From Escherichia phage iGC_PHA_EC001, in sequence record OR437326.1: a stretch of DNA of 64,000 nt. One strand, 5' to 3'. Positions 1-64,000 of this stretch are shown here, one piece after another. The notes beneath the pieces were generated by a model. That model saw only the letters and a program-made list of their open reading frames with translations. It was not told the DNA's origin and ran no database searches. A program made the position numbers and the translations under genes. Positions within the stretch are counted from its first letter, which is position 1, and each line of letters begins with the position of its first letter.

Positions 1-878
1 TCATAAGATGTACTAATCCTATCAGTTGGAGTGGTGGTTTTAATGTACTGCGTATTCTGGATAACAACTTCTACGGGGAAAACAATACTACCTGGTATTA
101 CGGTATTCGCATCCTCTTAGCTGCTGCCGGTACTTTGAAAACACTAGCAATTAAAGGTAATACCTTCACTGGATTGTACCGACCTATCATCGTTAATGGT
201 GTACTTGGGTTTGCGGTTGACGATAACGTATTTCAAACATGTGGCGGGACAACACCACCTTCGTCAGGCGGTGTCATTACCGCTGAAAACCCGTTGTCCA
301 TAGTTCGTCTGTCCGGGTGCAAAAGTGGCACAGCAGCAAATAACGTGTTCCAGGATTGCAATGACCCAGTATGTATATCTGTGGCAAGGGACCAAGTAGA
401 TTCGTCATACTCTTCGTCTGTAGAAGTTAATGGGAACATCTCCCGTGCTTCTGGATGCTTGTTGTCGCTACACTATGCGGACCGTTGCACGGCAAGAGAC
501 AACAAATACATTGGCTTGGCAACAGACTTCTACGGCATCTACGTTGGTGAGACATCCTTAGCTTGTGTTATTGATGGGTTCTATTGCTCGCAGGGTAGCG
601 GTCAGGCTGTGCATGTCAATGGTGGCCCCCGTCACGTAGTCCGAGATGTTGTGGCTTTCGGGACTGACACCACAAAGGCAGCAATTGTCTTCCACAACAC
701 CAACACTGCAAGGTCTATGGACAATGTGGTAATGGGGGGTTACTTGTCTTCTGGATACATCTTGTTATCCGGTACTACCGTGAACTACGTTGGTGATGAA
801 CCAAACATGACTATTGCCAAGCAAGATACGGCAACAGGCGTGAAGGTTGTCTACACGAAAGCGGCAGTGCAAAACTAA
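1..878 (+). CDS. Tail fibre/tailspike-like protein, C-terminal part (5' end lies outside window)
   Basis: Frame is open from nt 3 to the stop at 876-878 (the listed 135 start is an internal TTG); Gly/Thr/Asn-rich composition; heads the tail-fibre block. Confidence 0.4.
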   Translation, partial: IRCTNPISWSGGFNVLRILDNNFYGENNTTWYYGIRILLAAAGTLKTLAIKGNTFTGLYRPIIVNGVLGFAVDDNVFQTCGGTTPPSSGGVITAENPLSIVRLSGCKSGTAANNVFQDCNDPVCISVARDQVDSSYSSSVEVNGNISRASGCLLSLHYADRCTARDNKYIGLATDFYGIYVGETSLACVIDGFYCSQGSGQAVHVNGGPRHVVRDVVAFGTDTTKAAIVFHNTNTARSMDNVVMGGYLSSGYILLSGTTVNYVGDEPNMTIAKQDTATGVKVVYTKAAVQN

Positions 879-938
879 GGAGCACCCAGCCATTTACATT
901 GATTGATGAAAGCGCCAACTGCTGTCACTATTGATAAG

Positions 939-966
939 CACCCCGCTCCGGCGGGGTGTTTTAAAA
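939..966 (+). terminator. Rho-independent terminator
   Basis: GC hairpin CACCCCGC-tccg-GCGGGGTG followed by TTTT, just after the first CDS. Confidence 0.5.
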
Positions 967-987
967 CTACAACATGAGGACTAACCC

Positions 988-1293
988 ATGAATAAGATGT
1001 TCACACAGCCCACTGGCCCAGTGGCTAAACAGGTTAATAAACAAGCCATTGCCCGTAAGTTTGGTGTTAAGCAGAATGAAGTAGTCTACTTTGCTGTAGG
1101 TGCTGTACTAAGTGGATATAAGATTATCTATGATAAGGAGACGCAAAGGGCGTATTCCCTACCTGCTGATATTGCCCCAGGTACTACTGCCATTAGTCTT
1201 AGTGCTACTGTACTTGTGCATTCAGCGGGTTCTGTAGACCTTGGGGAATTAGCTGTATATCGTGATTTAAAAAGTAATGAGAACGCACTATGA
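988..1293 (+). CDS. Hypothetical protein; paralogous to an internal segment of the tailspike at 5617..8670
   Basis: QAIARKFGV..VYFAVGAVLSGYKIIYD..YSLP..SAGSVDLGELAV aligns with tailspike QTIARKYGL..AYATAGQSLTGIKALYD..YTLP..SGGSVDLSALAV. Confidence 0.45.
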   Translation: MNKMFTQPTGPVAKQVNKQAIARKFGVKQNEVVYFAVGAVLSGYKIIYDKETQRAYSLPADIAPGTTAISLSATVLVHSAGSVDLGELAVYRDLKSNENAL

Positions 1294-1532
1294 GAAAATT
1301 TTTAATAGGTATGTTCTGTACATATCCTGATAATAAAGTCAGTTCTACGAAAGTCTGGAACGCTGTAGGCATGTCGGTTATGACAGGCATGTTTATCTTT
1401 TTAGGAATAGAAAAAGAAATTCCTGAATGGATGGGTTGGGCTTTTGTTTTCATGATAACTCCTTCTCGCCTCATGAAAAATCTTATTGATTTACGCTGGG
1501 GCAGATCACAATCTACCAAAGAGGATGACTAA
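1290..1532 (+). CDS. Small membrane protein, holin-like (two hydrophobic segments, charged C-terminus)
   Basis: ATG overlaps upstream stop; hydrophobic stretches VGMSVMTGMFIFLGI and WMGWAFVFMI; C-terminal KEDD. Confidence 0.3.
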   Translation: MRKFLIGMFCTYPDNKVSSTKVWNAVGMSVMTGMFIFLGIEKEIPEWMGWAFVFMITPSRLMKNLIDLRWGRSQSTKEDD

Positions 1533-3019
1533 TGGACGAATATGGTTTGACAGATGCGGGATTTGTAATCCCGACTTTTGACGATGTTTTAAACAACTAC
1601 ATGACAGCAGTAAAAAACACATTTGGTGCAGATGCAGCCACTTCGGAAGATACTGTAATCGGACAACTGTTTAGAATAATTGCATACACAGATTACACAT
1701 TGTGGGAAGGTATGCAAGGTGTTTATAATACTCAAACACTAGATGGTGCAGAAGGTATTTATCTTGACGAAATCTTTTCTAAACGCGGTTTCTATCGAGC
1801 AGGGGCAGCAGCAAGTACAGGTTATGCCTATGTTAAGAGTAATAACAAAGCAGCTTGGACTTATGAGCTAGGCACGGATATTTACTTCAACTCTGATAGT
1901 GATATGAACTACTATGTTAGCACACCGACTATGTTGAATGCTAAGATTGCAGCTTATCAAATCTCTCGTGCTAATGCAACTGCTACAGGTGTTCCAAATA
2001 TTACTTTTTATGCACAAAGTGCGGTAGATGGAGGACTAAACAGTAAAACACTTGCACCTGGTTCTTCTACATTTATAACCGATCTTGAAACTTTTATCAA
2101 GGCAAATTTAACAGAAGCTGATCGTAGTCTTGTATTTTCTGATTCAGGTAACTTATCAATTGGTTTTACTTCTTTAACTAGTGATACTCCAGTGGGACTG
2201 GTAACTCCTATTAAATTTTATGCTAGTGTTCCGGTTGGAACCAAGTGGAGTGAGATTCCGGTAGTTGCAGCAGAGAAAGGATACAACCCTGTTGGCGTGG
2301 AGTCTATTACAGGGATATCTTCTACCTTTACAGGTTATCTTGACAGTGGTAACTTTTATTCATTTTCTCCTGGTCGGGATGTTGAGACAGACGCAGAATT
2401 CCGCTCTCGTTTCAATGACAACGTTGATGAAGCTAACGCAGGGACACGAGCAGCTATTGTGAAAGCTCTGCTACTTACAGATGGTGTTACTAAGGTGAAG
2501 ATTTATGATAACCCTACATTACATGATCAAGAACATGCTCCAGCTATGACTTTCCAGACTATAGTTTATGGTGGCAGTGCAGAAGAAATTGCAAATGTTA
2601 TCTATAAAACCAAACCAATCAACACTTTGACACATGGAACAACCAACATAACTGTTACAACAGAAGACGGAGGACAAGAAATTATTCGCTTCTCCCCTGG
2701 TGCTTCTGCTATGTATTCTGTAAAACTTGTTTATCAAACTGTCAACGGAACAACTTTAAGTGGAACAGAAAAACAAAACATCGTAGAAGCTTTACAAAAC
2801 CTGCAAGCTTACTTTGAATTAGGTTCTTCAGTAACGAACGATCAAATCAAAGGTGTTATTTATGCAGCACTTGCTTTTGGACGCTTGACTTCTCTTCGTG
2901 TTTATGTTAAACTTAATACTGAGGATGACAGTAAATATACAGAGAATAATATAGTTCCTGCTTATAATGTTGTCCCTTCTTTTGACCTTGATAACATTTC
3001 TTACGAGTATGGAGTGTAA
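1532..3019 (+). CDS. Baseplate J-like (gp47/gpJ family) protein
   Basis: 495 aa; start overlaps upstream stop; position and size fit a baseplate wedge protein ahead of an I-like protein and tail fibres; family assignment from memory only. Confidence 0.4.
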   Translation: MDEYGLTDAGFVIPTFDDVLNNYMTAVKNTFGADAATSEDTVIGQLFRIIAYTDYTLWEGMQGVYNTQTLDGAEGIYLDEIFSKRGFYRAGAAASTGYAYVKSNNKAAWTYELGTDIYFNSDSDMNYYVSTPTMLNAKIAAYQISRANATATGVPNITFYAQSAVDGGLNSKTLAPGSSTFITDLETFIKANLTEADRSLVFSDSGNLSIGFTSLTSDTPVGLVTPIKFYASVPVGTKWSEIPVVAAEKGYNPVGVESITGISSTFTGYLDSGNFYSFSPGRDVETDAEFRSRFNDNVDEANAGTRAAIVKALLLTDGVTKVKIYDNPTLHDQEHAPAMTFQTIVYGGSAEEIANVIYKTKPINTLTHGTTNITVTTEDGGQEIIRFSPGASAMYSVKLVYQTVNGTTLSGTEKQNIVEALQNLQAYFELGSSVTNDQIKGVIYAALAFGRLTSLRVYVKLNTEDDSKYTENNIVPAYNVVPSFDLDNISYEYGV

Positions 3020-3021
3020 AA

Positions 3022-3651
3022 ATGGCAGTGAGTGTTGACCATGTAACAACTTGGGCCAGTATCAATGAAGACGTTAAAAACCTTCTGATTGAAGATTTTA
3101 AATCTTCTCCTAACATTGTCAAGCTCCTCTACATCGTATCCAGTGAAAAGCAAAAGATAGATCAGGCAATGATCTATCTTGCTAAACACCGCTTGATCTC
3201 TACAGCTACAGGCAAATACCTAGATATTCTAGGGGAAGAAATGGGGATCGAACGTAATGGCTCTGATGATGAAGAGTATAGAACAATATTAAAAATCAGG
3301 GCTTACCGCGTAGCCTCATCGGGGACTCGTGGTGACATAATTGATATCTTCGCCCGTTTCACAGGAACAGAACGTGAAACGCTTAATACTTACGTAGGTT
3401 TGAATAAAACCTTTGATGTGTTTTTCTACAACCTGTGTCTTCAATCTGATCAAGCTTTAGAGCAGTTGCTAAGTGTTTTCCCTATTATTAGTAGCTACCG
3501 TCTTGGAGCAAAAGCAGGATCAGCTTTTGGTTTTAGTTCTTATTATGCTACCAAACCGCCTCATGGTATTGGTGGTTTAGGTTCCCTGTACATGGAATCT
3601 ACTGGGGATGAAACAGGACGCATGTGTACGCTTCTCAAGCAAATAGATTAA
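3022..3651 (+). CDS. Baseplate/tail protein I-like
   Basis: 209 aa directly after the J-like gene, in the J-I-fibre-chaperone order seen in P2-type baseplate modules. Confidence 0.35.
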   Translation: MAVSVDHVTTWASINEDVKNLLIEDFKSSPNIVKLLYIVSSEKQKIDQAMIYLAKHRLISTATGKYLDILGEEMGIERNGSDDEEYRTILKIRAYRVASSGTRGDIIDIFARFTGTERETLNTYVGLNKTFDVFFYNLCLQSDQALEQLLSVFPIISSYRLGAKAGSAFGFSSYYATKPPHGIGGLGSLYMESTGDETGRMCTLLKQID

Positions 3652-3660
3652 GGAGTTTAA

Positions 3661-4722
3661 ATGGCGAAGCCAATATATTATCCTGACTGGGCTACACAAA
3701 CTGTAACGCTCCCAGGAACTTTAAACACAAACAAAATTAGACCTAAAGAAACCATCCGCACAATTGGTATGGATTATGGTCAAATCATGACTTGCGAAGA
3801 GATGAACTGGATTCTTAATAATATCGGTTTATGGATTCGCTATTTGGTGGATGATTTTCTTCCAACTTTACCTAATACCTACTTGCCTTTAGTGGGAACT
3901 AAGATTACAATGGCAGGTGATGCTACTGGTGAGGCCACTTGGAACGGTAACAAAGAAGTTACTTTATCTATCCAAGTTCAAGATAACAGTCATAATCACT
4001 TGTCAGCAAACATTACAGATGCTACTAGTTCAACAGTAACACCAAACGTGTTGGTAAAACGTGATGCGGGTGGTGCTATTTATGGTGGTGATGTTTATGT
4101 TAACGGTACTTCCACAACAGATCCTGCAACACTGTTCTTCAAAAACTTTGCAGGACAAACAAATGGTGAGATTTCTGCCGAATACCAAAGTGGAGGTCAG
4201 CTTTATATTTATCGTAGAAATCCTAGCACAGGTAGTGTATCAGCAGGTGTTCGTTTATATGATGCAGGTTATGTTCTAATAGACAGTCCAAGATCAAACA
4301 GTGGACAAGATACTTCTAACGGAAATGCTTTAGTTCGCTTAGATTATCTGAATTCTCGTTTGACTTCTCTTCAGAACACATTGCAGACGAATATTAACAC
4401 TGTTCAAAACAACCTGAATAGTGTTAACAGCAACCTCTCTTCCCGTATAAACAATGTAGAAAGTAATCATCAAAATCAGATTACAAATAACTACAATTAT
4501 GCTAACGGAACATTTGTAAGAGATATTCGTTATACTAGCCAAGGTGTGTATTATCCACCAGGGAACGAGGTTTCTTGGACTTATATCTGTTCTTCTGGTT
4601 ATGTTCTTTCTGGTATTATTGTACAGGAAACAGGACGTAGCTCTGCGGATAACATCGGTGGGGTTTACTTCAAACGCCTCCAGCGCAACGTTAACGGAAA
4701 CTGGTACGATATTGGAGGCTAA
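3661..4722 (+). CDS. Tail fibre protein
   Basis: 353 aa; Asn/Ser/Thr-rich heptad segment LQNTLQTNINTVQNNLNSVNSNLSSRINNVE; immediately followed by a fibre assembly chaperone. Confidence 0.65.
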   Translation: MAKPIYYPDWATQTVTLPGTLNTNKIRPKETIRTIGMDYGQIMTCEEMNWILNNIGLWIRYLVDDFLPTLPNTYLPLVGTKITMAGDATGEATWNGNKEVTLSIQVQDNSHNHLSANITDATSSTVTPNVLVKRDAGGAIYGGDVYVNGTSTTDPATLFFKNFAGQTNGEISAEYQSGGQLYIYRRNPSTGSVSAGVRLYDAGYVLIDSPRSNSGQDTSNGNALVRLDYLNSRLTSLQNTLQTNINTVQNNLNSVNSNLSSRINNVESNHQNQITNNYNYANGTFVRDIRYTSQGVYYPPGNEVSWTYICSSGYVLSGIIVQETGRSSADNIGGVYFKRLQRNVNGNWYDIGG

Positions 4723-5268
4723 ATGATATTTACAAACTTTAAAAAATATATTCCTGAAGATCCTGAACTAAAAGAATTGGTAGAAGCAAAGAACATTCTT
4801 TTTCTTCGTTGCGATCAAGGTTACGATTGGTATGATTTACGTAGCACAGAATTCAATAACGATAAAATGAAAGTCGTTTTTGATGATCAAAATCGTATTG
4901 TGTTTTGGAATACTGATCCTACACTACTTTGCCCTGAAGATCTTTCTATAGCACAAGTAGACTTTAATATAGATACTTTTGAGGATATTAGGAATAAGGT
5001 TCTGGATTTAGAAACCTTAACTCTTAAGGATAAAGAGTATTCCCGTGAAGAGTTGATGACACAAGCTAGTGCAAAAATTCGCTCTTTACAAGAAACAGCG
5101 GTAGCACTTATAACACCTTTACAGTATGCTAAAGATTTAGAAATGGCTACTGAAGACGAATTAGCTTATCTTAAAAATCTTCAAGTTTATGTGGTTAAAC
5201 TAAATCGTGTTCCGCTTCAAAAAGATTATCCTTACACTATAGATTGGCCTACATTACCGACGGAATAA
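4723..5268 (+). CDS. Tail fibre assembly chaperone (Tfa-like)
   Basis: C-terminal PLQYAKDLEMATEDELAYLKNLQVYVVKLNRVP matches the conserved Tfa C-terminal motif; start overlaps the fibre gene stop. Confidence 0.7.
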   Translation: MIFTNFKKYIPEDPELKELVEAKNILFLRCDQGYDWYDLRSTEFNNDKMKVVFDDQNRIVFWNTDPTLLCPEDLSIAQVDFNIDTFEDIRNKVLDLETLTLKDKEYSREELMTQASAKIRSLQETAVALITPLQYAKDLEMATEDELAYLKNLQVYVVKLNRVPLQKDYPYTIDWPTLPTE

Positions 5269-5277
5269 GGGATCACT

Positions 5278-5613
5278 ATGGAATTTCAAGAAGCATGGGG
5301 ACTTGCAAAGGATGCAATAATCCCTTTAATCGGAGTCATCTGGTTCTTTTTCAAACAAAAAATGGATAAATTCGGCTCTGATCTTGAGGAAATGGAGGAG
5401 AAAAGTCGAGAGCTAGAGAAGAAGTTGGTCTTTGTTGAATCAACTTATGCAACTAAAGCCGAACTTACCCAGATGCTAAATCAAATTAACTCTACATTAA
5501 TGGCAAATAATAACACCCTTGAGCAAAAAATTGAAAAGATTATGGACCTCAAGAATGCGACTATCCAAATGATGCTAGATGACATAGTTAAACGTACACA
5601 GAATAAGGGGTAA
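5278..5613 (+). CDS. Hypothetical protein with N-terminal transmembrane helix and coiled-coil
   Basis: IIPLIGVIWFFF hydrophobic segment then charged heptad-like region. Confidence 0.3.
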   Translation: MEFQEAWGLAKDAIIPLIGVIWFFFKQKMDKFGSDLEEMEEKSRELEKKLVFVESTYATKAELTQMLNQINSTLMANNNTLEQKIEKIMDLKNATIQMMLDDIVKRTQNKG

Positions 5614-5616
5614 TTA

Positions 5617-8600
5617 ATGGCAACATTCCCAACATATCCAGCAACGTCTCTCGAACAGGGCGTAGATCTGGTTATTTTCTCATCTAACCAACTCCATGAT
5701 GTTATTAATGGAAGTGCTACAGAGAGTATTGAAACAGAATCAGGGTTGATACCAACCCTGAGAAAAGCCCTTGTTGACAACTTTTTCTTTAAAAGCCCAT
5801 TAGATTGGGCGCAAGGCACAAACGAAACAGTTTTTAACCAACTTCGTTATTTCCAGAATGGAGTATTGAGCGGTTATTACTATGCTCCTAACGCTACATT
5901 GGTTAACCCAATCCCTATGCAAGGGACTCCAGTAGGAGATAACAACTGGGTATTGTGGGGACTGAAAACAGAACAATTAGCAACAGAAGTCACCCCGTGG
6001 GTATACTCTGGTGCAACTGGTTATGAAACAGTAATTAGTCCTCCTTACATCTTTGATAGTGCTATTGTTACGATCAATGGTGTTATTCAGGTTCTGGGGG
6101 AAGCTTTCCGTATAGAAGACAGTAAGATCATCTTATCTGAACCTTTGGGACACGATCCTGCAACAGGACTGCCAAACAAGCTTTTTGCTTATATTGGTAA
6201 AATCGTAGCTTCAGCAGATACAGATCCTAATCTAGAGAACCGTCTTGTTAGTTTAGAAACAAAAACGGAAGAACTAACAGAAAGCATGGATAAAGTCCCT
6301 CTGCAAACTATTGCTCGTAAGTATGGTTTGTTAGATGATGAGGTGGCTTACGCAACAGCAGGTCAATCGTTAACAGGGATTAAAGCTCTGTATGATCCGG
6401 TAGCACAGTCTTCCTACACATTACCTCCTAACATCACAGGAACTTTAACATCCTTATCTGTTTCTGGAGTAATGACTTATTCTGGAGGATCTGTAGACCT
6501 TTCTGCACTGGCTGTTGAGCGTGGACAGTTTGTTCATTTGCCTACAAGCTTTGGTAATAACGTAACTCTGACAGCTAAAAATCAGACGATTGGACGTGGT
6601 GCTGGTCGTTATCGTTGGGCTGGAAGTTTACCAAAAAGTATTTTGGCCTCTGATACATTGGAGACAAGCGGAGGATTAGGTCCAAATGCATGGGTTCTGA
6701 CTAATACAGAAGGACTGTTAACCCCTCGTGGTGGAACATACAACGATCTATTCGATGTTGTCTACTTGTCAGAATTTGCTAACAATACAACTACCTATAC
6801 CACACCAGAAGCAGCTTTCCAGGCGGCACTGTTAGCAGCAAAAGCTTCGAAAAGCAAGATTCTCGATGCTTACGGTTGCGACATGACTTTCACGACAAGC
6901 TCTTTTGATATTCAAGATATCACTTTGCGTGGTGGTGTGTTCCGTGGTCAACGCGATTATCGTGTGCAGAATGCTACAATAGAAGGCACAACTTTCCGTA
7001 ACTCTCGTGTTATGTATTGGGGTGGTGCTGTGCGCATGTTCGATTGTTTGTGGGACGGTGCTCCTCGCGCAGGTCAAGTTGGTAGCTTGGTATTCCAAGG
7101 CAACCCAATATCAGGTACTTTTGAAATTGATAACTGTACTTTTAAAAACGGGTTGTATGGCATCCTTCAACAAGGAACAGGGGAACCAGTAACACGTGGT
7201 GTCTTCCGTAACCTTACCTTCATGGACATGCAAGGTGATGCAATAGAACTGAACGTCATCAATAAACATTATGACGATGGTTGTGTGATTGAGAATATTT
7301 ACCTGTCTAATATCGATGGGACTAACGCTCCTATTCCTCTGTCCAACTGGGGTATCGGTATCGGTATAGCTGGTAAAGGACCATATGGTTACGGAATCCC
7401 TGATGATCAATATTGCAAGAATATTACAATTCGTAACGTTTTTGCAAAACGTTGTCGTCAGATTGTCCACGTAGAAGTTGGTCGTAATATCTCTATCGAA
7501 AACATTCATGGCGATCCAGACCAGACCGTATCTGTTGGGACAGGTTTGGCAACTGGCGCAGTTGTAATGTATGGAAGTAAAGATTTTACGATTGACGGTG
7601 TTTACGGAGAGCCTAAAACAGACGGTAGCACACTTGCAAGTAATATCCGTATGATTTATTTGGAGTGGGGAACTAACGCAGTTCTGGACGAAGAGGGTAA
7701 TCCGGTAGTTCCGGCACAGGGTAGACCTTCAAACCCATGCTTTAACTATTCTGTTCGTAACATTCACACCAAAACTGGGCGTGTTTTTGCGGGAGTTTCC
7801 GCTGGGCCAGGTTATGAAAACAGAGTTAGCTTTGAAAATATTCGTTGCGCTGCATTGCAGTTGTTCGGTATAGCTTCTTGGCTTTCAATGTCTAACATCA
7901 CCTGTAATATCTTCGACTGTGTTGGTCAACCTGAATCTGGTCCAGGGACATTTTATGATGGATTCTTCCGTAGAGAAAAATCTGTTCTTGAAATGGTTAA
8001 CGTAAACTGTTACCCAGATGGCAAGACGATGGTTACTGGTCGTCCACAGTGGAGCCGTTGCCGTTACTCGGATATTCATCGTGTCAACTGTAATGTTGAA
8101 GCTAATATGTATACCAATATCGCAGGTGGTATTGGAGCTATTGTAGGGACAACGGGCAAAGTTTATTACTTAGAGCCTAATCCTAGTCGAAACATTGATG
8201 GAATGCATTTCCCAACAGGGAAAGAGTTTGACAAAGGTGATATGATAGTCAAGGCGGATAATACGTTCTTCCTTGTAACAACAAGTGGGGCATATATTCC
8301 AGATATCCCAGCTTTCGGTATTCGAGCTACACAGGCAGGAGATACCTTCCTGACACAGAACTTGACTCCTAACGGGACAGCAACAAATGCTTCTTGGTTG
8401 TATCATTACCCTCTGTCAGCAGGGACACGTATCCGTATTCCTGGTGCTGGCGTAGGTGGAGCAGATTTGGACACAGTTATTACTCGTGCACCTTATCAAG
8501 ATAATGATACGTGGACTAACCCAGTTAAAATAGACATTGCAGATCCAATTGTAACGCCTACAAGTGCTGGAGTTAGAATTAAAACCATACCTAATGATTC

Positions 8601-8670
8601 CAGTAATGTTTCTGTAGGTAATACTGCGGTTATTCGCCCAACGCCAGTAGTAGATGTGCCAACAACCTAA
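5617..8670 (+). CDS. Tailspike protein with right-handed beta-helix (putative polysaccharide depolymerase)
   Basis: 1017 aa; repeated N-x-T/S-[IV]-x-N rungs (NCTFKNG, ITIRNV, ISIENI, YSVRNI, VSFENI) typical of pectate-lyase-like beta-helices. Confidence 0.6.
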   Translation: MATFPTYPATSLEQGVDLVIFSSNQLHDVINGSATESIETESGLIPTLRKALVDNFFFKSPLDWAQGTNETVFNQLRYFQNGVLSGYYYAPNATLVNPIPMQGTPVGDNNWVLWGLKTEQLATEVTPWVYSGATGYETVISPPYIFDSAIVTINGVIQVLGEAFRIEDSKIILSEPLGHDPATGLPNKLFAYIGKIVASADTDPNLENRLVSLETKTEELTESMDKVPLQTIARKYGLLDDEVAYATAGQSLTGIKALYDPVAQSSYTLPPNITGTLTSLSVSGVMTYSGGSVDLSALAVERGQFVHLPTSFGNNVTLTAKNQTIGRGAGRYRWAGSLPKSILASDTLETSGGLGPNAWVLTNTEGLLTPRGGTYNDLFDVVYLSEFANNTTTYTTPEAAFQAALLAAKASKSKILDAYGCDMTFTTSSFDIQDITLRGGVFRGQRDYRVQNATIEGTTFRNSRVMYWGGAVRMFDCLWDGAPRAGQVGSLVFQGNPISGTFEIDNCTFKNGLYGILQQGTGEPVTRGVFRNLTFMDMQGDAIELNVINKHYDDGCVIENIYLSNIDGTNAPIPLSNWGIGIGIAGKGPYGYGIPDDQYCKNITIRNVFAKRCRQIVHVEVGRNISIENIHGDPDQTVSVGTGLATGAVVMYGSKDFTIDGVYGEPKTDGSTLASNIRMIYLEWGTNAVLDEEGNPVVPAQGRPSNPCFNYSVRNIHTKTGRVFAGVSAGPGYENRVSFENIRCAALQLFGIASWLSMSNITCNIFDCVGQPESGPGTFYDGFFRREKSVLEMVNVNCYPDGKTMVTGRPQWSRCRYSDIHRVNCNVEANMYTNIAGGIGAIVGTTGKVYYLEPNPSRNIDGMHFPTGKEFDKGDMIVKADNTFFLVTTSGAYIPDIPAFGIRATQAGDTFLTQNLTPNGTATNASWLYHYPLSAGTRIRIPGAGVGGADLDTVITRAPYQDNDTWTNPVKIDIADPIVTPTSAGVRIKTIPNDSSNVSVGNTAVIRPTPVVDVPTT

Positions 8671-8676
8671 TGGAAT

Positions 8677-8702
8677 AGAGGGGGAATCCCCCTCTTCTTC
8701 CA
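8677..8702 (+). terminator. Rho-independent terminator
   Basis: Hairpin AGAGGGGGA-atc-CCCCCTCT followed by TCTTCC, 7 nt after the tailspike stop. Confidence 0.5.
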
Positions 8703-8731
8703 ATAGAATGGTCTAACGATAGGAGAGATAA

Positions 8732-10738
8732 ATGAATTTAACAAGACCTAATAGTGCGATAGCCGATCTGGTAGAAGCTACTTATCGAAAACGTCGCAGC
8801 TTTGAGGCAGGTTTTACATTACGTAATTCCCGTGAAGTGTTGCTGTTAGCAGCAGAAGGGAATTATTACCAATGGAAAGGAACTTTTCCTAAAGTAGTTC
8901 CAGCAAACTCTACGCCAGCCGCCACAGGTGGTATTTCTTCCCTTGCATGGCAAAGTGTTGGGACCGCTGATGATATAGCAATTATCAATGCCAAGTTTAC
9001 GGCAATGCAGCAACAAATTGATGATCTGTCGGAAACAATACCTGAAGCTGGTAAATCGGCTTATCAGATCGCACTTGATAATGGTTTTGTTGGAACAGAA
9101 GCACAATGGCTTGCCTCTTTGAAAGGGGATACTGGTGCTCAACTTAATATTAAAGGATCATTAGCAAGCACTAGTGAACTACCATCCACAGGTAACGTTG
9201 CAGGGGACGGTTATATCGTAGGCGATGTAATCTACGCTTGGGATGGTTCTGTTTGGAAACTTATTTCTTCTCTTGGGCCAGAAGGTAAATCAGCTTACGA
9301 GGTATGGTTGGCAGATGGTAATACAGGATCTGTTTATGATTTTCTTACCTCTATAAAAGGTGATAAAGGTGATGTTGGTCCTACAGGGCCACAGGGAGCA
9401 CCTGGTGTTAACGCCAACGGTTTTGATTATCGTGGGGATTTGCCTTCTACAAGTAACTTACCACAACCTAACTCGGAAAACGTAAGCCAAGCTTATTCTA
9501 TCAATGGTAATCTTTATGTCTCTAACGGGACAGCTTGGGTCAACATGGGTAATATTGTTGGTCCTCAAGGTCCACAAGGTGAGGCAGGTAAAGACGGTCT
9601 TGATGGAACAGATGGAGATGAAGGGAAATCTGCATATCAAAGTTGGCTGGATGCTGGTAATGAAGGGACAGAAGTAGATTTTATTGCCTCACTTAAAGGT
9701 CCAAAAGGAGACAAGGGTGATCAAGGAGAGCGAGGTCCACAAGGTGAACTAGGTCCACAAGGACCAGTGGGTGCAACAGGATCAGGCTTAGAGATTATCG
9801 GGGTTCTGAACAGTGAAGCTGAACTTCCTCCTACTGGAGAAGTAGGCGATGCATATAAAATTAATAATGATTTGTATGTTTGGGTTCAAGATGCTACGGA
9901 ATGGATGAATGTTGGCAGTCTTGGAGGAATATCAATTACAGCTAAAGGTCATGTTCCGAACAGTGAAGCTCTCCCTGTTTACAATAACTATGGTGATGCT
10001 TACTTAACTGAAGACACTAGTAATCTTTACATCTATACTTACGATCAAGACACCAATTCCGCATCTTTTGTTGACATGGGAAGTATTAAAGGTGACAAAG
10101 GTGAGAAGGGTGATCCTGGAACAAACGGAACCAACGGTACTGATGGGACCAACGGTAAGGACGGCGCACAGTGGTTTGTAGCAACAACTAATCCAGTCGC
10201 AGGAGACGGTGTTATCAATGATTACGCCTTCAATACTAACACTGGAGCAGTGTTTAAGAAAACAGATTCTTCTACGTGGACACTTATAGGAACTCTTCCT
10301 AGTATACCAGAAGCCCCTCAAGATGGCTTGACGTATGGTCGTTCTGATGGAAACTGGATCGAAATATCAGGATCAGACCCTACAGAAGCTATAACACCGA
10401 CTAGAGTTACAGCAGGTTTCATGGAACTTGAAACAACTACTGCCAACTCTGGAGCATCTTGGACTCCTTCTGGAACTTCCAATATGTATGTTGTTACAGT
10501 AACTGACGCTCTGACAGTTGGAGCATGGCCTGGTGTCACTGGCTCTACAAAACCTAAAGCGTTTTCAGCAATGATTTATTTGATTCAAGATACAACGGGA
10601 CACACGGTTACACTAGATGCGTCTTATGGAGCACTAAATGATACAGAAATAGCAACTACTGCTAACGCAGTAACAATTTTGCAATTAACGTATCCTGGTG
10701 TGGGTGATATCGTGGACATGGTTGTTGTAACACGATAG
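8732..10738 (+). CDS. Tail fibre protein with collagen-like Gly-X-Y repeats
   Basis: GDKGDVGPTGPQGAPG, GPQGPQGEAGKDGLDGTDGDEG, GPKGDKGDQGERGPQGELGPQGPVGATG, GDKGEKGDPGTNGTNGTDGTNGKDG; three copies of a GKSAY..W(L)..G..V.F(I/L)ASLKG module. Confidence 0.65.
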   Translation: MNLTRPNSAIADLVEATYRKRRSFEAGFTLRNSREVLLLAAEGNYYQWKGTFPKVVPANSTPAATGGISSLAWQSVGTADDIAIINAKFTAMQQQIDDLSETIPEAGKSAYQIALDNGFVGTEAQWLASLKGDTGAQLNIKGSLASTSELPSTGNVAGDGYIVGDVIYAWDGSVWKLISSLGPEGKSAYEVWLADGNTGSVYDFLTSIKGDKGDVGPTGPQGAPGVNANGFDYRGDLPSTSNLPQPNSENVSQAYSINGNLYVSNGTAWVNMGNIVGPQGPQGEAGKDGLDGTDGDEGKSAYQSWLDAGNEGTEVDFIASLKGPKGDKGDQGERGPQGELGPQGPVGATGSGLEIIGVLNSEAELPPTGEVGDAYKINNDLYVWVQDATEWMNVGSLGGISITAKGHVPNSEALPVYNNYGDAYLTEDTSNLYIYTYDQDTNSASFVDMGSIKGDKGEKGDPGTNGTNGTDGTNGKDGAQWFVATTNPVAGDGVINDYAFNTNTGAVFKKTDSSTWTLIGTLPSIPEAPQDGLTYGRSDGNWIEISGSDPTEAITPTRVTAGFMELETTTANSGASWTPSGTSNMYVVTVTDALTVGAWPGVTGSTKPKAFSAMIYLIQDTTGHTVTLDASYGALNDTEIATTANAVTILQLTYPGVGDIVDMVVVTR

Positions 10739-10741
10739 CAG

Positions 10742-10768
10742 AAGCCCCGAAAGGGGCTTTCTTTTTAT
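10742..10768 (+). terminator. Rho-independent terminator
   Basis: AAGCCCC-gaaa-GGGGCTT followed by TCTTTTTAT. Confidence 0.6.
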
Positions 10769-10779
10769 GGAGGGTTTAA

Positions 10780-11814
10780 ATGTTTCCAATTCCAATATTT
10801 ACTATTATGACCAGCACTGGTGTCGTTCCTCTGCCAGCAGGTATTGTTAAAAAAGTAATCACTTTAGATTACCCAGATAATGCTGGTAATTCTAACAGCA
10901 GTTTAGCAATTTTGCTTAATGATGGTAGATTGTTCACTCAAGGCGCAAACCTTTTTGGTGAGATTGCAGATGGAACTCGTAGTGCACGATTCAATAATTT
11001 CCACTTGGCTTCTACTGTAGCAGCGGATGTGTTTACCGCAGATCGTTGTTTTGTTATTAAAACTAACAGTGGGGGATGGCAATATTCAGGATTGACAGCA
11101 GGGTTGGTAGGATCTATAGCAGCAGGTGGTACGGACGCATGTGTAACTACTTGGACCAGCTTTCCATCTGTAATAACAGGGACTATCTCTTTAGCCAATC
11201 TTAAAGAGGTTAAGGGAGGATATAACAACACTCTCTGGTTAATGAATAGTGGTGTTCTTTACGGATCTGGTCAAAACACAGTAGGCAGTTTAGGTGCAAG
11301 TAATACTAACGAAGTTTCTACTCCTCGTCAGATAACAAGTGCAGCAGTTGCTTTTGATGCAGGTTACAACCAATGCTCTTATGTCAACAATGTGGGAACC
11401 TTGCGTGTTTGTGGAGCTAGTAAAGGCTTAGCAGGTAATAATAACACAACAACAGCTTTTGTCAATGCCAAGATATCCGCTACTGAAACAGTGTATGTCA
11501 AAGATTACATCAATACGGTTTCCCAGACAATAGTTGTAGGAGATACCTCCGGTGGCACGGGTACAGTAAACTACTTATATGTTAGATCTAATACAGAAAC
11601 AACCTACACTAAACTGGATACCTTTGCAGCAGGTTTCTCAACATGGAAGTTTCCACCAAGCCGCCACTCTTTTTTCGTTGGGATCAATAATTCCTTGTGG
11701 GCTATTGGTAAGAACTACACTGCAAACTTAGGTTTGGGGTATGATTCTGCGAGCGGAGATCCACTCCAAGTGGAAAACCAGTTAAACCTGAAGGAGTGGG
11801 TTCCTGGGATATAA
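10780..11814 (+). CDS. Hypothetical tail-associated protein
   Basis: 344 aa Gly/Thr/Asn-rich ORF between fibre genes; 19-nt overlap with the next gene. Confidence 0.35.
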   Translation: MFPIPIFTIMTSTGVVPLPAGIVKKVITLDYPDNAGNSNSSLAILLNDGRLFTQGANLFGEIADGTRSARFNNFHLASTVAADVFTADRCFVIKTNSGGWQYSGLTAGLVGSIAAGGTDACVTTWTSFPSVITGTISLANLKEVKGGYNNTLWLMNSGVLYGSGQNTVGSLGASNTNEVSTPRQITSAAVAFDAGYNQCSYVNNVGTLRVCGASKGLAGNNNTTTAFVNAKISATETVYVKDYINTVSQTIVVGDTSGGTGTVNYLYVRSNTETTYTKLDTFAAGFSTWKFPPSRHSFFVGINNSLWAIGKNYTANLGLGYDSASGDPLQVENQLNLKEWVPGI

Positions 11815-13451
11815 ACAAGCTCACAAGCGTTCATACGCTGAATATGGATGTTACTAACCAATTAGGTTATCAAGGAACCTTTTTCGTTTATAATGGAGAT
11901 ATGTATTATTCCGGTATTTGGAAAGATGGGAAAGCCTCGTATCTGTTCAATAGTGGTCTAAACTATAATAAATTCACACCAATAGCAAGCTCCGTGATTA
12001 CGGGTGATATTCTGGCAACTGGTTTAACTACAGATTCTTTAGGAATTTGTATTGTAGGTGGAACTAAACAGTTGACACATTCTGTTAGCCCAGAAGGAGG
12101 TAAACTTTTCAATATTAAATACACTTCTTCTGCCCCTGCAAACATGACAATATCATCTACTGGTTTAATGACTTTCCATGCAGAAGGTGGTTTTGATGCA
12201 GGTATGACAGCCTTAAACGCTGAAGGAACAACTTTATCAGATACCTCTGGAGGATATGCTTCAACATTGAGTGTTTACACCCCTAGCTTATCTGCGATGG
12301 ATGTAGGAACAACACAAACAATGGTAGCAGAAATAACGCCAACAGGAGCAGCAAGCTTACCTGGTATGGTTGTTGAGTATACAACTACAGATCCTAATGT
12401 TGCTACAGTAGATCCTACAACTGGTGTAATAACTGGTGTTGGTGATGGTGGTTGTAGAATTGGTTGCACAGCTACGTATCAAGGTGTTGTTACCGCTTCT
12501 GATAGTTCTTATTTAACGGTGAACGCTGTTGCGGGAAAGGAGTTAGCTCCATCTCCGAGTAGTAGTTTAACGGTTCTAAACGGATATTTCAACCACTCGG
12601 CAGATGGGGCAATCACGTTCCCAATTTTATCGGGTACTGTCACACCAGCTAACTTTGTAGTTAAGGTGGATGACGTTGTAATACCTTCAAATAAAGTAAT
12701 ATTTAGAAATAAAGCTTTCTCTACAGTGGATAGTTATCCAGCAGGAGAATATAGACTGGCTATTGAATTTGCAAGTGCTTCGGTAGTGAATAGTGTTGAT
12801 GTGTCTATGGAAGCAAATCCAGATCTTTTAGAATTATGGGGCGGCAACAGAATTGGTTATTCTACAAGCCCAGCCTCACAATTCTTAAAAGGTTGTGCTA
12901 ACTTAAGACGAATAACTTCTGATTGTTTTAGTAACACATCTTACACCGGAACATCTATAAGTGGTATCTTCTCTGGCTGTACAAGTTTGACAGCTATCCC
13001 TGAAGGATTATTCAGTGATGCTTTATTTCCTTCAATGACAACAATGTCAAGCACGTTTGAAGGTTGTACATCTTTAACATCTATTCCTTCAGATTTATTT
13101 AAGAATCTATCAAAAGTTACAAGATATTCTTACACCTTTAAAGATTGCACCTCTCTTGCAGAAGTTCCAGCAGGAATGTTTGATAATATTCCAACGAAAG
13201 TGACCTCCTTAACAGCTACATTCCAAGGTTGTTTAGCACTTACAGATTTTAATAAAATCTTTAATGACAATCCAGGGTTAACTGTTTGTGGTAAACGTGG
13301 AGCATTATCTTCTTTCTTTAGTGGATGCACAAATCTTACAGGAACAGGAACAACATTAACAAATACATTAGGCGGAGTAGCTAATAGTTACCTATTCAGG
13401 TATTGCACAAAACTTTCTGATTATAATAATATTCCTTCGGGTTATAAATAA
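11796..13451 (+). CDS. Tail fibre/adhesin-like protein with Big_2 Ig-like domain and BspA-type leucine-rich repeats
   Basis: GTG start 7 nt after AAGGAG; Big_2-like TTDPNVATVDPTTGVITGVGDGGCRIGCTA; repeated C-T-S-L-T-x-I-P-x-x-L-F units (CTSLTAIPEGLF, CTSLTSIPSDLF, CTSLAEVPAGMF). Confidence 0.5.
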   Translation: MGSWDINKLTSVHTLNMDVTNQLGYQGTFFVYNGDMYYSGIWKDGKASYLFNSGLNYNKFTPIASSVITGDILATGLTTDSLGICIVGGTKQLTHSVSPEGGKLFNIKYTSSAPANMTISSTGLMTFHAEGGFDAGMTALNAEGTTLSDTSGGYASTLSVYTPSLSAMDVGTTQTMVAEITPTGAASLPGMVVEYTTTDPNVATVDPTTGVITGVGDGGCRIGCTATYQGVVTASDSSYLTVNAVAGKELAPSPSSSLTVLNGYFNHSADGAITFPILSGTVTPANFVVKVDDVVIPSNKVIFRNKAFSTVDSYPAGEYRLAIEFASASVVNSVDVSMEANPDLLELWGGNRIGYSTSPASQFLKGCANLRRITSDCFSNTSYTGTSISGIFSGCTSLTAIPEGLFSDALFPSMTTMSSTFEGCTSLTSIPSDLFKNLSKVTRYSYTFKDCTSLAEVPAGMFDNIPTKVTSLTATFQGCLALTDFNKIFNDNPGLTVCGKRGALSSFFSGCTNLTGTGTTLTNTLGGVANSYLFRYCTKLSDYNNIPSGYK

Positions 13452-13454
13452 GAA

Positions 13455-13482
13455 AAGGAGCCATTTGGCTCCTTTCTTTTAT
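13455..13482. terminator. Bidirectional terminator between convergent gene blocks
   Basis: AAGGAGCCA-tt-TGGCTCCTT hairpin flanked by T-runs, between the + tail module and the - replication module. Confidence 0.55.
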
Positions 13483-13507
13483 AAAAACTCTTTATAAATC
13501 AATAAGA

Positions 13508-14395
13508 TCAGAACGGAATATCATCGTCGAAGTCCATTGGAGGTTCTTCTTGATTACTTGGAGTTGGTTCTGGTTGTGGTTCAGGCTTCTTAACTTCTTT
13601 CTTCTCTTCTTTCTTAGGTTGTTCTACGGAACCACGAATGGCAGCAGCAACTTTATCAGACAGAGCCAGAACTTTACGAGCAGAGTCAATCAGATCTTCT
13701 ACAGATACAGTTTTAATGGTATGGTCTTTACAAGCATTGAGAATAGCGTGACCAACAGATGCCCCAAGATCATAATCATTAATATCAACGCCACGAGATT
13801 CAGCAATTTCAGATTTCAGCGTGACAGTTGCAGATTGAACAACCCCAGCGATATCGAAAGCATCGCCTTTAACACCATTACGAATCAGTTCCAGTGCACC
13901 ATTTACTGCGTGACCAGTTTCCAGACCTACAGTATCACGTTTTTTATAGGACTGCTTAGGAGCAGCATCGTTGGAACCTTTATTGCCAGAAGATTTGTTA
14001 GACTTCTGAACACCATCGGTAGACAATACTGTAATACGAGATTTTTTAGTATTGTAGTAAGTCTTACCGCCTTTATTATCAACGCGATCAATATCAATAC
14101 TTACTTCTACACCTTTTTCAATAGTGATCCAATTATCACCTTCTTTGACTTGCAGGTTTTCATAACCTTCTTTCAGTTCAATGTCACCAAGAGAAATCCA
14201 AACACCTTTCTCATCTGGTTTAGCACCTTTCTCTTTCAGAACAAGAGAAGCTCGGTGAGTTGAAACAATCGTTTTTCCTTCCCAATGAAAAGTTTTAGGT
14301 TCAGCGAATTTATCCAGTTTAACGTAGTCTACGATACCAGTTGCATAAGTTACGGTTTTGCCTTTACGATCAGTTTCAGTATTAATTACGGACAT
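13508..14395 (-). CDS. Single-stranded DNA-binding protein
   Basis: C-terminus PPMDFDDDIPF is identical in its tip to the acidic SSB tail (DFDDDIPF); Pro/Glu/Lys-rich linker before it. Confidence 0.6.
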   Translation of the reverse strand: MSVINTETDRKGKTVTYATGIVDYVKLDKFAEPKTFHWEGKTIVSTHRASLVLKEKGAKPDEKGVWISLGDIELKEGYENLQVKEGDNWITIEKGVEVSIDIDRVDNKGGKTYYNTKKSRITVLSTDGVQKSNKSSGNKGSNDAAPKQSYKKRDTVGLETGHAVNGALELIRNGVKGDAFDIAGVVQSATVTLKSEIAESRGVDINDYDLGASVGHAILNACKDHTIKTVSVEDLIDSARKVLALSDKVAAAIRGSVEQPKKEEKKEVKKPEPQPEPTPSNQEEPPMDFDDDIPF

Positions 14396-14411
14396 TATTA
14401 TCTCCTCTATA

Positions 14412-14804
14412 TTACATTAATTTTGCACAGAAAGAGCGGAGTCTTTCCATATCATCTTGCTCTAACAGGTATTTACCTTTACCTATTCCAACTCCAATTT
14501 CACCATTAGGAAAATGAACTATTTGCACTGGGAAACCTCCGAGTTTAATTGTGGCAGCTTTGCCTTCTTCGTCTATAACGTTTCGGATTGTATCTTGCAG
14601 TGAAATGAATTCTTTGTTTGTAACAGTGGTTTCAATTATTTCAGATGTTCCAACACGAGCGGTTAGCTTCTTGTCGCCACCTTGAATAACCAAAATTTGA
14701 AAATAAAAAGAGTTGTCAAGACCTACAACATTTTTCTCAACTAGTGTCAAACTGGTGTAGTTTCCATAAACAGTTTCAACAGCTATCTTAGAACGTTCAG
14801 TCAT
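14412..14804 (-). CDS. Hypothetical protein
   Basis: 130-aa ORF in same-strand block. Confidence 0.35.
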   Translation of the reverse strand: MTERSKIAVETVYGNYTSLTLVEKNVVGLDNSFYFQILVIQGGDKKLTARVGTSEIIETTVTNKEFISLQDTIRNVIDEEGKAATIKLGGFPVQIVHFPNGEIGVGIGKGKYLLEQDDMERLRSFCAKLM

Positions 14805-14849
14805 TGAATGCTATCCTATCATAAAATGTTTAATATTGTCAAGCTTTAA

Positions 14850-15443
14850 TTACCAAGGAATATCATCTTCTTCCAATCGGGTATCTACTTGAGGTGGACG
14901 TGGAACCTTAACCTCTTTCACAAAACGAAGATACGGGAAACGTGTAGCAATTTTAATAACGTGTTTGGCATCTTCTCTAACATCTTTGTGCAAGAAGCAG
15001 ATCCCTGTTTCCAAAGTTGTTTCAAAATCTTTAGAGTAATAACAATCCTTTCCATCAAATGCAGCCTGGCAGATGGACAGATCAAACTCATTTAGAAAGG
15101 TTGTCATTACGCTTGGTTCCATAATCATAAGGTTGCAAAGCTGACCATCACGTTCAAACTCAAAAACGTGTTTAAGACCAGTAACACCTTCATAATTGTC
15201 AGAAGCCTCTTTGTTTCCTAGTTTACGAATATTGGTTCCCATTAAAGCAGATGCAATTAATCCTTGTATTTGTTCTTCAGTCCGATGTGCAGGAAGGGAC
15301 GTATAGAAATCCAGATCACGTCCAGCAATATCAAGAATACGCCAATCACGAACAGCACCGCCAGCCAAGACAGAATTAGGATCAGCGATCTTTAATACGG
15401 TAAGAATTTCTTTGGCAATATTGATTTGTTTTGATTTAGTCAT
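14850..15443 (-). CDS. Nucleotidyltransferase-fold protein with SSB-tail-like C-terminus
   Basis: AGGAVRDWRILDIAGRDLDF fits the Pol-beta-type hG[GS]-x(9-13)-DxD motif; ends in EEDDIPW resembling the SSB tip. Confidence 0.35.
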   Translation of the reverse strand: MTKSKQINIAKEILTVLKIADPNSVLAGGAVRDWRILDIAGRDLDFYTSLPAHRTEEQIQGLIASALMGTNIRKLGNKEASDNYEGVTGLKHVFEFERDGQLCNLMIMEPSVMTTFLNEFDLSICQAAFDGKDCYYSKDFETTLETGICFLHKDVREDAKHVIKIATRFPYLRFVKEVKVPRPPQVDTRLEEDDIPW

Positions 15444-15654
15444 TGATACGCTCCACAGTTACTTTTACAACATCGTCCATATTAATCTCATCCCCCAAGA
15501 CCTCAATAACACCTTCCTCATAAAGTCGAGCACATTCTTCCCACACTTCAGCTTCCGTCATTCCACCTGCAATCTTATTTGCAAGACCTTTAATAACATC
15601 TTCATTTTGTTCATCAACAAGAATTGAAACATTAAAGCTCACTAATTTACGCAT
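15436..15654 (-). CDS. Hypothetical acidic protein
   Basis: 72-aa ORF overlapping neighbour by 8 nt. Confidence 0.3.
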   Translation of the reverse strand: MRKLVSFNVSILVDEQNEDVIKGLANKIAGGMTEAEVWEECARLYEEGVIEVLGDEINMDDVVKVTVERIND

Positions 15655-15831
15655 TGTTTTCTCCTTATACTTCTAAACGGAAAGTTTCTTTAGATACAAA
15701 ATCGTATCCACCTTTTTCAAGCCAGTCATTGTAAACCTCATCGGCTTGAGACTCTATCATAAAATACCGAGTGGTAACTTCGTCTCCGACAATACGCACA
15801 ATTTTATAGCAAATCATGATACCATTTCCCA

Positions 15832-16044
15832 TTAATCTTCCTCCAGATCAATTTCATTATAACAATGTATACAGAAACCATCATTGTGCATATGTTGTTC
15901 ATAAGACATATCTTTACCACAAGACCAACAACGGATATCCCCATCGTCCCATTCACGTTCTTCTTCGCCTTCAAATTCATCTGGTAGGTAAGGCATACCA
16001 AAATAATCTAAATCGTAACTCATATCTTCTCCTACCGAGTCCAC
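15832..16044 (-). CDS. Small acidic zinc-ribbon protein
   Basis: CWSCG..x18..CIHC four-Cys arrangement; acidic termini. Confidence 0.3.
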   Translation of the reverse strand: MDSVGEDMSYDLDYFGMPYLPDEFEGEEEREWDDGDIRCWSCGKDMSYEQHMHNDGFCIHCYNEIDLEED

Positions 16045-16622
16045 TCCTTACGTTGTTCAATATGTTCAAGCATATCGTTATACAATGTTTTAAGATGTGG
16101 AACAACTCTTTGATCTTCTGTTTCAAAAAACTTTGTAAGCTGTTCTGCTTTAGCTTTCAACCAACAAAGATGTGCCTCAAGTTCAGTATCAAAACGTCCG
16201 AGCGTTATAATACGACCATCTACTTTTATATGGGCTTTATATTTCTTACGATCTTTTTCGTAATAGAAGCCTACCATAGTGCCATGAGATCTTTTACTTA
16301 CCCTGTAAGCTAAAAACTTGTTAAGATCCCCTGTTACTAAAAGGCAGGTGGCGGGAGAGTAAACTCTCCCTCCTATGATATCTTTATCGAGTTCTAAGTT
16401 TTCCCAGTTATCCCAAGTTTTCAACCAAGTATAGAAGTTGGAAAACAGTTTCCATTCTTCACAGACCGTCACTCCATGATAACAAGGATCACGTTCTTGT
16501 TGGCAAGGGGAGTAACATCTCCCCAACATAGCCATCCATTTCATATAAGCAGGATGAGTTCCATGTTTATCCTTCACCACAATATGTCCATCGAAAACAC
16601 CAACACCATATACTGTTCGCAT
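16032..16622 (-). CDS. AP2-like DNA-binding protein (homing-endonuclease-associated type)
   Basis: YMKWMAMLGRCYSP..YHGVTVCEEW and MVGFYYEKDRKKYKAHIKVDGRIITLGRFDTELEAHLCW resemble phage DNA-binding modules of AP2 type. Confidence 0.35.
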   Translation of the reverse strand: MRTVYGVGVFDGHIVVKDKHGTHPAYMKWMAMLGRCYSPCQQERDPCYHGVTVCEEWKLFSNFYTWLKTWDNWENLELDKDIIGGRVYSPATCLLVTGDLNKFLAYRVSKRSHGTMVGFYYEKDRKKYKAHIKVDGRIITLGRFDTELEAHLCWLKAKAEQLTKFFETEDQRVVPHLKTLYNDMLEHIEQRKEWTR

Positions 16623-16648
16623 AAAACTCCTTTAAAATCAAGTAGATA

Positions 16649-19600
16649 TCAATGACATGTGGCCCAAGAGTTACCCACATCATATCCGGCAGTAAGCTGA
16701 ACGTTAAGATTGTAAAATTCTCCAGCCTTAGTAACAGCTAAAGCAGCAAGTTCTCCTGCCCGACTATAAGCTGTAAACCATCCACCTTTGGGAGATTCAT
16801 GAATGTTAGCCCAAATTTGTCCCGTTTCTTTTTCCTTATTATGCTTCCATTCTTCAACTTTAGCAAGGCATTCTTTATCAATTTTCTTTTGTTCTTCGGG
16901 ATCGTCTACTTTCTTCCAACCTAATGATTCAGGTGAAAACCATTTAAATTCTACAAGGTTACGAGAAACTTCAAGCTGGGCTTCATCGTGATATGCAATC
17001 ATTTGTTGCACGAAATCTTTATTCTTCCAGTCATCTTTAAAGAAGTCAACACTTAGTCCTTCTTCTTCGATCATGTCGTCATAAATAACCATTGCACGTT
17101 TAGCACAGATAACCCCACCACTTTGGAACAGAGAGTTAAGAATCGCGTGAGCAGAACGAGTAGGAACCTTACGACCGTCAATACCCAAAACATATTGTTT
17201 ACCAGTCTTAACCCAAAAATCGTTTAAACGTTCTTTAAGACGCGCCAATGGGAATGCAGCTTCCCAGAAAGCATCAAACACCAATTGACCTGTAAACTTA
17301 TCGCTACCAATTGTTTTAGCAACCTTGTCGGCTTGTGCACCATAGGTAATACCATACTTAACAGATTTAGCAGGACTACGTTCAAATTTACGTCCAATAG
17401 TTTCAGTAATACGTTTTGCCATCATTGTGTGAACATCATTAGGTTTCTCTAACAACAGAGCGTTACAATACTCGTGTGGCTCCGGCTCGTACCGCCAACA
17501 GTTTCCTGTGATGGTAATGCAGTCTTTCTGACGCATGACCCACGTACCAAGTTCTGTTTGTGGACACCAAACATCCTCTACACCCCACTCTTCAATAGTC
17601 AAACTTTGAACAGGAATGTGAGAGCGGTTAGTCAATGTTGCCACTTTTACTTTCTGCTCTTTTGTATTGAAAGCTACAGAGATATTGCCTCCATGCACCA
17701 GGTACGAGGCAGTTAAAGCTGCTTCAAAAAGTTCACCTGGGTTCTGCGCCCAACGCCAAACAGGTTTTTGTTTATGTTCGTGCCAGTAACCATCTGCAAT
17801 CAAGAAACCTTCCAAGAAAGCTACACGCTCGGCATGAGACATATTAACTACACGTTCTACCCACGGAACATCCCATTTACCTTGTTGAACAGAAGTTAAA
17901 CTATTTACCTGATCTTGTTCCATGTTAAATGGAGCATTACAAATAATGTTATCTCCTGTGCAAAGCTCGGCAGTTGTTCTGACTTTAGGCACATAAGTAT
18001 TCCCTTTACTACGGGTATTAACATACCAACGGTGATCTGCTGTTGCACGGTAAGTGTGTGATTTCCCTTTAATCTCAAACGTCTTACTATTTTTATAGAA
18101 GACCTTACCTTTTACTTTAGTCCATTCTTTCAGACCTGTTTCAGCATTGTACCCTAAAATCTCATCCCCTTCCTTCAGGTCGTGATATCCTACCCAACCT
18201 TTACGAGTCAAAGCTTGAGCATCCATCGGCACACAGTAGTGTGATTCAATTTTTGCTTCCAAAGAGTCGAAGTCGTAGCCGATCTGGAAGTATTTAGGAA
18301 CCTCTACACCAAACAAGTTACGCATCTCCCACCCAAACAAAGATGTGACACGAGGAATATTAGCTACAGATCTATGCTTCATACGAGAGGTTGCAGCATC
18401 ACATGTAGCGGCTGGGGTAGGAATACGCCCATCCGCCCTTACTGCGGCTAAGAAACCTTTATCGTATTCTTGATCTTCTTCATCTTCTTCCCAATCAGCA
18501 CCGCCACCTAAAATAGAGTTCCTACGATGCTTATACGTTAAGTATTCTACAATCTGTGTAGCATAAGGAAACTTCTCACTCAAAGCTTGCAGGTTAGGAC
18601 AAATTTCTTTTTCCTGACCTTTGGTAAAACACGGGTTAGTCAATACTTTAAGACCGCGACCTTTACCTTTTGCTATACGCTCTTGAATCTTCCTTTCCAG
18701 GGTTTCCGGTGTGCACTCCAGATGATCACAACGATCCTGACAAAAATTAGAAGATAGAGTTTGCTCAACGTAAGCTCGGATACCTTTCTGAAGTTCTTCC
18801 TCGCTCTTTTTAATCTTGGTGCCAGATTTAAGAGTCAAGTCTTTATCTTTATATTCAGACGGTACCCAACCTAATCCTACAAGCCAGTTTTTAATATGGG
18901 TTGTATCGTTTAATGTTGCAGGAATGTTAGGATCACATAGAGGTTCATCTGCTGCAACTGGCAGTTTCCACTCTTTCCCCAACATAACTAACCACCAATC
19001 GCCATCCCTCTCTTCCAAATGACCATCATGTTTCTTAGCAAAATTGATCATATGGTTAGTTGGCTCTAAGTTCTTTTTAATTTGCAACTTAGGTGGAATA
19101 AAAGCCTTAAGATAACCTTTTGTTGCTGGTTTAGGTGGCAAAATAGGCTCAACGAGTAAACGAAGACGCTCCATTTCTGCATCCAAAAAAGCAAGGTTCT
19201 CTTCTGCTTGTTTCATGTTAAAAGCAAACCCACGGTGTTCCTGGCGTGTAATAATGTCTGCTACACGTTGTTCAAGTTCAAATGGACCTTCCCATTTATC
19301 ATAATCACCCCATTCTTCCATAAGGTAATTATATACACTTGTATTGGCTTTGTTGTCATAGATACAGTAATAAAGCATATCCGCAGCAAAAGTCTTAAAT
19401 CGATCTTCTTCTGGAATCTCTTTACGGAAATCTATTTTTACATCACCACCTGCTTTTCGAGAAAGTGCTGCCAAACTATGTCCTGATTTGCCCTCAATCT
19501 TTCGATCTGGGTTTAACACTTTACTCAAAATCAAGGAGTCAATAAGTTTTACCTTATTTTTGCCCCACGTATTATATTTAACACTGTAATCTAATCCATA

Positions 19601-19981
19601 AAACAGTTTTGTAGCCAACCAGTCGTAGTTGATACCGTTGTGAGCCACAGCCATTTCAACCAGATATTCAGGCTTGTCTTTAAAATAACCTTCATGATTA
19701 ATAAAATCTGGGAAATCTTTTAGTTGAAAATGTGTGTAATCTTGCGCCACATACTCTTTAAGAACATATGTGTATTTACCATCTGACTCTTCATAAGGAC
19801 GCCCATCAAAGATGTATTTAGGGCCATCGTGGAAAGCTACTATTTCTCCTGTTTCATGGTTCTCTAAGACAATACAGTGCATTTGAAATGTGTCTTTGAG
19901 ACGATAAGGACTAGCTAAATAATCAATAGTGTCATTATTCAACAATCCGTTTGCTTCAATATCCCATGTAAACTTACTCAC
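16649..19981 (-). CDS. DNA polymerase, family A, with 3'-5' exonuclease domain and an intein insertion
   Basis: Exo I WDIEANGL, Exo II HNGINYDWL, Exo III YYCIYDN; motif A DFDSLEAKIESHY; motif B RSPAKSVKYGITYG; about 245 extra aa between motifs A and B. Confidence 0.85.
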   Translation of the reverse strand: MSKFTWDIEANGLLNNDTIDYLASPYRLKDTFQMHCIVLENHETGEIVAFHDGPKYIFDGRPYEESDGKYTYVLKEYVAQDYTHFQLKDFPDFINHEGYFKDKPEYLVEMAVAHNGINYDWLATKLFYGLDYSVKYNTWGKNKVKLIDSLILSKVLNPDRKIEGKSGHSLAALSRKAGGDVKIDFRKEIPEEDRFKTFAADMLYYCIYDNKANTSVYNYLMEEWGDYDKWEGPFELEQRVADIITRQEHRGFAFNMKQAEENLAFLDAEMERLRLLVEPILPPKPATKGYLKAFIPPKLQIKKNLEPTNHMINFAKKHDGHLEERDGDWWLVMLGKEWKLPVAADEPLCDPNIPATLNDTTHIKNWLVGLGWVPSEYKDKDLTLKSGTKIKKSEEELQKGIRAYVEQTLSSNFCQDRCDHLECTPETLERKIQERIAKGKGRGLKVLTNPCFTKGQEKEICPNLQALSEKFPYATQIVEYLTYKHRRNSILGGGADWEEDEEDQEYDKGFLAAVRADGRIPTPAATCDAATSRMKHRSVANIPRVTSLFGWEMRNLFGVEVPKYFQIGYDFDSLEAKIESHYCVPMDAQALTRKGWVGYHDLKEGDEILGYNAETGLKEWTKVKGKVFYKNSKTFEIKGKSHTYRATADHRWYVNTRSKGNTYVPKVRTTAELCTGDNIICNAPFNMEQDQVNSLTSVQQGKWDVPWVERVVNMSHAERVAFLEGFLIADGYWHEHKQKPVWRWAQNPGELFEAALTASYLVHGGNISVAFNTKEQKVKVATLTNRSHIPVQSLTIEEWGVEDVWCPQTELGTWVMRQKDCITITGNCWRYEPEPHEYCNALLLEKPNDVHTMMAKRITETIGRKFERSPAKSVKYGITYGAQADKVAKTIGSDKFTGQLVFDAFWEAAFPLARLKERLNDFWVKTGKQYVLGIDGRKVPTRSAHAILNSLFQSGGVICAKRAMVIYDDMIEEEGLSVDFFKDDWKNKDFVQQMIAYHDEAQLEVSRNLVEFKWFSPESLGWKKVDDPEEQKKIDKECLAKVEEWKHNKEKETGQIWANIHESPKGGWFTAYSRAGELAALAVTKAGEFYNLNVQLTAGYDVGNSWATCH
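17501..18235 (-). mobile_element. Intein with LAGLIDADG homing-endonuclease domain, inside the DNA polymerase
   Basis: Starts at Cys583 right after motif A (CVPMDAQAL, then GDEIL); block B TADHRW; AELCTGDNII; LAGLIDADG-like FLEGFLIADGYW; ends ITGN followed by Cys (aa 583-827). Confidence 0.55.
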
Positions 19982-20775
19982 TATTCCTCCTTTCTAATGT
20001 TCTCCAGAACCCACTGAAGTTCTTTTAAACTTAAACTTCTTACTCCCGCAGTTTTACTAGCTTCAGCTTTAAGTAACGGGTAAGCCTCAATGATACGCGT
20101 TTTAAGATCAGAAGTCAAGGCTTTTAAAAAGTAGGTAGATGCTTCAGATAAAGAATCTTCTTCTGATAACACTTTACCTGCACTTGCTCCCGCTCTCCTA
20201 ACGGCTATATCGTAGTCTTTACTGTTACCTAATACGAACAGTTGATTCTCTCCTAAAACAACGGGAGAACGCTTCTCGTTGCGTTTAATCCATATCTGGA
20301 ATACACAAGGAACATCCCAAGGTTCTCCATGAAGAATAAAAGATCCTTTTGGACATTCTTCTTCGTAAAGAAGATGCATGTGGGGATTTAGTTTGTGTGC
20401 AAAAAAGATTTTTTGAAATGTGCGAGGCAAGATAAAACAAATACCACCTTCGTTATCCAACATTTCAGCACAATGGTTAAAGAACTTAATGGCAAGACTA
20501 GCATTTTTTCCAAACGGAGGATTACCGACAAAAGCAGTTACACTACCAACAGACTCAACAGATTGAGCTAAAAAATCTGCCTCAATACAATCTTCAAACT
20601 TAGGGTCAATATCAAAAGAAGTTATGTTTTTAAAACAAGAAGAGAAAGCCCCTTCTCCCGCAGATGGTTCTACGTAGTTAGCTTCCTCTCCAAAAATTTC
20701 TTTGATCTTATCACATAAGAACCCCGCATAAGCGGGGTTAGTGTAATATTGATCAAGTGTGTTCAACTTGCTCAA
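19981..20775 (-). CDS. DNA N6-adenine methyltransferase
   Basis: DQYYTNP, SAM-binding VEPSAGEGAF, catalytic GNPPFG (NPPF). Confidence 0.7.
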   Translation of the reverse strand: MSKLNTLDQYYTNPAYAGFLCDKIKEIFGEEANYVEPSAGEGAFSSCFKNITSFDIDPKFEDCIEADFLAQSVESVGSVTAFVGNPPFGKNASLAIKFFNHCAEMLDNEGGICFILPRTFQKIFFAHKLNPHMHLLYEEECPKGSFILHGEPWDVPCVFQIWIKRNEKRSPVVLGENQLFVLGNSKDYDIAVRRAGASAGKVLSEEDSLSEASTYFLKALTSDLKTRIIEAYPLLKAEASKTAGVRSLSLKELQWVLENIRKEE

Positions 20776-20784
20776 TAGTCCTCC

Positions 20785-21216
20785 TTAGTTGTTAGCGAAC
20801 TCAATAGTGAGGTCAACTTTACCATCGTCAGAAATAACCATGTTTTTGGTATTTTTAAAGATGATATCTACTTTACCTTCACTTACACGACAGAATGCAA
20901 CACCATCTGCAACTTTATCGATATAATATTTGTAAGAAAGAATACCCACTTTACTACGACCAGCACCTTTTGTGAAAGAAGGGTTTACATCGAAACGGAA
21001 ACCTTTAGAAGAAACAACACGGTAAGAACGTCCAGTTGGAAGATGTTCAATAACAGAGACATTATTCTCAACAACTTTTACAGCAAACTCTTCAGGATGA
21101 TCCTCAACAATCACATGTGGGATGGCAAATGCCAACGCTTGTTTGTGTTTAATAACACCAGCACCCAGAGCACCAGCAGCTTTAACTTTTGCATTCAGAT
21201 CGATTGTCATACGCAT
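20785..21216 (-). CDS. Hypothetical protein
   Basis: 143-aa ORF between methyltransferase and primase-helicase. Confidence 0.35.
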   Translation of the reverse strand: MRMTIDLNAKVKAAGALGAGVIKHKQALAFAIPHVIVEDHPEEFAVKVVENNVSVIEHLPTGRSYRVVSSKGFRFDVNPSFTKGAGRSKVGILSYKYYIDKVADGVAFCRVSEGKVDIIFKNTKNMVISDDGKVDLTIEFANN

Positions 21217-21308
21217 TTTTACTTCTCCTCTTGTTTGGTTGATGAGACAAGTATAAGTCCCTTCCGTAAAGTTGTCAACAGGTATTTTTAATAAAAGGGC
21301 CGAAGCCC

Positions 21309-23087
21309 TTAATAGTTGCTATCCGTAGGCAAATTAGCAGGATTGTTGAAATACTGCTCTTTGTCATGCAGAGTTGCAGTTCTAATGTCATAGTAAAACT
21401 GCCCTGCCGGACCAGTTTCCGAGAACTCACGGTTTTTTAGGATAAAGCAATGAGTCGTATTGCGTTCTACAGGGTCTTCAGCGGCTTTATCTCGTTCCAA
21501 AGCTAAGGTAATACCAGCACCTTTAGCCAAGAAACTACTACCCATTGCATCGTCCTCTGTTAAGTGTTCATTGCCACCATTAGCCGATTTCTTAACGTGC
21601 GAGATGACGATAATAGTTATAGCATACTCTTTCATGATGCGCTTCAACCATGTTGCTAACTCTTCCTGGGCTTGAACATCCATACCAGAAAGCAAATCAG
21701 AATAAGGGTCGATAACAAGAATTGTTACTCCAAAATAGATGATCATCTCCAAAACTTTTTCTTTGATAGACTCCACATCTGCTCCACGATCATCACACAC
21801 ATAAAAACGTGGTGATCCATCTTCTCTTTCGTAAAAATCTAGGATTTTTTCTTTATTCTCTTCCAAGATTTGAAATTTCTCTTCCGGTGTTTTCCTGTGT
21901 AGAGGAATATGCAGGAACGAGGACAACAGGTTACGAGAATATTTCTTATAAGTTGCTTCCAAGGACAGAATACCTAGGGTATGTTCTGGGTGCGCAACAA
22001 TAATATGTTTGGTGATCTCGTTCACCATCAAAGTTTTACCGATACTGGTCTTTGCCAGGATGACTGTAATCTCTTCCTCTACTAAACCACCACCCAGCAT
22101 ATTTGCAGCAACACGCATAAAAGGAGGCAAGGTAATCATCTTGGATTCCAAGCATTCTAATGCAGCTTCATACAAGACATTAGAAGCATAAACACCTGCT
22201 GGGGTGTATAGACGAGCACTCCAAAAAGCTTTTACGAAATCTTTTGCACGACCTTCTTCCAGATACTGATTGGCATCCTTAAGATCCATCTGCATACGGT
22301 AGACTTTGTTACGAGGTAGCACCTTAACAATATTTTCAAATGCCTCATTACCTGCTTTGTCATTATCCATGCAAACAATAATCTTCTTAAATTTTTCAAA
22401 GAAAGGATATTGTGCCTGAACTTGTTTATACATACTGGTTTCACCAGTTGTGCCACTAACTACTGCTGGAAGTTCATATTTGTTGTCCAAGTTTTCAGAC
22501 AGCATTTGATAAGCTGCCAGAGCATCGTGTTCACCACCTGTAATTACCACAGTATGAGAACGGTCTGCAAAACGAATTTGTCCAAAAAGATCTACATCTT
22601 TACCTACTTGACCAATAGGTTTACTGAAATCTTTAGGATGAATACGACGCTTAAAACCAACCAATTCTTTACCGATGGTAGTTGGATATAAACAACTTTC
22701 TACTACCATCTGATCCCCTTCCTGACGGTATTCATAACGCACACCATAGAAAGATGAAACTTTTTCTTTAATGCCTCGATAACCACGTGGGTTGGTTGAT
22801 GTTTCTTGAACAATTTTACGATGAATCTGTTTATTAAATTCCGAACCCACAATCTCCTCCTCTTCTTCTAAAACTTCACCATTTTCTCGTAACCATTCTA
22901 CGCTAGGAATAGTGTATTCACACGCAAAGCACTTAGCACCTTTATGCTCTCCATTAGAATCTAATCCATAAACCATCAGGTTATTACGAGAGCGATCCTT
23001 GCCATTTTTCATGCAGCGCGGACAACCTGTATGCCCTTCCTTGCTAAGATCAACATCAAATCCATATTTAGTTATAATGTGCGACAC
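21309..23087 (-). CDS. Bifunctional DNA primase/helicase (T7 gp4-like)
   Basis: N-terminal Cys4 zinc ribbon (CPRC..CFAC); C-terminal helicase P-loop ILAKTSIGKT; 592 aa. Confidence 0.8.
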   Translation of the reverse strand: MSHIITKYGFDVDLSKEGHTGCPRCMKNGKDRSRNNLMVYGLDSNGEHKGAKCFACEYTIPSVEWLRENGEVLEEEEEIVGSEFNKQIHRKIVQETSTNPRGYRGIKEKVSSFYGVRYEYRQEGDQMVVESCLYPTTIGKELVGFKRRIHPKDFSKPIGQVGKDVDLFGQIRFADRSHTVVITGGEHDALAAYQMLSENLDNKYELPAVVSGTTGETSMYKQVQAQYPFFEKFKKIIVCMDNDKAGNEAFENIVKVLPRNKVYRMQMDLKDANQYLEEGRAKDFVKAFWSARLYTPAGVYASNVLYEAALECLESKMITLPPFMRVAANMLGGGLVEEEITVILAKTSIGKTLMVNEITKHIIVAHPEHTLGILSLEATYKKYSRNLLSSFLHIPLHRKTPEEKFQILEENKEKILDFYEREDGSPRFYVCDDRGADVESIKEKVLEMIIYFGVTILVIDPYSDLLSGMDVQAQEELATWLKRIMKEYAITIIVISHVKKSANGGNEHLTEDDAMGSSFLAKGAGITLALERDKAAEDPVERNTTHCFILKNREFSETGPAGQFYYDIRTATLHDKEQYFNNPANLPTDSNY

Positions 23088-23099
23088 TTTGTTCTCCTG

Positions 23100-23378
23100 T
23101 TAAAATGGTTCGTTAGTCTCCATCATATATTCTGCTTCTAGTTCTTCCATATGCTTTCTAAATTGGAAAGCAATTTCTGCTACAGTTACATTTAAATCTT
23201 TTTCAAAAACTTCTGTAGAGCCTTCATAAAAACGAATACCGTCAATTAAAAGCCCTCCGTGGTAATCCCAATCACTTTCACGAGAAAGCGGGTTAGGCTC
23301 TTCATAATAGTAATCCACCTCCACAACTAAGGCTTTCCCGTTACGAGTGGTGTATTCAAAATCAAAAGTGTTAATCAT
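23100..23378 (-). CDS. Hypothetical protein
   Basis: 92-aa ORF abutting neighbours. Confidence 0.3.
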   Translation of the reverse strand: MINTFDFEYTTRNGKALVVEVDYYYEEPNPLSRESDWDYHGGLLIDGIRFYEGSTEVFEKDLNVTVAEIAFQFRKHMEELEAEYMMETNEPF

Positions 23379-24322
23379 TATAGCTCCTCAAATAAAAGTC
23401 TACGACGCTCATTCAACACATCAATGTGATAATGAGTCCTGACATACTTAGCTAATGCTAATCCTTTCTCCATGCAAACATCGGGAGCACTTAATAAGTA
23501 TTCCGTAATATCTTTCCACTCGGAAGGTGTTTCAGCAAAGAATAACAAATCTTTAAACTCTTGTGGATGATAATTCTCACGAGGAGAACAGATCAAAGGT
23601 AAACCCTTAGCACCTGCCTCAAGAATTTTAAGATTGCTTTTTGCATTATTAAACACGTTATCAATCAATGGCGCAAGACTGATTTGATGACCATCGTAAG
23701 ATTCCATGTAGTTGGCATATGGTCTTACACCTTCATAAACACAAGTTGGTGCTACATTTTCTCTGATCACAGACCATTCACGACTACTTAAAACTTCAGA
23801 ATCCCTACGAAAACCACATATTGTAAGATCTTTACCAAAATCGGGCAAGATAGCCAAATCTTGTTTATGTGTTTCACTTCCAGCCCAGACTAATGGAGTT
23901 TTGGAGTAGCGATCACGGGTCAACACAAATTGACCTTCATCGTAAGGAAGTCCATTAGGGATTATGTGCACATTATCATTGTATTGTGAAAGTTCAACTT
24001 GCAAAGCAGGTGTCGTAGTTGTAACAAGATCGCTGTGCTCTAAAAACCATTTTAAATGTTCACGAATACCTGATTCAAAAATACCTTCTAGCATGTGTCC
24101 TTTTGGAATAACTAAAGAGTCATCCAAATCCATAACCATTTTAAAACCTAGGTTTTTAAGGGCTAAAAAGCCCTCTTTACCTTTTGTTGGCACCCCGTTA
24201 AAAACGAAAACGTTGTGTTTAGGTTGTGAAGAGAACTGCCTTGAGTAAGGCAGCACTACCCTATGGAAATCGCAGACACTATAATTGATTCCGTTACGAT
24301 TGTCAAGAATTATTTGTCCCAT
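23378..24322 (-). CDS. Glycosyltransferase, GT-B fold (GT4-like)
   Basis: C-terminal NLKILEAGAKGLPLICS resembles the GT4 E-x-F-G..LEAMA-x-G-x-P-VI motif; paralog of the next gene. Confidence 0.45.
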   Translation of the reverse strand: MGQIILDNRNGINYSVCDFHRVVLPYSRQFSSQPKHNVFVFNGVPTKGKEGFLALKNLGFKMVMDLDDSLVIPKGHMLEGIFESGIREHLKWFLEHSDLVTTTTPALQVELSQYNDNVHIIPNGLPYDEGQFVLTRDRYSKTPLVWAGSETHKQDLAILPDFGKDLTICGFRRDSEVLSSREWSVIRENVAPTCVYEGVRPYANYMESYDGHQISLAPLIDNVFNNAKSNLKILEAGAKGLPLICSPRENYHPQEFKDLLFFAETPSEWKDITEYLLSAPDVCMEKGLALAKYVRTHYHIDVLNERRRLLFEEL

Positions 24323-24329
24323 ACTTCAC

Positions 24330-25277
24330 CTACAAACTTTCAATAACCTGGCGTCGCAACTCGTTTGCATCTGCCAGATTATAATGTGTTCGAACATGTT
24401 CAGCCAAGAACAAGCCACGATCTTCCCGATAGTTTGGATTGCGAAGAAGCTTAACAATTTCGTAATGCCATTCTGCTTTATTCTCTGCGTAAGCAACAGC
24501 GCGAGCATCTACAGGGTTAAAATAAGGTAATACCTTAGAACAAACAATTGGAATACCTTTTGCTCCAGCTTCCAGGATTTTGAGATTACTTTTACAATTA
24601 TTAAAATCGTTATCTACCAAAGGAGCTATAGCAATAGCATGACTTTCGTAAACACTCATGTAATTATCTAAATCTTTTACAGCGGCTTTATATTTGGCAT
24701 TTGGTAAATTTCTGCGAATCTTAATCCACTCTTGTCCCGTGATGCTTTGTGATGCTTCATATCCCGCAATAGTAAGAAGTTCATCATCGAAAGTATTAGA
24801 GACTAATCGTAAATCTGGTTCGTGACTAGCACCGCCAGCCCATACAACAGGGGTACCGGATGAACGATCATTTGACAAAGTGAATTGTCCGCTATCAAAA
24901 GGAAGTGCATTTCGGATCACAACGACATTTCTATTTAAGTGACGGATCTTATATGCCAAATATTCTGTAGTCACAATAACCACATCAGCAAGCTTAACCA
25001 TAGCTACAATAGCATGAGTGTTTGACTCGTATAGACTTGCTAAATAATGCTCTGGATTAAGTTGGTAAAAATCATCTAAATCTACAACAACCTTAACACC
25101 TTGACGTTTCAAAGATAAAACGTATTCTGCACCTTTAGAGTGGATACGGTTAAACACAACAATATCTTTCTTAGGTTGAAAATTATTGTTGTTAAATGGC
25201 ATAACAATACGATGATAGTCACAACCGCTATGAGGTTTTGCATCAATTTTTAGTTTAGACCATTTTTTATTTGACAT
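24330..25277 (-). CDS. Glycosyltransferase, GT-B fold (paralog of 23378..24322)
   Basis: NLKILEAGAKGIPIVCS; alignable with neighbour; start set at ATG 25277 (AGGAGG upstream) rather than overlapping 25316. Confidence 0.45.
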   Translation of the reverse strand: MSNKKWSKLKIDAKPHSGCDYHRIVMPFNNNNFQPKKDIVVFNRIHSKGAEYVLSLKRQGVKVVVDLDDFYQLNPEHYLASLYESNTHAIVAMVKLADVVIVTTEYLAYKIRHLNRNVVVIRNALPFDSGQFTLSNDRSSGTPVVWAGGASHEPDLRLVSNTFDDELLTIAGYEASQSITGQEWIKIRRNLPNAKYKAAVKDLDNYMSVYESHAIAIAPLVDNDFNNCKSNLKILEAGAKGIPIVCSKVLPYFNPVDARAVAYAENKAEWHYEIVKLLRNPNYREDRGLFLAEHVRTHYNLADANELRRQVIESL

Positions 25278-25950
25278 GTGCCAGTGCCTCCTCATAGGAA
25301 ATTCGGATTTTCCCATTTTTAATATCCTCTAAAGATGCTTTATATTCTTCCCAGTTAATCCCGATAGCAGCTTCTTTCTCTTCTTTTGTCAGATTAGCAA
25401 AAGGCATAGGGTTGTTTCCAAAAACATCGTCTGGGTGGATATAAGCCATGATACGAAGTGGACAAGGTGTTGCCTGAATACCATGATTCAAACCAGCAGC
25501 TTGCAAACGGTGTCCCCATTCAGCATCTTCAAAACCATAGCCGTGAGTGTAAGGACGGAAATAACCCATCTTCTCAACAACGGCACGAGAATACATTGCA
25601 AATTGACACATTGCAAGTTCCCAGAGAATAACTTCTCCTTTGCTTCCAACAACTTTATCTTTGAAATACTCCGGCATACCAAAGAAATCCCATCCTCCAG
25701 AGACAGCTTGATCTACAAAGTATGTTTCCCATCCCTCCATGACTGGGTAGCAATCGTCGTCAAAAATAAACCAATAATCATAACCTTCTTCATAAAACTG
25801 GTGCATAAGTTCATTCCTGGCATAAGCTACACCTTTACGATCTGGATCGTTGAATACTCGAAAATCTGCACGTGGATCTGTTACAAGGTAGTCTTTAAGT
25901 GGACGGACACCTACAGTGATAACACCCACTCCAATTTTAATATTTTCCAT
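25267..25950 (-). CDS. Glycosyltransferase-like protein (GT-A/DxD type)
   Basis: GVAYARNELM and FDDDCYP acidic motif; YGFEDAEWGHR. Confidence 0.35.
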   Translation of the reverse strand: MENIKIGVGVITVGVRPLKDYLVTDPRADFRVFNDPDRKGVAYARNELMHQFYEEGYDYWFIFDDDCYPVMEGWETYFVDQAVSGGWDFFGMPEYFKDKVVGSKGEVILWELAMCQFAMYSRAVVEKMGYFRPYTHGYGFEDAEWGHRLQAAGLNHGIQATPCPLRIMAYIHPDDVFGNNPMPFANLTKEEKEAAIGINWEEYKASLEDIKNGKIRISYEEALAHVK

Positions 25951-25958
25951 TTTCTCTC

Positions 25959-26522
25959 CTAAATAGTTTTACTGTGATCATGACAGTGTAATAAATGATG
26001 TATAGACCGTTGAGGATTTGTTTGACCTAATCTGTAAATGTGAAACAGATACATTCCCCGCATCAATCCTAACCTCTTTCCTTTTTCATGTAAAGTGCGA
26101 GAGAAAATTAAGTCGAATTGGATAGATTTTTCTTCGAAAGGAATTTCATTCCACAATGATTTTCTAAAAAGCAAGAAGAAACCTGCCAGAGGTGTTCCGA
26201 AAGGAACTTCTTCAACACTCACTTTATGATATTCTCTTGCAATCTTAGCATATTCTATATGGTTTAGAATATCTGGATCATCATTAATTTGGTTAGAGAA
26301 AAGCTGATAACCACTGCCTAACCTGTTACAAGTTGCACCTATTACATCAAAAGGCGGGTTTGACATAACAAGCTCTTCAAGCATAGATGGTTGATCAGGT
26401 AGGAGGAACATTGTATCGGTATCTCTTAAACACACCCAACTATCATCTGGAAGAACGGCAATGGCTTCATTGATAGCCTTGCCGATATTTCCTGTCAGAT
26501 AGGGAGTAATATAATAAATCAT
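25959..26522 (-). CDS. Glycosyltransferase-like protein (tentative)
   Basis: CLRDTDTMFL acidic D-x-D-like motif; fourth member of the contiguous cluster. Confidence 0.25.
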   Translation of the reverse strand: MIYYITPYLTGNIGKAINEAIAVLPDDSWVCLRDTDTMFLLPDQPSMLEELVMSNPPFDVIGATCNRLGSGYQLFSNQINDDPDILNHIEYAKIAREYHKVSVEEVPFGTPLAGFFLLFRKSLWNEIPFEEKSIQFDLIFSRTLHEKGKRLGLMRGMYLFHIYRLGQTNPQRSIHHLLHCHDHSKTI

Positions 26523-26539
26523 TCTCCCCCTCCGTTATA

Positions 26540-26731
26540 TTAACTGTCAGCTACAATCCCACGTTTAATCATTTCTTGTTGAATCTGGATCACACGATCT
26601 CGTGCTTCCATATATTCTTTAAAAGATTCTTGGAGATGGTCACGGGCTACGTCCCGTAGTTTAATCAGTTTGTCGTTTGTCACTTCTTGAAGAGAGATCT
26701 CGCCAGTTTCATTGGTCCCAAGCGTTTTCAT
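26540..26731 (-). CDS. Hypothetical small protein
   Basis: 63-aa ORF in operon context. Confidence 0.25.
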   Translation of the reverse strand: MKTLGTNETGEISLQEVTNDKLIKLRDVARDHLQESFKEYMEARDRVIQIQQEMIKRGIVADS

Positions 26732-26987
26732 TTACAACCTCCTTAATAGCTACTGCACAGTTCTTACAAATACATTGACCTTTGTTCTTAGAAATTTCAA
26801 TGTAAGGTTCATTTTCGTTTTCTCCGCGTCGTGAGTCGTATATTACTGTATTGAAGCAGACAACGCAAATGTTTTTAATAACGACATATTTTTGCACTTT
26901 CTGTTTAGTGCGAAAATTGACTTCAATGACTTCTCCCATCAATGAATCTCCCCTAAAATGTTGTTTTGAGACATTACTGCGGAGCAT
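26709..26987 (-). CDS. Hypothetical Cys-rich small protein
   Basis: CVVCF..x..CICKNC pattern. Confidence 0.3.
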   Translation of the reverse strand: MLRSNVSKQHFRGDSLMGEVIEVNFRTKQKVQKYVVIKNICVVCFNTVIYDSRRGENENEPYIEISKNKGQCICKNCAVAIKEVVNENAWDQ

Positions 26988-27223
26988 TCTACAGCATCAT
27001 GAGTCCTTGCAAAACGCTCCCACAACACAGCATCTACTTTAAGAACCATACAAGGATAAATACTGTCGTTGATCATATCAATGCTATATTTATCTACATC
27101 CTTTTCATCTTCCATAAACAAAGTAGCGTATGCTTCTAAATGCTTACGGGTGTAGTATACATCCTCTTCAGTAAGACCGACAACCAGGTAACTTGCTACA
27201 ACAACAGTATTATCTTCTTGCAT
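26939..27223 (-). CDS. Hypothetical protein
   Basis: Start placed at ATG 27223 (GGGGAG upstream) directly after the upstream stop; the longer listed ORF overlaps the hydrolase gene. Confidence 0.3.
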   Translation of the reverse strand: MQEDNTVVVASYLVVGLTEEDVYYTRKHLEAYATLFMEDEKDVDKYSIDMINDSIYPCMVLKVDAVLWERFARTHDAVECSAVMSQNNILGEIH

Positions 27224-27224
27224 T

Positions 27225-27746
27225 TTAACTCCCCTTTGGTAGATAGAAACCATGCACTTTATCTCGATAAACAAGACGCATATCACGTTCCCAGTGTGTC
27301 CTTATATTCCGTTTCTTGAAGTATAGAGCACCTTTAGTAACATCTAAAACAGACCGCAATTCAGGAAAATGTTTCTCTAAATAAAGTAAACGCTCCGCTA
27401 TTGCTTTTGCTTCCTGCCACTTATCTTTCTCTGTTACGTTAAAAGTTTTCGCATATGAGAATTGTCCTTTCTGGAACAAGACTCCTCTGACTGTGTTAGG
27501 GAAGTAGGTATCATTTCTTCTGTTGATTACCACATTCCCAACGGCATTCATTCCTTTTTTACCCAGACCGCGACCTTCTGCGTAAATTGCACAAGCTAAT
27601 AGAATTTTATCATTATATTGCTTTGTACATTTGTGAACTACTTTAGCGGTTTTTACGTTTGCAGCTTCGGCTTTCGCCACAACAGGTGTAAATGTAAAAG
27701 CAGTTAAGGATAGTAACGCAACTGTTACAAAGTTTTTTATCAGCAA
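27225..27746 (-). CDS. Cell-wall hydrolase, SleB/Hydrolase_2-like, with signal peptide
   Basis: N-terminal LLSLTAFTFTPVVAKA; AIYAEGRGLGKKGMNAVGNVVINRRND..FPNTVRGVLFQKGQFS matches the SleB-type motif; TTG start 7 nt after AAGGAGG. Confidence 0.55.
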   Translation of the reverse strand: MLIKNFVTVALLSLTAFTFTPVVAKAEAANVKTAKVVHKCTKQYNDKILLACAIYAEGRGLGKKGMNAVGNVVINRRNDTYFPNTVRGVLFQKGQFSYAKTFNVTEKDKWQEAKAIAERLLYLEKHFPELRSVLDVTKGALYFKKRNIRTHWERDMRLVYRDKVHGFYLPKGS

Positions 27747-27774
27747 ATTTTGCCTCCTTTTTAAGTTAACGAAT

Positions 27775-27806
27775 TTCTAGTATAACACGATAGAGGCTTT
27801 ATTGCA
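27775..27806 (-). promoter_or_regulatory. Sigma70-like promoter for the cell-wall hydrolase gene
   Basis: On - strand: TTGCAA, 17 bp, TATACT, about 25 nt upstream of the AAGGAGG site. Confidence 0.35.
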
Positions 27807-27807
27807 A

Positions 27808-27827
27808 GAGGGGGATTTCTCCCCCTC
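27808..27827. other. GC hairpin GAGGGGGA-tttc-TCCCCCTC
   Basis: Perfect 8-bp stem, near-identical to the terminator stem at 8677..8695; lies between TerD and the hydrolase promoter. Confidence 0.4.
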
Positions 27828-27845
27828 AAAATCATTTGTTAATTA

Positions 27846-28448
27846 TTATGGACATTCATACCATTCTTTTTTACCACCGAAGGCCATCACCACATCACAA
27901 ATATCCAGACCAGCTTTACCTACACCATATGCTTTCAGCTTCCATTCCCCATCTTCACGAACCAAGGAAGCCACGTGGCAGATTGTGTTGCCAGCTACTT
28001 CAGGAGCCAGGAAGTCAAAATCCAGAATTTCCACATTGCGCTCGGAGTCGAAGATTTTAAGCATACCTTCAGAAGCATGACCAAAACGTTTCAGACCTGT
28101 ATCATCATCAATGGTCAGAACAAAGGCAATCTCTTGTGCATCAGGAGAGATTTTAGCCAGAGTAATATCAATCTGCTCCATGCTGCCAGTTCCATCACGA
28201 ACATCGTCACCAGCGAAGGTAGAACGTTCAGGATCAAACTTGTTAGCATAGCAAACCAGATGACGTGCAGACAGCATTTCAGGATTACCAGCGGCATTGT
28301 GACGACAAACCAGTGCACTTACATCCAGATCCAGTTTAGAATCAGATTTCCAAGAGAATTCCAGGCGCAGTTCTTTCAGAGCCGGAGCAACTTTCTTCAG
28401 GGAAATTTTTTCGCTAGAGCCTTTTTTCAGGGAAATTTTATCAGTCAT
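27846..28448 (-). CDS. terD: TerD-family protein
   Basis: ISLKKGSSEKISLKK, DLDVSALVC and GEWKLKAYGVGKAGLDICDV match the TerD fold (E. coli TerD SLSKGGNVSLSK / DLDASAFLL / GEWKFRAVGQGYAGGLASVC). Confidence 0.8.
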   Translation of the reverse strand: MTDKISLKKGSSEKISLKKVAPALKELRLEFSWKSDSKLDLDVSALVCRHNAAGNPEMLSARHLVCYANKFDPERSTFAGDDVRDGTGSMEQIDITLAKISPDAQEIAFVLTIDDDTGLKRFGHASEGMLKIFDSERNVEILDFDFLAPEVAGNTICHVASLVREDGEWKLKAYGVGKAGLDICDVVMAFGGKKEWYECP

Positions 28449-28463
28449 CTTTTGTCTCCTCTA

Positions 28464-28733
28464 TTATTTAAGTGTAATACCAGTTACAGTCAATTCTACT
28501 TCCAAAAGCTTAGATGTGTTTTGGATTGATACTAATTGTGCATGATGGTTTAGTTCTACAGCAGAATAATCATTTTCCCCATCATCTACTTTTAAATAAA
28601 CAATGATTTCACTAAGGTCTAAACCATTTTCGTCAAATGCATTTTCATAGACGAAAGTATCTCCTACATCCAAATCTTTAATGGTAAGGCATCGTTTATT
28701 TACTTTTTGCTCATCAATTTCGAAGTTTAACAC
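28464..28733 (-). CDS. Hypothetical small protein (paralog of 29755..30033)
   Basis: Shares L-x-I-x-DLDVG-x-TF-x-Y..A..E-x-GLD and a C-terminal VEL-x-VT-x-ITLK motif with its paralog. Confidence 0.35.
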   Translation of the reverse strand: MLNFEIDEQKVNKRCLTIKDLDVGDTFVYENAFDENGLDLSEIIVYLKVDDGENDYSAVELNHHAQLVSIQNTSKLLEVELTVTGITLK

Positions 28734-28962
28734 TTCTTCCTCCTAATGTTATCTCCGGTTTGTATATACGAAGAATTATAGCATTTTCATTTTCTTTGTC
28801 AACCCATTCTTCATAATCGGGCCATACATGAATCTCTACTCTACTTACAATATCTTCCATTCGCACAGTCCCAATGAAATACTCTTTGAGACTGCGCATA
28901 ATGAAAGCTTCTCTCTCGCGCCAATAATTTTCTATGACTTGAGAGGCAAGCTCGTCGATCAT
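28714..28962 (-). CDS. Hypothetical protein
   Basis: 82-aa ORF overlapping both neighbours by a few codons. Confidence 0.3.
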   Translation of the reverse strand: MIDELASQVIENYWREREAFIMRSLKEYFIGTVRMEDIVSRVEIHVWPDYEEWVDKENENAIILRIYKPEITLGGRSVKLRN

Positions 28963-29753
28963 TTTTTAGCACCCACTTTAACAACCCACTCTCCGAACTC
29001 TTCAGATAAGAGTTTGTCATAAAGCTCTGAATCTGTCAAGTCTAAATCTTTAATGCCAATAAAACCAACATTATCATAAGCATTTGCCAGTTCTTTCAGG
29101 AAGCCAAACTTCTCATTACCAACGCCAACCATGAACCAATAAATAGGTTTATTCTTATTCTCTTCGATAAGACGACGAACAGCACTAGGATCACCATTCT
29201 CACCATCCGTCTGGAAGAATACAACACTAGGGGTAACGTCAGCACCTGGTTCAGATACAGCTACAACTTTTTCACGCTCTACAGACACTGTTTCAGTTTT
29301 ACCAAGCAGACGATTAAAGAAGCCTTTCTTTGGAGCCTCCTCTTGTACCACTTGTTTAGTGGTAATATATTTAGTAACAGTGCCAAAATACTCATCGTAG
29401 ATATCCGCCATTACAGGGGCGTAATTTGTTCCACCTCCGATACGAACATTACGCATACATTTACCAACATAGTCATCGTAAACATCTGCTGTTGCTGGAG
29501 TAAGCTCTTGGGAACTCGTATTGAAGGCCCACATATCAATTTGTTGATTATCGTCGAACAGCATACCAAAAGGAAGCAGTTTACCTACAAAATCACTCAC
29601 TACCCCACTAGAATATAGACCATGCATACTACCAGAAATATCTAGAGCACATGCTACACGAAGAACAATCTTACCTTCATTCAGGTTCTTATTCTTTTTC
29701 AGAGAGAAAGCAAGGTTTTCTTGACGTTTTTTCAGGCTGATTTTCTCGGACAT
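28959..29753 (-). CDS. von Willebrand factor A domain protein, TerF/TerY-like
   Basis: MIDAS motif ALDISGSM; N-terminal EKISLKK shared with the TerD gene; 264 aa. Confidence 0.65.
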   Translation of the reverse strand: MSEKISLKKRQENLAFSLKKNKNLNEGKIVLRVACALDISGSMHGLYSSGVVSDFVGKLLPFGMLFDDNQQIDMWAFNTSSQELTPATADVYDDYVGKCMRNVRIGGGTNYAPVMADIYDEYFGTVTKYITTKQVVQEEAPKKGFFNRLLGKTETVSVEREKVVAVSEPGADVTPSVVFFQTDGENGDPSAVRRLIEENKNKPIYWFMVGVGNEKFGFLKELANAYDNVGFIGIKDLDLTDSELYDKLLSEEFGEWVVKVGAKK

Positions 29754-29754
29754 A

Positions 29755-30033
29755 TTATTTCTCCTTTTTAAGTGTAATATTGGTAACTTCTAAATCTACT
29801 TCCACCATATTTGTATCTGGTGGGATGCAATGAGTATAGCCTCGTTGTGCTAGTGATCCATTAATACAAATCGCACTGTTTGTGGAATTTTTAATGAACA
29901 CCAAGTTACGGTAGGTATCCAACCCTGCGTCTTCATAGGCATCATAATACATGAATGTTGCCCCTACGTCAAGATCTTCGAAAGCAATAGGTAAATCTTG
30001 ACTTTTTTCTTCTTGAATATTGAATCTAAACAC
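29755..30033 (-). CDS. Hypothetical small protein (paralog of 28464..28733)
   Basis: Start placed at GTG 30033 (GAGGAGG 5 nt upstream) to match the paralog's length; the listed 30099 start overlaps the upstream gene by 74 nt. Confidence 0.35.
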   Translation of the reverse strand: MFRFNIQEEKSQDLPIAFEDLDVGATFMYYDAYEDAGLDTYRNLVFIKNSTNSAICINGSLAQRGYTHCIPPDTNMVEVDLEVTNITLKKEK

Positions 30034-30589
30034 GCATACCTCCTCTACCAATTTTGAAGCCCAAATCGTAAGCTTCCTTAGTGATCTTTTGTAACTCACT
30101 TATAGGAAGTGTTACAAGAGGATCATCTTCTTCAATTTCCATCTTGTCATCTTCTGTTTCAATGAGAGTATTATGCACTTTGTGATAAGGGTTGTCAACA
30201 CGTTTAAACTTATTCTTTTCTGTGCTGAAAAAACAATCTGGATCTTCTTCACCATCACCCCAACCTTGGTTAGGATCTCCGTCAGATTGTTCTGTAGGGA
30301 TTTCACCTGTAAAGTACTCTTCCAGCACCATAGCGATACCGTCCCTTGGATTTGAGGAATGCATCAAATCACAAACCTTACTCCAATCCATAGCCCATTC
30401 AAATCGTTCACGAACGCCGTTTTCATCCTCCTTTCCAGAGAAAACACAACCATAACTATCATAGTTGCCATACATCTCTTCAATAACAACACCGTCCTTC
30501 AAAAGAAAAAGATAACAAGGTGATCCGTCGAAAGAAGTAGAAAGGGCAGCTTTGCCCGATTCTTTGCACAAAAAGCTAAAACAACCCAT
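30026..30589 (-). CDS. Hypothetical acidic protein
   Basis: 187-aa ORF in operon. Confidence 0.3.
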   Translation of the reverse strand: MGCFSFLCKESGKAALSTSFDGSPCYLFLLKDGVVIEEMYGNYDSYGCVFSGKEDENGVRERFEWAMDWSKVCDLMHSSNPRDGIAMVLEEYFTGEIPTEQSDGDPNQGWGDGEEDPDCFFSTEKNKFKRVDNPYHKVHNTLIETEDDKMEIEEDDPLVTLPISELQKITKEAYDLGFKIGRGGMRV

Positions 30590-30792
30590 TACAAACCCTC
30601 CTTCAGATTATCAAGAGCTATAGTGGTTTCACAAGAGTCTCCATAAGTTTTATGATGTTCCAGAAAAGCTTCGGGTCCACCCCAGTCATTATCTTGCGTA
30701 TTCCAGCCATCAATAAAAGCATCTTCAATGATTGTGATCAGTTCTTGTCGGGTTAACTGGATAATATTAGGATCGTTATCGTAGTTAAACAT
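30589..30792 (-). CDS. Hypothetical small protein
   Basis: 67-aa ORF, start overlaps downstream stop. Confidence 0.3.
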   Translation of the reverse strand: MFNYDNDPNIIQLTRQELITIIEDAFIDGWNTQDNDWGGPEAFLEHHKTYGDSCETTIALDNLKEGL

Positions 30793-30957
30793 CTTCTTCC
30801 TCCTCTAAAATATGGAACCCGTAATTACAATAATCCTGAAAGGTTTCGTGCGCAAGATCTTCTATATCCTCTTGAGACATATCATCTTCAATTTCGATAT
30901 CCACAACCTCATTGCATCCACACCAAGCAGTTTCAATATTCACTCGTAATATTTTCA

Positions 30958-31158
30958 TTACTCCTCCTCCTCCTCATTGAAGTCAATATCTGCAATGAGT
31001 TCGAATTTACGGAAGTTACGACAACCTTCATAAATATAACAATCACGACAAACTGCTAGAACACTTGGGGGATATATACCTCCCATCGGTGCGAATCGTT
31101 TTTCGTCATCATAACGGACACCAATGTCTTCATCAATTATATAGATACGGATTCTCAT
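30958..31158 (-). CDS. Hypothetical small Cys-containing protein
   Basis: 66 aa with CRDCYIYEGC and poly-Glu C-terminus. Confidence 0.3.
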   Translation of the reverse strand: MRIRIYIIDEDIGVRYDDEKRFAPMGGIYPPSVLAVCRDCYIYEGCRNFRKFELIADIDFNEEEEE

Positions 31159-32267
31159 TTACCAAGCCCTCGTTTCACAGCAGCTACCATCCCGTCTTCC
31201 AGAGATTGAACTTCATTAATATAATCAACACGAGCAGCACGGGCTTCCGTATTGATGCGGTTAGTTTCTTCCAACATCTTAACCAAGTTTTCCTGATCGT
31301 GACGCAGAGTTTCAATATCCAACACTTGACGGTTAGCCAGTGCTGCTGCTTCGATCTGATTCTGTGTGGCAAGATCGCTACCCAGTTTAATTGCTAGGTT
31401 AAATTCATCAAGAACGTTATTCTGCGTCTCTGCTGCTTTCATTTGACGTAAGCTCTCGATATACATTGAGAAGTTAGCAGAGTAAGCAGGAATAACATTA
31501 TTTACTATGTTACGCGCAGATCGCATTAAGCTTGCAGAAACTTTTTGCATACCTTGTACACGCGGTCCCATTTGGACACACAGTAGGCGCAATGCTTTTA
31601 AATCTGCAATACGAATCTCCAGAAGATCCAAAGTATCTCGGATCACTTGTCGCTGTTCTACTGCATCTTCTGGAAGAGCAGCCAAAGCTTGTTCTTCTTT
31701 TTCATAGGTTGCTGTTAGAAGCTGCATATCTCGGTTCAAACTTGCAGCATATTGTCCAATAGCTTGATGTAGCTTTTCAAGATATACCAAGGAATCTTCT
31801 TCTTTGCGAATATCCATTTGAAGGTTCTTTACCAACTCTTCAATACGGTTATTAACATTATCAAACTCCCCAAACAGGTCTTCTTTCATACCCATAACTT
31901 TTTTAATGAGTTTAGTAATACCCTTGCTTTGTTTAATAGAGTTTGGATCAAGTTGTTTTGCCTGTTTAATCAAAGCTGTGAGTCGTTCACTCATCTGATC
32001 GCCTTGATTACTACGTTGATGTTTTAATACCTCGGCATTCAAGGAGCGCAAGGTTGTTCCTGCCTCTGCCCCAATCTCTTCGATCTCTTGTCGGGTCATA
32101 GAAGGCAAAACTGGAACTTCTTGCGGTGCCGCTGGTGCATAAACAGGACTGGCATCTAACACGCTTGGAGCGAATACAGATTTACTTGCATCTGTTGTTG
32201 CAGCAAATACGCTCATTTCAGGCTTCTTCTGACCACCAGTAGCTGCTTTTAAAAATGGACTTGTCAT
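31155..32267 (-). CDS. TelA-like toxic-anion-resistance family protein (tentative)
   Basis: 370 aa, all-helical/coiled-coil character; QVLDIETLRHDQENLVKMLEE resembles the TelA C-terminal region as I recall it; sits inside the Ter gene context. Confidence 0.4.
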   Translation of the reverse strand: MTSPFLKAATGGQKKPEMSVFAATTDASKSVFAPSVLDASPVYAPAAPQEVPVLPSMTRQEIEEIGAEAGTTLRSLNAEVLKHQRSNQGDQMSERLTALIKQAKQLDPNSIKQSKGITKLIKKVMGMKEDLFGEFDNVNNRIEELVKNLQMDIRKEEDSLVYLEKLHQAIGQYAASLNRDMQLLTATYEKEEQALAALPEDAVEQRQVIRDTLDLLEIRIADLKALRLLCVQMGPRVQGMQKVSASLMRSARNIVNNVIPAYSANFSMYIESLRQMKAAETQNNVLDEFNLAIKLGSDLATQNQIEAAALANRQVLDIETLRHDQENLVKMLEETNRINTEARAARVDYINEVQSLEDGMVAAVKRGLGK

Positions 32268-32854
32268 TCTTCATTCTCCTCTTCTGCATCTCTTATATAT
32301 GGTGAAACACCGTACTCTTTAGCTACTTTAACCCAATCGTCCCATTTATACAACCATAATTTTCCTTCGGTCCCTTCTTTATCTGATTTCAACCACATAT
32401 TAGGTTGCTTACCTGGGTACATGCGATTAGGTTTACGATTATAACCTCTAACACATCTTGTCGCAAACCTATCTACCAGAACAAGAACATATTTATACTC
32501 GTGGTTCAACGGCTCTTTGGAAGTGGCTTTAGGATTAGCCCCTAATTCTGCTGCCAGTTTTTGCCAATGAGCACCGTGCCTACTAAACTTACCCATACAA
32601 CCATCAATAGCATGAGCAATTTCGTGCTTCATTGTATCCACGATCATATCTCTTGTGGAGTTCTTATGCAAGTGCCAATTTACAACAACAATTTTATCTC
32701 GGTAGTTGCACCAACCGAAAGAGTTATTCACTTTGTTTCTAACACAAGCTTTATATCCTGCTTCACGTAACATGTTGTAGTAAACAGGAAAATCTTCTTT
32801 TATTTCCTGCATCACTTCCCACCACAAGAGTTGCAAGTCTCTCTCGGTATGCAT
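32264..32854 (-). CDS. SprT-like zinc metallopeptidase domain protein
   Basis: HEIAHAI (HExxH) followed by HGAHWQKL, the SprT-like arrangement. Confidence 0.5.
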   Translation of the reverse strand: MHTERDLQLLWWEVMQEIKEDFPVYYNMLREAGYKACVRNKVNNSFGWCNYRDKIVVVNWHLHKNSTRDMIVDTMKHEIAHAIDGCMGKFSRHGAHWQKLAAELGANPKATSKEPLNHEYKYVLVLVDRFATRCVRGYNRKPNRMYPGKQPNMWLKSDKEGTEGKLWLYKWDDWVKVAKEYGVSPYIRDAEEENEE

Positions 32855-32857
32855 AAC

Positions 32858-33451
32858 TTACACCTTAAAAGCGAAATGCGTGGTCGTGGCTTCAAAATCA
32901 GGGCCAGATAAACTTGCACTGAAATCTGAAATATTTGTAATTAAAAAGCTTTTATGCATACCTAACACAGCCACGCTTTCAATATCTTCTACTAACATTT
33001 CAATCATGTTAGAAACATGGCTGAACGTATAGTTTTGTTTTTTGATGGTGTAGAAAGAAAGACTCCCACCTGCTGTATAAGATACCTCTTCAAAATCTTT
33101 AATCGTATATTGTGTGCCATCAGTAAAGAAAATGGTAGCTTTATTAGTAGCACGTTTCTTGTTTTTTGGTCCTTTTTTACGTTTACTGCGAGTAGGCAAA
33201 CCGTTTGGAAATACTGTAGCTACAAATTCTTCAGGAGAAACCTCCTTACCGAAATCATAACCGTAAGAAACAGCGTCTATAAACTCGTCGTCTTCATTTT
33301 TAAAATAATGGAAATAGGGCCAATTTGAGAGATTATCGAGCATCTTATGCTCATCCACAGCAGAGAACGTATCCCTCAAAGCGCGTGTGATTTGCAAAGC
33401 ATTAGGCAAACTTTTAACACCTGTAATGGAAGTACGAATAGAAATTGTCAT
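32858..33451 (-). CDS. Hypothetical protein
   Basis: 197-aa ORF in operon. Confidence 0.3.
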   Translation of the reverse strand: MTISIRTSITGVKSLPNALQITRALRDTFSAVDEHKMLDNLSNWPYFHYFKNEDDEFIDAVSYGYDFGKEVSPEEFVATVFPNGLPTRSKRKKGPKNKKRATNKATIFFTDGTQYTIKDFEEVSYTAGGSLSFYTIKKQNYTFSHVSNMIEMLVEDIESVAVLGMHKSFLITNISDFSASLSGPDFEATTTHFAFKV

Positions 33452-33465
33452 TGTTTTTCTCCTTA

Positions 33466-33903
33466 TTAACGTCGCTTGCTACGAGATGAACTCTTTTTAC
33501 TTAAAGGGCTATTGTAAGATTTGCGAGTTGTATAGCTACTATTTGTTTTAAAAGTTTGTCTCGGCTTTTCATAAGTTTTTATCTCTTGTTTAGGCTTACC
33601 ATAAAAATTAGTTTTCGGTTTAGGTGTATTATAATGCTTATTAATAATCGTTCTGTTATCGTTATAATCCCCACTGTTACGATTACTACCACCACTCATC
33701 ATATGCCCTAACAACATACCTGTAGCAAACTCACCAACACCGCTACTACTAGAACCGCCACCATTGTTGATAATAGTTGTATCTCCGTCAGATCCTTGTT
33801 GAGCGTATTGTTGAGGAGGTTGTTGGTATTGTGCAGGATTTGTTTCATCCTCGCAAGCTGTTAAAAAGATACAACCAATTAAAATCAGGGCTAGTTTTTT
33901 CAT
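33466..33903 (-). CDS. Lipoprotein (Gln/Pro-rich, Gly/Ser-rich, basic C-terminus)
   Basis: Start set at ATG 33903 (GAGGA upstream): MKKLALILIGCIFLTAC has a lipobox L-T-A-C. Confidence 0.45.
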   Translation of the reverse strand: MKKLALILIGCIFLTACEDETNPAQYQQPPQQYAQQGSDGDTTIINNGGGSSSSGVGEFATGMLLGHMMSGGSNRNSGDYNDNRTIINKHYNTPKPKTNFYGKPKQEIKTYEKPRQTFKTNSSYTTRKSYNSPLSKKSSSRSKRR

Positions 33904-34090
33904 ATTTGCTTTCCTCATTTTGACTATTAATACATCTGTGTTTGAAATCTCCAGAGAAGCAATAAAGTTGCTCTCCATCTCGGTATAAACTCACTTTACT
34001 GCCGTTGATTACGCTTGTCAATACAAAAATTACAACAAACAACCCTATTGCAAAACAAATATTTTCAAACACAATCAACAAGTATTTCAT
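33845..34090 (-). CDS. Small membrane protein overlapping the lipoprotein gene start
   Basis: N-terminal hydrophobic LLIVFENICFAIGLFVVIFVLTSVI; 3' end overlaps the lipoprotein start by about 60 nt in another frame. Confidence 0.3.
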   Translation of the reverse strand: MKYLLIVFENICFAIGLFVVIFVLTSVINGSKVSLYRDGEQLYCFSGDFKHRCINSQNEESKYEKTSPDFNWLYLFNSLRG

Positions 34091-34437
34091 TTTAAAAATA
34101 CCTCATCATCAGTTTCATTATCCCAGAAGAACAAATCCCAACCATTCGGATCATTCCATTTGGCTGCTGGAGAAGTCCATATTTGTTCGATATCAATATT
34201 CAAAACTTCACCGTTTCGTTTTGAAACAGCTTTAGTTAATTCCCAACGAGATACAGGCTCTACTTCCCCTGAACCACTCCCACAACAAGCTACCACGTTA
34301 GGAGGCAAATTAATTGGATCTTTGGTCACGATCATAACGCTTACCCCAGGGTAAACTTTTGAAAGATAATCTAAAACGTAATCCACATCACCAGATAAAT
34401 CCCAAACAAGTTCTTGAATTTCATCAAAATTATTCAT
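34087..34437 (-). CDS. Hypothetical acidic protein
   Basis: 116-aa ORF; ATGA overlap with downstream gene. Confidence 0.3.
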   Translation of the reverse strand: MNNFDEIQELVWDLSGDVDYVLDYLSKVYPGVSVMIVTKDPINLPPNVVACCGSGSGEVEPVSRWELTKAVSKRNGEVLNIDIEQIWTSPAAKWNDPNGWDLFFWDNETDDEVFLK

Positions 34438-34479
34438 AAGTCTCTCCTATAAAATAGCCTCCCGAAGGAGGCTCATCTA

Positions 34480-35454
34480 TTAAACAGCAGCTTCTTCTTT
34501 TTCAGGGAAGATAAAGCTTGCAATAACACCAAGAGCTAATGTGCCTAGAACAATCATCAGACTTACGTTAGGGGAAATATCATGCGGGAGGAATGACCAC
34601 TTGGCATGAAGTGTTTCACCGAACGGGTGATACATAAGTTTAGCACCGACAAATACCAGAACCACAGCAACAGCTTTCTCTAAGTGAACCAGATATTTCA
34701 CAGCCACACTTAACACAAAGAAAAGTGCACGTAAACCAAGAACAGCCATCAGCATTGCAGAATAAACTAGCAGAGGTTCTTGTGTCACACCGATCACAGC
34801 CGGAACTGAATCAAAAGAGAAGACAATATCTGTAAGCTCAATAACAAACACACAAAGAAGAGCAGGAGTTGCATATTTAATACCATTCTTAATGGTGATG
34901 AACTTTTCACCATCCAGTGCATTGTGCACAGGCAGAACTTTACCTACTAAACGAACAGCCCAATGCTTAGAGTAATCAATATCCTCTTCTTCGTCACCAC
35001 CTTTGATGATAGCCACGGCAGACCAAGCTACAATCAAACCGAACAACACTTGGACCGACCAATGAAGGTTAAACAAAGCGGTCCCTGCTGCAACAAAAAT
35101 ACCTCGGAAGACAATGGCTCCTGCAATTCCCCAAAGTAAAATCTTATGTTGGAGATGTGTGCTCTTAATTCCAAAGCTTGCAAAAATTGCCATGAACACC
35201 ATCAGGTTATCTACAGAAAGACTCTTTTCCAACACATAGCCACTTAGGAAAAGCGCGGCAAACTCTTTACCATGTTCTACCCAAATGAATGCGTAATATC
35301 CTAAAGCTAAAGCAATCCAAAAAACAGACCAAAGCAAAGCAGATTTAATTCCAATTTCTTTATTCTCTTTATGACCAAAGAAATCAATACCAATAGACAA
35401 TGCTAAAATACCAACTAAAACAACTACATCAATAATGGGGAAACCGAGTTGCAT
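34480..35454 (-). CDS. terC: TerC-family integral membrane protein
   Basis: Multiple TM helices; EKSLSVDNLMVF signature; 324 aa. Confidence 0.8.
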   Translation of the reverse strand: MQLGFPIIDVVVLVGILALSIGIDFFGHKENKEIGIKSALLWSVFWIALALGYYAFIWVEHGKEFAALFLSGYVLEKSLSVDNLMVFMAIFASFGIKSTHLQHKILLWGIAGAIVFRGIFVAAGTALFNLHWSVQVLFGLIVAWSAVAIIKGGDEEEDIDYSKHWAVRLVGKVLPVHNALDGEKFITIKNGIKYATPALLCVFVIELTDIVFSFDSVPAVIGVTQEPLLVYSAMLMAVLGLRALFFVLSVAVKYLVHLEKAVAVVLVFVGAKLMYHPFGETLHAKWSFLPHDISPNVSLMIVLGTLALGVIASFIFPEKEEAAV

Positions 35455-35455
35455 T

Positions 35456-35530
35456 CTTTTCTCCTCTCTTTGCGGGGAACTATTCCCCGCTTCATGTGAT
35501 ATATCTTACTCTTTTTAAGAACTATGTCAA
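35456..35530 (-). promoter_or_regulatory. Promoter plus 5' stem-loop cassette upstream of terC
   Basis: On - strand: TTGACA, spacer, TAAGAT, then hairpin GCGGGGAA-tag-TTCCCCGC, then AGAGAGGAG and ATG; same architecture as the early-region cassettes. Confidence 0.5.
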
Positions 35531-35533
35531 CAC

Positions 35534-35755
35534 TTATTTTGTTGAATGAGAGGAAAAGATTCCTCGTAATACAGCCAGAATAAACGAAACACAAACCACG
35601 GTCCAGAAGGTTACTGGGACAGTGATATCTGCATGACCCATAACTTCAGCAACATAGTTGTAAGCCAGCAACAGTAACCAAGCTGGAATCAAACTAAGCA
35701 TAAAAGCAATAACAAAAAAGCTTACCACTGCAACAATACCTGCAAAAACACCCAT
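35534..35755 (-). CDS. Small two-helix membrane protein
   Basis: 73 aa, two hydrophobic segments. Confidence 0.35.
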   Translation of the reverse strand: MGVFAGIVAVVSFFVIAFMLSLIPAWLLLLAYNYVAEVMGHADITVPVTFWTVVCVSFILAVLRGIFSSHSTK

Positions 35756-35767
35756 ACTAATCTCCTC

Positions 35768-36241
35768 TTAAAGTTTATAAATAGTCACATCGTGACCTGT
35801 TTTTACTAAAGTTTCTTCAATCATCACTTGGATGATAGCCCAATTACCTCCAGCATATCCAGCGCCAATCATAGGTAAGCCGATCTTACATTTTTGGTCA
35901 CGGAGAAGCAAATCATTAGCCATAGCTATTAGTGCATCATAAAGTGCATCATAGTCCAACTGACGACCTTTAGCATTGTATCCGTAACGGTATTGCCCGT
36001 ATAGATTATATACCAAAGGGTCTGATTGTTCGTCTGGCACCCCTAAACTAAAACAACCTAGTTTACTTTGATCACCAGCCATTGTGTCTAAGTCTGCTGC
36101 ATATGCGTAAGGAAATGCTCGTTTGATTTGTGGGGCAATACCTGCCCCCATATTACACATACAATTGCAACAATGAGCAATAACAGTTACTTCACCTGCT
36201 TTAGCGGCATCAATAAGATTACCTGTTTTAATTTTAAGCAT
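35768..36241 (-). CDS. Macro-domain protein (ADP-ribose binding/processing)
   Basis: Start at ATG 36241 with AAGGAG 8 nt upstream; VIAHCCNCMCNMGAGIAPQI and GLPMIGAGYAGGNWAIIQ match macro-domain glycine-rich loops. Confidence 0.7.
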   Translation of the reverse strand: MLKIKTGNLIDAAKAGEVTVIAHCCNCMCNMGAGIAPQIKRAFPYAYAADLDTMAGDQSKLGCFSLGVPDEQSDPLVYNLYGQYRYGYNAKGRQLDYDALYDALIAMANDLLLRDQKCKIGLPMIGAGYAGGNWAIIQVMIEETLVKTGHDVTIYKL

Positions 36242-36254
36242 TTTTAGCTCCTTA

Positions 36255-37082
36255 TTACAGAATGTGTTGTTTTGTGTAACGATCCAAGAATTCAAAGTTT
36301 TCAGCATACTTTGAAATTCGGTTGTAACCTTCTCCCAAGCATCCAAAGAAAAGTTGCTCTACATAGTAATGTGGCAATTGGCTAAGAATGATTTTGAAGT
36401 CTTCATGATTTTGGCCCATAAGATACTTAATAGGACGAACAAGACACTGTGCATCACGTTCTTCATTAATCATTTTAACAAACGCTTCTGGTGTATTAAT
36501 GTAGTTAAAATTCAGTTTAGCTTCGGTATCTGCTTGATTACCTTCGTATTTTGCAAAATACAGGAAGTAAACATCATTTTTAACTTGATTTTCATCAAGG
36601 ATCTCAATCAGTTTGTCTTCATGCGTTCCAGTGATATTTACATCATCAATGAATACAAGCTTCTTATCACCCCAGAATTCTTTGTTGCAGTAGAATGTAT
36701 CCCCATCAATAAGTTTCTTACGACTAGCTTTATCCAAGAAACCATAATCGTTGATATAGCTAACTTTACGATGAATAATGTCCAGTTCTGCTGAACGACC
36801 TTGATCATATTGTGATTGCAACATATTAAAGTAATTAATAAAATGATCTGTCATCATTGTTGCAGCATTATGCACATGGTTATAAGGAGAAGGAATGATA
36901 ACAAATTGTTCCCCAATATGTTTCATTGCCACTTGAGCAAAAAACTGAAGTGCCAATTCTTTACCCATACGACGCGCAGCTTGGTTACTACCAAATTTCA
37001 ATTTTGAATAATCTTGGATATCAAAAGTAGCAGTTTCCAGGTCATCAAATTTATTTGCAAAAATTTGAGTTTGATTACGCAT
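36255..37082 (-). CDS. Phosphoribosyltransferase-like protein (type I PRTase fold)
   Basis: KKLVFIDDVNITGTHE fits the PRPP-binding motif (hydrophobic run, DD, then T-G-T); ATG overlaps the HAD gene stop. Confidence 0.5.
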   Translation of the reverse strand: MRNQTQIFANKFDDLETATFDIQDYSKLKFGSNQAARRMGKELALQFFAQVAMKHIGEQFVIIPSPYNHVHNAATMMTDHFINYFNMLQSQYDQGRSAELDIIHRKVSYINDYGFLDKASRKKLIDGDTFYCNKEFWGDKKLVFIDDVNITGTHEDKLIEILDENQVKNDVYFLYFAKYEGNQADTEAKLNFNYINTPEAFVKMINEERDAQCLVRPIKYLMGQNHEDFKIILSQLPHYYVEQLFFGCLGEGYNRISKYAENFEFLDRYTKQHIL

Positions 37083-37731
37083 TTACAATTTCTCCTCTTT
37101 TAAGTTTCTCTAGTAAGTCGTTAGGGTTCTTAATATGACAGAAGTTAAATCCTAAGTCAACACATTTTCCATCATATTCTTCACTATCGCCTACGTGCAA
37201 CACTTCGTGCCCTAACAGAGGGATCGGAGAATACGTGAGCGTGCGAGCAAAGAATCGCGGATCTGGTTTACAAAGTAAAGCTTCATCCGAGAAATGGGTG
37301 AACTCAAAACAATTCCAACTATCAAACTTACAAGCACGACGCAGGATATCCCCTGATATGAAGTTGGTATTGCTCTTAATACTCAAATCATAACGCCCCG
37401 AAAGATACAGCAAGTACATCGGCAGATCCACGGCTACGTGTGGTGGAAACTTAAGGAACCACTGTTCACACTCGAAACGAAGCTTTGCAGACTTCCAAGG
37501 CGTTATCCCAAGTTCAGAACCAAGTCTTTCCCAGGCATATGCTGCACACTCGGCTTTGCCTTGAAGTGCTGCATTATCCAGTTCCTTTTTGATCTTTTTA
37601 TAAGCTGCTCTTGCTTCCACTTCCGTAATATCTCCATATTTTGCGATAGTCCAGGCTCGCATGTCTGCATAATTGGAGTTTGCTGTGATCAGTGTGTTCC
37701 ATACATCAAAAGAGATATGTTTAATAGTCAT
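37075..37731 (-). CDS. HAD-superfamily hydrolase (phosphatase)
   Basis: N-terminal ISFDVWNTLI (HAD motif I DxDx[TV]); 218 aa. Confidence 0.55.
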   Translation of the reverse strand: MTIKHISFDVWNTLITANSNYADMRAWTIAKYGDITEVEARAAYKKIKKELDNAALQGKAECAAYAWERLGSELGITPWKSAKLRFECEQWFLKFPPHVAVDLPMYLLYLSGRYDLSIKSNTNFISGDILRRACKFDSWNCFEFTHFSDEALLCKPDPRFFARTLTYSPIPLLGHEVLHVGDSEEYDGKCVDLGFNFCHIKNPNDLLEKLKRGEIVNA

Positions 37732-37732
37732 A

Positions 37733-38338
37733 TTAAGCCCACCATGCGTCTAAGTTAAGATTACTGTCCACTACCACTTGTTCTATGTGGTAGCCTTTTA
37801 TCTGTATCCCACTGTTCAAGAGCATATCATACGCTTCATTGAAACGCAACTTATCTTCTGCGGAATATAAGCGAGCATTATAAAATCGGTAATCAACTTC
37901 TTCAGCATTAGAAGAAATACGGAAGAAGTTTGTTTCTACTTCGGGATCACTTGCTGAAGTCTTAATGTGAACTTCTCCGTAATTTTCTTTACTTAGATCC
38001 ATGAAAAGAACACAGGCAACATGTTTAAACATTCGTTCCAGTTTGTAACGAACAACATTGAAACCTGCATTCTCAAGTTTTTCTACACACTGCAACATTA
38101 AAGTAGTGTCGAGATCGCTTTGATACTTTGTTAACATACGATCACGTTGAGACTTTGTATCCCGATGTAAATCAATTGTTGTGCATTTGGCACCAATAAT
38201 CTTAGCTGCTTTCATCAACTCTTCAGAACTAACGTTAGATAAAGTAAGATGAAAATGGGCTTTCCACACTTTTTTAGCAGGGACACCAAAAGATTTATCC
38301 CCACTATTCGGCATGTTGACTACTACACTATGTTGCAT
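37733..38338 (-). CDS. Hypothetical protein, first gene of the macro/PRTase/HAD operon
   Basis: 201 aa; contains HFHLTL and VHIKTS, only weakly reminiscent of the two H-x-T/S-x motifs of 2H phosphoesterases. Confidence 0.35.
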   Translation of the reverse strand: MQHSVVVNMPNSGDKSFGVPAKKVWKAHFHLTLSNVSSEELMKAAKIIGAKCTTIDLHRDTKSQRDRMLTKYQSDLDTTLMLQCVEKLENAGFNVVRYKLERMFKHVACVLFMDLSKENYGEVHIKTSASDPEVETNFFRISSNAEEVDYRFYNARLYSAEDKLRFNEAYDMLLNSGIQIKGYHIEQVVVDSNLNLDAWWA

Positions 38339-38558
38339 TACTTATCTCCTCACTTAAAATGGAAGTCTTTGAAGTTCATCTCCTCCGATATCAAGTAATT
38401 TAGCAACATCTCGATCAGAAAGCAACTCTTTTCTTTGTAAAATATCCACAAGGGTTGCAAGAATGTCCTTAACGTCCCGATCACTGTTCTTCAAAAGTTC
38501 TCCTGCCGTCCCTACTCTATCTCCTACAGCAAAATATGTAACCATGAAACCTCCTAAG

Positions 38559-39029
38559 TTAATCTGATTGCCAACCACTTGCCGTTTTGGTCCATAATCT
38601 TTGATTATCTGACCCTCTGAAAGGTTTTGTAGTTGGATTGTTTATTTCATACTTTCCGTCTACAATAATGTCAACAAGATTTTTAATATACAAAGGCACT
38701 TCCTCAAAAGTATATCCTGTATACACCATTATATCTTTGCTTGACCCATAAACGTCTCTAACCTTTTCTATAAGGTTTTTAACATTGTAAATATTCTGCG
38801 GATCTAATGGCTCTCCTCCTAAAATTGTTAAACCTTTTACAAACGGTCTTGACAAATCTTTTAAAACTTGCTCTACATTTTCGTGAGTGAACGGTTTCCC
38901 ATAAGAATAAGACCAGGCTTTTTGGTTAAAACAGCCACGACAACCGTGGCTACAACCACTAACCCAGAGGGAGCACCTAACTCCCTCACCATTAATAAGA
39001 TCTACAGGTTCATATCCTGCAAAATTCAA
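38559..39029 (-). CDS. nrdG: Anaerobic ribonucleotide reductase activating protein
   Basis: Radical-SAM-type Cys cluster SGCSHGCRGCFN; 156 aa directly downstream of nrdD with a 4-nt overlap. Confidence 0.75.
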   Translation of the reverse strand: MNFAGYEPVDLINGEGVRCSLWVSGCSHGCRGCFNQKAWSYSYGKPFTHENVEQVLKDLSRPFVKGLTILGGEPLDPQNIYNVKNLIEKVRDVYGSSKDIMVYTGYTFEEVPLYIKNLVDIIVDGKYEINNPTTKPFRGSDNQRLWTKTASGWQSD

Positions 39030-40840
39030 AAATGTTTCTCCCTTTGCAAAACTTCCTGCATTTTACCTTTGTTGTAAGGGCGTGAATTAGGGGCAGAAAG
39101 ATACCCTGACACACGTCTAACTACAGAAATAGTTTCTTCTTCATGGTTGCCACAATCAGGACACTCAAACCCTTTAGCCGTTGCCTTAAATTCTCCATGA
39201 AAACCACACTTAAAGCATTGATCCACGGGCTGATTAATACCAAAATAGTGAATATGTTCATAAGCGTAGTCTACTAAAGTCTCCAAAGCTTCTAAGTTAT
39301 TCTTTAAGTTTGGTGTTTCGACATAACTTATGTTACCACCATTACTAATCTGTGCAAAACCTGCTTCATAATCCCATTTTTCAAAAGGATTTGTTACCAA
39401 CCACACAGGTTGATGAAAAGAGTTAGTAAGATAGTCTCTTTCTACCAAACCTGGGTATTTTTCATTTAAAGCTGTTGCAAACTTATAGCACAAAGATTCT
39501 GCTGGAGTTCCATAGAGACTAAACGCCAAATTAGATCGTTCTTTAAACACAGCACACACATCTTTCATATGTTGCAGAATGCTTTTACCAAGTTCCTTTT
39601 TATCTTTTTCTTCTGGATAAAGGATTTCCAAAGCTTCGGCAAGACCTACATAACCAATACTAATAGAAGCATAACCACCTTCAAACAAAACACCAATTTC
39701 ATCATTGGCATTTAAACGCGCTAAAGCCCCTTCCATGAAAAGAATAGGGTTTTCAGATGCTTTGGTATGTCTGATACGGTTTACACGTAGCATGTGAGCA
39801 TCGTAGGCTATCTCCATATGTTTATTAAGAAGATCGGTGAAAGATTCTCCTTTACTTCTCGCTTCCGCAGCGATCAGAGGTAAGTTGATAGAAACTACTC
39901 CAAGGTTGAATCGTCCATCGTATTTTTCTCCTTGTTCGGTGGCATAGTACGACAAAAAGGAACGACAACCCATACTCGTAACAGTACCATCTGCTGATCC
40001 CGTAACTTCTTTGTTCAAAGGAACAGAAATAAAATCTGGATAAATACGATCAGCACAACATGCCAAAGCTTGTTGCTTAAGGTCATAGTTAGGATCACTA
40101 GGTTTCATGTTAACACCTTCTTGTAAAAAGAAAATAACTTTAGGGAATACAGGCGTTACATGATCTTTGCCTAGACCGTTACTATGCACTTTAAGATAGT
40201 TAGCTGTAATCATTCTGCCAAAAACAGAGGTATCCAGACCCATACTGATTGTAATAAAAGGAGATTGTCCATTAACACTCATTAAAGTATTAACCTGATA
40301 CAAGAGAGTTTGCATAGCATCATATACATCTTGTTCGGTCATTTCCAGGGCTTCTTTCCTTGCATAACAACCGTAGCGACGTTTGGTTATCTCCATGTTT
40401 TTAAGGAAACTAGCTTCAACATAAGGACTAAGACCTTTATCAATGTGCGCACACGTCTGACCTCCATACTGACTGGAGGCAACAGCTTGGATGATTTGAG
40501 TTAGCACTGTGGTAGCTACTCCAATAGATTTTGGTTTTTCTATCTGTGCGGCTCCGATCTTAAAACCATTCTCTAACATATCTTGATAATTAACAAGACA
40601 ACAGTTTGTAAGAGGAGAGAGTAGATAATCCAAGTCGTGAATATGTCCAAAACCTTCTGTATGCCACTCTGACAAGTTTTTTGGCAGTATCTGTGTCATT
40701 GCCATATGTTTGCTTAAAATCCCCGCCAAGAGATCCCTATGCGTGTTAACGAGGTGGGAAGGTTTGTTTGCATTCTCTCTAGTGTATGTTTCTGAAGTGC
40801 GATCTAAAAAAGAAAAAACATCTTGGTACAAATCTTTCAT
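39026..40840 (-). CDS. nrdD: Anaerobic ribonucleoside-triphosphate reductase (class III)
   Basis: 604 aa; C-terminal zinc ribbon CFKCG..CPDCG and glycyl-radical-type tail RRVSGYL. Confidence 0.85.
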   Translation of the reverse strand: MKDLYQDVFSFLDRTSETYTRENANKPSHLVNTHRDLLAGILSKHMAMTQILPKNLSEWHTEGFGHIHDLDYLLSPLTNCCLVNYQDMLENGFKIGAAQIEKPKSIGVATTVLTQIIQAVASSQYGGQTCAHIDKGLSPYVEASFLKNMEITKRRYGCYARKEALEMTEQDVYDAMQTLLYQVNTLMSVNGQSPFITISMGLDTSVFGRMITANYLKVHSNGLGKDHVTPVFPKVIFFLQEGVNMKPSDPNYDLKQQALACCADRIYPDFISVPLNKEVTGSADGTVTSMGCRSFLSYYATEQGEKYDGRFNLGVVSINLPLIAAEARSKGESFTDLLNKHMEIAYDAHMLRVNRIRHTKASENPILFMEGALARLNANDEIGVLFEGGYASISIGYVGLAEALEILYPEEKDKKELGKSILQHMKDVCAVFKERSNLAFSLYGTPAESLCYKFATALNEKYPGLVERDYLTNSFHQPVWLVTNPFEKWDYEAGFAQISNGGNISYVETPNLKNNLEALETLVDYAYEHIHYFGINQPVDQCFKCGFHGEFKATAKGFECPDCGNHEEETISVVRRVSGYLSAPNSRPYNKGKMQEVLQREKHF

Positions 40841-40940
40841 TATTAATCCTTATTTTGTGAGTAGAACTATTATTCTACCTCTTCCAACCGAAAAAAGCTT
40901 TGAGGAAAATCAAAAAAGGCGCAAAGTGCGCCTTTAAGTT

Positions 40941-42359
40941 TTATTGTTTGGAGAGGAATTGTCTTCCCATGATCTTACCGTTCTTTACAGCGGTCCCATC
41001 GTGTCCATTATAATCCCAAGTTCCATCAATGTTACGCAAGAAGCTATCACGAACAGTGTAGGCTTTACCGTTCTCTACTTTACTTTCTTCAACAATAATC
41101 GCCATAACAAGCTTATTTTCAATTTCGGTAGTAACCGATTCTTTAATACCCTCTGTAACTTCACGATCATATTGGATATAAACTCGCTCCTCGGTCACTT
41201 GCACGTCTACCACATTTTTAAATGTGTATGTCTGCTGTGTAGTGTAAAGGACACGAACAACACTCTTCTTACCTACTGGCGGCTTCTTACGAGGCTTACG
41301 GTAACGTGGTTTAGGGTTGTTAGTTGGAAGCCAACCAACAATATCCCGCTCATATCCAACATGACCCCAAGTGAAATGCGTAGCCGATCCACTATCCGTA
41401 GTTCCGTCACGAAAGAGAACTTCTACGTGACCACCACAAGGGCGGTGTCCACCATTATTATAGTTGTATTTTGCCGTGCGCGGGAGAATGAAGTATTCTT
41501 TAATCGCCCACTCTTCCAGATTGTCGATATTCCAAGTGAATACTGTTCCCTTAGCAACATCTGTTTGACCATTGTTGAAGCGAACCTGCACGAAATCTTC
41601 TGAAGGCATAACACCTGTGTTCGGCAGATATTCAAATGCAGTATCTTCCGCTACAAACTGTTCTTCCTCTTGCTCCTCAATACTTGGCACAGGCGCAGCT
41701 TCATCGTATTTCGCAGCAAACATATTTTTAAATTCTTGGGCCGTGACTTGTACAAGGCCGCGATCACCAGTAGCAGCAGAGTGTGGGCGTGGTAAATCCC
41801 CAACTTCAATATGCATTGCATCTAAACCTGCTTGACGATCAAAGAAGATAACCTTGCGGAATTGTTTATCTTTATATTGTGGCAGTTCATACATACTTGG
41901 GTCGATTGTCTTCAAACGTTCAGCATCTTCTGGCTTCCAGAAGCTTTTACCTGTTGCAAATCTAAAGTCTACCAGTAGTTTAACAACATCTCCTAATGAT
42001 AAACTATCTGCATCTACGAAAACGTCTTCGATTCCCAATAACCCTGATTTCTTAAGAATCAGATCTAACATGTAACCTCCTGTGGTTTGTTCTGCGTCTG
42101 GATAACGATCAACACTGGTGCTGGTTACACCGTTTATTTCACCAGTGGAGGCATTGTAGGAAATATATGGGAAGGTCATATCGTTCATTGCAAAATCACC
42201 TGAACAGGTTGGATCATCTTCTCCCTCCCAGCCATACACCTTCACAATACCTTCACACAATTTGTCATACACACCAGCGCGACGTGCTGCTTCAGCAACT
42301 TCCTGTTTACGGGCAAATTTATTAATCATGATTCCTCCTGTTAATTGCCATAGATGCAC
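40941..42359 (-). CDS. Hypothetical protein
   Basis: 472-aa ORF; true start may be the internal MINKFARKQ; Lys/Arg/Pro-rich internal segment. Confidence 0.35.
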   Translation of the reverse strand: MHLWQLTGGIMINKFARKQEVAEAARRAGVYDKLCEGIVKVYGWEGEDDPTCSGDFAMNDMTFPYISYNASTGEINGVTSTSVDRYPDAEQTTGGYMLDLILKKSGLLGIEDVFVDADSLSLGDVVKLLVDFRFATGKSFWKPEDAERLKTIDPSMYELPQYKDKQFRKVIFFDRQAGLDAMHIEVGDLPRPHSAATGDRGLVQVTAQEFKNMFAAKYDEAAPVPSIEEQEEEQFVAEDTAFEYLPNTGVMPSEDFVQVRFNNGQTDVAKGTVFTWNIDNLEEWAIKEYFILPRTAKYNYNNGGHRPCGGHVEVLFRDGTTDSGSATHFTWGHVGYERDIVGWLPTNNPKPRYRKPRKKPPVGKKSVVRVLYTTQQTYTFKNVVDVQVTEERVYIQYDREVTEGIKESVTTEIENKLVMAIIVEESKVENGKAYTVRDSFLRNIDGTWDYNGHDGTAVKNGKIMGRQFLSKQ

Positions 42360-42879
42360 GAGGTTCGGCTATGGCTGTTGCATAAATATATGGATGACCT
42401 TGTGGGGACAATCTTGTTCCGAATGACCCTAATTCTAAACCATTCATGTCTTCCACGTCAAGCCCTATTTCTGTTTCTACAATTCTTGTTTGGACTTTGT
42501 AGTAGGTCCAGAAGAAGTATCGCATTTCTTCGGCATACTCTTTCACTTCACCAAAGCTGGGATAGAACTCAATCAACTCCAGCTTCAAGAAGATGTTGAA
42601 GTGAGAATCATCCAACACTTCCTCTGTGCGGTAACATGGTGTCAGGGCCATGTAGGGATGACCAGCGATAAACTCGTAGCCATCCTTTTCCATTTGCAAG
42701 AATGATTGCTCGGCACTGGCAACATAAAACTTCCCATTAGGATGCCCCAAAGGAGCATCTTCTTTGCCAGGTGGCAGTGTGAATGCCAAAATATCTGCAT
42801 CCACTAAATAAGGAACATCTAACATTTCAGCAAAGCGTCCATAACTCTGGATGGCTTCGGCAATCACACCTGTGTTCAT
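42322..42879 (-). CDS. Hypothetical protein with class-II aminoacyl-tRNA-synthetase-like motifs (tentative)
   Basis: ALTPCYRTEE (motif-2-like) and GLELGSFGTRL (motif-3-like); 185 aa. Confidence 0.25.
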   Translation of the reverse strand: MNTGVIAEAIQSYGRFAEMLDVPYLVDADILAFTLPPGKEDAPLGHPNGKFYVASAEQSFLQMEKDGYEFIAGHPYMALTPCYRTEEVLDDSHFNIFLKLELIEFYPSFGEVKEYAEEMRYFFWTYYKVQTRIVETEIGLDVEDMNGLELGSFGTRLSPQGHPYIYATAIAEPRASMAINRRNHD

Positions 42880-43127
42880 GACCTTCCTCCTGTGCGAAAC
42901 GCACGTTTAGTAATGCTGGACATAATGATTAAATCTTGTAAAGTCATATCTGGGAACTGTTGTTCTAAAACTCCCTCAACAGCACCTATAATATCTGATA
43001 ATTCAACAAGTTGCATTATTTTGCAATCCTGTTCAACAGCATCAAAAAGTTCTTCTACTTCCTCTTTAATCTTTTCTATGCTGCCATAAGGTTGTTTCTT
43101 AATGTCTGTTATGTGATACCCCGCCAT
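42876..43127 (-). CDS. Small all-alpha protein, possibly MazG-like nucleotide pyrophosphohydrolase
   Basis: Acidic helical motifs KEEVEELFDAVEQD..ELSDIIGAVEGV. Confidence 0.25.
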   Translation of the reverse strand: MAGYHITDIKKQPYGSIEKIKEEVEELFDAVEQDCKIMQLVELSDIIGAVEGVLEQQFPDMTLQDLIIMSSITKRAFRTGGRS

Positions 43128-44720
43128 TTAACGATCCTCTCTGATTTGATTAATCTTACGAGCAAGGGCAGCTATAAGCTTATCTTCTTCGGATACAGGA
43201 GCCGTGCTCTTACCTAAACGATGCATGTCTAGAATCTCTTGAACAGTCCGGTTCCATTGTAGACATTTAATACAACGTGTATGTGCAACATACAGAAGGT
43301 TTCGTTCTGATTCTTCAAGACCTACCCACTCACCCTTCTTATCATAATTAGAAGGAAAGTCATTTGCAACAATAACCTGATCCCACTCCAAACCTTTTGA
43401 TTTGTGGGCTGTAGTTAAAGTAACTTTAGCCGTTGGAGAGTTACGGTGCATACGTAAAGTATATGCAATATTATTAGCTTTACCAGAAACAACAATGTTT
43501 AAAAGTCGTTTTGCATCAGGATCTGATTCTGCACACTCTACAAATTCTTCCCAAGAAGTGTAAGGGAGAACTGTCTCATGCTTAACTTTGTCCAAATCAC
43601 CTCTACGTAAAGCATTAACACTATCAACCATAGAAATGAAATCTTTGGTATCTACGTTAATAATAATCTCTTCTCCGTTAGCGATTCGGTCCATAGCTTC
43701 GAGCAACAGAGTCAAATTCTTACGGAAAATAATGGTGTAAGGTTTACTATAATCTACCACATCAGAATGAAAACTTCCAGTGACAGTATCATAACCTTTG
43801 CCTACCAGCGGATGCTTCAGAGGTGAACGATCAGAAAGGATCGCATTAGCAATTTCCGCAACTTTAGGACCAAAGCGAAAACAAGCTGTCAGAGGCAACT
43901 CAACCCCATATGTAGCCGTTTGCTTCATCATGTTCTGGCTTCCACGGAACTGATAAATACTCTGAAATTCATCACCCACAACAACAATACGTTTAGCCGA
44001 TTTAGCATTGCGAAGGATAGACAGGAATGCAGGGTTAACATCCTGGAATTCATCTCCGAAAATAATATCATATCCTAAGTCTTCTTTGCTCAATTCAAAT
44101 AGTTTCACATAGGTGTCATGAGTCATAATTGTTTCTGATTTAGGATCAATACGCTCACGCCAAAGTTGCTTCGCATATTTAACAACTTCGTTAATAAGTT
44201 TTTGTTCGTTGATGTTTTTACGTTTTAGGTCTGACATGTGCACTTTAGGAAAATGTTTATGTCCAATATGTTCATCGTCAGAAAACTCATATTTAGCTAA
44301 AGTTTGTTTTACCATTAACCCGATCATTGCACGAGTCAGTAGCACTTTACCATTCTTATCGATCAAGTTCTGAATCTTGAATTTCTTGGCAATCTCACTA
44401 CCAGTTCCAGCTACGTTAACATATTGACCTTCTGGACGAGATAATTTGTGTCGAAGGTTTTGTGGAAGACGCTGGTAACAGATTGAATGTAGCGTTCGGC
44501 ACATAACGTTAGGCGGCATTTTACGCCGAGCTTCCTCTGCCATACTTTTGTTAAACGCCAAGTATAGAATACTATCATTTGTGCCATTAGCCAACATATA
44601 CAGTGTTGACGTTTTACCTGATCCAGATTTAGCTTGAATTGTAACGAAACGATTTTCTTTATACCCGCTTTCAATAGCGTATTGTTCCTCGGTAGGTGTA
44701 AAACTCAATTGTGTAGACAC
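43128..44720 (-). CDS. Superfamily 1 DNA helicase (UvrD/PcrA-like)
   Basis: FTPTEEQ..x..IQAKSGSGKTSTL (motif I/Walker A) and FGDEFQD (motif II). Confidence 0.6.
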   Translation of the reverse strand: MSTQLSFTPTEEQYAIESGYKENRFVTIQAKSGSGKTSTLYMLANGTNDSILYLAFNKSMAEEARRKMPPNVMCRTLHSICYQRLPQNLRHKLSRPEGQYVNVAGTGSEIAKKFKIQNLIDKNGKVLLTRAMIGLMVKQTLAKYEFSDDEHIGHKHFPKVHMSDLKRKNINEQKLINEVVKYAKQLWRERIDPKSETIMTHDTYVKLFELSKEDLGYDIIFGDEFQDVNPAFLSILRNAKSAKRIVVVGDEFQSIYQFRGSQNMMKQTATYGVELPLTACFRFGPKVAEIANAILSDRSPLKHPLVGKGYDTVTGSFHSDVVDYSKPYTIIFRKNLTLLLEAMDRIANGEEIIINVDTKDFISMVDSVNALRRGDLDKVKHETVLPYTSWEEFVECAESDPDAKRLLNIVVSGKANNIAYTLRMHRNSPTAKVTLTTAHKSKGLEWDQVIVANDFPSNYDKKGEWVGLEESERNLLYVAHTRCIKCLQWNRTVQEILDMHRLGKSTAPVSEEDKLIAALARKINQIREDR

Positions 44721-44734
44721 GTATTTCTCCTCTC

Positions 44735-45250
44735 TTAATAAAAACTCTTGACAATCCTCATCATTTCCTTAGCTCTGCTGGCATAAGGTTCTTTTAGATT
44801 AGGTGGCAAATGTGCATTAATGTACCCCATTTGTTTTTCCCATGTCCACTTATCTTTAAATCTTGGCATGGTGTCTCCTGCTAAACTGTTTTCTTTTCGT
44901 GTTTGAATAATCCAATTACATGGAAAATGCACACCACCTTTACGGAAAGGAATATAATGTCCCAATGTGAATGCCTTATTGTTCTTTAAACGTCCAGCTA
45001 AATTAAGATTAACAATAAGACTACGAAACACGTAGTATTGATAAAGATTGTCAACAGTATATACAGAGTAGTATGCTCTAAGTGCATTATCTCGACTAAG
45101 ATTACCAACATCCAAACTACACCAGTTTAAATTACTTGGATCGTAGTTGTGATTATCAATCCATTCTTCTCTTTCCTCAAATTCTGCATTAACAGCAGAC
45201 TGCCCTGCTGTAGATACAAAAAGAGAATTTGCATCAAAGAACATACTCAC
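44735..45250 (-). CDS. HNH-endonuclease-like protein (tentative)
   Basis: GHYIPFRKGGVHFPCNWIIQTRKENSLAGD resembles an HNH core. Confidence 0.3.
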   Translation of the reverse strand: MSMFFDANSLFVSTAGQSAVNAEFEEREEWIDNHNYDPSNLNWCSLDVGNLSRDNALRAYYSVYTVDNLYQYYVFRSLIVNLNLAGRLKNNKAFTLGHYIPFRKGGVHFPCNWIIQTRKENSLAGDTMPRFKDKWTWEKQMGYINAHLPPNLKEPYASRAKEMMRIVKSFY

Positions 45251-45257
45251 TCCCCCT

Positions 45258-45611
45258 TTAGTTTACATCGTTTAGAGCATTACCAATCTTTAAGATAATA
45301 ACATCATTAAGAGCTTCTTCTCCATTAAGGCCAGAGAAAGCAGGAGTAACGAAAGTTACCATATAATAATGGTCTTCTTGTAGAATTGCGATAACGCCGT
45401 CTAGTTTAACATCTCCTGTGAAACGAAAAACTTTCAACTTTTGTTCTAAAGGAAGATCTCCTTCAACATTTAAAACCATATCTCCGACACCAAACTTTTC
45501 TGCCCCGATGTAGATGTAAGCTTGGTCCTCTTTTTTATGATAATACAATGTTGCTTGTTTGTCTTGTAGTGTTGTGATACCAAACACATCTACATCAATA
45601 ATATTTTTCAA
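45258..45611 (-). CDS. Hypothetical protein
   Basis: 117-aa ORF. Confidence 0.3.
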   Translation of the reverse strand: MKNIIDVDVFGITTLQDKQATLYYHKKEDQAYIYIGAEKFGVGDMVLNVEGDLPLEQKLKVFRFTGDVKLDGVIAILQEDHYYMVTFVTPAFSGLNGEEALNDVIILKIGNALNDVN

Positions 45612-45623
45612 AAAATTCTCCTC

Positions 45624-46166
45624 TTATTTTGTGTTGACCTTATTTCGCATTAACCTGTGGGATACAGAGTTGCGAGATCTGTTTAGAACCTTACCAATCC
45701 CTGCATGACTATACCCTTCACTATTTAACTTTTCAAGAATCTGGTCTTCTTCCTCTGTCCAGTAGCGGCGTTTAGCTTGTCTATCATCCACACCATACAT
45801 GATAGGTTGCTTTACATCCATCACTTTTAGCAATCTGACAGCCTCTTCCGCTTTCTCTTTTTTGAAACGGAGATAAGGGATTAAATTCTCAAGCAATCTT
45901 ATCACACTTTCTCTGCTGCTAACATTGATATTATACATCAAATTATCATATTTTTCAGCCCAAGCTACGCGCGATGTGAAAGAGACAGTATATCCATAAC
46001 TTTCCAACTCTTTAGCCAAATCGGTCATTTCTTCTGCCGATCTCTCGTGTTGTGTAAGGTTTACTGTGTAGGAGTCTGAAGTCTCCCTGTTTCTGCTTAT
46101 AATAGATCCATCACAATCTATGCAACCTGCGTAGTAAGCATAAAACAGTTGTTCTTTTATGTCCAC
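45624..46166 (-). CDS. LAGLIDADG-like homing endonuclease with C-terminal helix-turn-helix (tentative)
   Basis: N-terminal YYAGCIDCDGSI resembles LAGLIDADG; C-terminal RRYWTEEEDQIL..HRLMR resembles a Myb/HTH module. Confidence 0.35.
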   Translation of the reverse strand: MDIKEQLFYAYYAGCIDCDGSIISRNRETSDSYTVNLTQHERSAEEMTDLAKELESYGYTVSFTSRVAWAEKYDNLMYNINVSSRESVIRLLENLIPYLRFKKEKAEEAVRLLKVMDVKQPIMYGVDDRQAKRRYWTEEEDQILEKLNSEGYSHAGIGKVLNRSRNSVSHRLMRNKVNTK

Positions 46167-46170
46167 AATA

Positions 46171-46533
46171 TTAACCTAAACACATACGTGCGATCAGACC
46201 ATGGATGAGCTTATCTGCTTCTTCACGATCATAGTCGGTATCTTCTATACCACCATCTTCGTCACGATAAACTTTACCTTCCAGGTACCCAGCATCGATC
46301 AAACCAATAATCAAATCGAACTGCCAGCAAGAGTTACCGAAAGGGCGTTTTCCACTGAAGCTATCTTCTTCTTCCCAAAGCGTAGAGAGCAGTCGTCTGA
46401 AATATTCACGCACAGTAACAGTGCCAAGATCATCGTCTTCAAAAACAACATCTAAAGCATCTGGTTCAGCTTTCTCTACAACAGGCACATAACGTTGACC
46501 ATTAATAACAACATCTACGATTGTTTCTCTCAT
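46171..46533 (-). CDS. Hypothetical acidic protein
   Basis: 120-aa ORF. Confidence 0.3.
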   Translation of the reverse strand: MRETIVDVVINGQRYVPVVEKAEPDALDVVFEDDDLGTVTVREYFRRLLSTLWEEEDSFSGKRPFGNSCWQFDLIIGLIDAGYLEGKVYRDEDGGIEDTDYDREEADKLIHGLIARMCLG

Positions 46534-46892
46534 TTTTCCTCCTTTTTGTATTCAATGAACATATCTGCATAGTAAGCTTTACGTTCTTCAAATTTAGCAG
46601 GGTTTACCACAATGAACAACACCTTTCTGTTGTCTTGTGGTTCTTTGACTGTAATATATAAATCTTTTGTGCAATAGAAACCTGTGGCTTTGTAAGCGTC
46701 ACCCCAATTATCCACTCCACGATCTATACGATCAAACTTGCAGTTATACTTTTTATCATCCACTTGGTAGACAGCCTCCCCACCATACCAAGTGAAGAAT
46801 TGGCTACCTTCCACCCCAATCTTGAAACCATCACGGGCGGCTGTAGCATTGGTGGCAATCATCAACATCATGACACAAGGTAGCCTTTTCAT
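46530..46892 (-). CDS. Secreted hypothetical protein (signal peptide)
   Basis: N-terminal MKRLPCVMMLMIATNATAA. Confidence 0.35.
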   Translation of the reverse strand: MKRLPCVMMLMIATNATAARDGFKIGVEGSQFFTWYGGEAVYQVDDKKYNCKFDRIDRGVDNWGDAYKATGFYCTKDLYITVKEPQDNRKVLFIVVNPAKFEERKAYYADMFIEYKKEEK

Positions 46893-47198
46893 TTAGAATT
46901 CCTCTTCAGTCTTCTGTCGGTTTTTGAAGAATACTACGTCATATACCTCTCCGTAACCATCATTTACACAGAACATAATAAAACGATCATCTTCTGCTGT
47001 TGGTGCGCGATGTTCAAGTTCAAAACTTTCAATAAAACCGCGTGAATTTACGTAGTAGATTTCATCCTCGCCAGAGAACATCCAATCCCTGTCTATCAGA
47101 TAGAAAGCTAAACTCACAGGCGACAACTCATCCTTCACAGAATCATTGTACAGCATGTGGGCTGCAACTGCCAAGCTTAAAGTCGGGTTATACAACAT
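46893..47198 (-). CDS. Hypothetical protein (tandem paralog A)
   Basis: Shares EIY..ELE-x-R-x-P..ED..FIM-x-VN-x-G-x-GE..VVF-K with 47198..47545. Confidence 0.35.
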   Translation of the reverse strand: MLYNPTLSLAVAAHMLYNDSVKDELSPVSLAFYLIDRDWMFSGEDEIYYVNSRGFIESFELEHRAPTAEDDRFIMFCVNDGYGEVYDVVFFKNRQKTEEEF

Positions 47199-47545
47199 TA
47201 CACCTCCTCGTCAGACTCATCTGCTTTAGAGAATACAACATTAAACGTTTCACCGCAACCATTATTTACGAAATACATGATAAAGTTTTCATCTTCGTCT
47301 ACAGGGCCACGGTATTCCAGTTCGTAGCTATACAGAGAACTATCGCTTGTGGCTCCCTGCGGATACCAGAAATAGATCTCATCGAAAGATTTAACCCACT
47401 TCAAACCTGTACGATCCTCAAACACTAATGAGGAAGGATTGTCAGCATCTTTGACAGCTTCTTCATAATCTTGGTGGAACTTGACTGCTGTTGATAATGT
47501 GCTCATTATGCCTCCTCGTAATGTTTGCAAACAACGTGTCTCCAC
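47198..47545 (-). CDS. Hypothetical protein (tandem paralog B)
   Basis: Alignable with 46893..47198; stop/start overlap. Confidence 0.35.
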   Translation of the reverse strand: METRCLQTLRGGIMSTLSTAVKFHQDYEEAVKDADNPSSLVFEDRTGLKWVKSFDEIYFWYPQGATSDSSLYSYELEYRGPVDEDENFIMYFVNNGCGETFNVVFSKADESDEEV

Positions 47546-47698
47546 GTCTTCTTATAATGTTCTCGCTTCGTCATAGCTTCTTGATAAGAGGGAATACGCT
47601 GTAACAGAAGTCTCCATTCACAATCTACGCCCATACGTCCGTACAAAGCATAACGAACATTGTTTTTCTTGTCTTGCATACTCCCTCCGATCAGTTAA

Positions 47699-47896
47699 TT
47701 AAACTTTTCCCCAAGTACCAAAAGCACAGGAAGGGTAGATTCCAACTTGAGGGTTTCCGTTATCATCTTTGAAAGTAAAACTGTTATTGTCTTTATCAAG
47801 AACTGTAGAATAAATCTTACCAACAGTAACGCAGTTGGAAGCTTGACCCAGTTCAGTGAGAGTAAGACATTTCATTTTCTGTTTCTTTGTAGCCAT
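47699..47896 (-). CDS. Hypothetical small protein
   Basis: 65-aa ORF preceded by GGAG and a sigma70-like promoter. Confidence 0.3.
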   Translation of the reverse strand: MATKKQKMKCLTLTELGQASNCVTVGKIYSTVLDKDNNSFTFKDDNGNPQVGIYPSCAFGTWGKV

Positions 47897-47926
47897 TTAT
47901 AAAATCTCCTTAGTAAGTGAATCTTT

Positions 47927-47956
47927 ATTCTACACAAAGAGCTTTGCACATGTCAA
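47927..47956 (-). promoter_or_regulatory. Sigma70-like promoter
   Basis: On - strand: TTGACA, about 18 bp, TAGAAT, upstream of 47699..47896. Confidence 0.4.
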
Positions 47957-47978
47957 GTAACTCTTTGTCAGATTAGTC

Positions 47979-48248
47979 TTAATGATTAGTGATGTTGATG
48001 ACAATCTTAGTTTCAACCTTAGCCCAACAGTAATCTGCTTCATTAAAACGACTAGTCACAATGTATTCTCCTGCACGAGAACCTGTTAAGCACACTGCAC
48101 CTGTATCTGTAGCTAAGTAGTAGTCCCGTTCTTGTTCACTTACTTCTGAATCGTAGTAGTAGAAAACAGACATAGGTTCAATTTCAGATAAACGGTATAA
48201 CTTTGGAACAGGGGATTTCTCGATAAACTCAACAGAAGTTTTACTCAT
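47979..48248 (-). CDS. Hypothetical protein
   Basis: 89-aa ORF. Confidence 0.3.
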   Translation of the reverse strand: MSKTSVEFIEKSPVPKLYRLSEIEPMSVFYYYDSEVSEQERDYYLATDTGAVCLTGSRAGEYIVTSRFNEADYCWAKVETKIVINITNH

Positions 48249-48481
48249 TTGTTTTCTCCTAGATCTAAACTAATTAAGAAGTCACGAAGGATGATCATTT
48301 GTTCTGTAGACAATGATAATACACCTTCTCCATAAATATCACCAGACCATTCGGTAGTTAGATCTAGTGTACCAGTACCAGGAAACCAATCAATAGTGAT
48401 CTGATTACCATTAGAGTCAGGTAGTATTTCACTGACTAACATAACACACTCTCCTATTATTGTTCTTGATCTTACGATCAT
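48245..48481 (-). CDS. Hypothetical protein
   Basis: 78-aa ORF, 4-nt overlap with downstream gene. Confidence 0.3.
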   Translation of the reverse strand: MIVRSRTIIGECVMLVSEILPDSNGNQITIDWFPGTGTLDLTTEWSGDIYGEGVLSLSTEQMIILRDFLISLDLGENK

Positions 48482-48611
48482 CTACCGATAAGAACAAGTA
48501 CTTAAATCTCTGTTCTTCGAACATCTAACGATAGAGATTAATCTATTACATAATCTATACTCGCTATCGCTCGACCCTTCGGGGTTAGGGTAGCATATTT
48601 TTTGAAAAAAG

Positions 48612-48968
48612 TCAACACTTATTTTTGGTAAGTAGATAAATCAATTGTTCACCTGCTTCTGGTGCATATAGTGCTTTAGTATCGAAGTCAAAGAAGTGAG
48701 TGACTCCTGTTACTTTGGATGCATGAATAGATGATCGTGCAAGCTTAAGCAGATTATCCATTTCCGCAATCTTTGCACGAAATACTGCACGTGTAGCGTC
48801 AAAAGCTGCATGTGGCATGTATTTACGATTTAGACTACTACGTTTAAATTTACGATAGTCTGCAATGATCCTGTTACGTTCTTTGTTCAAGTGCTTTACC
48901 AGTGCAGTATATACATGTGGTTCTTTGTTAGCCATTGTTAATCTCCTCTTCATATGTTGGTAGTGCAT
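48612..48968 (-). CDS. Hypothetical basic protein
   Basis: 118-aa ORF. Confidence 0.3.
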   Translation of the reverse strand: MHYQHMKRRLTMANKEPHVYTALVKHLNKERNRIIADYRKFKRSSLNRKYMPHAAFDATRAVFRAKIAEMDNLLKLARSSIHASKVTGVTHFFDFDTKALYAPEAGEQLIYLLTKNKC

Positions 48969-49140
48969 GGTATGCGATCACAGGTGCCAAGTCAAAATAA
49001 AAATGACCATTGATAACAGCTATCGTGCCATTGCGTGTTTTGTTAACTTCACAGAATCCCTTCTTGCCGTTTGCCATGATTACAAGCCACTCTCCGATAG
49101 GAACATCCTCGGTACCAGATACTTTAATCCATCCAATCAC
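48928..49140 (-). CDS. Hypothetical protein
   Basis: 70-aa ORF. Confidence 0.3.
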   Translation of the reverse strand: MIGWIKVSGTEDVPIGEWLVIMANGKKGFCEVNKTRNGTIAVINGHFYFDLAPVIAYHALPTYEEEINNG

Positions 49141-49397
49141 TTTACTTCCCCTTTGTAATCGGACACTATACCAGGTCTTACTTTTGCCTTAAGATGTTTC
49201 AACTCTGCCATAGGAGTTGCCACTTGTATAAGGTTAATAATTTCAACCTCGTAGATAGTATACTCATAACCCGCATACTTCCCGATGGAATGCAGGTATT
49301 TGATAGCATGTTCAGGTGAATCTGCTTCAACATACCCCAAATCTTTTGTAGTGCGGCCTTCACAGTCGCCTTCTGTAGTTACGTGATAAAGTGTCAT
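49137..49397 (-). CDS. Hypothetical protein
   Basis: 86-aa ORF. Confidence 0.3.
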   Translation of the reverse strand: MTLYHVTTEGDCEGRTTKDLGYVEADSPEHAIKYLHSIGKYAGYEYTIYEVEIINLIQVATPMAELKHLKAKVRPGIVSDYKGEVK

Positions 49398-49539
49398 AAA
49401 ACCTCCTCATAGTAAGGTAAAGCCTTGATCAATTGTTCTGAAGCACCATTCTCTATCCATGTAGCCCCGTTGTCAAGAGAAACATACCCTTTCTTATCGA
49501 TAAATTTACGAAGACAACCAGTGAACTTGTTTTTGTAGA

Positions 49540-49983
49540 TCATTTCTTCTTTCCTTTCTTTAATTTGTTGTGACCTTTACCCTTATAAAGCTTGTGATTA
49601 CGAGCAGACGGGTTATTTTGGTTCTCCAGTCGGCTAACAGGTGTATTCCAAAGGTTTCCTGCTACAAAAGATGCTGCCACAAGTTCTTCCAGGTATACAA
49701 AATCCAAAGCAGGTATCTTTGTTTCCCTAACCTCGCGTTCTACATTAGACAACACGCCTTCTTCCTTACTGTCTTCTTTTTCAATTACAGACCAACCCTC
49801 TTCCTGCCAAGCTTCCCCTCTGAACCAAGTTTCCATGTTATAACCTTGTTCGTCGAGAATAACACCATCTCGCATCTCAAACCATTCGCCACCACAAAAA
49901 TGGCGGTGCTCAACACGTCTACCTTCCTTCATTGCTTCTTTAGCTTCGGGCCAAGTCAGTTTGATGTTTTGGATGTTTTGCAT
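49540..49983 (-). CDS. Hypothetical protein with Lys-rich C-terminus
   Basis: 147-aa ORF; last gene of the - block before the divergent region. Confidence 0.3.
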   Translation of the reverse strand: MQNIQNIKLTWPEAKEAMKEGRRVEHRHFCGGEWFEMRDGVILDEQGYNMETWFRGEAWQEEGWSVIEKEDSKEEGVLSNVEREVRETKIPALDFVYLEELVAASFVAGNLWNTPVSRLENQNNPSARNHKLYKGKGHNKLKKGKKK

Positions 49984-50097
49984 TTGTTTTCTCCTTTTGT
50001 TTGGTAGTAGTTGATCTTAACAAGATTAAAAAGTATGTCAATACTTGATCTGAAATTATTTTCAGGTATCATATATGAACATTAACAAGAGAGGTAG

Positions 50098-50391
50098 ATG
50101 ATGAACATTACTTTAGCAACTAAGAATATTTCTGAAACAATTAACGGTTTTGGTGTGATTGTAGCCTTGCACGGTAACAATGAGAAATGGTTGGCTTCTT
50201 TTGAAGAGGATCGTCAGCACAACATCATTTTAGATGCTCCTATAAAAGTTATGCATATTGTTGGTGAAAGCAAAGTGCTCACTTCCTCCCGTTCAAAGGA
50301 ACAAATTACAAACGAATTAGTAAAACTGCTTGACAATGTTCTTAACATGTTTGATAATGCACCCATCGACACAAAACGTGTCTTAATGTGA
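50098..50391 (+). CDS. Hypothetical protein
   Basis: First gene of + block after divergent intergenic region; GAGAGG upstream. Confidence 0.3.
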   Translation: MMNITLATKNISETINGFGVIVALHGNNEKWLASFEEDRQHNIILDAPIKVMHIVGESKVLTSSRSKEQITNELVKLLDNVLNMFDNAPIDTKRVLM

Positions 50392-50403
50392 AAGGAGAAC
50401 AAA

Positions 50404-50691
50404 ATGTACTATTCACAAGACGAAGTAGCAAACATTAAACTGGCAGTGGGAGATCTTATTGTGTCACCTAACTACTATTGGGATAACAGAGATTTGGTTG
50501 AAGTAGTAACCTATGTTGGAGTTGAAGGTATTGTGCTCTACACACTAGGTGGAGGTGTTGTTGGGGAAATGGAACGTTATACGACAACGAAGAAACTGGT
50601 AAGCTCTTATCACATGTTTTTACACCAAGGTTCGGAAGAGTATACAGCTTTCTTGTTGAAATTAGATGCAGATCGGGAGAAGGCACGATGA
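50404..50691 (+). CDS. Hypothetical protein
   Basis: 95-aa ORF, GGAG upstream. Confidence 0.3.
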   Translation: MYYSQDEVANIKLAVGDLIVSPNYYWDNRDLVEVVTYVGVEGIVLYTLGGGVVGEMERYTTTKKLVSSYHMFLHQGSEEYTAFLLKLDADREKAR

Positions 50692-51044
50692 AAATTGTAC
50701 ACGATGAAATTCAAATAGAAGAAAGTGACCTGATGGATTTGGATGCAGTTTTGGGGAAGGTAATCTATGCAGGAATTAAAGCCTTCCGTGAGAAGGCAAA
50801 CAATAGCACGTTTGTCATGATCCCCACTAAACTGATGCGTGTTTTGTATCCAAATAGAAGTGCGCCGTATACAGATGAAGAAGAGGAGACAGGTAGAAGA
50901 GAGTGGTTAAATATTTTAGAAAAGATGGAGAATGCTTTTATTGATAGTGGTAATCCAGAAATCGTGTATGCTGAAGATCAAAGGAAGGCACGATTAGAGG
51001 GCCGTCTTTTATTCGCTAGTTATTTTGATAATCTTTGGAGCTAA
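50688..51044 (+). CDS. Hypothetical protein
   Basis: 118-aa ORF, ATGA overlap. Confidence 0.3.
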   Translation: MKIVHDEIQIEESDLMDLDAVLGKVIYAGIKAFREKANNSTFVMIPTKLMRVLYPNRSAPYTDEEEETGRREWLNILEKMENAFIDSGNPEIVYAEDQRKARLEGRLLFASYFDNLWS

Positions 51045-51223
51045 ATATGTCTGAATTCTTCACAATGGCTTTCTTAGGGATCTATCTGATTATTAGTGCT
51101 GTTGGCTTAATCATGTCTCTAATAGAGGAAATGGGAATTAAGTGGAATTGTGTATTCGGTATAGCTCTTATGCTCACTCCGGTTTGGATCTACATCTGCA
51201 AAGCAGTTGAACTAATTGGTTAA
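51035..51223 (+). CDS. Small membrane protein
   Basis: 62 aa, two hydrophobic segments. Confidence 0.3.
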   Translation: MELNMSEFFTMAFLGIYLIISAVGLIMSLIEEMGIKWNCVFGIALMLTPVWIYICKAVELIG

Positions 51224-51234
51224 TATGGGGTAAT

Positions 51235-51486
51235 ATGATTCAGTTCCAAAAAGGTCAAAAGATGACGGTATACGACGCAAAAGATATGGAATTTGCACTT
51301 GAACTTCTCGAAGATGCAGGTTTTGTGTGGATCAACGGCGGAGAGAAGCCTACGGCTTGGCTTCCACATGAAAAAGTAGTCAACCACACCTTTCCTGACA
51401 GTATCAACTGGCATTCTGATGGTAAGATTTGCCGTGGAAGTTACCCAACAGGTGTCGAGTGGACCATTAAATTAGGAGGGCTTTAA
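51235..51486 (+). CDS. Hypothetical protein
   Basis: 83-aa ORF. Confidence 0.3.
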   Translation: MIQFQKGQKMTVYDAKDMEFALELLEDAGFVWINGGEKPTAWLPHEKVVNHTFPDSINWHSDGKICRGSYPTGVEWTIKLGGL

Positions 51487-51487
51487 T

Positions 51488-51826
51488 ATGTTTAGTAAAG
51501 AGATGAGAGACGTAATTGCCACTCTGGTAGTTGATCATGGTGTTGAAGTTGAGCGTCACGTTTGGAAAGATGAGCCTCCTTTCTTTGATTTGGCATCACG
51601 GGCTAAAAGTCACATGTATCTCCTTGAAGATGATAAGGATTTTATTCTGCGTATGCGTTATGATCGAGAGTTTAGAATTCCTCTTGACACAGATCCTGAT
51701 GATGTAGTATTGTGGTTGGCAGAGCATTTCGCATTTAACGCTCTACATGGAAGAAGTTTTGGTAATGAACGTTGGGATACCATTTGTCGTAAACATAATA
51801 TTGAACCAGAATACGGGAGTATGTAA
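51488..51826 (+). CDS. Hypothetical protein
   Basis: 112-aa ORF. Confidence 0.3.
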   Translation: MFSKEMRDVIATLVVDHGVEVERHVWKDEPPFFDLASRAKSHMYLLEDDKDFILRMRYDREFRIPLDTDPDDVVLWLAEHFAFNALHGRSFGNERWDTICRKHNIEPEYGSM

Positions 51827-52077
51827 TGTTAAGCGTTAAGCCTAAGATGATCAGTGAAGACCAGAAAGATTTCATTTACAAGTGTGGACGAATCTGGAGA
51901 GAGTATACCAAGGGTAACGAGGTCGTGGTGGTTACTGAACACCAGATTGAAATCTCTGATCTTTTCGGTGATTATTTGCAAGTGATCAAATTAGGCATTG
52001 ACAGAGGTTTGGTGCAGGTGTTAACATTATCCCAAGTTGAAGCAGAACACTTAGACAAAATCATTGTCGAGTTCTAA
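51826..52077 (+). CDS. Hypothetical protein
   Basis: 83-aa ORF. Confidence 0.3.
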   Translation: MLSVKPKMISEDQKDFIYKCGRIWREYTKGNEVVVVTEHQIEISDLFGDYLQVIKLGIDRGLVQVLTLSQVEAEHLDKIIVEF

Positions 52078-52255
52078 GAGGAGAAAGAATATGATCTCTT
52101 TAGAATCAATAGCTTTTAAGAAAGGGTATACCGCAGGGTTCAAGTTTGGTATGTTTAATAAAGTAAATCCATACTGTCCAATGACACACAAAAAGGAATT
52201 CGAAGAATGGGAAGATGGATTTTCTAAAGGCTACCAGGCAAAGGGTTGGTTGTAA
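52064..52255 (+). CDS. Hypothetical protein
   Basis: 63-aa ORF. Confidence 0.3.
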   Translation: MSSSKRRKNMISLESIAFKKGYTAGFKFGMFNKVNPYCPMTHKKEFEEWEDGFSKGYQAKGWL

Positions 52256-52410
52256 GGAGAGAATATGATTTTAAACTTCATCATCAACTTGTGTTTGACA
52301 TTGGGACTACTCTGTGCAATAGTATCCCCTCTGGTTGGTGAATATTGTTCTGAACTGGCGATGTTTATAGTTCTTGGTGCAGCTATTGCTAATATGTTTG
52401 TCGCTGCGAT

Positions 52411-52770
52411 TTGTATGTTGTGGGAATAGGAGGGAAGTTTATGAAAAAATTAATCTTAGCCACATTGCTGGCTACCGTAAGCTTCACCACTTACGCTCAA
52501 AAATTTGTAGCAGTTAAAACGGATATTGGTAAAGATGTTGTGATCACAGGCAACAAATTTTACTATACCCCTGGAAATGGTGTTCTAGAAGAGTGCCAAG
52601 ATGTTGAGGCATATACAGGAAAAGAAGATAACACGGAACGTCCTTTTTATTCGATTATAGCTACTTGCAAAAATGAAATAGTAGCTATTAAACAATACAA
52701 AGATGCCCCTGGAGGAGAGTACTTATTAATCAAGAATATTAAGAGTGAAAAACTACAAAGTTTACAGTAA
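52411..52770 (+). CDS. Secreted hypothetical protein (signal peptide)
   Basis: MKKLILATLLATVSFTTYAQ. Confidence 0.35.
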   Translation: MYVVGIGGKFMKKLILATLLATVSFTTYAQKFVAVKTDIGKDVVITGNKFYYTPGNGVLEECQDVEAYTGKEDNTERPFYSIIATCKNEIVAIKQYKDAPGGEYLLIKNIKSEKLQSLQ

Positions 52771-52795
52771 TTATTTTAAAAGGAGAAACGTTCTA

Positions 52796-53935
52796 ATGAA
52801 ATACACTATTTTTGGAGATGTGGCTGTTGTAAATAAGGAATATGGTGTTGAAGCTAATAAACTTCCTGCTGGAGTTTGGGTTGTCAACTGCGATCCGCAC
52901 GGTAACTACTCTTTAGTGCGTGGCGAAAGTTTCTCTCTTCCGAACACTCTTTATGGGGAAACTAAAGACCGCGCCGCACATGTTATTAAAACATTTGCTC
53001 GTCGTAGTAAAGAAGGTAAAAATACTGGGGTGTTACTGACAGGAACAAAGGGCAGTGGTAAGACGATGTTAGCTAAACTGATTAGCATGTCCCTAATGTC
53101 CACAGAAGGTTTAGGTATTCCAACCATTTTGGTGACACAGCCTTACACAGATGCTGGATTCTTAGAATTTATGAGTAAAATTACAGATCGTGCTGTTGTT
53201 TTATTTGACGAGTTTGATAAAGTGTACGCTAAGAAAGAAGATCAGGAAGCACTGTTGACCTTGTTGGATGGAACAGGAAGTGGAAATAAACTTTACATCC
53301 TCACTAAAAATAGTGGCTATATCTCGGAATATTTTGTAAACCGTCCTAGTCGTATCTACTACAGTTTCAATTACGATAAACTGTCTAGTGAAACTATGTT
53401 AGATTACTTGGATAAGAACTTGGTAAATAAAAAGCACGTAGATAACTTCCAACGTTTATGGGATGTTAGCACAGAGTTGTCTTTCGATGTTATTCAAGGC
53501 ATTGTAGAAGAATTGAATTTCTATCCAAAAATGACTTTTAAAGAATGTCTTGAAATGATGGGTATTTCTTTAGGGAACGATGCTAAATGGAATGTGGCTT
53601 CTATCGTAGCTAATGGCAAAACCTTGAAGGTGAATTGGATCAATAACTGGCACGACTTCACCCCTACTAAGTTTTTGTCGGGTGCTTGTTCCCTGAACAT
53701 CTATCTACAAAGTTTGAAAGATGATGAAGTGGAAGCAATAGAAACCAACAGTTATGTTATCCTGGATGAAGATGGTGATCCACATATTGATCTATGTGCA
53801 ACGGCGGATGGTCTAACTTGCGATCTGATTGAAGGTGGTAAGATTCTTGTGATGAGCACTACACCAGGAAACACTCTGCGAGTGGTGCTGGAGCCTGTAA
53901 CACAACGTTCCACCACACTTGGTAGCGTGTTCTAA
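52796..53935 (+). CDS. AAA+ ATPase
   Basis: Start at ATG 52796 after AAAGGAG; Walker A GVLLTGTKGSGKTMLAKL; Walker B VVLFDEFDKV. Confidence 0.55.
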   Translation: MKYTIFGDVAVVNKEYGVEANKLPAGVWVVNCDPHGNYSLVRGESFSLPNTLYGETKDRAAHVIKTFARRSKEGKNTGVLLTGTKGSGKTMLAKLISMSLMSTEGLGIPTILVTQPYTDAGFLEFMSKITDRAVVLFDEFDKVYAKKEDQEALLTLLDGTGSGNKLYILTKNSGYISEYFVNRPSRIYYSFNYDKLSSETMLDYLDKNLVNKKHVDNFQRLWDVSTELSFDVIQGIVEELNFYPKMTFKECLEMMGISLGNDAKWNVASIVANGKTLKVNWINNWHDFTPTKFLSGACSLNIYLQSLKDDEVEAIETNSYVILDEDGDPHIDLCATADGLTCDLIEGGKILVMSTTPGNTLRVVLEPVTQRSTTLGSVF

Positions 53936-53940
53936 TAAAG

Positions 53941-53965
53941 ATGCCCCGCAAGGGGCATTTCTTAT
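53941..53965 (+). terminator. Rho-independent terminator
   Basis: ATGCCCC-gcaa-GGGGCAT followed by TTCTT. Confidence 0.55.
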
Positions 53966-53976
53966 AGGATGAAATC

Positions 53977-55185
53977 ATGAGTAAAGCTAAAAGTTGGGAA
54001 GAATATAAAGCAGAATGCGAGATCATAGCTCTCTCTAAAGGATATAAAATTTTAGGCCATAAAGAATGGAAAGGGTGTGAGACTAAACTCCTGATAGAAT
54101 GTCCTGTGCACGGTGTATGGGATACTTGTAAAATATCTAACTTTAAAAGTGGGAAGTCTTGCCCTTCTTGTGGTGAATTAACAAAAAGGGAGAAGAGAAC
54201 GAAGAGCAGAGAGGACCAAGAGAAAGAGTGTGAAGAAGAAGCGTTAAAAAGAGGTTGGCGCTTCTTGGGTATCTATGGAGAATGGCTGAAAGCTAAAAAG
54301 ACACGAGTAATCTTACGTTGTGATAGGGGTCACGAGTTTAACACATCTACCATAGACAACTTTAAGAATAATAAACAAGGTTGTCCAGTTTGTCGTTTAG
54401 AGGATATAGGTAAACACAATAAGCTTTCAGACGATCAGCACATACAAGATTTCATGAGTACGGGTGTGTTTCCCGAAGGCACTACCTTCACTAATACAGG
54501 GGAAAAAGCTGGGAGGAGCGAAATACTTTGGAGTGTATTTTGCCCTATCTGTGCTATAGATGAGTTTTCCAAAGCTGGGGTAGGAACGGGATATTTTATC
54601 GGTAGAGGTAGTTCATTAAAACAGGGTATGCGCCCTTGTCGTTGTTCTGCCAGTTACAAATATTCTGAAGAAGAGATGACATTTAGAGCAAAAAGTGACG
54701 TAGAACGTAGAGGGTACGTGTGGTTGGGGTGGATCGGGAAAGCTTCTATACTTGGGGATTTTGAATATGGTTGCAAGGATCATGGGAAACATGTGTGTAG
54801 TGCTAACAATTGGTTAAATAAGGGGTGTGGTTGCCCTGGTTGTGCAGGTATGAATCAACAACAAGCCTACATTAATTATATTTACGATGAGCAAGATATT
54901 ATCTGTGCACTGAAGTTTGGTATTGCTAATAATAGTAATCGCCGTATCAAAGAACAAAATAGTCGTAATGTGTTTACTATGAAACAGAGCCAAGTGTGGC
55001 ACTTCCCTACTGTGAAGCAATGCAAAGATGCAGAAAAGCGTTGTAAGCGTGTCCTTCACACGGAAGCAGTGAGCAAATATTCTATGCCAGATGGCTACAC
55101 AGAGACAGTGGAGTTATCTTGCATGGCATCAATACAAAATATTTATAAACTTTATGGTGGAACATTACAGGAGGAAACATGTTAG
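53977..55185 (+). CDS. Cys-rich protein with three tandem zinc-ribbon-like repeats
   Basis: Three repeats of G-[YW]-x-[IF]-LG..W..x..C..HG..x..NF..G..CP-x-C (from aa 20, 90 and 236). Confidence 0.4.
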   Translation: MSKAKSWEEYKAECEIIALSKGYKILGHKEWKGCETKLLIECPVHGVWDTCKISNFKSGKSCPSCGELTKREKRTKSREDQEKECEEEALKRGWRFLGIYGEWLKAKKTRVILRCDRGHEFNTSTIDNFKNNKQGCPVCRLEDIGKHNKLSDDQHIQDFMSTGVFPEGTTFTNTGEKAGRSEILWSVFCPICAIDEFSKAGVGTGYFIGRGSSLKQGMRPCRCSASYKYSEEEMTFRAKSDVERRGYVWLGWIGKASILGDFEYGCKDHGKHVCSANNWLNKGCGCPGCAGMNQQQAYINYIYDEQDIICALKFGIANNSNRRIKEQNSRNVFTMKQSQVWHFPTVKQCKDAEKRCKRVLHTEAVSKYSMPDGYTETVELSCMASIQNIYKLYGGTLQEETC

Positions 55186-55544
55186 TTGACGTTCAAATTA
55201 TGCGCAACGAAAGAATGGACTTCTTTGAAGCAGTAGAGAAACATCTGATCAGATGGGACTATGAATTTGTTCCTGCTGGATGTGGACCAGTAGAGCATTT
55301 AGCGGAAGACGACGATGTATACATGATCATTCGTCAAGTGTACCAGACAGACCAGTGTGAAGAAACTCCCGAACTAATTTTGTTTGAGTGCAAAGATCTT
55401 GCAAAATATTTTGACTATGGCGGAAAAGAGGGTCATAATCTCTCCAGATACAATAAACGTCTACTTATCTTAGACTACATGCGGAACAACAAACACAAAC
55501 TCATCGACGCAGACGCAGTTTATGGCTACTGGTGGATGGACTAA
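55179..55544 (+). CDS. Hypothetical protein
   Basis: 121-aa ORF. Confidence 0.3.
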   Translation: MLVDVQIMRNERMDFFEAVEKHLIRWDYEFVPAGCGPVEHLAEDDDVYMIIRQVYQTDQCEETPELILFECKDLAKYFDYGGKEGHNLSRYNKRLLILDYMRNNKHKLIDADAVYGYWWMD

Positions 55545-55737
55545 CAAAGGAGAAACTATGGCACGTTTAGCAGATCATGAAATCTTTAAACCTATTCTGA
55601 ACCACTATGATGAACTTAAAGCAGTGTTGGATTGTTATAAAGAGGATGAAGAACGCTTGGAAGTCAATCTTAAGATAGTTCTGATGAAAGCTTTTCAAGA
55701 CGGGCAAGCTAAAGTCTTAGAAGGTATGAAAAAATGA
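55522..55737 (+). CDS. Hypothetical protein
   Basis: 71-aa ORF. Confidence 0.3.
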   Translation: MATGGWTNKGETMARLADHEIFKPILNHYDELKAVLDCYKEDEERLEVNLKIVLMKAFQDGQAKVLEGMKK

Positions 55738-56276
55738 GAATAACTGACGAATATGTATTCTTCTTTTCACATAAAGATGTTTTTAGTAATTGGTATATTG
55801 CACCCTTTACAGAAACCGAACCAGGTTACAATCAGACATTTAATTGTGTCGAACAATACATGATGTGGCGTAAAGCTTTGCTTTTTAATGACCACAACAC
55901 TGCACAGGCTATTCTGACTCATAGTTTGATACGGAAAGATGAGAAGATCCAAGCTTATTACAAACGTATGGGTAGGGCAGTGTCGGATTTTGATAACAAT
56001 ATGTGGGAAGAGAACCGTGAGCGTATTGTTATGCGAGGTTTATGCTTGAAATATGTACAGAATCCAGATTTGTATGCAGACTTACACCTTTACCAATACA
56101 AAACGTTTGTTGAAGCAAGCCCCTACGATAAGGTTTACGGAATTGGAATGGGGATGTATGAACCAGGGGTGCTAAACCCTGCCACCTGGAAAGGACAGAA
56201 TCTTTTAGGCAAATATCATAATAAACTGATCGAAATACTTTTCCCAGACAAAATACCGCAAAGACGATATTTGTGA
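55734..56276 (+). CDS. NADAR-domain (YbiA-like) protein
   Basis: VFFFSHKDVFSNWY..PF..x..FNCVEQYMMWRKALLF..x..NPDLYADL..x..EASPYDKVYGIGMG matches the NADAR family pattern. Confidence 0.6.
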   Translation: MRITDEYVFFFSHKDVFSNWYIAPFTETEPGYNQTFNCVEQYMMWRKALLFNDHNTAQAILTHSLIRKDEKIQAYYKRMGRAVSDFDNNMWEENRERIVMRGLCLKYVQNPDLYADLHLYQYKTFVEASPYDKVYGIGMGMYEPGVLNPATWKGQNLLGKYHNKLIEILFPDKIPQRRYL

Positions 56277-56330
56277 TATTTTAACTTTTTTCATTTTTAG
56301 AACAAAGGTGTCACTTTGTAGCACAGAAAT

Positions 56331-56368
56331 AAGGCTCCTACAGCACCGTAGAGAGCCTGTTATTTTGT
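56331..56368 (+). terminator. Rho-independent terminator ending the + gene block
   Basis: AGGCTC-ctacagcaccgtaga-GAGCCT hairpin followed by GTTATTTTGTCC. Confidence 0.5.
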
Positions 56369-56520
56369 CCTATACAAACCCTTGTCTTTTTCAGTTTGCA
56401 TCACTAGGATTCGATCTGAGTGGGTTCCTGAAGGTCTGCCAATAAGATTAAAGGTTATCTCAAACTCCCATTACCTATTATCTCAAAAATCCCTCAAATT
56501 ATTTAAACTTTTTAAGAATT

Positions 56521-56566
56521 TACAAAAGTGAAAGTTGAAAACCAAAATTTAAAGTTTAGGAAAATT
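56521..56566. repeat. AT-rich direct repeat, copy 1 (iteron-like)
   Basis: TACAAAAGTGAAAGTTGAAAACCAAAATTTAAAGTTTAGGAAAATT; about 80% identical to copy 2. Confidence 0.45.
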
Positions 56567-56658
56567 ATCTTAAAATGTCAGATACAAAACAAAACTCAAA
56601 AGTCAAGGAAAATTTTAAAAATTTTGCGCGCCCACAGTATTTAAAGTTTTTTTGCTTT

Positions 56659-56704
56659 TACAAAAATGAAAGTACAAAAGCAAAATTTAAAGTTTACAAA
56701 AATT
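56659..56704. repeat. AT-rich direct repeat, copy 2 (iteron-like)
   Basis: TACAAAAATGAAAGTACAAAAGCAAAATTTAAAGTTTACAAAAATT. Confidence 0.45.
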
Positions 56705-56714
56705 TATGCAGATG

Positions 56715-56825
56715 GGAATGAGAAGAGTTCTCATATGGAAATGCAAATGATAATGATTCGCATTTAGGTTTATAAATGAGATTGATTCTTATTTGATAAG
56801 GTAAATGATAATCATTCTCATTTAG
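56715..56825. promoter_or_regulatory. Cluster of Fur-box-like palindromes
   Basis: AATGAGAAGAGTTCTCAT (56717..56734), AAATGATAATGATTCGCATT (about 14/19 to GATAATGATAATCATTATC), AATGATAATCATTCTC (about 16/19 including an exact AATGATAATCATT 13-mer). Confidence 0.4.
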
Positions 56826-57055
56826 AGAATGACGCGCAGGGGCGGTGTTTGTCTCGCGCTCCCGTGTCCCCTCGCCATGTAATAAGAATAACAGATCCAG
56901 CCAGGAAAGCAAGCGATTATTTTATCTTTACATTTCTTTACAAATATATAGCGCCCAGCCTACCGGCGATCAACCTTCCAACCAGTGCCCCTGGTATGTT
57001 AGCCCCGCCTTTACGCCGTGGGGTGGCGCTTCCTCTTCTGTATGTAAAACAGTAT

Positions 57056-57095
57056 AAGCCCGATCCCTGGGCTTGTCAAGATTATTTTTTGTTTT
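57056..57095. terminator. Bidirectional terminator
   Basis: AAGCCCGATCCCTGGGCTT hairpin; T-run ATTATTTTTTGTTTTC on + side; lies at the 3' end of - gene 57082..57348. Confidence 0.5.
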
Positions 57096-57348
57096 CTTGC
57101 CAGGTCAGGACACCTAGCCAAAAATGAATATCACCTTTTCCCCAATGTGGTATATTGCTTTCTTTCCCACCTTCACGCGCCCAGGTAAAACCGCCCGTGT
57201 AACTTTGTAATTGATAACTATCCTCGACCTTATAATCTGATAGGTTGAGAACGGTTTCAACCTTTAAGCCCGTTGCGCTTGCTACCTGGTGCACCGTGCC
57301 GCCTTGCCAGCCCAATGAGTGCATAAGATGTAATGTAGTATTTGTCAT
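57082..57348 (-). CDS. Hypothetical protein
   Basis: 88-aa ORF, the only - strand gene in the early region. Confidence 0.3.
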   Translation of the reverse strand: MTNTTLHLMHSLGWQGGTVHQVASATGLKVETVLNLSDYKVEDSYQLQSYTGGFTWAREGGKESNIPHWGKGDIHFWLGVLTWQENKK

Positions 57349-57456
57349 GGTGTCGCCCTTTCTTTGTTGTGCGCCCTGGTTGGCGCGGTAGAAAGATGAT
57401 AGCCCTTTCCTTTATATATAGCAAGCAAAAAGAAAATAAAAAAGATTGAAAAAGTG

Positions 57457-57514
57457 GTTGACGTTCGCCAGGTGGCGGCATAATATTTACCACGTAGCGC
57501 GGCAATGGTGCCGC
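57457..57514 (+). promoter_or_regulatory. Early promoter plus 5' stem-loop cassette
   Basis: TTGACG, 17 bp, TAATAT, then hairpin GCGGCAATGGTGCCGC, then GGAG and ATG. Confidence 0.5.
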
Positions 57515-57535
57515 TCACTATTTGGAGTTAAGATC

Positions 57536-57733
57536 ATGGCAACATTGCACATTGTGGCGAAAGCTGGACAAATCAACGTAATAGTAAACGGTTTTACTGA
57601 GTTCAGTCATCCCCAGGATGATCATGAAACGGTTTTATCTTTCATTGATTCCCTGTTAGAAATGGGAGTCATTACAGAAGACCAGCACGCTACAAAATGC
57701 AAGCGCGTTAATCAAATTGCAGGGATAGAATAA
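57536..57733 (+). CDS. Early hypothetical protein
   Basis: Start set at ATG 57536 downstream of the cassette (the listed 57446 start would run through the promoter). Confidence 0.4.
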   Translation: MATLHIVAKAGQINVIVNGFTEFSHPQDDHETVLSFIDSLLEMGVITEDQHATKCKRVNQIAGIE

Positions 57734-57739
57734 AAAGTA

Positions 57740-57798
57740 TTGACAACAAACAACAACCTGATAAGATGTATCACATAGGGCGGGAAGTGGTTTCCCGC
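57740..57798 (+). promoter_or_regulatory. Early promoter plus 5' stem-loop cassette
   Basis: TTGACA, 16 bp, TGaTAAGAT extended -10, hairpin GGGCGGGAA-gtggt-TTCCCGC. Confidence 0.55.
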
Positions 57799-57823
57799 TC
57801 GTAACAGAAGAGAGATTATCATC

Positions 57824-58096
57824 ATGGCATCATATAGCGCAACAATGATCGTAGCTGGCACAACTGGTAAACCTATGAGCGGTGTCGGATCTTTCGCTAA
57901 TATCAATATTGACGGGCGTTTATCCCTGGACGCAGCGATTGCCATTGCACGGGAAACATTTAAGAAAGAATGTAATTTCAACAAGCAAGATTATCTCGGT
58001 TTCGCTATTGAAAAAACCGCGCGCTTTGTTGATTATAAAAGCCCGAAAATGGTTGATACTACACTAAAAGCGCAAGATGTAGCGTTTTTGCTTTAA
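57824..58096 (+). CDS. Early hypothetical protein
   Basis: 90-aa ORF after cassette; AGAGAG site. Confidence 0.4.
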   Translation: MASYSATMIVAGTTGKPMSGVGSFANINIDGRLSLDAAIAIARETFKKECNFNKQDYLGFAIEKTARFVDYKSPKMVDTTLKAQDVAFLL

Positions 58097-58099
58097 GGC

Positions 58100-58156
58100 T
58101 TGACATTAACGAATAATTTGTTAATATGTTACATAAAGCGGGAATAGTTCCCGCTA
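58100..58156 (+). promoter_or_regulatory. Early promoter plus 5' stem-loop cassette
   Basis: TTGACA, 16 bp, TAATAT, hairpin AGCGGGAA-tag-TTCCCGCT. Confidence 0.55.
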
Positions 58157-58172
58157 TTTGTAAGGTGGTAGA

Positions 58173-58430
58173 ATGTTTTACATCAAATTAAAAGGTCACG
58201 TGATCGCGTTCAAAGATAACGCTTTTTACAGATTAGCAAAATATGCGTTAATACATCCCCACTATGTTTATATAAGGGGGCGTGACGAAATAAATATCTT
58301 TGATCAAACAACATGCGAAAACATCGAGATCCGCAAGGTTGGCGTACGTGATTATCGTACATCTTTCTACCCTTGCAAGGATTCAGCAAGTCTTTTTAAG
58401 GTATGTCAATTGTTGAAAAAAGGTGGTTAA
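58173..58430 (+). CDS. Early hypothetical protein
   Basis: 85-aa ORF after cassette. Confidence 0.4.
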   Translation: MFYIKLKGHVIAFKDNAFYRLAKYALIHPHYVYIRGRDEINIFDQTTCENIEIRKVGVRDYRTSFYPCKDSASLFKVCQLLKKGG

Positions 58431-58431
58431 T

Positions 58432-58989
58432 ATGGGCCGCGAATATGTGATCCAGTCTTGGGTAAAACATGAAGCAGATGATCCGCGCATCATTCCCGAT
58501 CATCTTATCGATGAATCCACGGGATATAGCGGTGAGCAAATAGGTAACAGATTAGCACGTAGTAACGGCAACATAAAAGCGCGTTATGTGCGCCCTGGCT
58601 GGCTGGCAAATGGTAACGCTGATTTATCCAGTGCGGAAGATGCGAGCGACGGCGCGAAAGATAATCCTTTGTACAAAATTGATCCGGCTTTTCGTGTCCT
58701 GGATGAATACCCCAGCAAGATAGCGGCGCTTGATGAAGCATTGGAAAGTAAGCGCATCTCCTGGACCGCTTACAACATGGCAAAAAACGTACTTGATGGT
58801 AAATTGATTCAAGCTGAAAGAAAATTAGCCAAAATTGCAGCCATAGCCCAGGAGGAAGACGAGGAGACAACGGAAGAGGAAGAGTACGAAGAGATCCCGC
58901 CGTTGTTGTGTGTTGATGCTTTTCCTGATTATCAGCCGACAGAGGAAGAAAAAAGGATCGCACTAGAAAACTTTGAAAATAGTCTTTGA
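58432..58989 (+). CDS. Early hypothetical protein with acidic C-terminal region
   Basis: ATG 58432 after AAAGGTGG; 185 aa. Confidence 0.4.
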   Translation: MGREYVIQSWVKHEADDPRIIPDHLIDESTGYSGEQIGNRLARSNGNIKARYVRPGWLANGNADLSSAEDASDGAKDNPLYKIDPAFRVLDEYPSKIAALDEALESKRISWTAYNMAKNVLDGKLIQAERKLAKIAAIAQEEDEETTEEEEYEEIPPLLCVDAFPDYQPTEEEKRIALENFENSL

Positions 58990-59044
58990 CATATCGCCGC
59001 CACTGGCATAATATTTACCACGTAGGGCGGCAATGGTGCCGCTC
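58986..59044 (+). promoter_or_regulatory. Early promoter plus 5' stem-loop cassette
   Basis: TTGACA, 17 bp, TAATAT, hairpin GGGCGGCAATGGTGCCGCTC. Confidence 0.55.
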
Positions 59045-59071
59045 ATAGTGAAATTATGCAAGAGGTTTACA

Positions 59072-59167
59072 ATGATTGATAAAGAAAATAGCTTGACGGT
59101 TGGAACGATTAACGCTATCATTCTTGCCGTTCCATTTTGGATTGTATTAGCGGCTATTATTTTCTAA
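59072..59167 (+). CDS. Possible 31-aa hydrophobic peptide
   Basis: Short ORF MIDKENSLTVGTINAIILAVPFWIVLAAIIF between two cassettes; below the ORF-track size cutoff. Confidence 0.2.
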   Translation: MIDKENSLTVGTINAIILAVPFWIVLAAIIF

Positions 59168-59176
59168 AAAATATTC

Positions 59177-59237
59177 TTGACAACGTTTTTTAATCTGATA
59201 AGATGTATCACATAGGGCGGCGGAATACTTCCCCGCC
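59177..59237 (+). promoter_or_regulatory. Early promoter plus 5' stem-loop cassette
   Basis: TTGACA, 16 bp, TGaTAAGAT, hairpin GGCGGGGAA-gta-TTCCGCCGCC read on either strand. Confidence 0.55.
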
Positions 59238-59258
59238 AAAACAAAAAAGGGTAACACA

Positions 59259-59621
59259 ATGAGCAAGCAAATCAATACTATCATGTTTAATCTGGTATCT
59301 TTCCGCGATGATATGAAAAATTTACCACGTGAAACGGTTGATATTCATGTTTCAGCTTATCGCGCCCTTATTGATATGTTACCGCTAAAACGTGATCAAC
59401 ATGCCGCTAATATGATGCTTAATGCTATGCTTAAAAAGATGATTCAAACGGATCTTACTCTGGCGTATGAGTATCAAGGGCGCTTATATGCTACTTACAA
59501 CAAAGCGGTACCTGGTCTGGGAAGTACCGAAGAGTTGCACGGCTTAAACCTGGATCAAAACACTTGGGATAGTATGCGCCGCGTTATGGTATGGGCCGAA
59601 AGCGGTAAAATTTACGAATAA
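59259..59621 (+). CDS. Early hypothetical protein
   Basis: 120-aa ORF after cassette. Confidence 0.4.
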   Translation: MSKQINTIMFNLVSFRDDMKNLPRETVDIHVSAYRALIDMLPLKRDQHAANMMLNAMLKKMIQTDLTLAYEYQGRLYATYNKAVPGLGSTEELHGLNLDQNTWDSMRRVMVWAESGKIYE

Positions 59622-59626
59622 AAACG

Positions 59627-59685
59627 GTTGACACTGTTTAAAATTCTGGTATAGTTTATCACGTAGGGCGGCAATGGTGCCGCCA
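59627..59685 (+). promoter_or_regulatory. Early promoter plus 5' stem-loop cassette
   Basis: TTGACA, 17 bp, TGgTATAGT, hairpin GGCGGCA-atg-GTGCCGCC. Confidence 0.55.
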
Positions 59686-59704
59686 ATAATGAAAGGTTAA
59701 CATC

Positions 59705-59884
59705 ATGGCTATCATTGCAAAAACTGAGATTATAGGTTTAGATCCGATCCTCCTGGCTTATGAGGAAACTTTAAAAATGTATGTAGTGACCTATGGTGAT
59801 TATGTGCGTGAATACGAATACATTGATCTTGCTTTCGAATGTTACATTCGCCAGGTCAATAAAGCCTATAACGATTATCGTTAA
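59705..59884 (+). CDS. Early hypothetical protein (59 aa)
   Basis: ORF after cassette, below the ORF-track size cutoff. Confidence 0.35.
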   Translation: MAIIAKTEIIGLDPILLAYEETLKMYVVTYGDYVREYEYIDLAFECYIRQVNKAYNDYR

Positions 59885-59902
59885 AAGTTTTAGTCTTATA
59901 CT

Positions 59903-59931
59903 ATTGACAATGAGTGATAGTATAAGCATAA
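59903..59931 (+). promoter_or_regulatory. Early promoter (no GC stem-loop; degenerate cassette)
   Basis: TTGACA followed by AT-rich -10 region (TATAAG/CATAAT) upstream of 59980. Confidence 0.35.
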
Positions 59932-59979
59932 TAACTTTTATCGGGAATACTCCTAACTAATCAAAAGAGATTAAAGACT

Positions 59980-60345
59980 ATGGCTAAAAATATCAATGTT
60001 TCTGCTTATGCTACCCTGGCTAACACTGCTAAAATTGAACTATCCAGCATTGAAGCGGTACATATTAGCGCCCGTCGCTGGTTTCAAAAGTCTTATGGTA
60101 ATACTTATTTCTCTTTGATGGTTGACGTTGAGATCGGCGGTAAACTGATCGAAGTGGTTAACGTTCCGTTTCAATATGGCTATGGGGATCATTTTGATAC
60201 CGTCGCCCTAGAAGAGTTTAGCAAGGTTATCAACCTGGAAGGTAAAGAGTTTTCAAATTATGCCTACCTTTCCCGTTTTTGCCGTGACAATGGGATCACT
60301 GTATACAGTCATGCGAGCGATGTAAAACGTAAAAAAGATTTATAA
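59980..60345 (+). CDS. Early hypothetical protein
   Basis: 121-aa ORF. Confidence 0.4.
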   Translation: MAKNINVSAYATLANTAKIELSSIEAVHISARRWFQKSYGNTYFSLMVDVEIGGKLIEVVNVPFQYGYGDHFDTVALEEFSKVINLEGKEFSNYAYLSRFCRDNGITVYSHASDVKRKKDL

Positions 60346-60351
60346 AAAGCA

Positions 60352-60411
60352 TTGACAGCACGAATAAAAAGAGTAAACTGTATTACATAGAGAGCGGGAA
60401 CACTTCCCGCC
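60352..60411 (+). promoter_or_regulatory. Early promoter plus 5' stem-loop cassette
   Basis: TTGACA; GAGTAAACTGTATTACATAG box; hairpin GCGGGAA-cac-TTCCCGC. Confidence 0.55.
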
Positions 60412-60434
60412 TCACTGAAAAAGAGAGAAAAATC

Positions 60435-60674
60435 ATGGCTAAATCTAAAATGTACAACGGTCACAAAAACAAAACTCATTGGAATGTAAGCCTTTGGATT
60501 AATAACGATGAATCGTTATACCGGTTGGCCCAAGATTTTATTAACGCTAATGCTAATCGTAATGATGCGGCGCGGGATATGATGCTTTTTCTGGAACAAA
60601 CTGGACAAGATAAAACGCCAGACGGTTTCAAATATAGCACTACTGCGATCCGTGCCGCGATGGTTGGAATGTAA
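60435..60674 (+). CDS. Early hypothetical protein
   Basis: 79-aa ORF after cassette. Confidence 0.4.
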   Translation: MAKSKMYNGHKNKTHWNVSLWINNDESLYRLAQDFINANANRNDAARDMMLFLEQTGQDKTPDGFKYSTTAIRAAMVGM

Positions 60675-60684
60675 TAAAAACAGT

Positions 60685-60744
60685 TGACAACGTTTAAAAT
60701 TAGTGTAAGATGTATCACATAGGGCGGGAAGTGGTTTCCCGCCA
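60685..60744 (+). promoter_or_regulatory. Early promoter plus 5' stem-loop cassette
   Basis: TTGACA; GTGTAAGATGTATCACATAG box; hairpin GGGCGGGAA-gtggt-TTCCCGCC. Confidence 0.55.
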
Positions 60745-60764
60745 AAACAGAGAGATTAAAGATT

Positions 60765-60992
60765 ATGGCTATCAATATTGTTCGCGTATCCGGCACCGTT
60801 GGCACTTCCCAGGTTATTGCAGTTGTAACAAACAAAAAGATTAATGATGTATGTGAGATCTTGAATAAGTGGGCTATTGCTAATTTTGGGGAATATGCAA
60901 GCGTCGAGTACATCGAATCCTACCAGGTGCCAACCATCAGCCTAACCGATCTCAACGTTGATCGCCTGTTATGCCTGGATGAATTGATCTGA
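60765..60992 (+). CDS. Early hypothetical protein
   Basis: 75-aa ORF after cassette. Confidence 0.4.
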   Translation: MAINIVRVSGTVGTSQVIAVVTNKKINDVCEILNKWAIANFGEYASVEYIESYQVPTISLTDLNVDRLLCLDELI

Positions 60993-61001
60993 AAAAGATT
61001 G

Positions 61002-61059
61002 TTGACACCGGAAAGAAAAAGAGTAAACTGTATTACGTAGGGCGGCAATGGTGCCGCTC
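61002..61059 (+). promoter_or_regulatory. Early promoter plus 5' stem-loop cassette
   Basis: TTGACA; GAGTAAACTGTATTACGTAG box; hairpin GGGCGGCAATGGTGCCGCTC. Confidence 0.55.
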
Positions 61060-61082
61060 ACAACAAAAGAGAGATTATTACG

Positions 61083-61295
61083 ATGGCTAATATCCGCACA
61101 CTGTTAAAAAATGCAAGTCAAGTTTTATTTTCTGATCACGATCATTTTAATAAAGATATTACAGGCGTGAAGAATATCAAAGATGTAAAAAGTGTTATGG
61201 GTATATATTGCAATGTTAAACGTGTTGGAACTTTCGGTGATAAAGTATTGTACCAATCAGGGGATTACAATTTTACTTTGACAATTATTTCATAA
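61083..61295 (+). CDS. Early hypothetical protein
   Basis: 70-aa ORF after cassette. Confidence 0.4.
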   Translation: MANIRTLLKNASQVLFSDHDHFNKDITGVKNIKDVKSVMGIYCNVKRVGTFGDKVLYQSGDYNFTLTIIS

Positions 61296-61301
61296 AACCG
61301 C

Positions 61302-61363
61302 TTGCAATCTTAATAAAATAAAGTAAACTGTATTACATCAAGGCGGCGGAATGGTCCACCGCC
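61302..61363 (+). promoter_or_regulatory. Early promoter plus 5' stem-loop cassette
   Basis: TTGCAA; AAGTAAACTGTATTACATCA box; hairpin GGCGGTGGA-ccatt-CCGCCGCC read on either strand. Confidence 0.5.
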
Positions 61364-61387
61364 TAACAAAGAGAAGAGGAAAATATC

Positions 61388-61609
61388 ATGATCACTTTCG
61401 CTATTGTCGCCGTTGTCGCTGGTCAGGTTTACGTAAACGATACATTCACCACAGAAGACAAGGCCGCAGGAGACATAACCGCCGTTTACAACGAGTGCAA
61501 GGCAGTAGAAAGGATGTTAGCGCCTTGTATGTTAATGAGTGAACGCCAGGACGGGATAACAGTGTTTACTAACATTGAAACAGGGTACCAAATGGTAGTA
61601 ACAAAATAA
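61388..61609 (+). CDS. Early hypothetical hydrophobic/acidic protein
   Basis: 73-aa ORF with AGAGAAGAGGA site upstream; preferred over the overlapping Arg-rich frame 61351..61542. Confidence 0.4.
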   Translation: MITFAIVAVVAGQVYVNDTFTTEDKAAGDITAVYNECKAVERMLAPCMLMSERQDGITVFTNIETGYQMVVTK

Positions 61610-61612
61610 AGC

Positions 61613-61670
61613 TTGACACGGATTTAATTTTCAGTAAACTGTTACACGTAGGGCGGGAATAGTTCCCGCT
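61613..61670 (+). promoter_or_regulatory. Early promoter plus 5' stem-loop cassette
   Basis: TTGACA; CAGTAAACTGTTACACGTAG box; hairpin GGGCGGGAA-tag-TTCCCGCT. Confidence 0.55.
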
Positions 61671-61687
61671 AAAAAGAGAGAAAGACC

Positions 61688-62041
61688 ATGAAAGCACAAA
61701 ATGCAATTAAAGAGTACATCCTTGCCGCTATCGATTTTAATGATTACGGTATTACAACCGAAAAAGAGAAGATCGCGGAATTGATGCGCCGTTTTAATTC
61801 CGAGTACTGGTACCCTGATAATCAATCACGTTTTAATTATAGTATTGTTAAAGCACTTGCATCATGGTTACAAGGCTTGCCATCAGATATTAACATAGCT
61901 TTCGAATATTGGGAAATTGATCGTTTGTTAACATCCTGGGGATACATTAAAGAGAATAGCAGCGATGATAAAATCCAACGAGAAAGGGAAAATTATTGGC
62001 TTTATATTGCAGGCGTGATCCTTGCTTGCTCTTATGAATGA
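61688..62041 (+). CDS. Early hypothetical protein
   Basis: 117-aa ORF after cassette. Confidence 0.4.
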   Translation: MKAQNAIKEYILAAIDFNDYGITTEKEKIAELMRRFNSEYWYPDNQSRFNYSIVKALASWLQGLPSDINIAFEYWEIDRLLTSWGYIKENSSDDKIQRERENYWLYIAGVILACSYE

Positions 62042-62047
62042 TAAACC

Positions 62048-62102
62048 TTGACAATTTTACAAAACAGTTTAAATTAATAATATAGCGGCAATGGTGCCGC
62101 TC
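62048..62102 (+). promoter_or_regulatory. Early promoter plus 5' stem-loop cassette
   Basis: TTGACA, AT-rich -10 region (TAATAATAT), hairpin AGCGGCAATGGTGCCGCT. Confidence 0.5.
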
Positions 62103-62120
62103 ATATAAAGAGGAAACAAA

Positions 62121-62267
62121 ATGAATACATCTAATCGCGCAGAAAAAATTCAATCTTCCAAGATCCGCAAGGCCTGGAACGAGGAAGTGATCCGCAAAGG
62201 CGACAAGCGTAATAAAACAAAGCGCGGGAAGAGTGACAAATATAATTGGATGGATTTAGAGGATTAA
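62121..62267 (+). CDS. Early small basic protein (48 aa)
   Basis: ORF MNTSNRAEKIQSSKIRKAW..; AAAGAGGAAA site; followed by terminator. Confidence 0.35.
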   Translation: MNTSNRAEKIQSSKIRKAWNEEVIRKGDKRNKTKRGKSDKYNWMDLED

Positions 62268-62274
62268 CATAACA

Positions 62275-62302
62275 AGGGCGCACCAAGCGCCCTTTCTTTT
62301 TA
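62275..62302 (+). terminator. Rho-independent terminator
   Basis: AGGGCGC-accaa-GCGCCCT followed by TTCTTTTTAC. Confidence 0.55.
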
Positions 62303-62322
62303 CATGTAGAGGATAAACAAAA

Positions 62323-62508
62323 ATGACTTTAAACGAGCTTAAAACAGCCTACAACGCAACATTAAAAATAGCCGTGCGTTACCGTGACGAATACGGTTTT
62401 ATTGCGCAGGGCGTTATCCTGGGCTTTTCTGACGATGGTTTGATCTATGTTGATGCACATCACAACAAGGTTAAACCGGAAAACGTTATCAGTATAAAAT
62501 ATCTTTAA
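62323..62508 (+). CDS. Early hypothetical protein
   Basis: 61-aa ORF. Confidence 0.35.
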   Translation: MTLNELKTAYNATLKIAVRYRDEYGFIAQGVILGFSDDGLIYVDAHHNKVKPENVISIKYL

Positions 62509-62514
62509 AAGTGG

Positions 62515-62573
62515 TTGACACCATAACCGGACCTGTTAAACTGTATTACATCAGGCGGGGAATAGTTCCCACC
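62515..62573 (+). promoter_or_regulatory. Early promoter plus 5' stem-loop cassette
   Basis: TTGACA; TGTTAAACTGTATTACATCA box; hairpin GGCGGGGAA-tag-TTCCCACC. Confidence 0.5.
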
Positions 62574-62592
62574 ATACAAAAAGGTAAATATT

Positions 62593-62799
62593 ATGATCAC
62601 CGCAAAACAAGAAAAAATCATTATCGACGTTGCAGCCGTAGCCGCTATTGCTATTATCGGTACCTACTATGACACCGCGCGTCCTTCCTCCTTGCATGAG
62701 ATCGCCGCCGTTGCATCAGTTGGCGTACTGTTTTACGTTGGTAAACGCTATTTATCACCAATGATTAACAAGCTGACACCGTGGAAAAATAAAGGTTGA
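62593..62799 (+). CDS. Early small membrane protein
   Basis: 68 aa with hydrophobic IIDVAAVAAIAIIGTYY and IAAVASVGVLFYV. Confidence 0.4.
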   Translation: MITAKQEKIIIDVAAVAAIAIIGTYYDTARPSSLHEIAAVASVGVLFYVGKRYLSPMINKLTPWKNKG

Positions 62800-62852
62800 T
62801 CCTGTTTTATATTGTGTTATAGTTATCGTGTAGGGCGGCAATGGTGCCGCGC
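62796..62852 (+). promoter_or_regulatory. Early promoter plus 5' stem-loop cassette
   Basis: TTGATC; TGTTATAGT -10-like; hairpin GGGCGGCAATGGTGCCGCGCCC. Confidence 0.45.
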
Positions 62853-62870
62853 CCCTTTGAGGATGCAATC

Positions 62871-63155
62871 ATGAGTAAAGCTAACACCGTGCTAATGTTT
62901 TCCCTGATTAATGATCCCGCTTACTTGTCCAACATGACGCAGGAGGGTAACACATTAACGGCAACATTCACCAATAAGCTTGACCGAGTGATCATCATCT
63001 CACTGAAAACAGTTAGTAAAGGCTTTTACTCGTTAGCTTATCATTGGATCACTGATACCGATGAGACAAGCCAGGACTATAGCGCCCCTTTCCCTGAATC
63101 AATGGCACGGGAGATCATCGCCGCCGTTGTAAATGATGGTTTGTTTACTGGATAA
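62871..63155 (+). CDS. Early hypothetical protein
   Basis: Start set at ATG 62871 after GAGGATG; the listed 62841 start would translate the cassette hairpin. Confidence 0.4.
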   Translation: MSKANTVLMFSLINDPAYLSNMTQEGNTLTATFTNKLDRVIIISLKTVSKGFYSLAYHWITDTDETSQDYSAPFPESMAREIIAAVVNDGLFTG

Positions 63156-63173
63156 AATAATTCAGAAAAAGGC

Positions 63174-63230
63174 TTGCAATCATTTTGGGATAATGTATAT
63201 TTAATGCATAGGGCGGCGGGAATAGTTCCC
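63174..63230 (+). promoter_or_regulatory. Early promoter plus 5' stem-loop cassette
   Basis: TTGCAA, spacer, TAATGT; hairpin GGCGGCGGGAA-tag-TTCCC. Confidence 0.45.
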
Positions 63231-63253
63231 AAAGCAAACGAGAGGATTACACG

Positions 63254-63373
63254 ATGAGCAAGTACACAGTAGAATACACGGTAGAGAATCCGGCAGTATC
63301 CGAAGGTAAAAAGATGACATTTGCCATCAGTATAATCGCTTTCGTTGTCACTATCTTATCAATCATCTTATAA
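63254..63373 (+). CDS. Possible 39-aa membrane peptide
   Basis: MSKYTVEYTVENPAVSEGKKMTFAISIIAFVVTILSIIL; GAGAGGA site. Confidence 0.3.
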   Translation: MSKYTVEYTVENPAVSEGKKMTFAISIIAFVVTILSIIL

Positions 63374-63383
63374 GGTGCACACC

Positions 63384-63545
63384 ATGAAAACAACAGATAT
63401 TATCAAAGAGATCGCCCTTGCCGCTGACGTTGAGATCGAGGAAGTGATCGCGCTCAATCTTACAGAAAACGATCTGCGCAACTATGAAGCGGAAAGCGTG
63501 AAAGCAAGTGGCGCGGTCCTGGCATATAATCCGGCTAACAAATAG
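63384..63545 (+). CDS. Early hypothetical acidic protein (53 aa)
   Basis: ATG 63384 directly after the previous stop; the listed ORF 63345 starts upstream in the same frame. Confidence 0.35.
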   Translation: MKTTDIIKEIALAADVEIEEVIALNLTENDLRNYEAESVKASGAVLAYNPANK

Positions 63546-63602
63546 TTTGACAAGCTGAATCAACCTGATAAGATGTATCACATAGGGGCGACAAGCGCCC
63601 CG
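63546..63602 (+). promoter_or_regulatory. Early promoter plus 5' stem-loop cassette
   Basis: TTGACA; TGaTAAGATGTATCACATAG box; hairpin GGGGCG-acaa-GCGCCCC. Confidence 0.55.
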
Positions 63603-63625
63603 CCTAACAGAAGAGAGAAAAAATC

Positions 63626-63904
63626 ATGACCATCGTTAAATTAACAACCGAAGAAATGAAAACAATGTTAACCACTAATTTACAAAATTGGAAAATTGGT
63701 GTTGACGTTGAAACAGTGTGCAAGTTGAACGACAAACTAACACCGGACGACATTGAAACGATCATCCGTGCAGATTTCTATGATGCTTTATACGATGATT
63801 CCACAGTCCTTGAAACGATGTTGGATAACGCTTGGATCAATCCCGATTTGGCGGCTTATGGTCATCTTGCCTTTGAAGCCATCCATAATGTTTATAATCG
63901 TTAA
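63626..63904 (+). CDS. Early hypothetical acidic protein
   Basis: 92-aa ORF after cassette. Confidence 0.4.
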   Translation: MTIVKLTTEEMKTMLTTNLQNWKIGVDVETVCKLNDKLTPDDIETIIRADFYDALYDDSTVLETMLDNAWINPDLAAYGHLAFEAIHNVYNR

Positions 63905-63914
63905 GGGGGATAAC

Positions 63915-64000
63915 ATGAATCCGAAAGATATGCAAGCATGGAAAGGGTACGACGATCTAAGCGCCTTGCGCAATAAGTCAAGCCGTAACCTTAGACGGTT
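63915..64000 (+). CDS. Hypothetical protein, 5' part (3' end outside window)
   Basis: ATG 63915 after GGGGGA; frame open to window end. Confidence 0.3.
   Translation, partial: MNPKDMQAWKGYDDLSALRNKSSRNLRR

What the first reader, a model, noticed from the sequence alone, without database searches (positions are those of the whole stretch)
57440..63602. Array of about 17 stereotyped promoter plus 5' stem-loop cassettes, each ahead of a small early gene
Nearly every small + strand gene in the last 6.5 kb is preceded by the same about 60-bp unit: TTGACA, a 16-17 bp spacer, a -10 element, then a GC-rich hairpin placed at the predicted transcript 5' end, then a purine-rich ribosome-binding site. 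At least three sequence subfamilies recur (..TGATAAGATGTATCACATAGGGCGGGAA.., ..GTAAACTGTATTACATAG.., ..CATAATATTTACCACGTAGGGCGGCAATGGTGCCGC..). An identical unit sits on the opposite strand ahead of terC (35456..35530). This resembles the mobile promoter-early-stem-loop cassettes described in T4-type phages and suggests a mechanism for shuffling small genes; the hairpins could also stabilise mRNA 5' ends or bind a regulator.
Basis: seen in the sequence. Interest (0 to 1): 0.65.

Follow-up and report, generated by a model that had tools for sequence, protein, structure and literature searches.

The report
Repeated promoter-plus-hairpin early gene cassettes
A large E. coli phage places the same 75-90 bp unit (a strong host-type promoter, a GC-rich hairpin at the very start of the transcript, and a ribosome site) ahead of most of its small early genes, and related phages appear to have swapped genes and hairpins by recombination between these units.

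Summary
The window comes from a phAPEC8-like myovirus (Phapecoctavirus; 98% identical to phage tuntematon). Between 57458 and 63625 there are 17 + strand units, each made of TTGACA-like -35, a 16-17 bp spacer, a -10, a GC hairpin, an A-rich leader with SD, and ATG. Fifteen score E<=4e-6 with a covariance model. Two (59904, 63174) have decayed hairpins. The rest of the window, on both strands, holds one more, ahead of a TerC gene (35530..35455, - strand).

The hairpin starts 10-11 nt after the -10, which is +1 to +6 of the predicted transcript. It never has a U-tract (0 of 128 unique copies). Its stem sequences differ but remain paired (92-94% against 80-87% shuffled).

Among eight relatives, gene modules come and go at cassette boundaries. 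One gene carries different hairpin types in different phages, and junction cassettes are chimeric.

My reading is a portable early-expression cassette. The 5' hairpin most likely protects the mRNA 5' end, which is inferred. The repeats serve as substrates for homologous recombination, which comparison supports.

It works like the T4-type PeSL but differs in anatomy and lineage. phAPEC8's GenBank record already annotates the hairpin 20-mers as "PHIRE promoters". I rate it a new variant of a known kind, of moderate interest.

The parts
57458..57535 (+). cassette c1: -35 TTGACG 57458-63, -10 TAATAT 57481-86, hairpin 57499-57514 (GCGGCAATGGTGCCGC), ATG 57536
   Evidence: R2 E=1.9e-10
57740..57823 (+). 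cassette c2: -35 TTGACA, TG-extended -10 TAAGAT 57762-67, hairpin 57778-57800 (9 bp), ATG 57824
   Evidence: z -2.8; E=2.6e-11
58100..58172 (+). cassette c3: -10 TAATAT 58122-27, hairpin 58137-58155 (AGCGGGAATAGTTCCCGCT), ATG 58173
   Evidence: (z -3.0)
58986..59071 (+). cassette c4: the -35 TTGACA contains the stop codon of the upstream gene; hairpin 59025-59044; ATG 59072 (31-aa ORF)
   Evidence: E=1.5e-12
59177..59258 (+). cassette c5: -10 TAAGAT 59199-204, hairpin 59216-59237, ATG 59259
59628..59704 (+). cassette c6: -10 TATAGT 59650-55, hairpin 59667-59684, ATG 59705
   Evidence: E=1.3e-14
59904..59979 (+). cassette c7: good promoter (TTGACA-17-CATAAT) but a decayed hairpin (59943-59954, 4 bp); ATG 59980
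   Evidence: (z -1.0); not detected by R1 or R2; in three relatives this unit is replaced by a full cassette (family 17)
60352..60434 (+). cassette c8: -10 TAAACT, hairpin 60390-60413 (10 bp), ATG 60435 (DUF7249 protein)
   Evidence: (z -4.6)
60684..60764 (+). cassette c9: -10 TAAGAT, hairpin 60723-60743, ATG 60765
   Evidence: (z -3.4)
61002..61082 (+). cassette c10: -10 TAAACT, hairpin 61037-61061 (the stem can include the predicted +1), ATG 61083
   Evidence: z -3.5; E=5.7e-15
61302..61387 (+). cassette c11: -35 TTGCAA, hairpin 61341-61364, ATG 61388. This is the chimeric junction left by the absence of 2-3 modules that tuntematon has
61613..61687 (+). cassette c12: hairpin 61652-61670, ATG 61688
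   Evidence: (z -3.1)
62048..62120 (+). cassette c13: shorter -10-to-hairpin distance, hairpin 62080-62106, ATG 62121
   Evidence: (z -3.3)
62274..62302 (+). the only canonical intrinsic terminator in the array (8-bp GC stem followed by a T-run); probable common 3' end of transcripts from c1-c13
62515..62592 (+). cassette c14: hairpin 62554-62573 (7 bp with a mismatch), ATG 62593
   Evidence: z -1.6; E=3.9e-6
62796..62870 (+). cassette c15: -35 TTGATC overlaps the upstream stop codon; hairpin 62833-62853; ATG 62871
   Evidence: E=2e-9
63174..63253 (+). cassette c16: -35 TTGCAA; hairpin partly decayed (63218-63230, 5 bp; the 3' arm of the outer stem is lost); ATG 63254
   Evidence: E=6.7; z -0.5
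63547..63625 (+). cassette c17: -10 TAAGAT, hairpin 63585-63601 (GGGGCGACAAGCGCCCC), ATG 63626
   Evidence: (z -3.1)
35455..35530 (-). lone cassette of the same family ahead of a TerC-family membrane protein gene (34480..35454): -35 35530-25, -10 35508-03, hairpin 35490-35472
   Evidence: z -4.1; E=5.5e-9

Best explanation
The units are portable early-gene expression cassettes of a phAPEC8-like (Phapecoctavirus) phage.

How one cassette works: each is a near-consensus host sigma-70 promoter, often with an upstream A-tract and a TG-extended -10. Transcription probably starts at the conserved C|R step 8 nt after the -10. The RNA then begins (A/G)UA followed directly by a 6-10 bp GC-rich stem-loop. 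A roughly 20-nt A-rich, unstructured leader with the Shine-Dalgarno sequence follows, then the ORF.

Hairpin function (inferred): with only 0-5 unpaired 5' nucleotides, the hairpin most likely shields the 5' triphosphate end from RppH and from 5'-end-dependent RNase E attack. The ribosome would cover the short leader. Together these would prolong the life of early messages. In read-through transcripts from upstream promoters, the same hairpins would act as internal barriers that protect processed ends.

Recombination role (supported by comparison): about 85 bp, from -35 into the first codons (many genes start ATGGCTA), is repeated some 20-25 times in one orientation. The cassettes therefore also serve as substrates for homologous recombination and gene conversion. 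This deletes, inserts and replaces whole promoter-plus-ORF modules and swaps hairpin types between cassettes, and it makes the early region hyperplastic.

Status of each step. Shown: the anatomy, the fixed geometry, the pairing with compensatory changes, the lack of a terminator tail, and the mosaic relatives. Inferred: the start site, early timing, the stabilising role and the recombination pathway.
For: Identity:
- The array is 98.2% identical to Escherichia phage tuntematon, a Phapecoctavirus.

Promoter quality:
- The promoter scan finds 48 sigma-70-like sites against 23.3 +/- 5.1 in shuffles, with the 10-11/12 matches concentrated at the cassettes.

Specificity:
- The covariance models find 15 array copies plus 1 terC copy in 128 kb of searched strand.
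- All 139 hits in the window and eight relatives lie on the coding strand.

Geometry:
- The hairpin 5' base is 10-11 nt after the -10 in 85 of 143 unique copies. Most exceptions are stems that extend further outward.
- Position 7 after the -10 is C in 92 of 128 copies and position 8 is a purine in 108 of 128.
- There are 0-5 unpaired nt before the stem in the 15 intact window copies.
- The Shine-Dalgarno sequence is left unpaired in all predicted leaders, and 13 of 18 leaders have z<=-2.

Structure rather than sequence is kept:
- 94.1% of cells are paired against 87.2% shuffled (0 of 500 shuffles reach it). One pair reads CG:47, GC:35 and none unpaired.
- Across three genera, 91.8% are paired against 79.9% shuffled, and 4 pairs carry double changes.
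- More than 10 distinct stems occupy the same position.
- The sense strand is more stable than the antisense strand in 32 hairpins against 11.

Not a terminator:
- 0 of 128 copies have 5 or more T in the 8 nt after the stem. The tail is 53% A.

Recombination:
- Synteny breaks against eight relatives fall at cassettes.
- The window lacks modules that tuntematon has. The junction is the left-parent cassette fused to the right-parent gene, within about 25 nt of shared SD-ATG sequence.
- Gene family 11 carries hairpin types C, D or E in different phages behind an unchanged promoter half. Families 17, 19 and 22 behave likewise.

Background:
- RNase E cuts more than 10-fold faster with an accessible 5'-P than with a 5'-PPP or a base-paired 5' end. 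The same review describes the RppH pathway and cites the 5' stem-loop stabiliser papers (ompA, papA) (PMC3997798).
Against: - No start site, timing or half-life has been measured for this phage group in anything I could find. The +1 is predicted only from spacing and the C|R motif.
- If the true start lay more than about 5 nt upstream of the stem, the protective argument would weaken.
- Most covariation comes from a handful of hairpin 'alleles' that spread by duplication or conversion. Independent events are few, and the alignments were fitted to the model.
- Breakpoints at intergenic cassettes are also expected simply because indels that break genes are purged by selection.
- The invariant RTAGGGCGG...CCGC core is more conserved than a purely structural role requires. 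It could reflect a sequence-specific partner, or only homogenisation by gene conversion.
- Other consensus promoters in the same window do without a hairpin.
Confidence: 0.55

Rival explanations
1. The hairpins are transcription terminators, attenuators or insulators for RNA polymerase arriving from upstream cassettes, as reported for T4-type PeSLs. Each small gene would then be expressed mainly from its own promoter.
For: - In phages RB49 and phi1, a PeSL stem-loop placed between a promoter and lacZ cut expression as strongly as rrnB T1. One of the five PeSL subclasses has the stem-loop downstream of the -10 (PMC2839356).
- Here promoters recur every 300-400 bp, with only one canonical terminator in 6 kb. 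Some insulation would therefore be useful.
Against: - No copy has a U-tract (0 of 128).
- The hairpin lies inside the transcript of its own promoter, at about +3 to +25. An efficient terminator there would abort the cassette's own mRNA.
- Its position is fixed relative to the -10, not to the upstream stop codon.
Confidence: 0.15
2. The hairpin with its conserved flank (RTAGGGCGG...CCGC) is the binding site of a phage or host protein. Candidates are an early shut-off repressor or roadblock acting on the DNA palindrome at +4 to +25, or an RNA-binding factor (translational repressor, antiterminator of the boxB/N kind, or nuclease guide) that co-regulates all cassette genes.
For: - The outer stem and the preceding TAG are nearly invariant across three genera.
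- The element marks one promoter class only. Other consensus promoters in the window lack it.
- Its location just after +1 is typical of operators and of nut-like sites.
Against: - Inner stem and loop sequences differ widely between co-resident copies (loops AUGG, UAG, GUGGU, CAC, ACAAG). That argues against one sequence-specific reader.
- G-U pairs and the sense-strand stability bias favour an RNA structure over a DNA palindrome.
- No candidate binding protein was identified. All neighbouring genes are of unknown function.
- No Rfam family matches.
Confidence: 0.17
3. The conserved 20-mer is itself a phage-specific promoter, as annotated in the phAPEC8 GenBank record ('putative promoter determined with PHIRE').
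For: - The phAPEC8 record JX561091 annotates GTAGGGCGGCAATGGTGCCG and its variants as promoters. It annotates the sigma-70 part separately as a host-dependent promoter.
- The string TCACATAGGG loosely recalls T7-type promoters. This resemblance is from memory.
Against: - PHIRE only reports repeated 20-mers.
- The motif always sits a fixed 8-11 nt behind a near-consensus sigma-70 promoter.
- It is a hairpin with compensatory changes.
- Related phages are reported to lack an RNA polymerase gene and T4-type late factors (PMC7344957, PMC3606486).
Confidence: 0.03
4. The hairpins act at the DNA level as structure-specific recombination signals, comparable to integron attC sites or cruciform targets for a phage nuclease, and these signals actively drive cassette mobility.
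For: - The arrays are made of ORF plus a structured repeat.
- Structure is conserved with variable sequence.
- Module turnover is frequent.
- Arbiol et al. raised this idea for PeSLs (PMC2839356).
Against: - Crossover points are not fixed. They lie in the SD-ATG stretch, between the -10 and the stem, or after the stem, as expected for homologous exchange.
- The stems are short, perfect palindromes without the extrahelical bases of attC. This comparison is from memory.
- No recombinase was seen near the array.
Confidence: 0.05

Closest known systems
PeSL (promoter-early stem-loop) cassettes of T4-type phages (RB49/phi1, PST/T4, nt-1/KVP40; Arbiol et al. 2010, Comeau et al. 2014)
   Same: - Intergenic units of about 80-100 bp: a near-consensus sigma-70 early promoter with an upstream AT-rich tract, a GC stem-loop, SD and ATG.
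- They are repeated tens of times ahead of ORFans in a hyperplastic early region.
- Indels and replacements between close relatives are bounded by the units, with crossovers inside them.
   Different: - The PeSL stem-loop was shown to terminate transcription. Its position varies: upstream of, between or overlapping the -35 and -10, and only sometimes after the -10.
- Here it is fixed at about +3 to +5 of the transcript and has no U-tract.
- The phage lineage differs (Stephanstirmvirinae and Vequintavirinae, not Straboviridae).
- Mini-circles have not been examined here.
5'-terminal stem-loop mRNA stabilisers (E. coli ompA and papA leaders; the 5' hairpin of T7 gene 10 mRNA, the last from memory)
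   Same: - A stable hairpin lies within a few nucleotides of the 5' end.
- A short ribosome-covered leader follows.
- There is no sequence requirement beyond pairing.
   Different: - Those are single, experimentally tested leaders.
- Here the element is a multicopy family whose 5' ends and half-lives have not been measured.
Sigma-70-like early promoter arrays described for rV5-like phages (rV5: 33 promoters; Certrevirus CB7/CR3: AAAA-N3-TGTTGAC-N19-TATAAT concentrated among short hypothetical ORFs)
   Same: - The same promoter type, upstream A-tract and location among small early ORFs (PMC3606486, PMC7344957).
- The cassette family itself is found in phi92 and in an rV5-like phage.
   Different: - Those papers describe the promoter only.
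- The hairpin fixed behind it, its subtypes and the cassette-mediated mosaicism are not mentioned in the papers I could read.
phAPEC8 GenBank annotation (JX561091): 'putative promoter determined with PHIRE' and 'host dependent promoter determined with MEME'
   Same: These are the same sequences at the homologous positions, so the repeat itself has been on record since 2012.
   Different: The record annotates two separate promoters, not one promoter followed by a 5' hairpin.

Membership tests
T4-type PeSL | Near-consensus sigma-70 early promoter with an upstream AT-rich tract in the intergenic unit | tested here: met
   12 of 17 units have an exact TTGACA, the spacer is 16-17 bp, 7 have a TG-extended -10, and an AAAAA tract lies upstream
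T4-type PeSL | A stem-loop is part of the same unit | tested here: met
   15 of 17 units have hairpins of -9 to -16 kcal/mol
T4-type PeSL | The stem-loop functions as a terminator or attenuator of upstream transcription | not testable with these tools
   Sequence criteria argue against it: 0 of 128 copies have a U-tract, and the hairpin lies inside its own transcript. A functional assay is needed.
T4-type PeSL | The stem-loop position varies relative to the promoter (five subclasses, mostly upstream of or overlapping the -35 and -10) | tested here: not met
   The position is fixed 10-11 nt after the -10. One atypical tuntematon unit does have a stem overlapping the -10.
T4-type PeSL | Concentrated in hyperplastic regions ahead of ORFans, and associated with indels and replacements between close relatives | tested here: met
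T4-type PeSL | Recombination between units yields chimeric units and mini-circles | tested here: inconclusive
   Chimeric units were seen. Mini-circles cannot be tested in silico.
T4-type PeSL | Resident in T4-like myoviruses (Straboviridae) | tested here: not met
   The window is a Phapecoctavirus of the Stephanstirmvirinae
5'-terminal stem-loop mRNA stabiliser | Stable hairpin with no more than a few unpaired nucleotides at the transcript 5' end | tested here: inconclusive
   0-5 unpaired nt if the start is at the conserved C|R 8 nt after the -10. The start site is predicted, not mapped.
5'-terminal stem-loop mRNA stabiliser | Pairing rather than sequence is what is conserved | tested here: met
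   Compensatory CG/GC changes and 92-94% of cells paired. The outer stem, however, is invariant.
5'-terminal stem-loop mRNA stabiliser | Removing the stem shortens mRNA half-life in an RppH- and RNase E-dependent way | not testable with these tools
   Needs rifampicin-chase experiments.
Intrinsic (rho-independent) terminator | GC-rich hairpin immediately followed by a U-tract | tested here: not met
   0 of 128 copies. The one true terminator in the array is at 62274-62302.
Lambda-type nut site (boxA + boxB) | A boxA sequence next to a small hairpin with a conserved GNRA-like loop, plus an N-like protein | tested here: not met
   The loops are heterogeneous. By eye there is no consistent boxA. 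No Rfam hit. No N-like protein was identified.
Any Rfam family | Score at or above the family's gathering threshold | tested here: not met
   0 hits in 64 kb. The best sub-threshold hit in the array has E=0.36.

The most novel reading that the evidence does not exclude
The 5' hairpin is a 'self' mark on one class of early phage messages. It would let them survive while the phage, or a host defence, accelerates 5'-end-dependent decay of host mRNA, for example through an Srd-like activator of RNase E. Alternatively it could be the common handle by which a still unknown phage factor switches the whole early ORFan regulon off. In both cases the same structured repeat doubles as the recombination linker that keeps the regulon evolvable. 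I found no T4 Srd homologue by tblastn in the roughly half-genome examined. The rV5 paper reports only a remote PSI-BLAST Srd relative (PMC3606486).
Probability: 0.15. Interest if true: 0.7.

Novelty: new variant of a known kind. Interest (0 to 1): 0.45.

Why it matters
Phages of the phAPEC8, phi92 and rV5 groups are widely used therapy and biocontrol candidates. About a sixth of their genes are small early ORFans of unknown function.

If confirmed, the finding would matter in four ways:
- The ORFans sit in a regular array of self-contained modules (promoter, 5' hairpin, RBS) that recombine with each other. This explains why the region differs between near-identical isolates.
- It corrects an existing database annotation, in which the hairpin is called a "PHIRE promoter".
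- It extends the PeSL idea of regulatory cassettes as recombination linkers to a second, unrelated myovirus lineage with a different cassette design.
- The 85-bp unit would be a compact, naturally optimised expression part for E. coli: a strong promoter with a stabilising leader. The family offers about 100 natural variants for testing how 5' hairpins set mRNA lifetime during infection.

Tried and rejected
- Rfam, at gathering thresholds over the whole window and at permissive thresholds over the array, matched no family.
- I looked for the cassette in 5,426 complete E. coli genomes and found no match, so it is not a host repeat such as REP.
- I tested the intrinsic-terminator reading by counting T after the stem and rejected it.
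- I considered a nut/boxA-boxB reading. The loops are heterogeneous and boxA similarity is weak and inconsistent, so I rejected it.
- I considered a T7-like promoter resemblance (TCACATAGGG). There is no supporting evidence and a sigma-70 promoter sits directly upstream.
- I searched for a T4 Srd homologue, which could give a reason to shield 5' ends. tblastn of T4 Srd against the window and 11 loci found nothing below E=2.
- I checked whether tuntematon's two annotated repeat_regions bracket the array as copies of one repeat. They are unrelated local repeats.
- MAFFT alignments of the hairpin region were not consistent with the structure. I therefore built a covariance model from one subtype and re-aligned with it.
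- Literature searches for a prior description of the hairpin in phAPEC8-, rV5- or PVP-SE1-like phages found promoter descriptions only.
- The phAPEC8 genome announcement is not held. One literature search was too broad to be useful.

Full report
**Source of the window.** The array region (57440-63602) is 98.2% identical over its full length to Escherichia phage tuntematon. It is 90-97% identical to many other Phapecoctavirus genomes (phAPEC8-like myoviruses of about 150 kb, subfamily Stephanstirmvirinae). In these genomes the region is annotated almost entirely as small hypothetical proteins.

**Check of the observation.** Reading the sequence and aligning the units confirms 17 units on the + strand. 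One search gives exact coordinates for each: -35, spacer, -10, predicted start, hairpin and ATG.

- Twelve units have an exact TTGACA. The spacer is 16 bp in 14 units and 17 bp in 3. Seven have a TG-extended -10. Most have an AAAAA tract a few bases upstream of the -35.
- The -35 usually abuts or overlaps the stop codon of the preceding gene, so the intergenic space is essentially one cassette of 73-88 bp.
- The generic promoter scan finds 48 sites in 56-64 kb against 23.3 +/- 5.1 in shuffles. The 10-11/12 matches are concentrated at the cassettes.
- I built a covariance model (R1) from 16 copies of one hairpin subtype and ran it with filters off over both strands of the whole window. It returned 16 hits with E<=0.02: 15 array units and one - strand unit at 35464-35533. 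The next best hit was E=0.52.
- A broader model (R2) gives the same 16 hits at E<=4e-6, with the next at E=0.099.
- Units c7 (59904) and c16 (63174) keep the promoter but have decayed hairpins and are missed by both models.
- Seventeen of 21 + strand genes in the stretch carry a unit.
- The - strand unit precedes a gene whose product is a TerC-family membrane protein (PF03741, E=3e-40). It has the same architecture but is not identical in sequence.

**Anatomy.**

- Over 143 unique copies from the window and relatives, the first paired base lies 10 or 11 nt after the -10 in 85 copies. Most other values come from stems that extend further outward.
- The seventh base after the -10 is C in 92 of 128 copies and the eighth is a purine in 108 of 128. 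The bases that follow are T-A-G-G-G-C.
- A start at that C|R step is the standard expectation for a sigma-70 promoter. This is established knowledge, not measured here. It gives RNAs beginning (A/G)UAGGGCGG, with 0-5 unpaired nucleotides before the stem in the 15 intact window copies.
- In some copies (for example c10) the stem can include +1 itself.
- Predicted leaders fold into the single 5' hairpin with the Shine-Dalgarno region unpaired. Thirteen of 18 have z<=-2 against dinucleotide shuffles.
- The stretch from stem to ATG is 14-27 nt, 53% A, and carries an AGAGAG/AAGGAG-type SD.
- None of 128 unique copies has 5 or more T in the 8 nt after the stem. The only canonical terminator in the array is at 62274-62302.

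**Whether the pairing is selected.**

- On the model-fitted alignment of 139 copies (96 distinct), 94.1% of cells pair against 87.2% in shuffles (0 of 500 shuffles reach it). One inner pair is CG in 47 copies and GC in 35, and is never unpaired. An outer pair is GU, GC or AU.
- On 33 copies from three genera (window, phi92, and the rV5-like phage naswa), 91.8% pair against 79.9% in shuffles. Four pairs show changes on both sides, and the slid controls collapse.
- More than ten distinct stems occupy the same position. Examples are GCGGCA/TGCCGC, GCGGGAA/TTCCCGC, GGCGGCGGA/TCCACCGCC, GGGGCG/CGCCCC, GGGGGGC/GCCCCACC and GGGGCA/TGCCC.
- Sense-strand RNA folds are more stable than antisense folds in 32 unique hairpins against 11.
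- Caveats: the variants are few 'alleles' spread by duplication or conversion, so independent events are few. The alignments are fitted to the structure. The outer GCGG/CCGC core never varies.

**Comparative evidence for shuffling.** I fetched the homologous region from eight relatives.

- BLAST synteny blocks between the window and each relative end at cassettes in nearly all cases.
- A protein-family map shows a conserved backbone. It is interrupted by presence/absence or replacement of some 15 small-gene families.
- The window itself lacks two or three modules that tuntematon has (L001 15949-16413). The window's c11 is a chimera. Its promoter and hairpin come from the cassette left of the missing segment and its gene from the right. 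The switch lies within about 25 nt of shared SD-ATG-first-codon sequence.
- Behind an unchanged promoter half, gene family 11 carries three different hairpins in different phages. In ECO340P2 its hairpin and leader equal those of the window's c17. Families 19 and 22 also carry different hairpin types.
- Family 17 has the decayed c7 unit in the window but a complete neighbouring cassette in three relatives where the intervening gene is gone.
- Crossover points therefore vary, as expected for homologous exchange and gene conversion between about 85-bp repeats whose similarity runs into the first codons (many genes begin ATGGCTA).
- A caution: breakpoints in intergenic DNA are also what purifying selection alone would leave. 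The chimeric cassettes are the stronger evidence.

**Distribution.**

- An 87-nt cassette query finds 150 phage records. All are phages of about 135-160 kb from this group (Phapecoctavirus, Justusliebigvirus/phi92, rV5-like Vequintavirus), with up to 11 BLAST-detectable places per record.
- The models find 10 or more copies in the early regions of phi92 and of the rV5-like phage naswa. In naswa some array promoters lack a hairpin.
- The array continues beyond the window end in tuntematon, to about 22 kb of L001.
- There is no match in 5,426 complete E. coli genomes and no Rfam family.
- Elsewhere in the window, consensus promoters ahead of - strand genes (50041, 47956, 30198, 28802, 21278) have no hairpin. 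The hairpin therefore marks one promoter class.

**What is already known.**

- T4-type PeSLs (PMC2839356, PMC4122927) are the closest described system. They are sigma-70 promoter plus stem-loop cassettes ahead of ORFans in hyperplastic regions, which mediate indels and form mini-circles.
- In PeSLs the stem-loop is a demonstrated terminator and its position varies. It lies mostly between or over the -35 and -10, or upstream in PST and nt-1.
- For rV5-like phages, arrays of sigma-70-like early promoters among short ORFs are published (PMC3606486, PMC7344957). Those papers do not mention a hairpin.
- The phAPEC8 GenBank record annotates the hairpin 20-mers (for example GTAGGGCGGCAATGGTGCCG) as 'putative promoter determined with PHIRE'. 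It annotates the upstream part as 'host dependent promoter determined with MEME'.
- The repeat has thus been on record since 2012 but was read as two promoters. I found no paper describing the composite cassette, its hairpin subtypes or its mosaicism in this lineage. The phAPEC8 announcement itself is not in the library.

**Mechanism.**

- The best-supported reading is a compact expression cassette whose transcript starts with a protective stem-loop.
- RNase E acts more than 10-fold faster on an accessible 5' monophosphate than on a triphosphate or a base-paired end. RppH-dependent decay starts at the 5' end. 5' stem-loops stabilise ompA and papA mRNAs (review PMC3997798 and the references it lists).
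- A hairpin within 0-5 nt of the 5' end, followed by about 20 nt that a bound ribosome would cover, fits that design. This step is inferred.
- The terminator reading is disfavoured by sequence. The PHIRE-promoter reading is disfavoured by position and pairing. A site-specific recombination signal is disfavoured by the variable crossovers.
- A regulator-binding role cannot be excluded, and the invariant TAGGGCGG...CCGC core keeps it alive.
- A speculative link to phage-induced host mRNA decay (Srd-like factors) found no support in the sequences examined.

**Verdict.** Membership fails on two defining features: the variable, terminator-type stem-loop and the T4-type host lineage. I class it as a new variant of a known kind. 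It is of moderate interest because it is widespread in therapeutically used phages, is mis-annotated in the databases, and can be tested directly.

Noticed in passing
window 56717-56825: Four Fur-box-like palindromes (AAATGAnAATnATTCnCATTT) spaced 29 bp apart lie in the roughly 800-bp non-coding stretch just upstream of the array. The best has 16/19 identity to the E. coli Fur consensus (recalled from memory) at 56801. They could be regulatory, an origin, or a Fur-titrating element.
   Followed up: partly
window 56495-56704: AT-rich direct repeats lie in the same non-coding stretch: 72 nt in two copies and 29 nt in three copies. tuntematon annotates a repeat_region about 40 nt downstream, over the Fur-box-like palindromes.
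   Followed up: no
L009 (phAPEC8 JX561091) 634-653, 1523-1542, 2539-2558, 3393-3412, 3825-3844: The GenBank record calls the hairpin 20-mers 'putative promoter determined with PHIRE'. They are the 5' hairpins of the cassettes, so this is a likely mis-annotation.
   Followed up: yes
L001 (tuntematon) 16120-16195: An atypical unit sits ahead of one of the modules missing from the window. It is TTGACT-N17-TATAAT with a stem (TAGCGCC/GGCGCTA) that overlaps the -10. This is the arrangement most common in T4-type PeSLs.
   Followed up: no
window - strand: -35 hexamers at 50041, 47956, 30198, 28802, 21278: Near-consensus sigma-70 promoters ahead of - strand genes have short leaders and no hairpin. 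This is a second promoter class in the same phage.
   Followed up: partly
window 57824, 59705, 59980, 60435, 60765, 61083: Many array genes begin ATGGC(T/A), encoding Met-Ala, so cassette similarity extends into the coding sequence. Two observed crossovers lie exactly there.
   Followed up: partly
window 61083-61295 (homologue of tuntematon_38): This 70-aa protein is annotated 'phosphoribosylpyrophosphate synthetase' in tuntematon and other records. It matches only a PHROG of unknown function and is far too short for that enzyme, so the name is probably propagated in error.
   Followed up: partly
window 60435-60674: This is the only array protein with a Pfam hit: DUF7249 (E=1.4e-13).
   Followed up: no
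window 62274-62294: A symmetric GC hairpin (AAGGGCGCACCAAGCGCCCTT) scores as a terminator on both strands. It is followed by a gene (62323-62508) that has no cassette of its own.
   Followed up: no
one search hit list: Near-identical genomes are deposited as Campylobacter, Klebsiella, Acinetobacter and Pseudomonas phages. Either the host range is unusually broad or the hosts are mis-assigned in the records.
   Followed up: no
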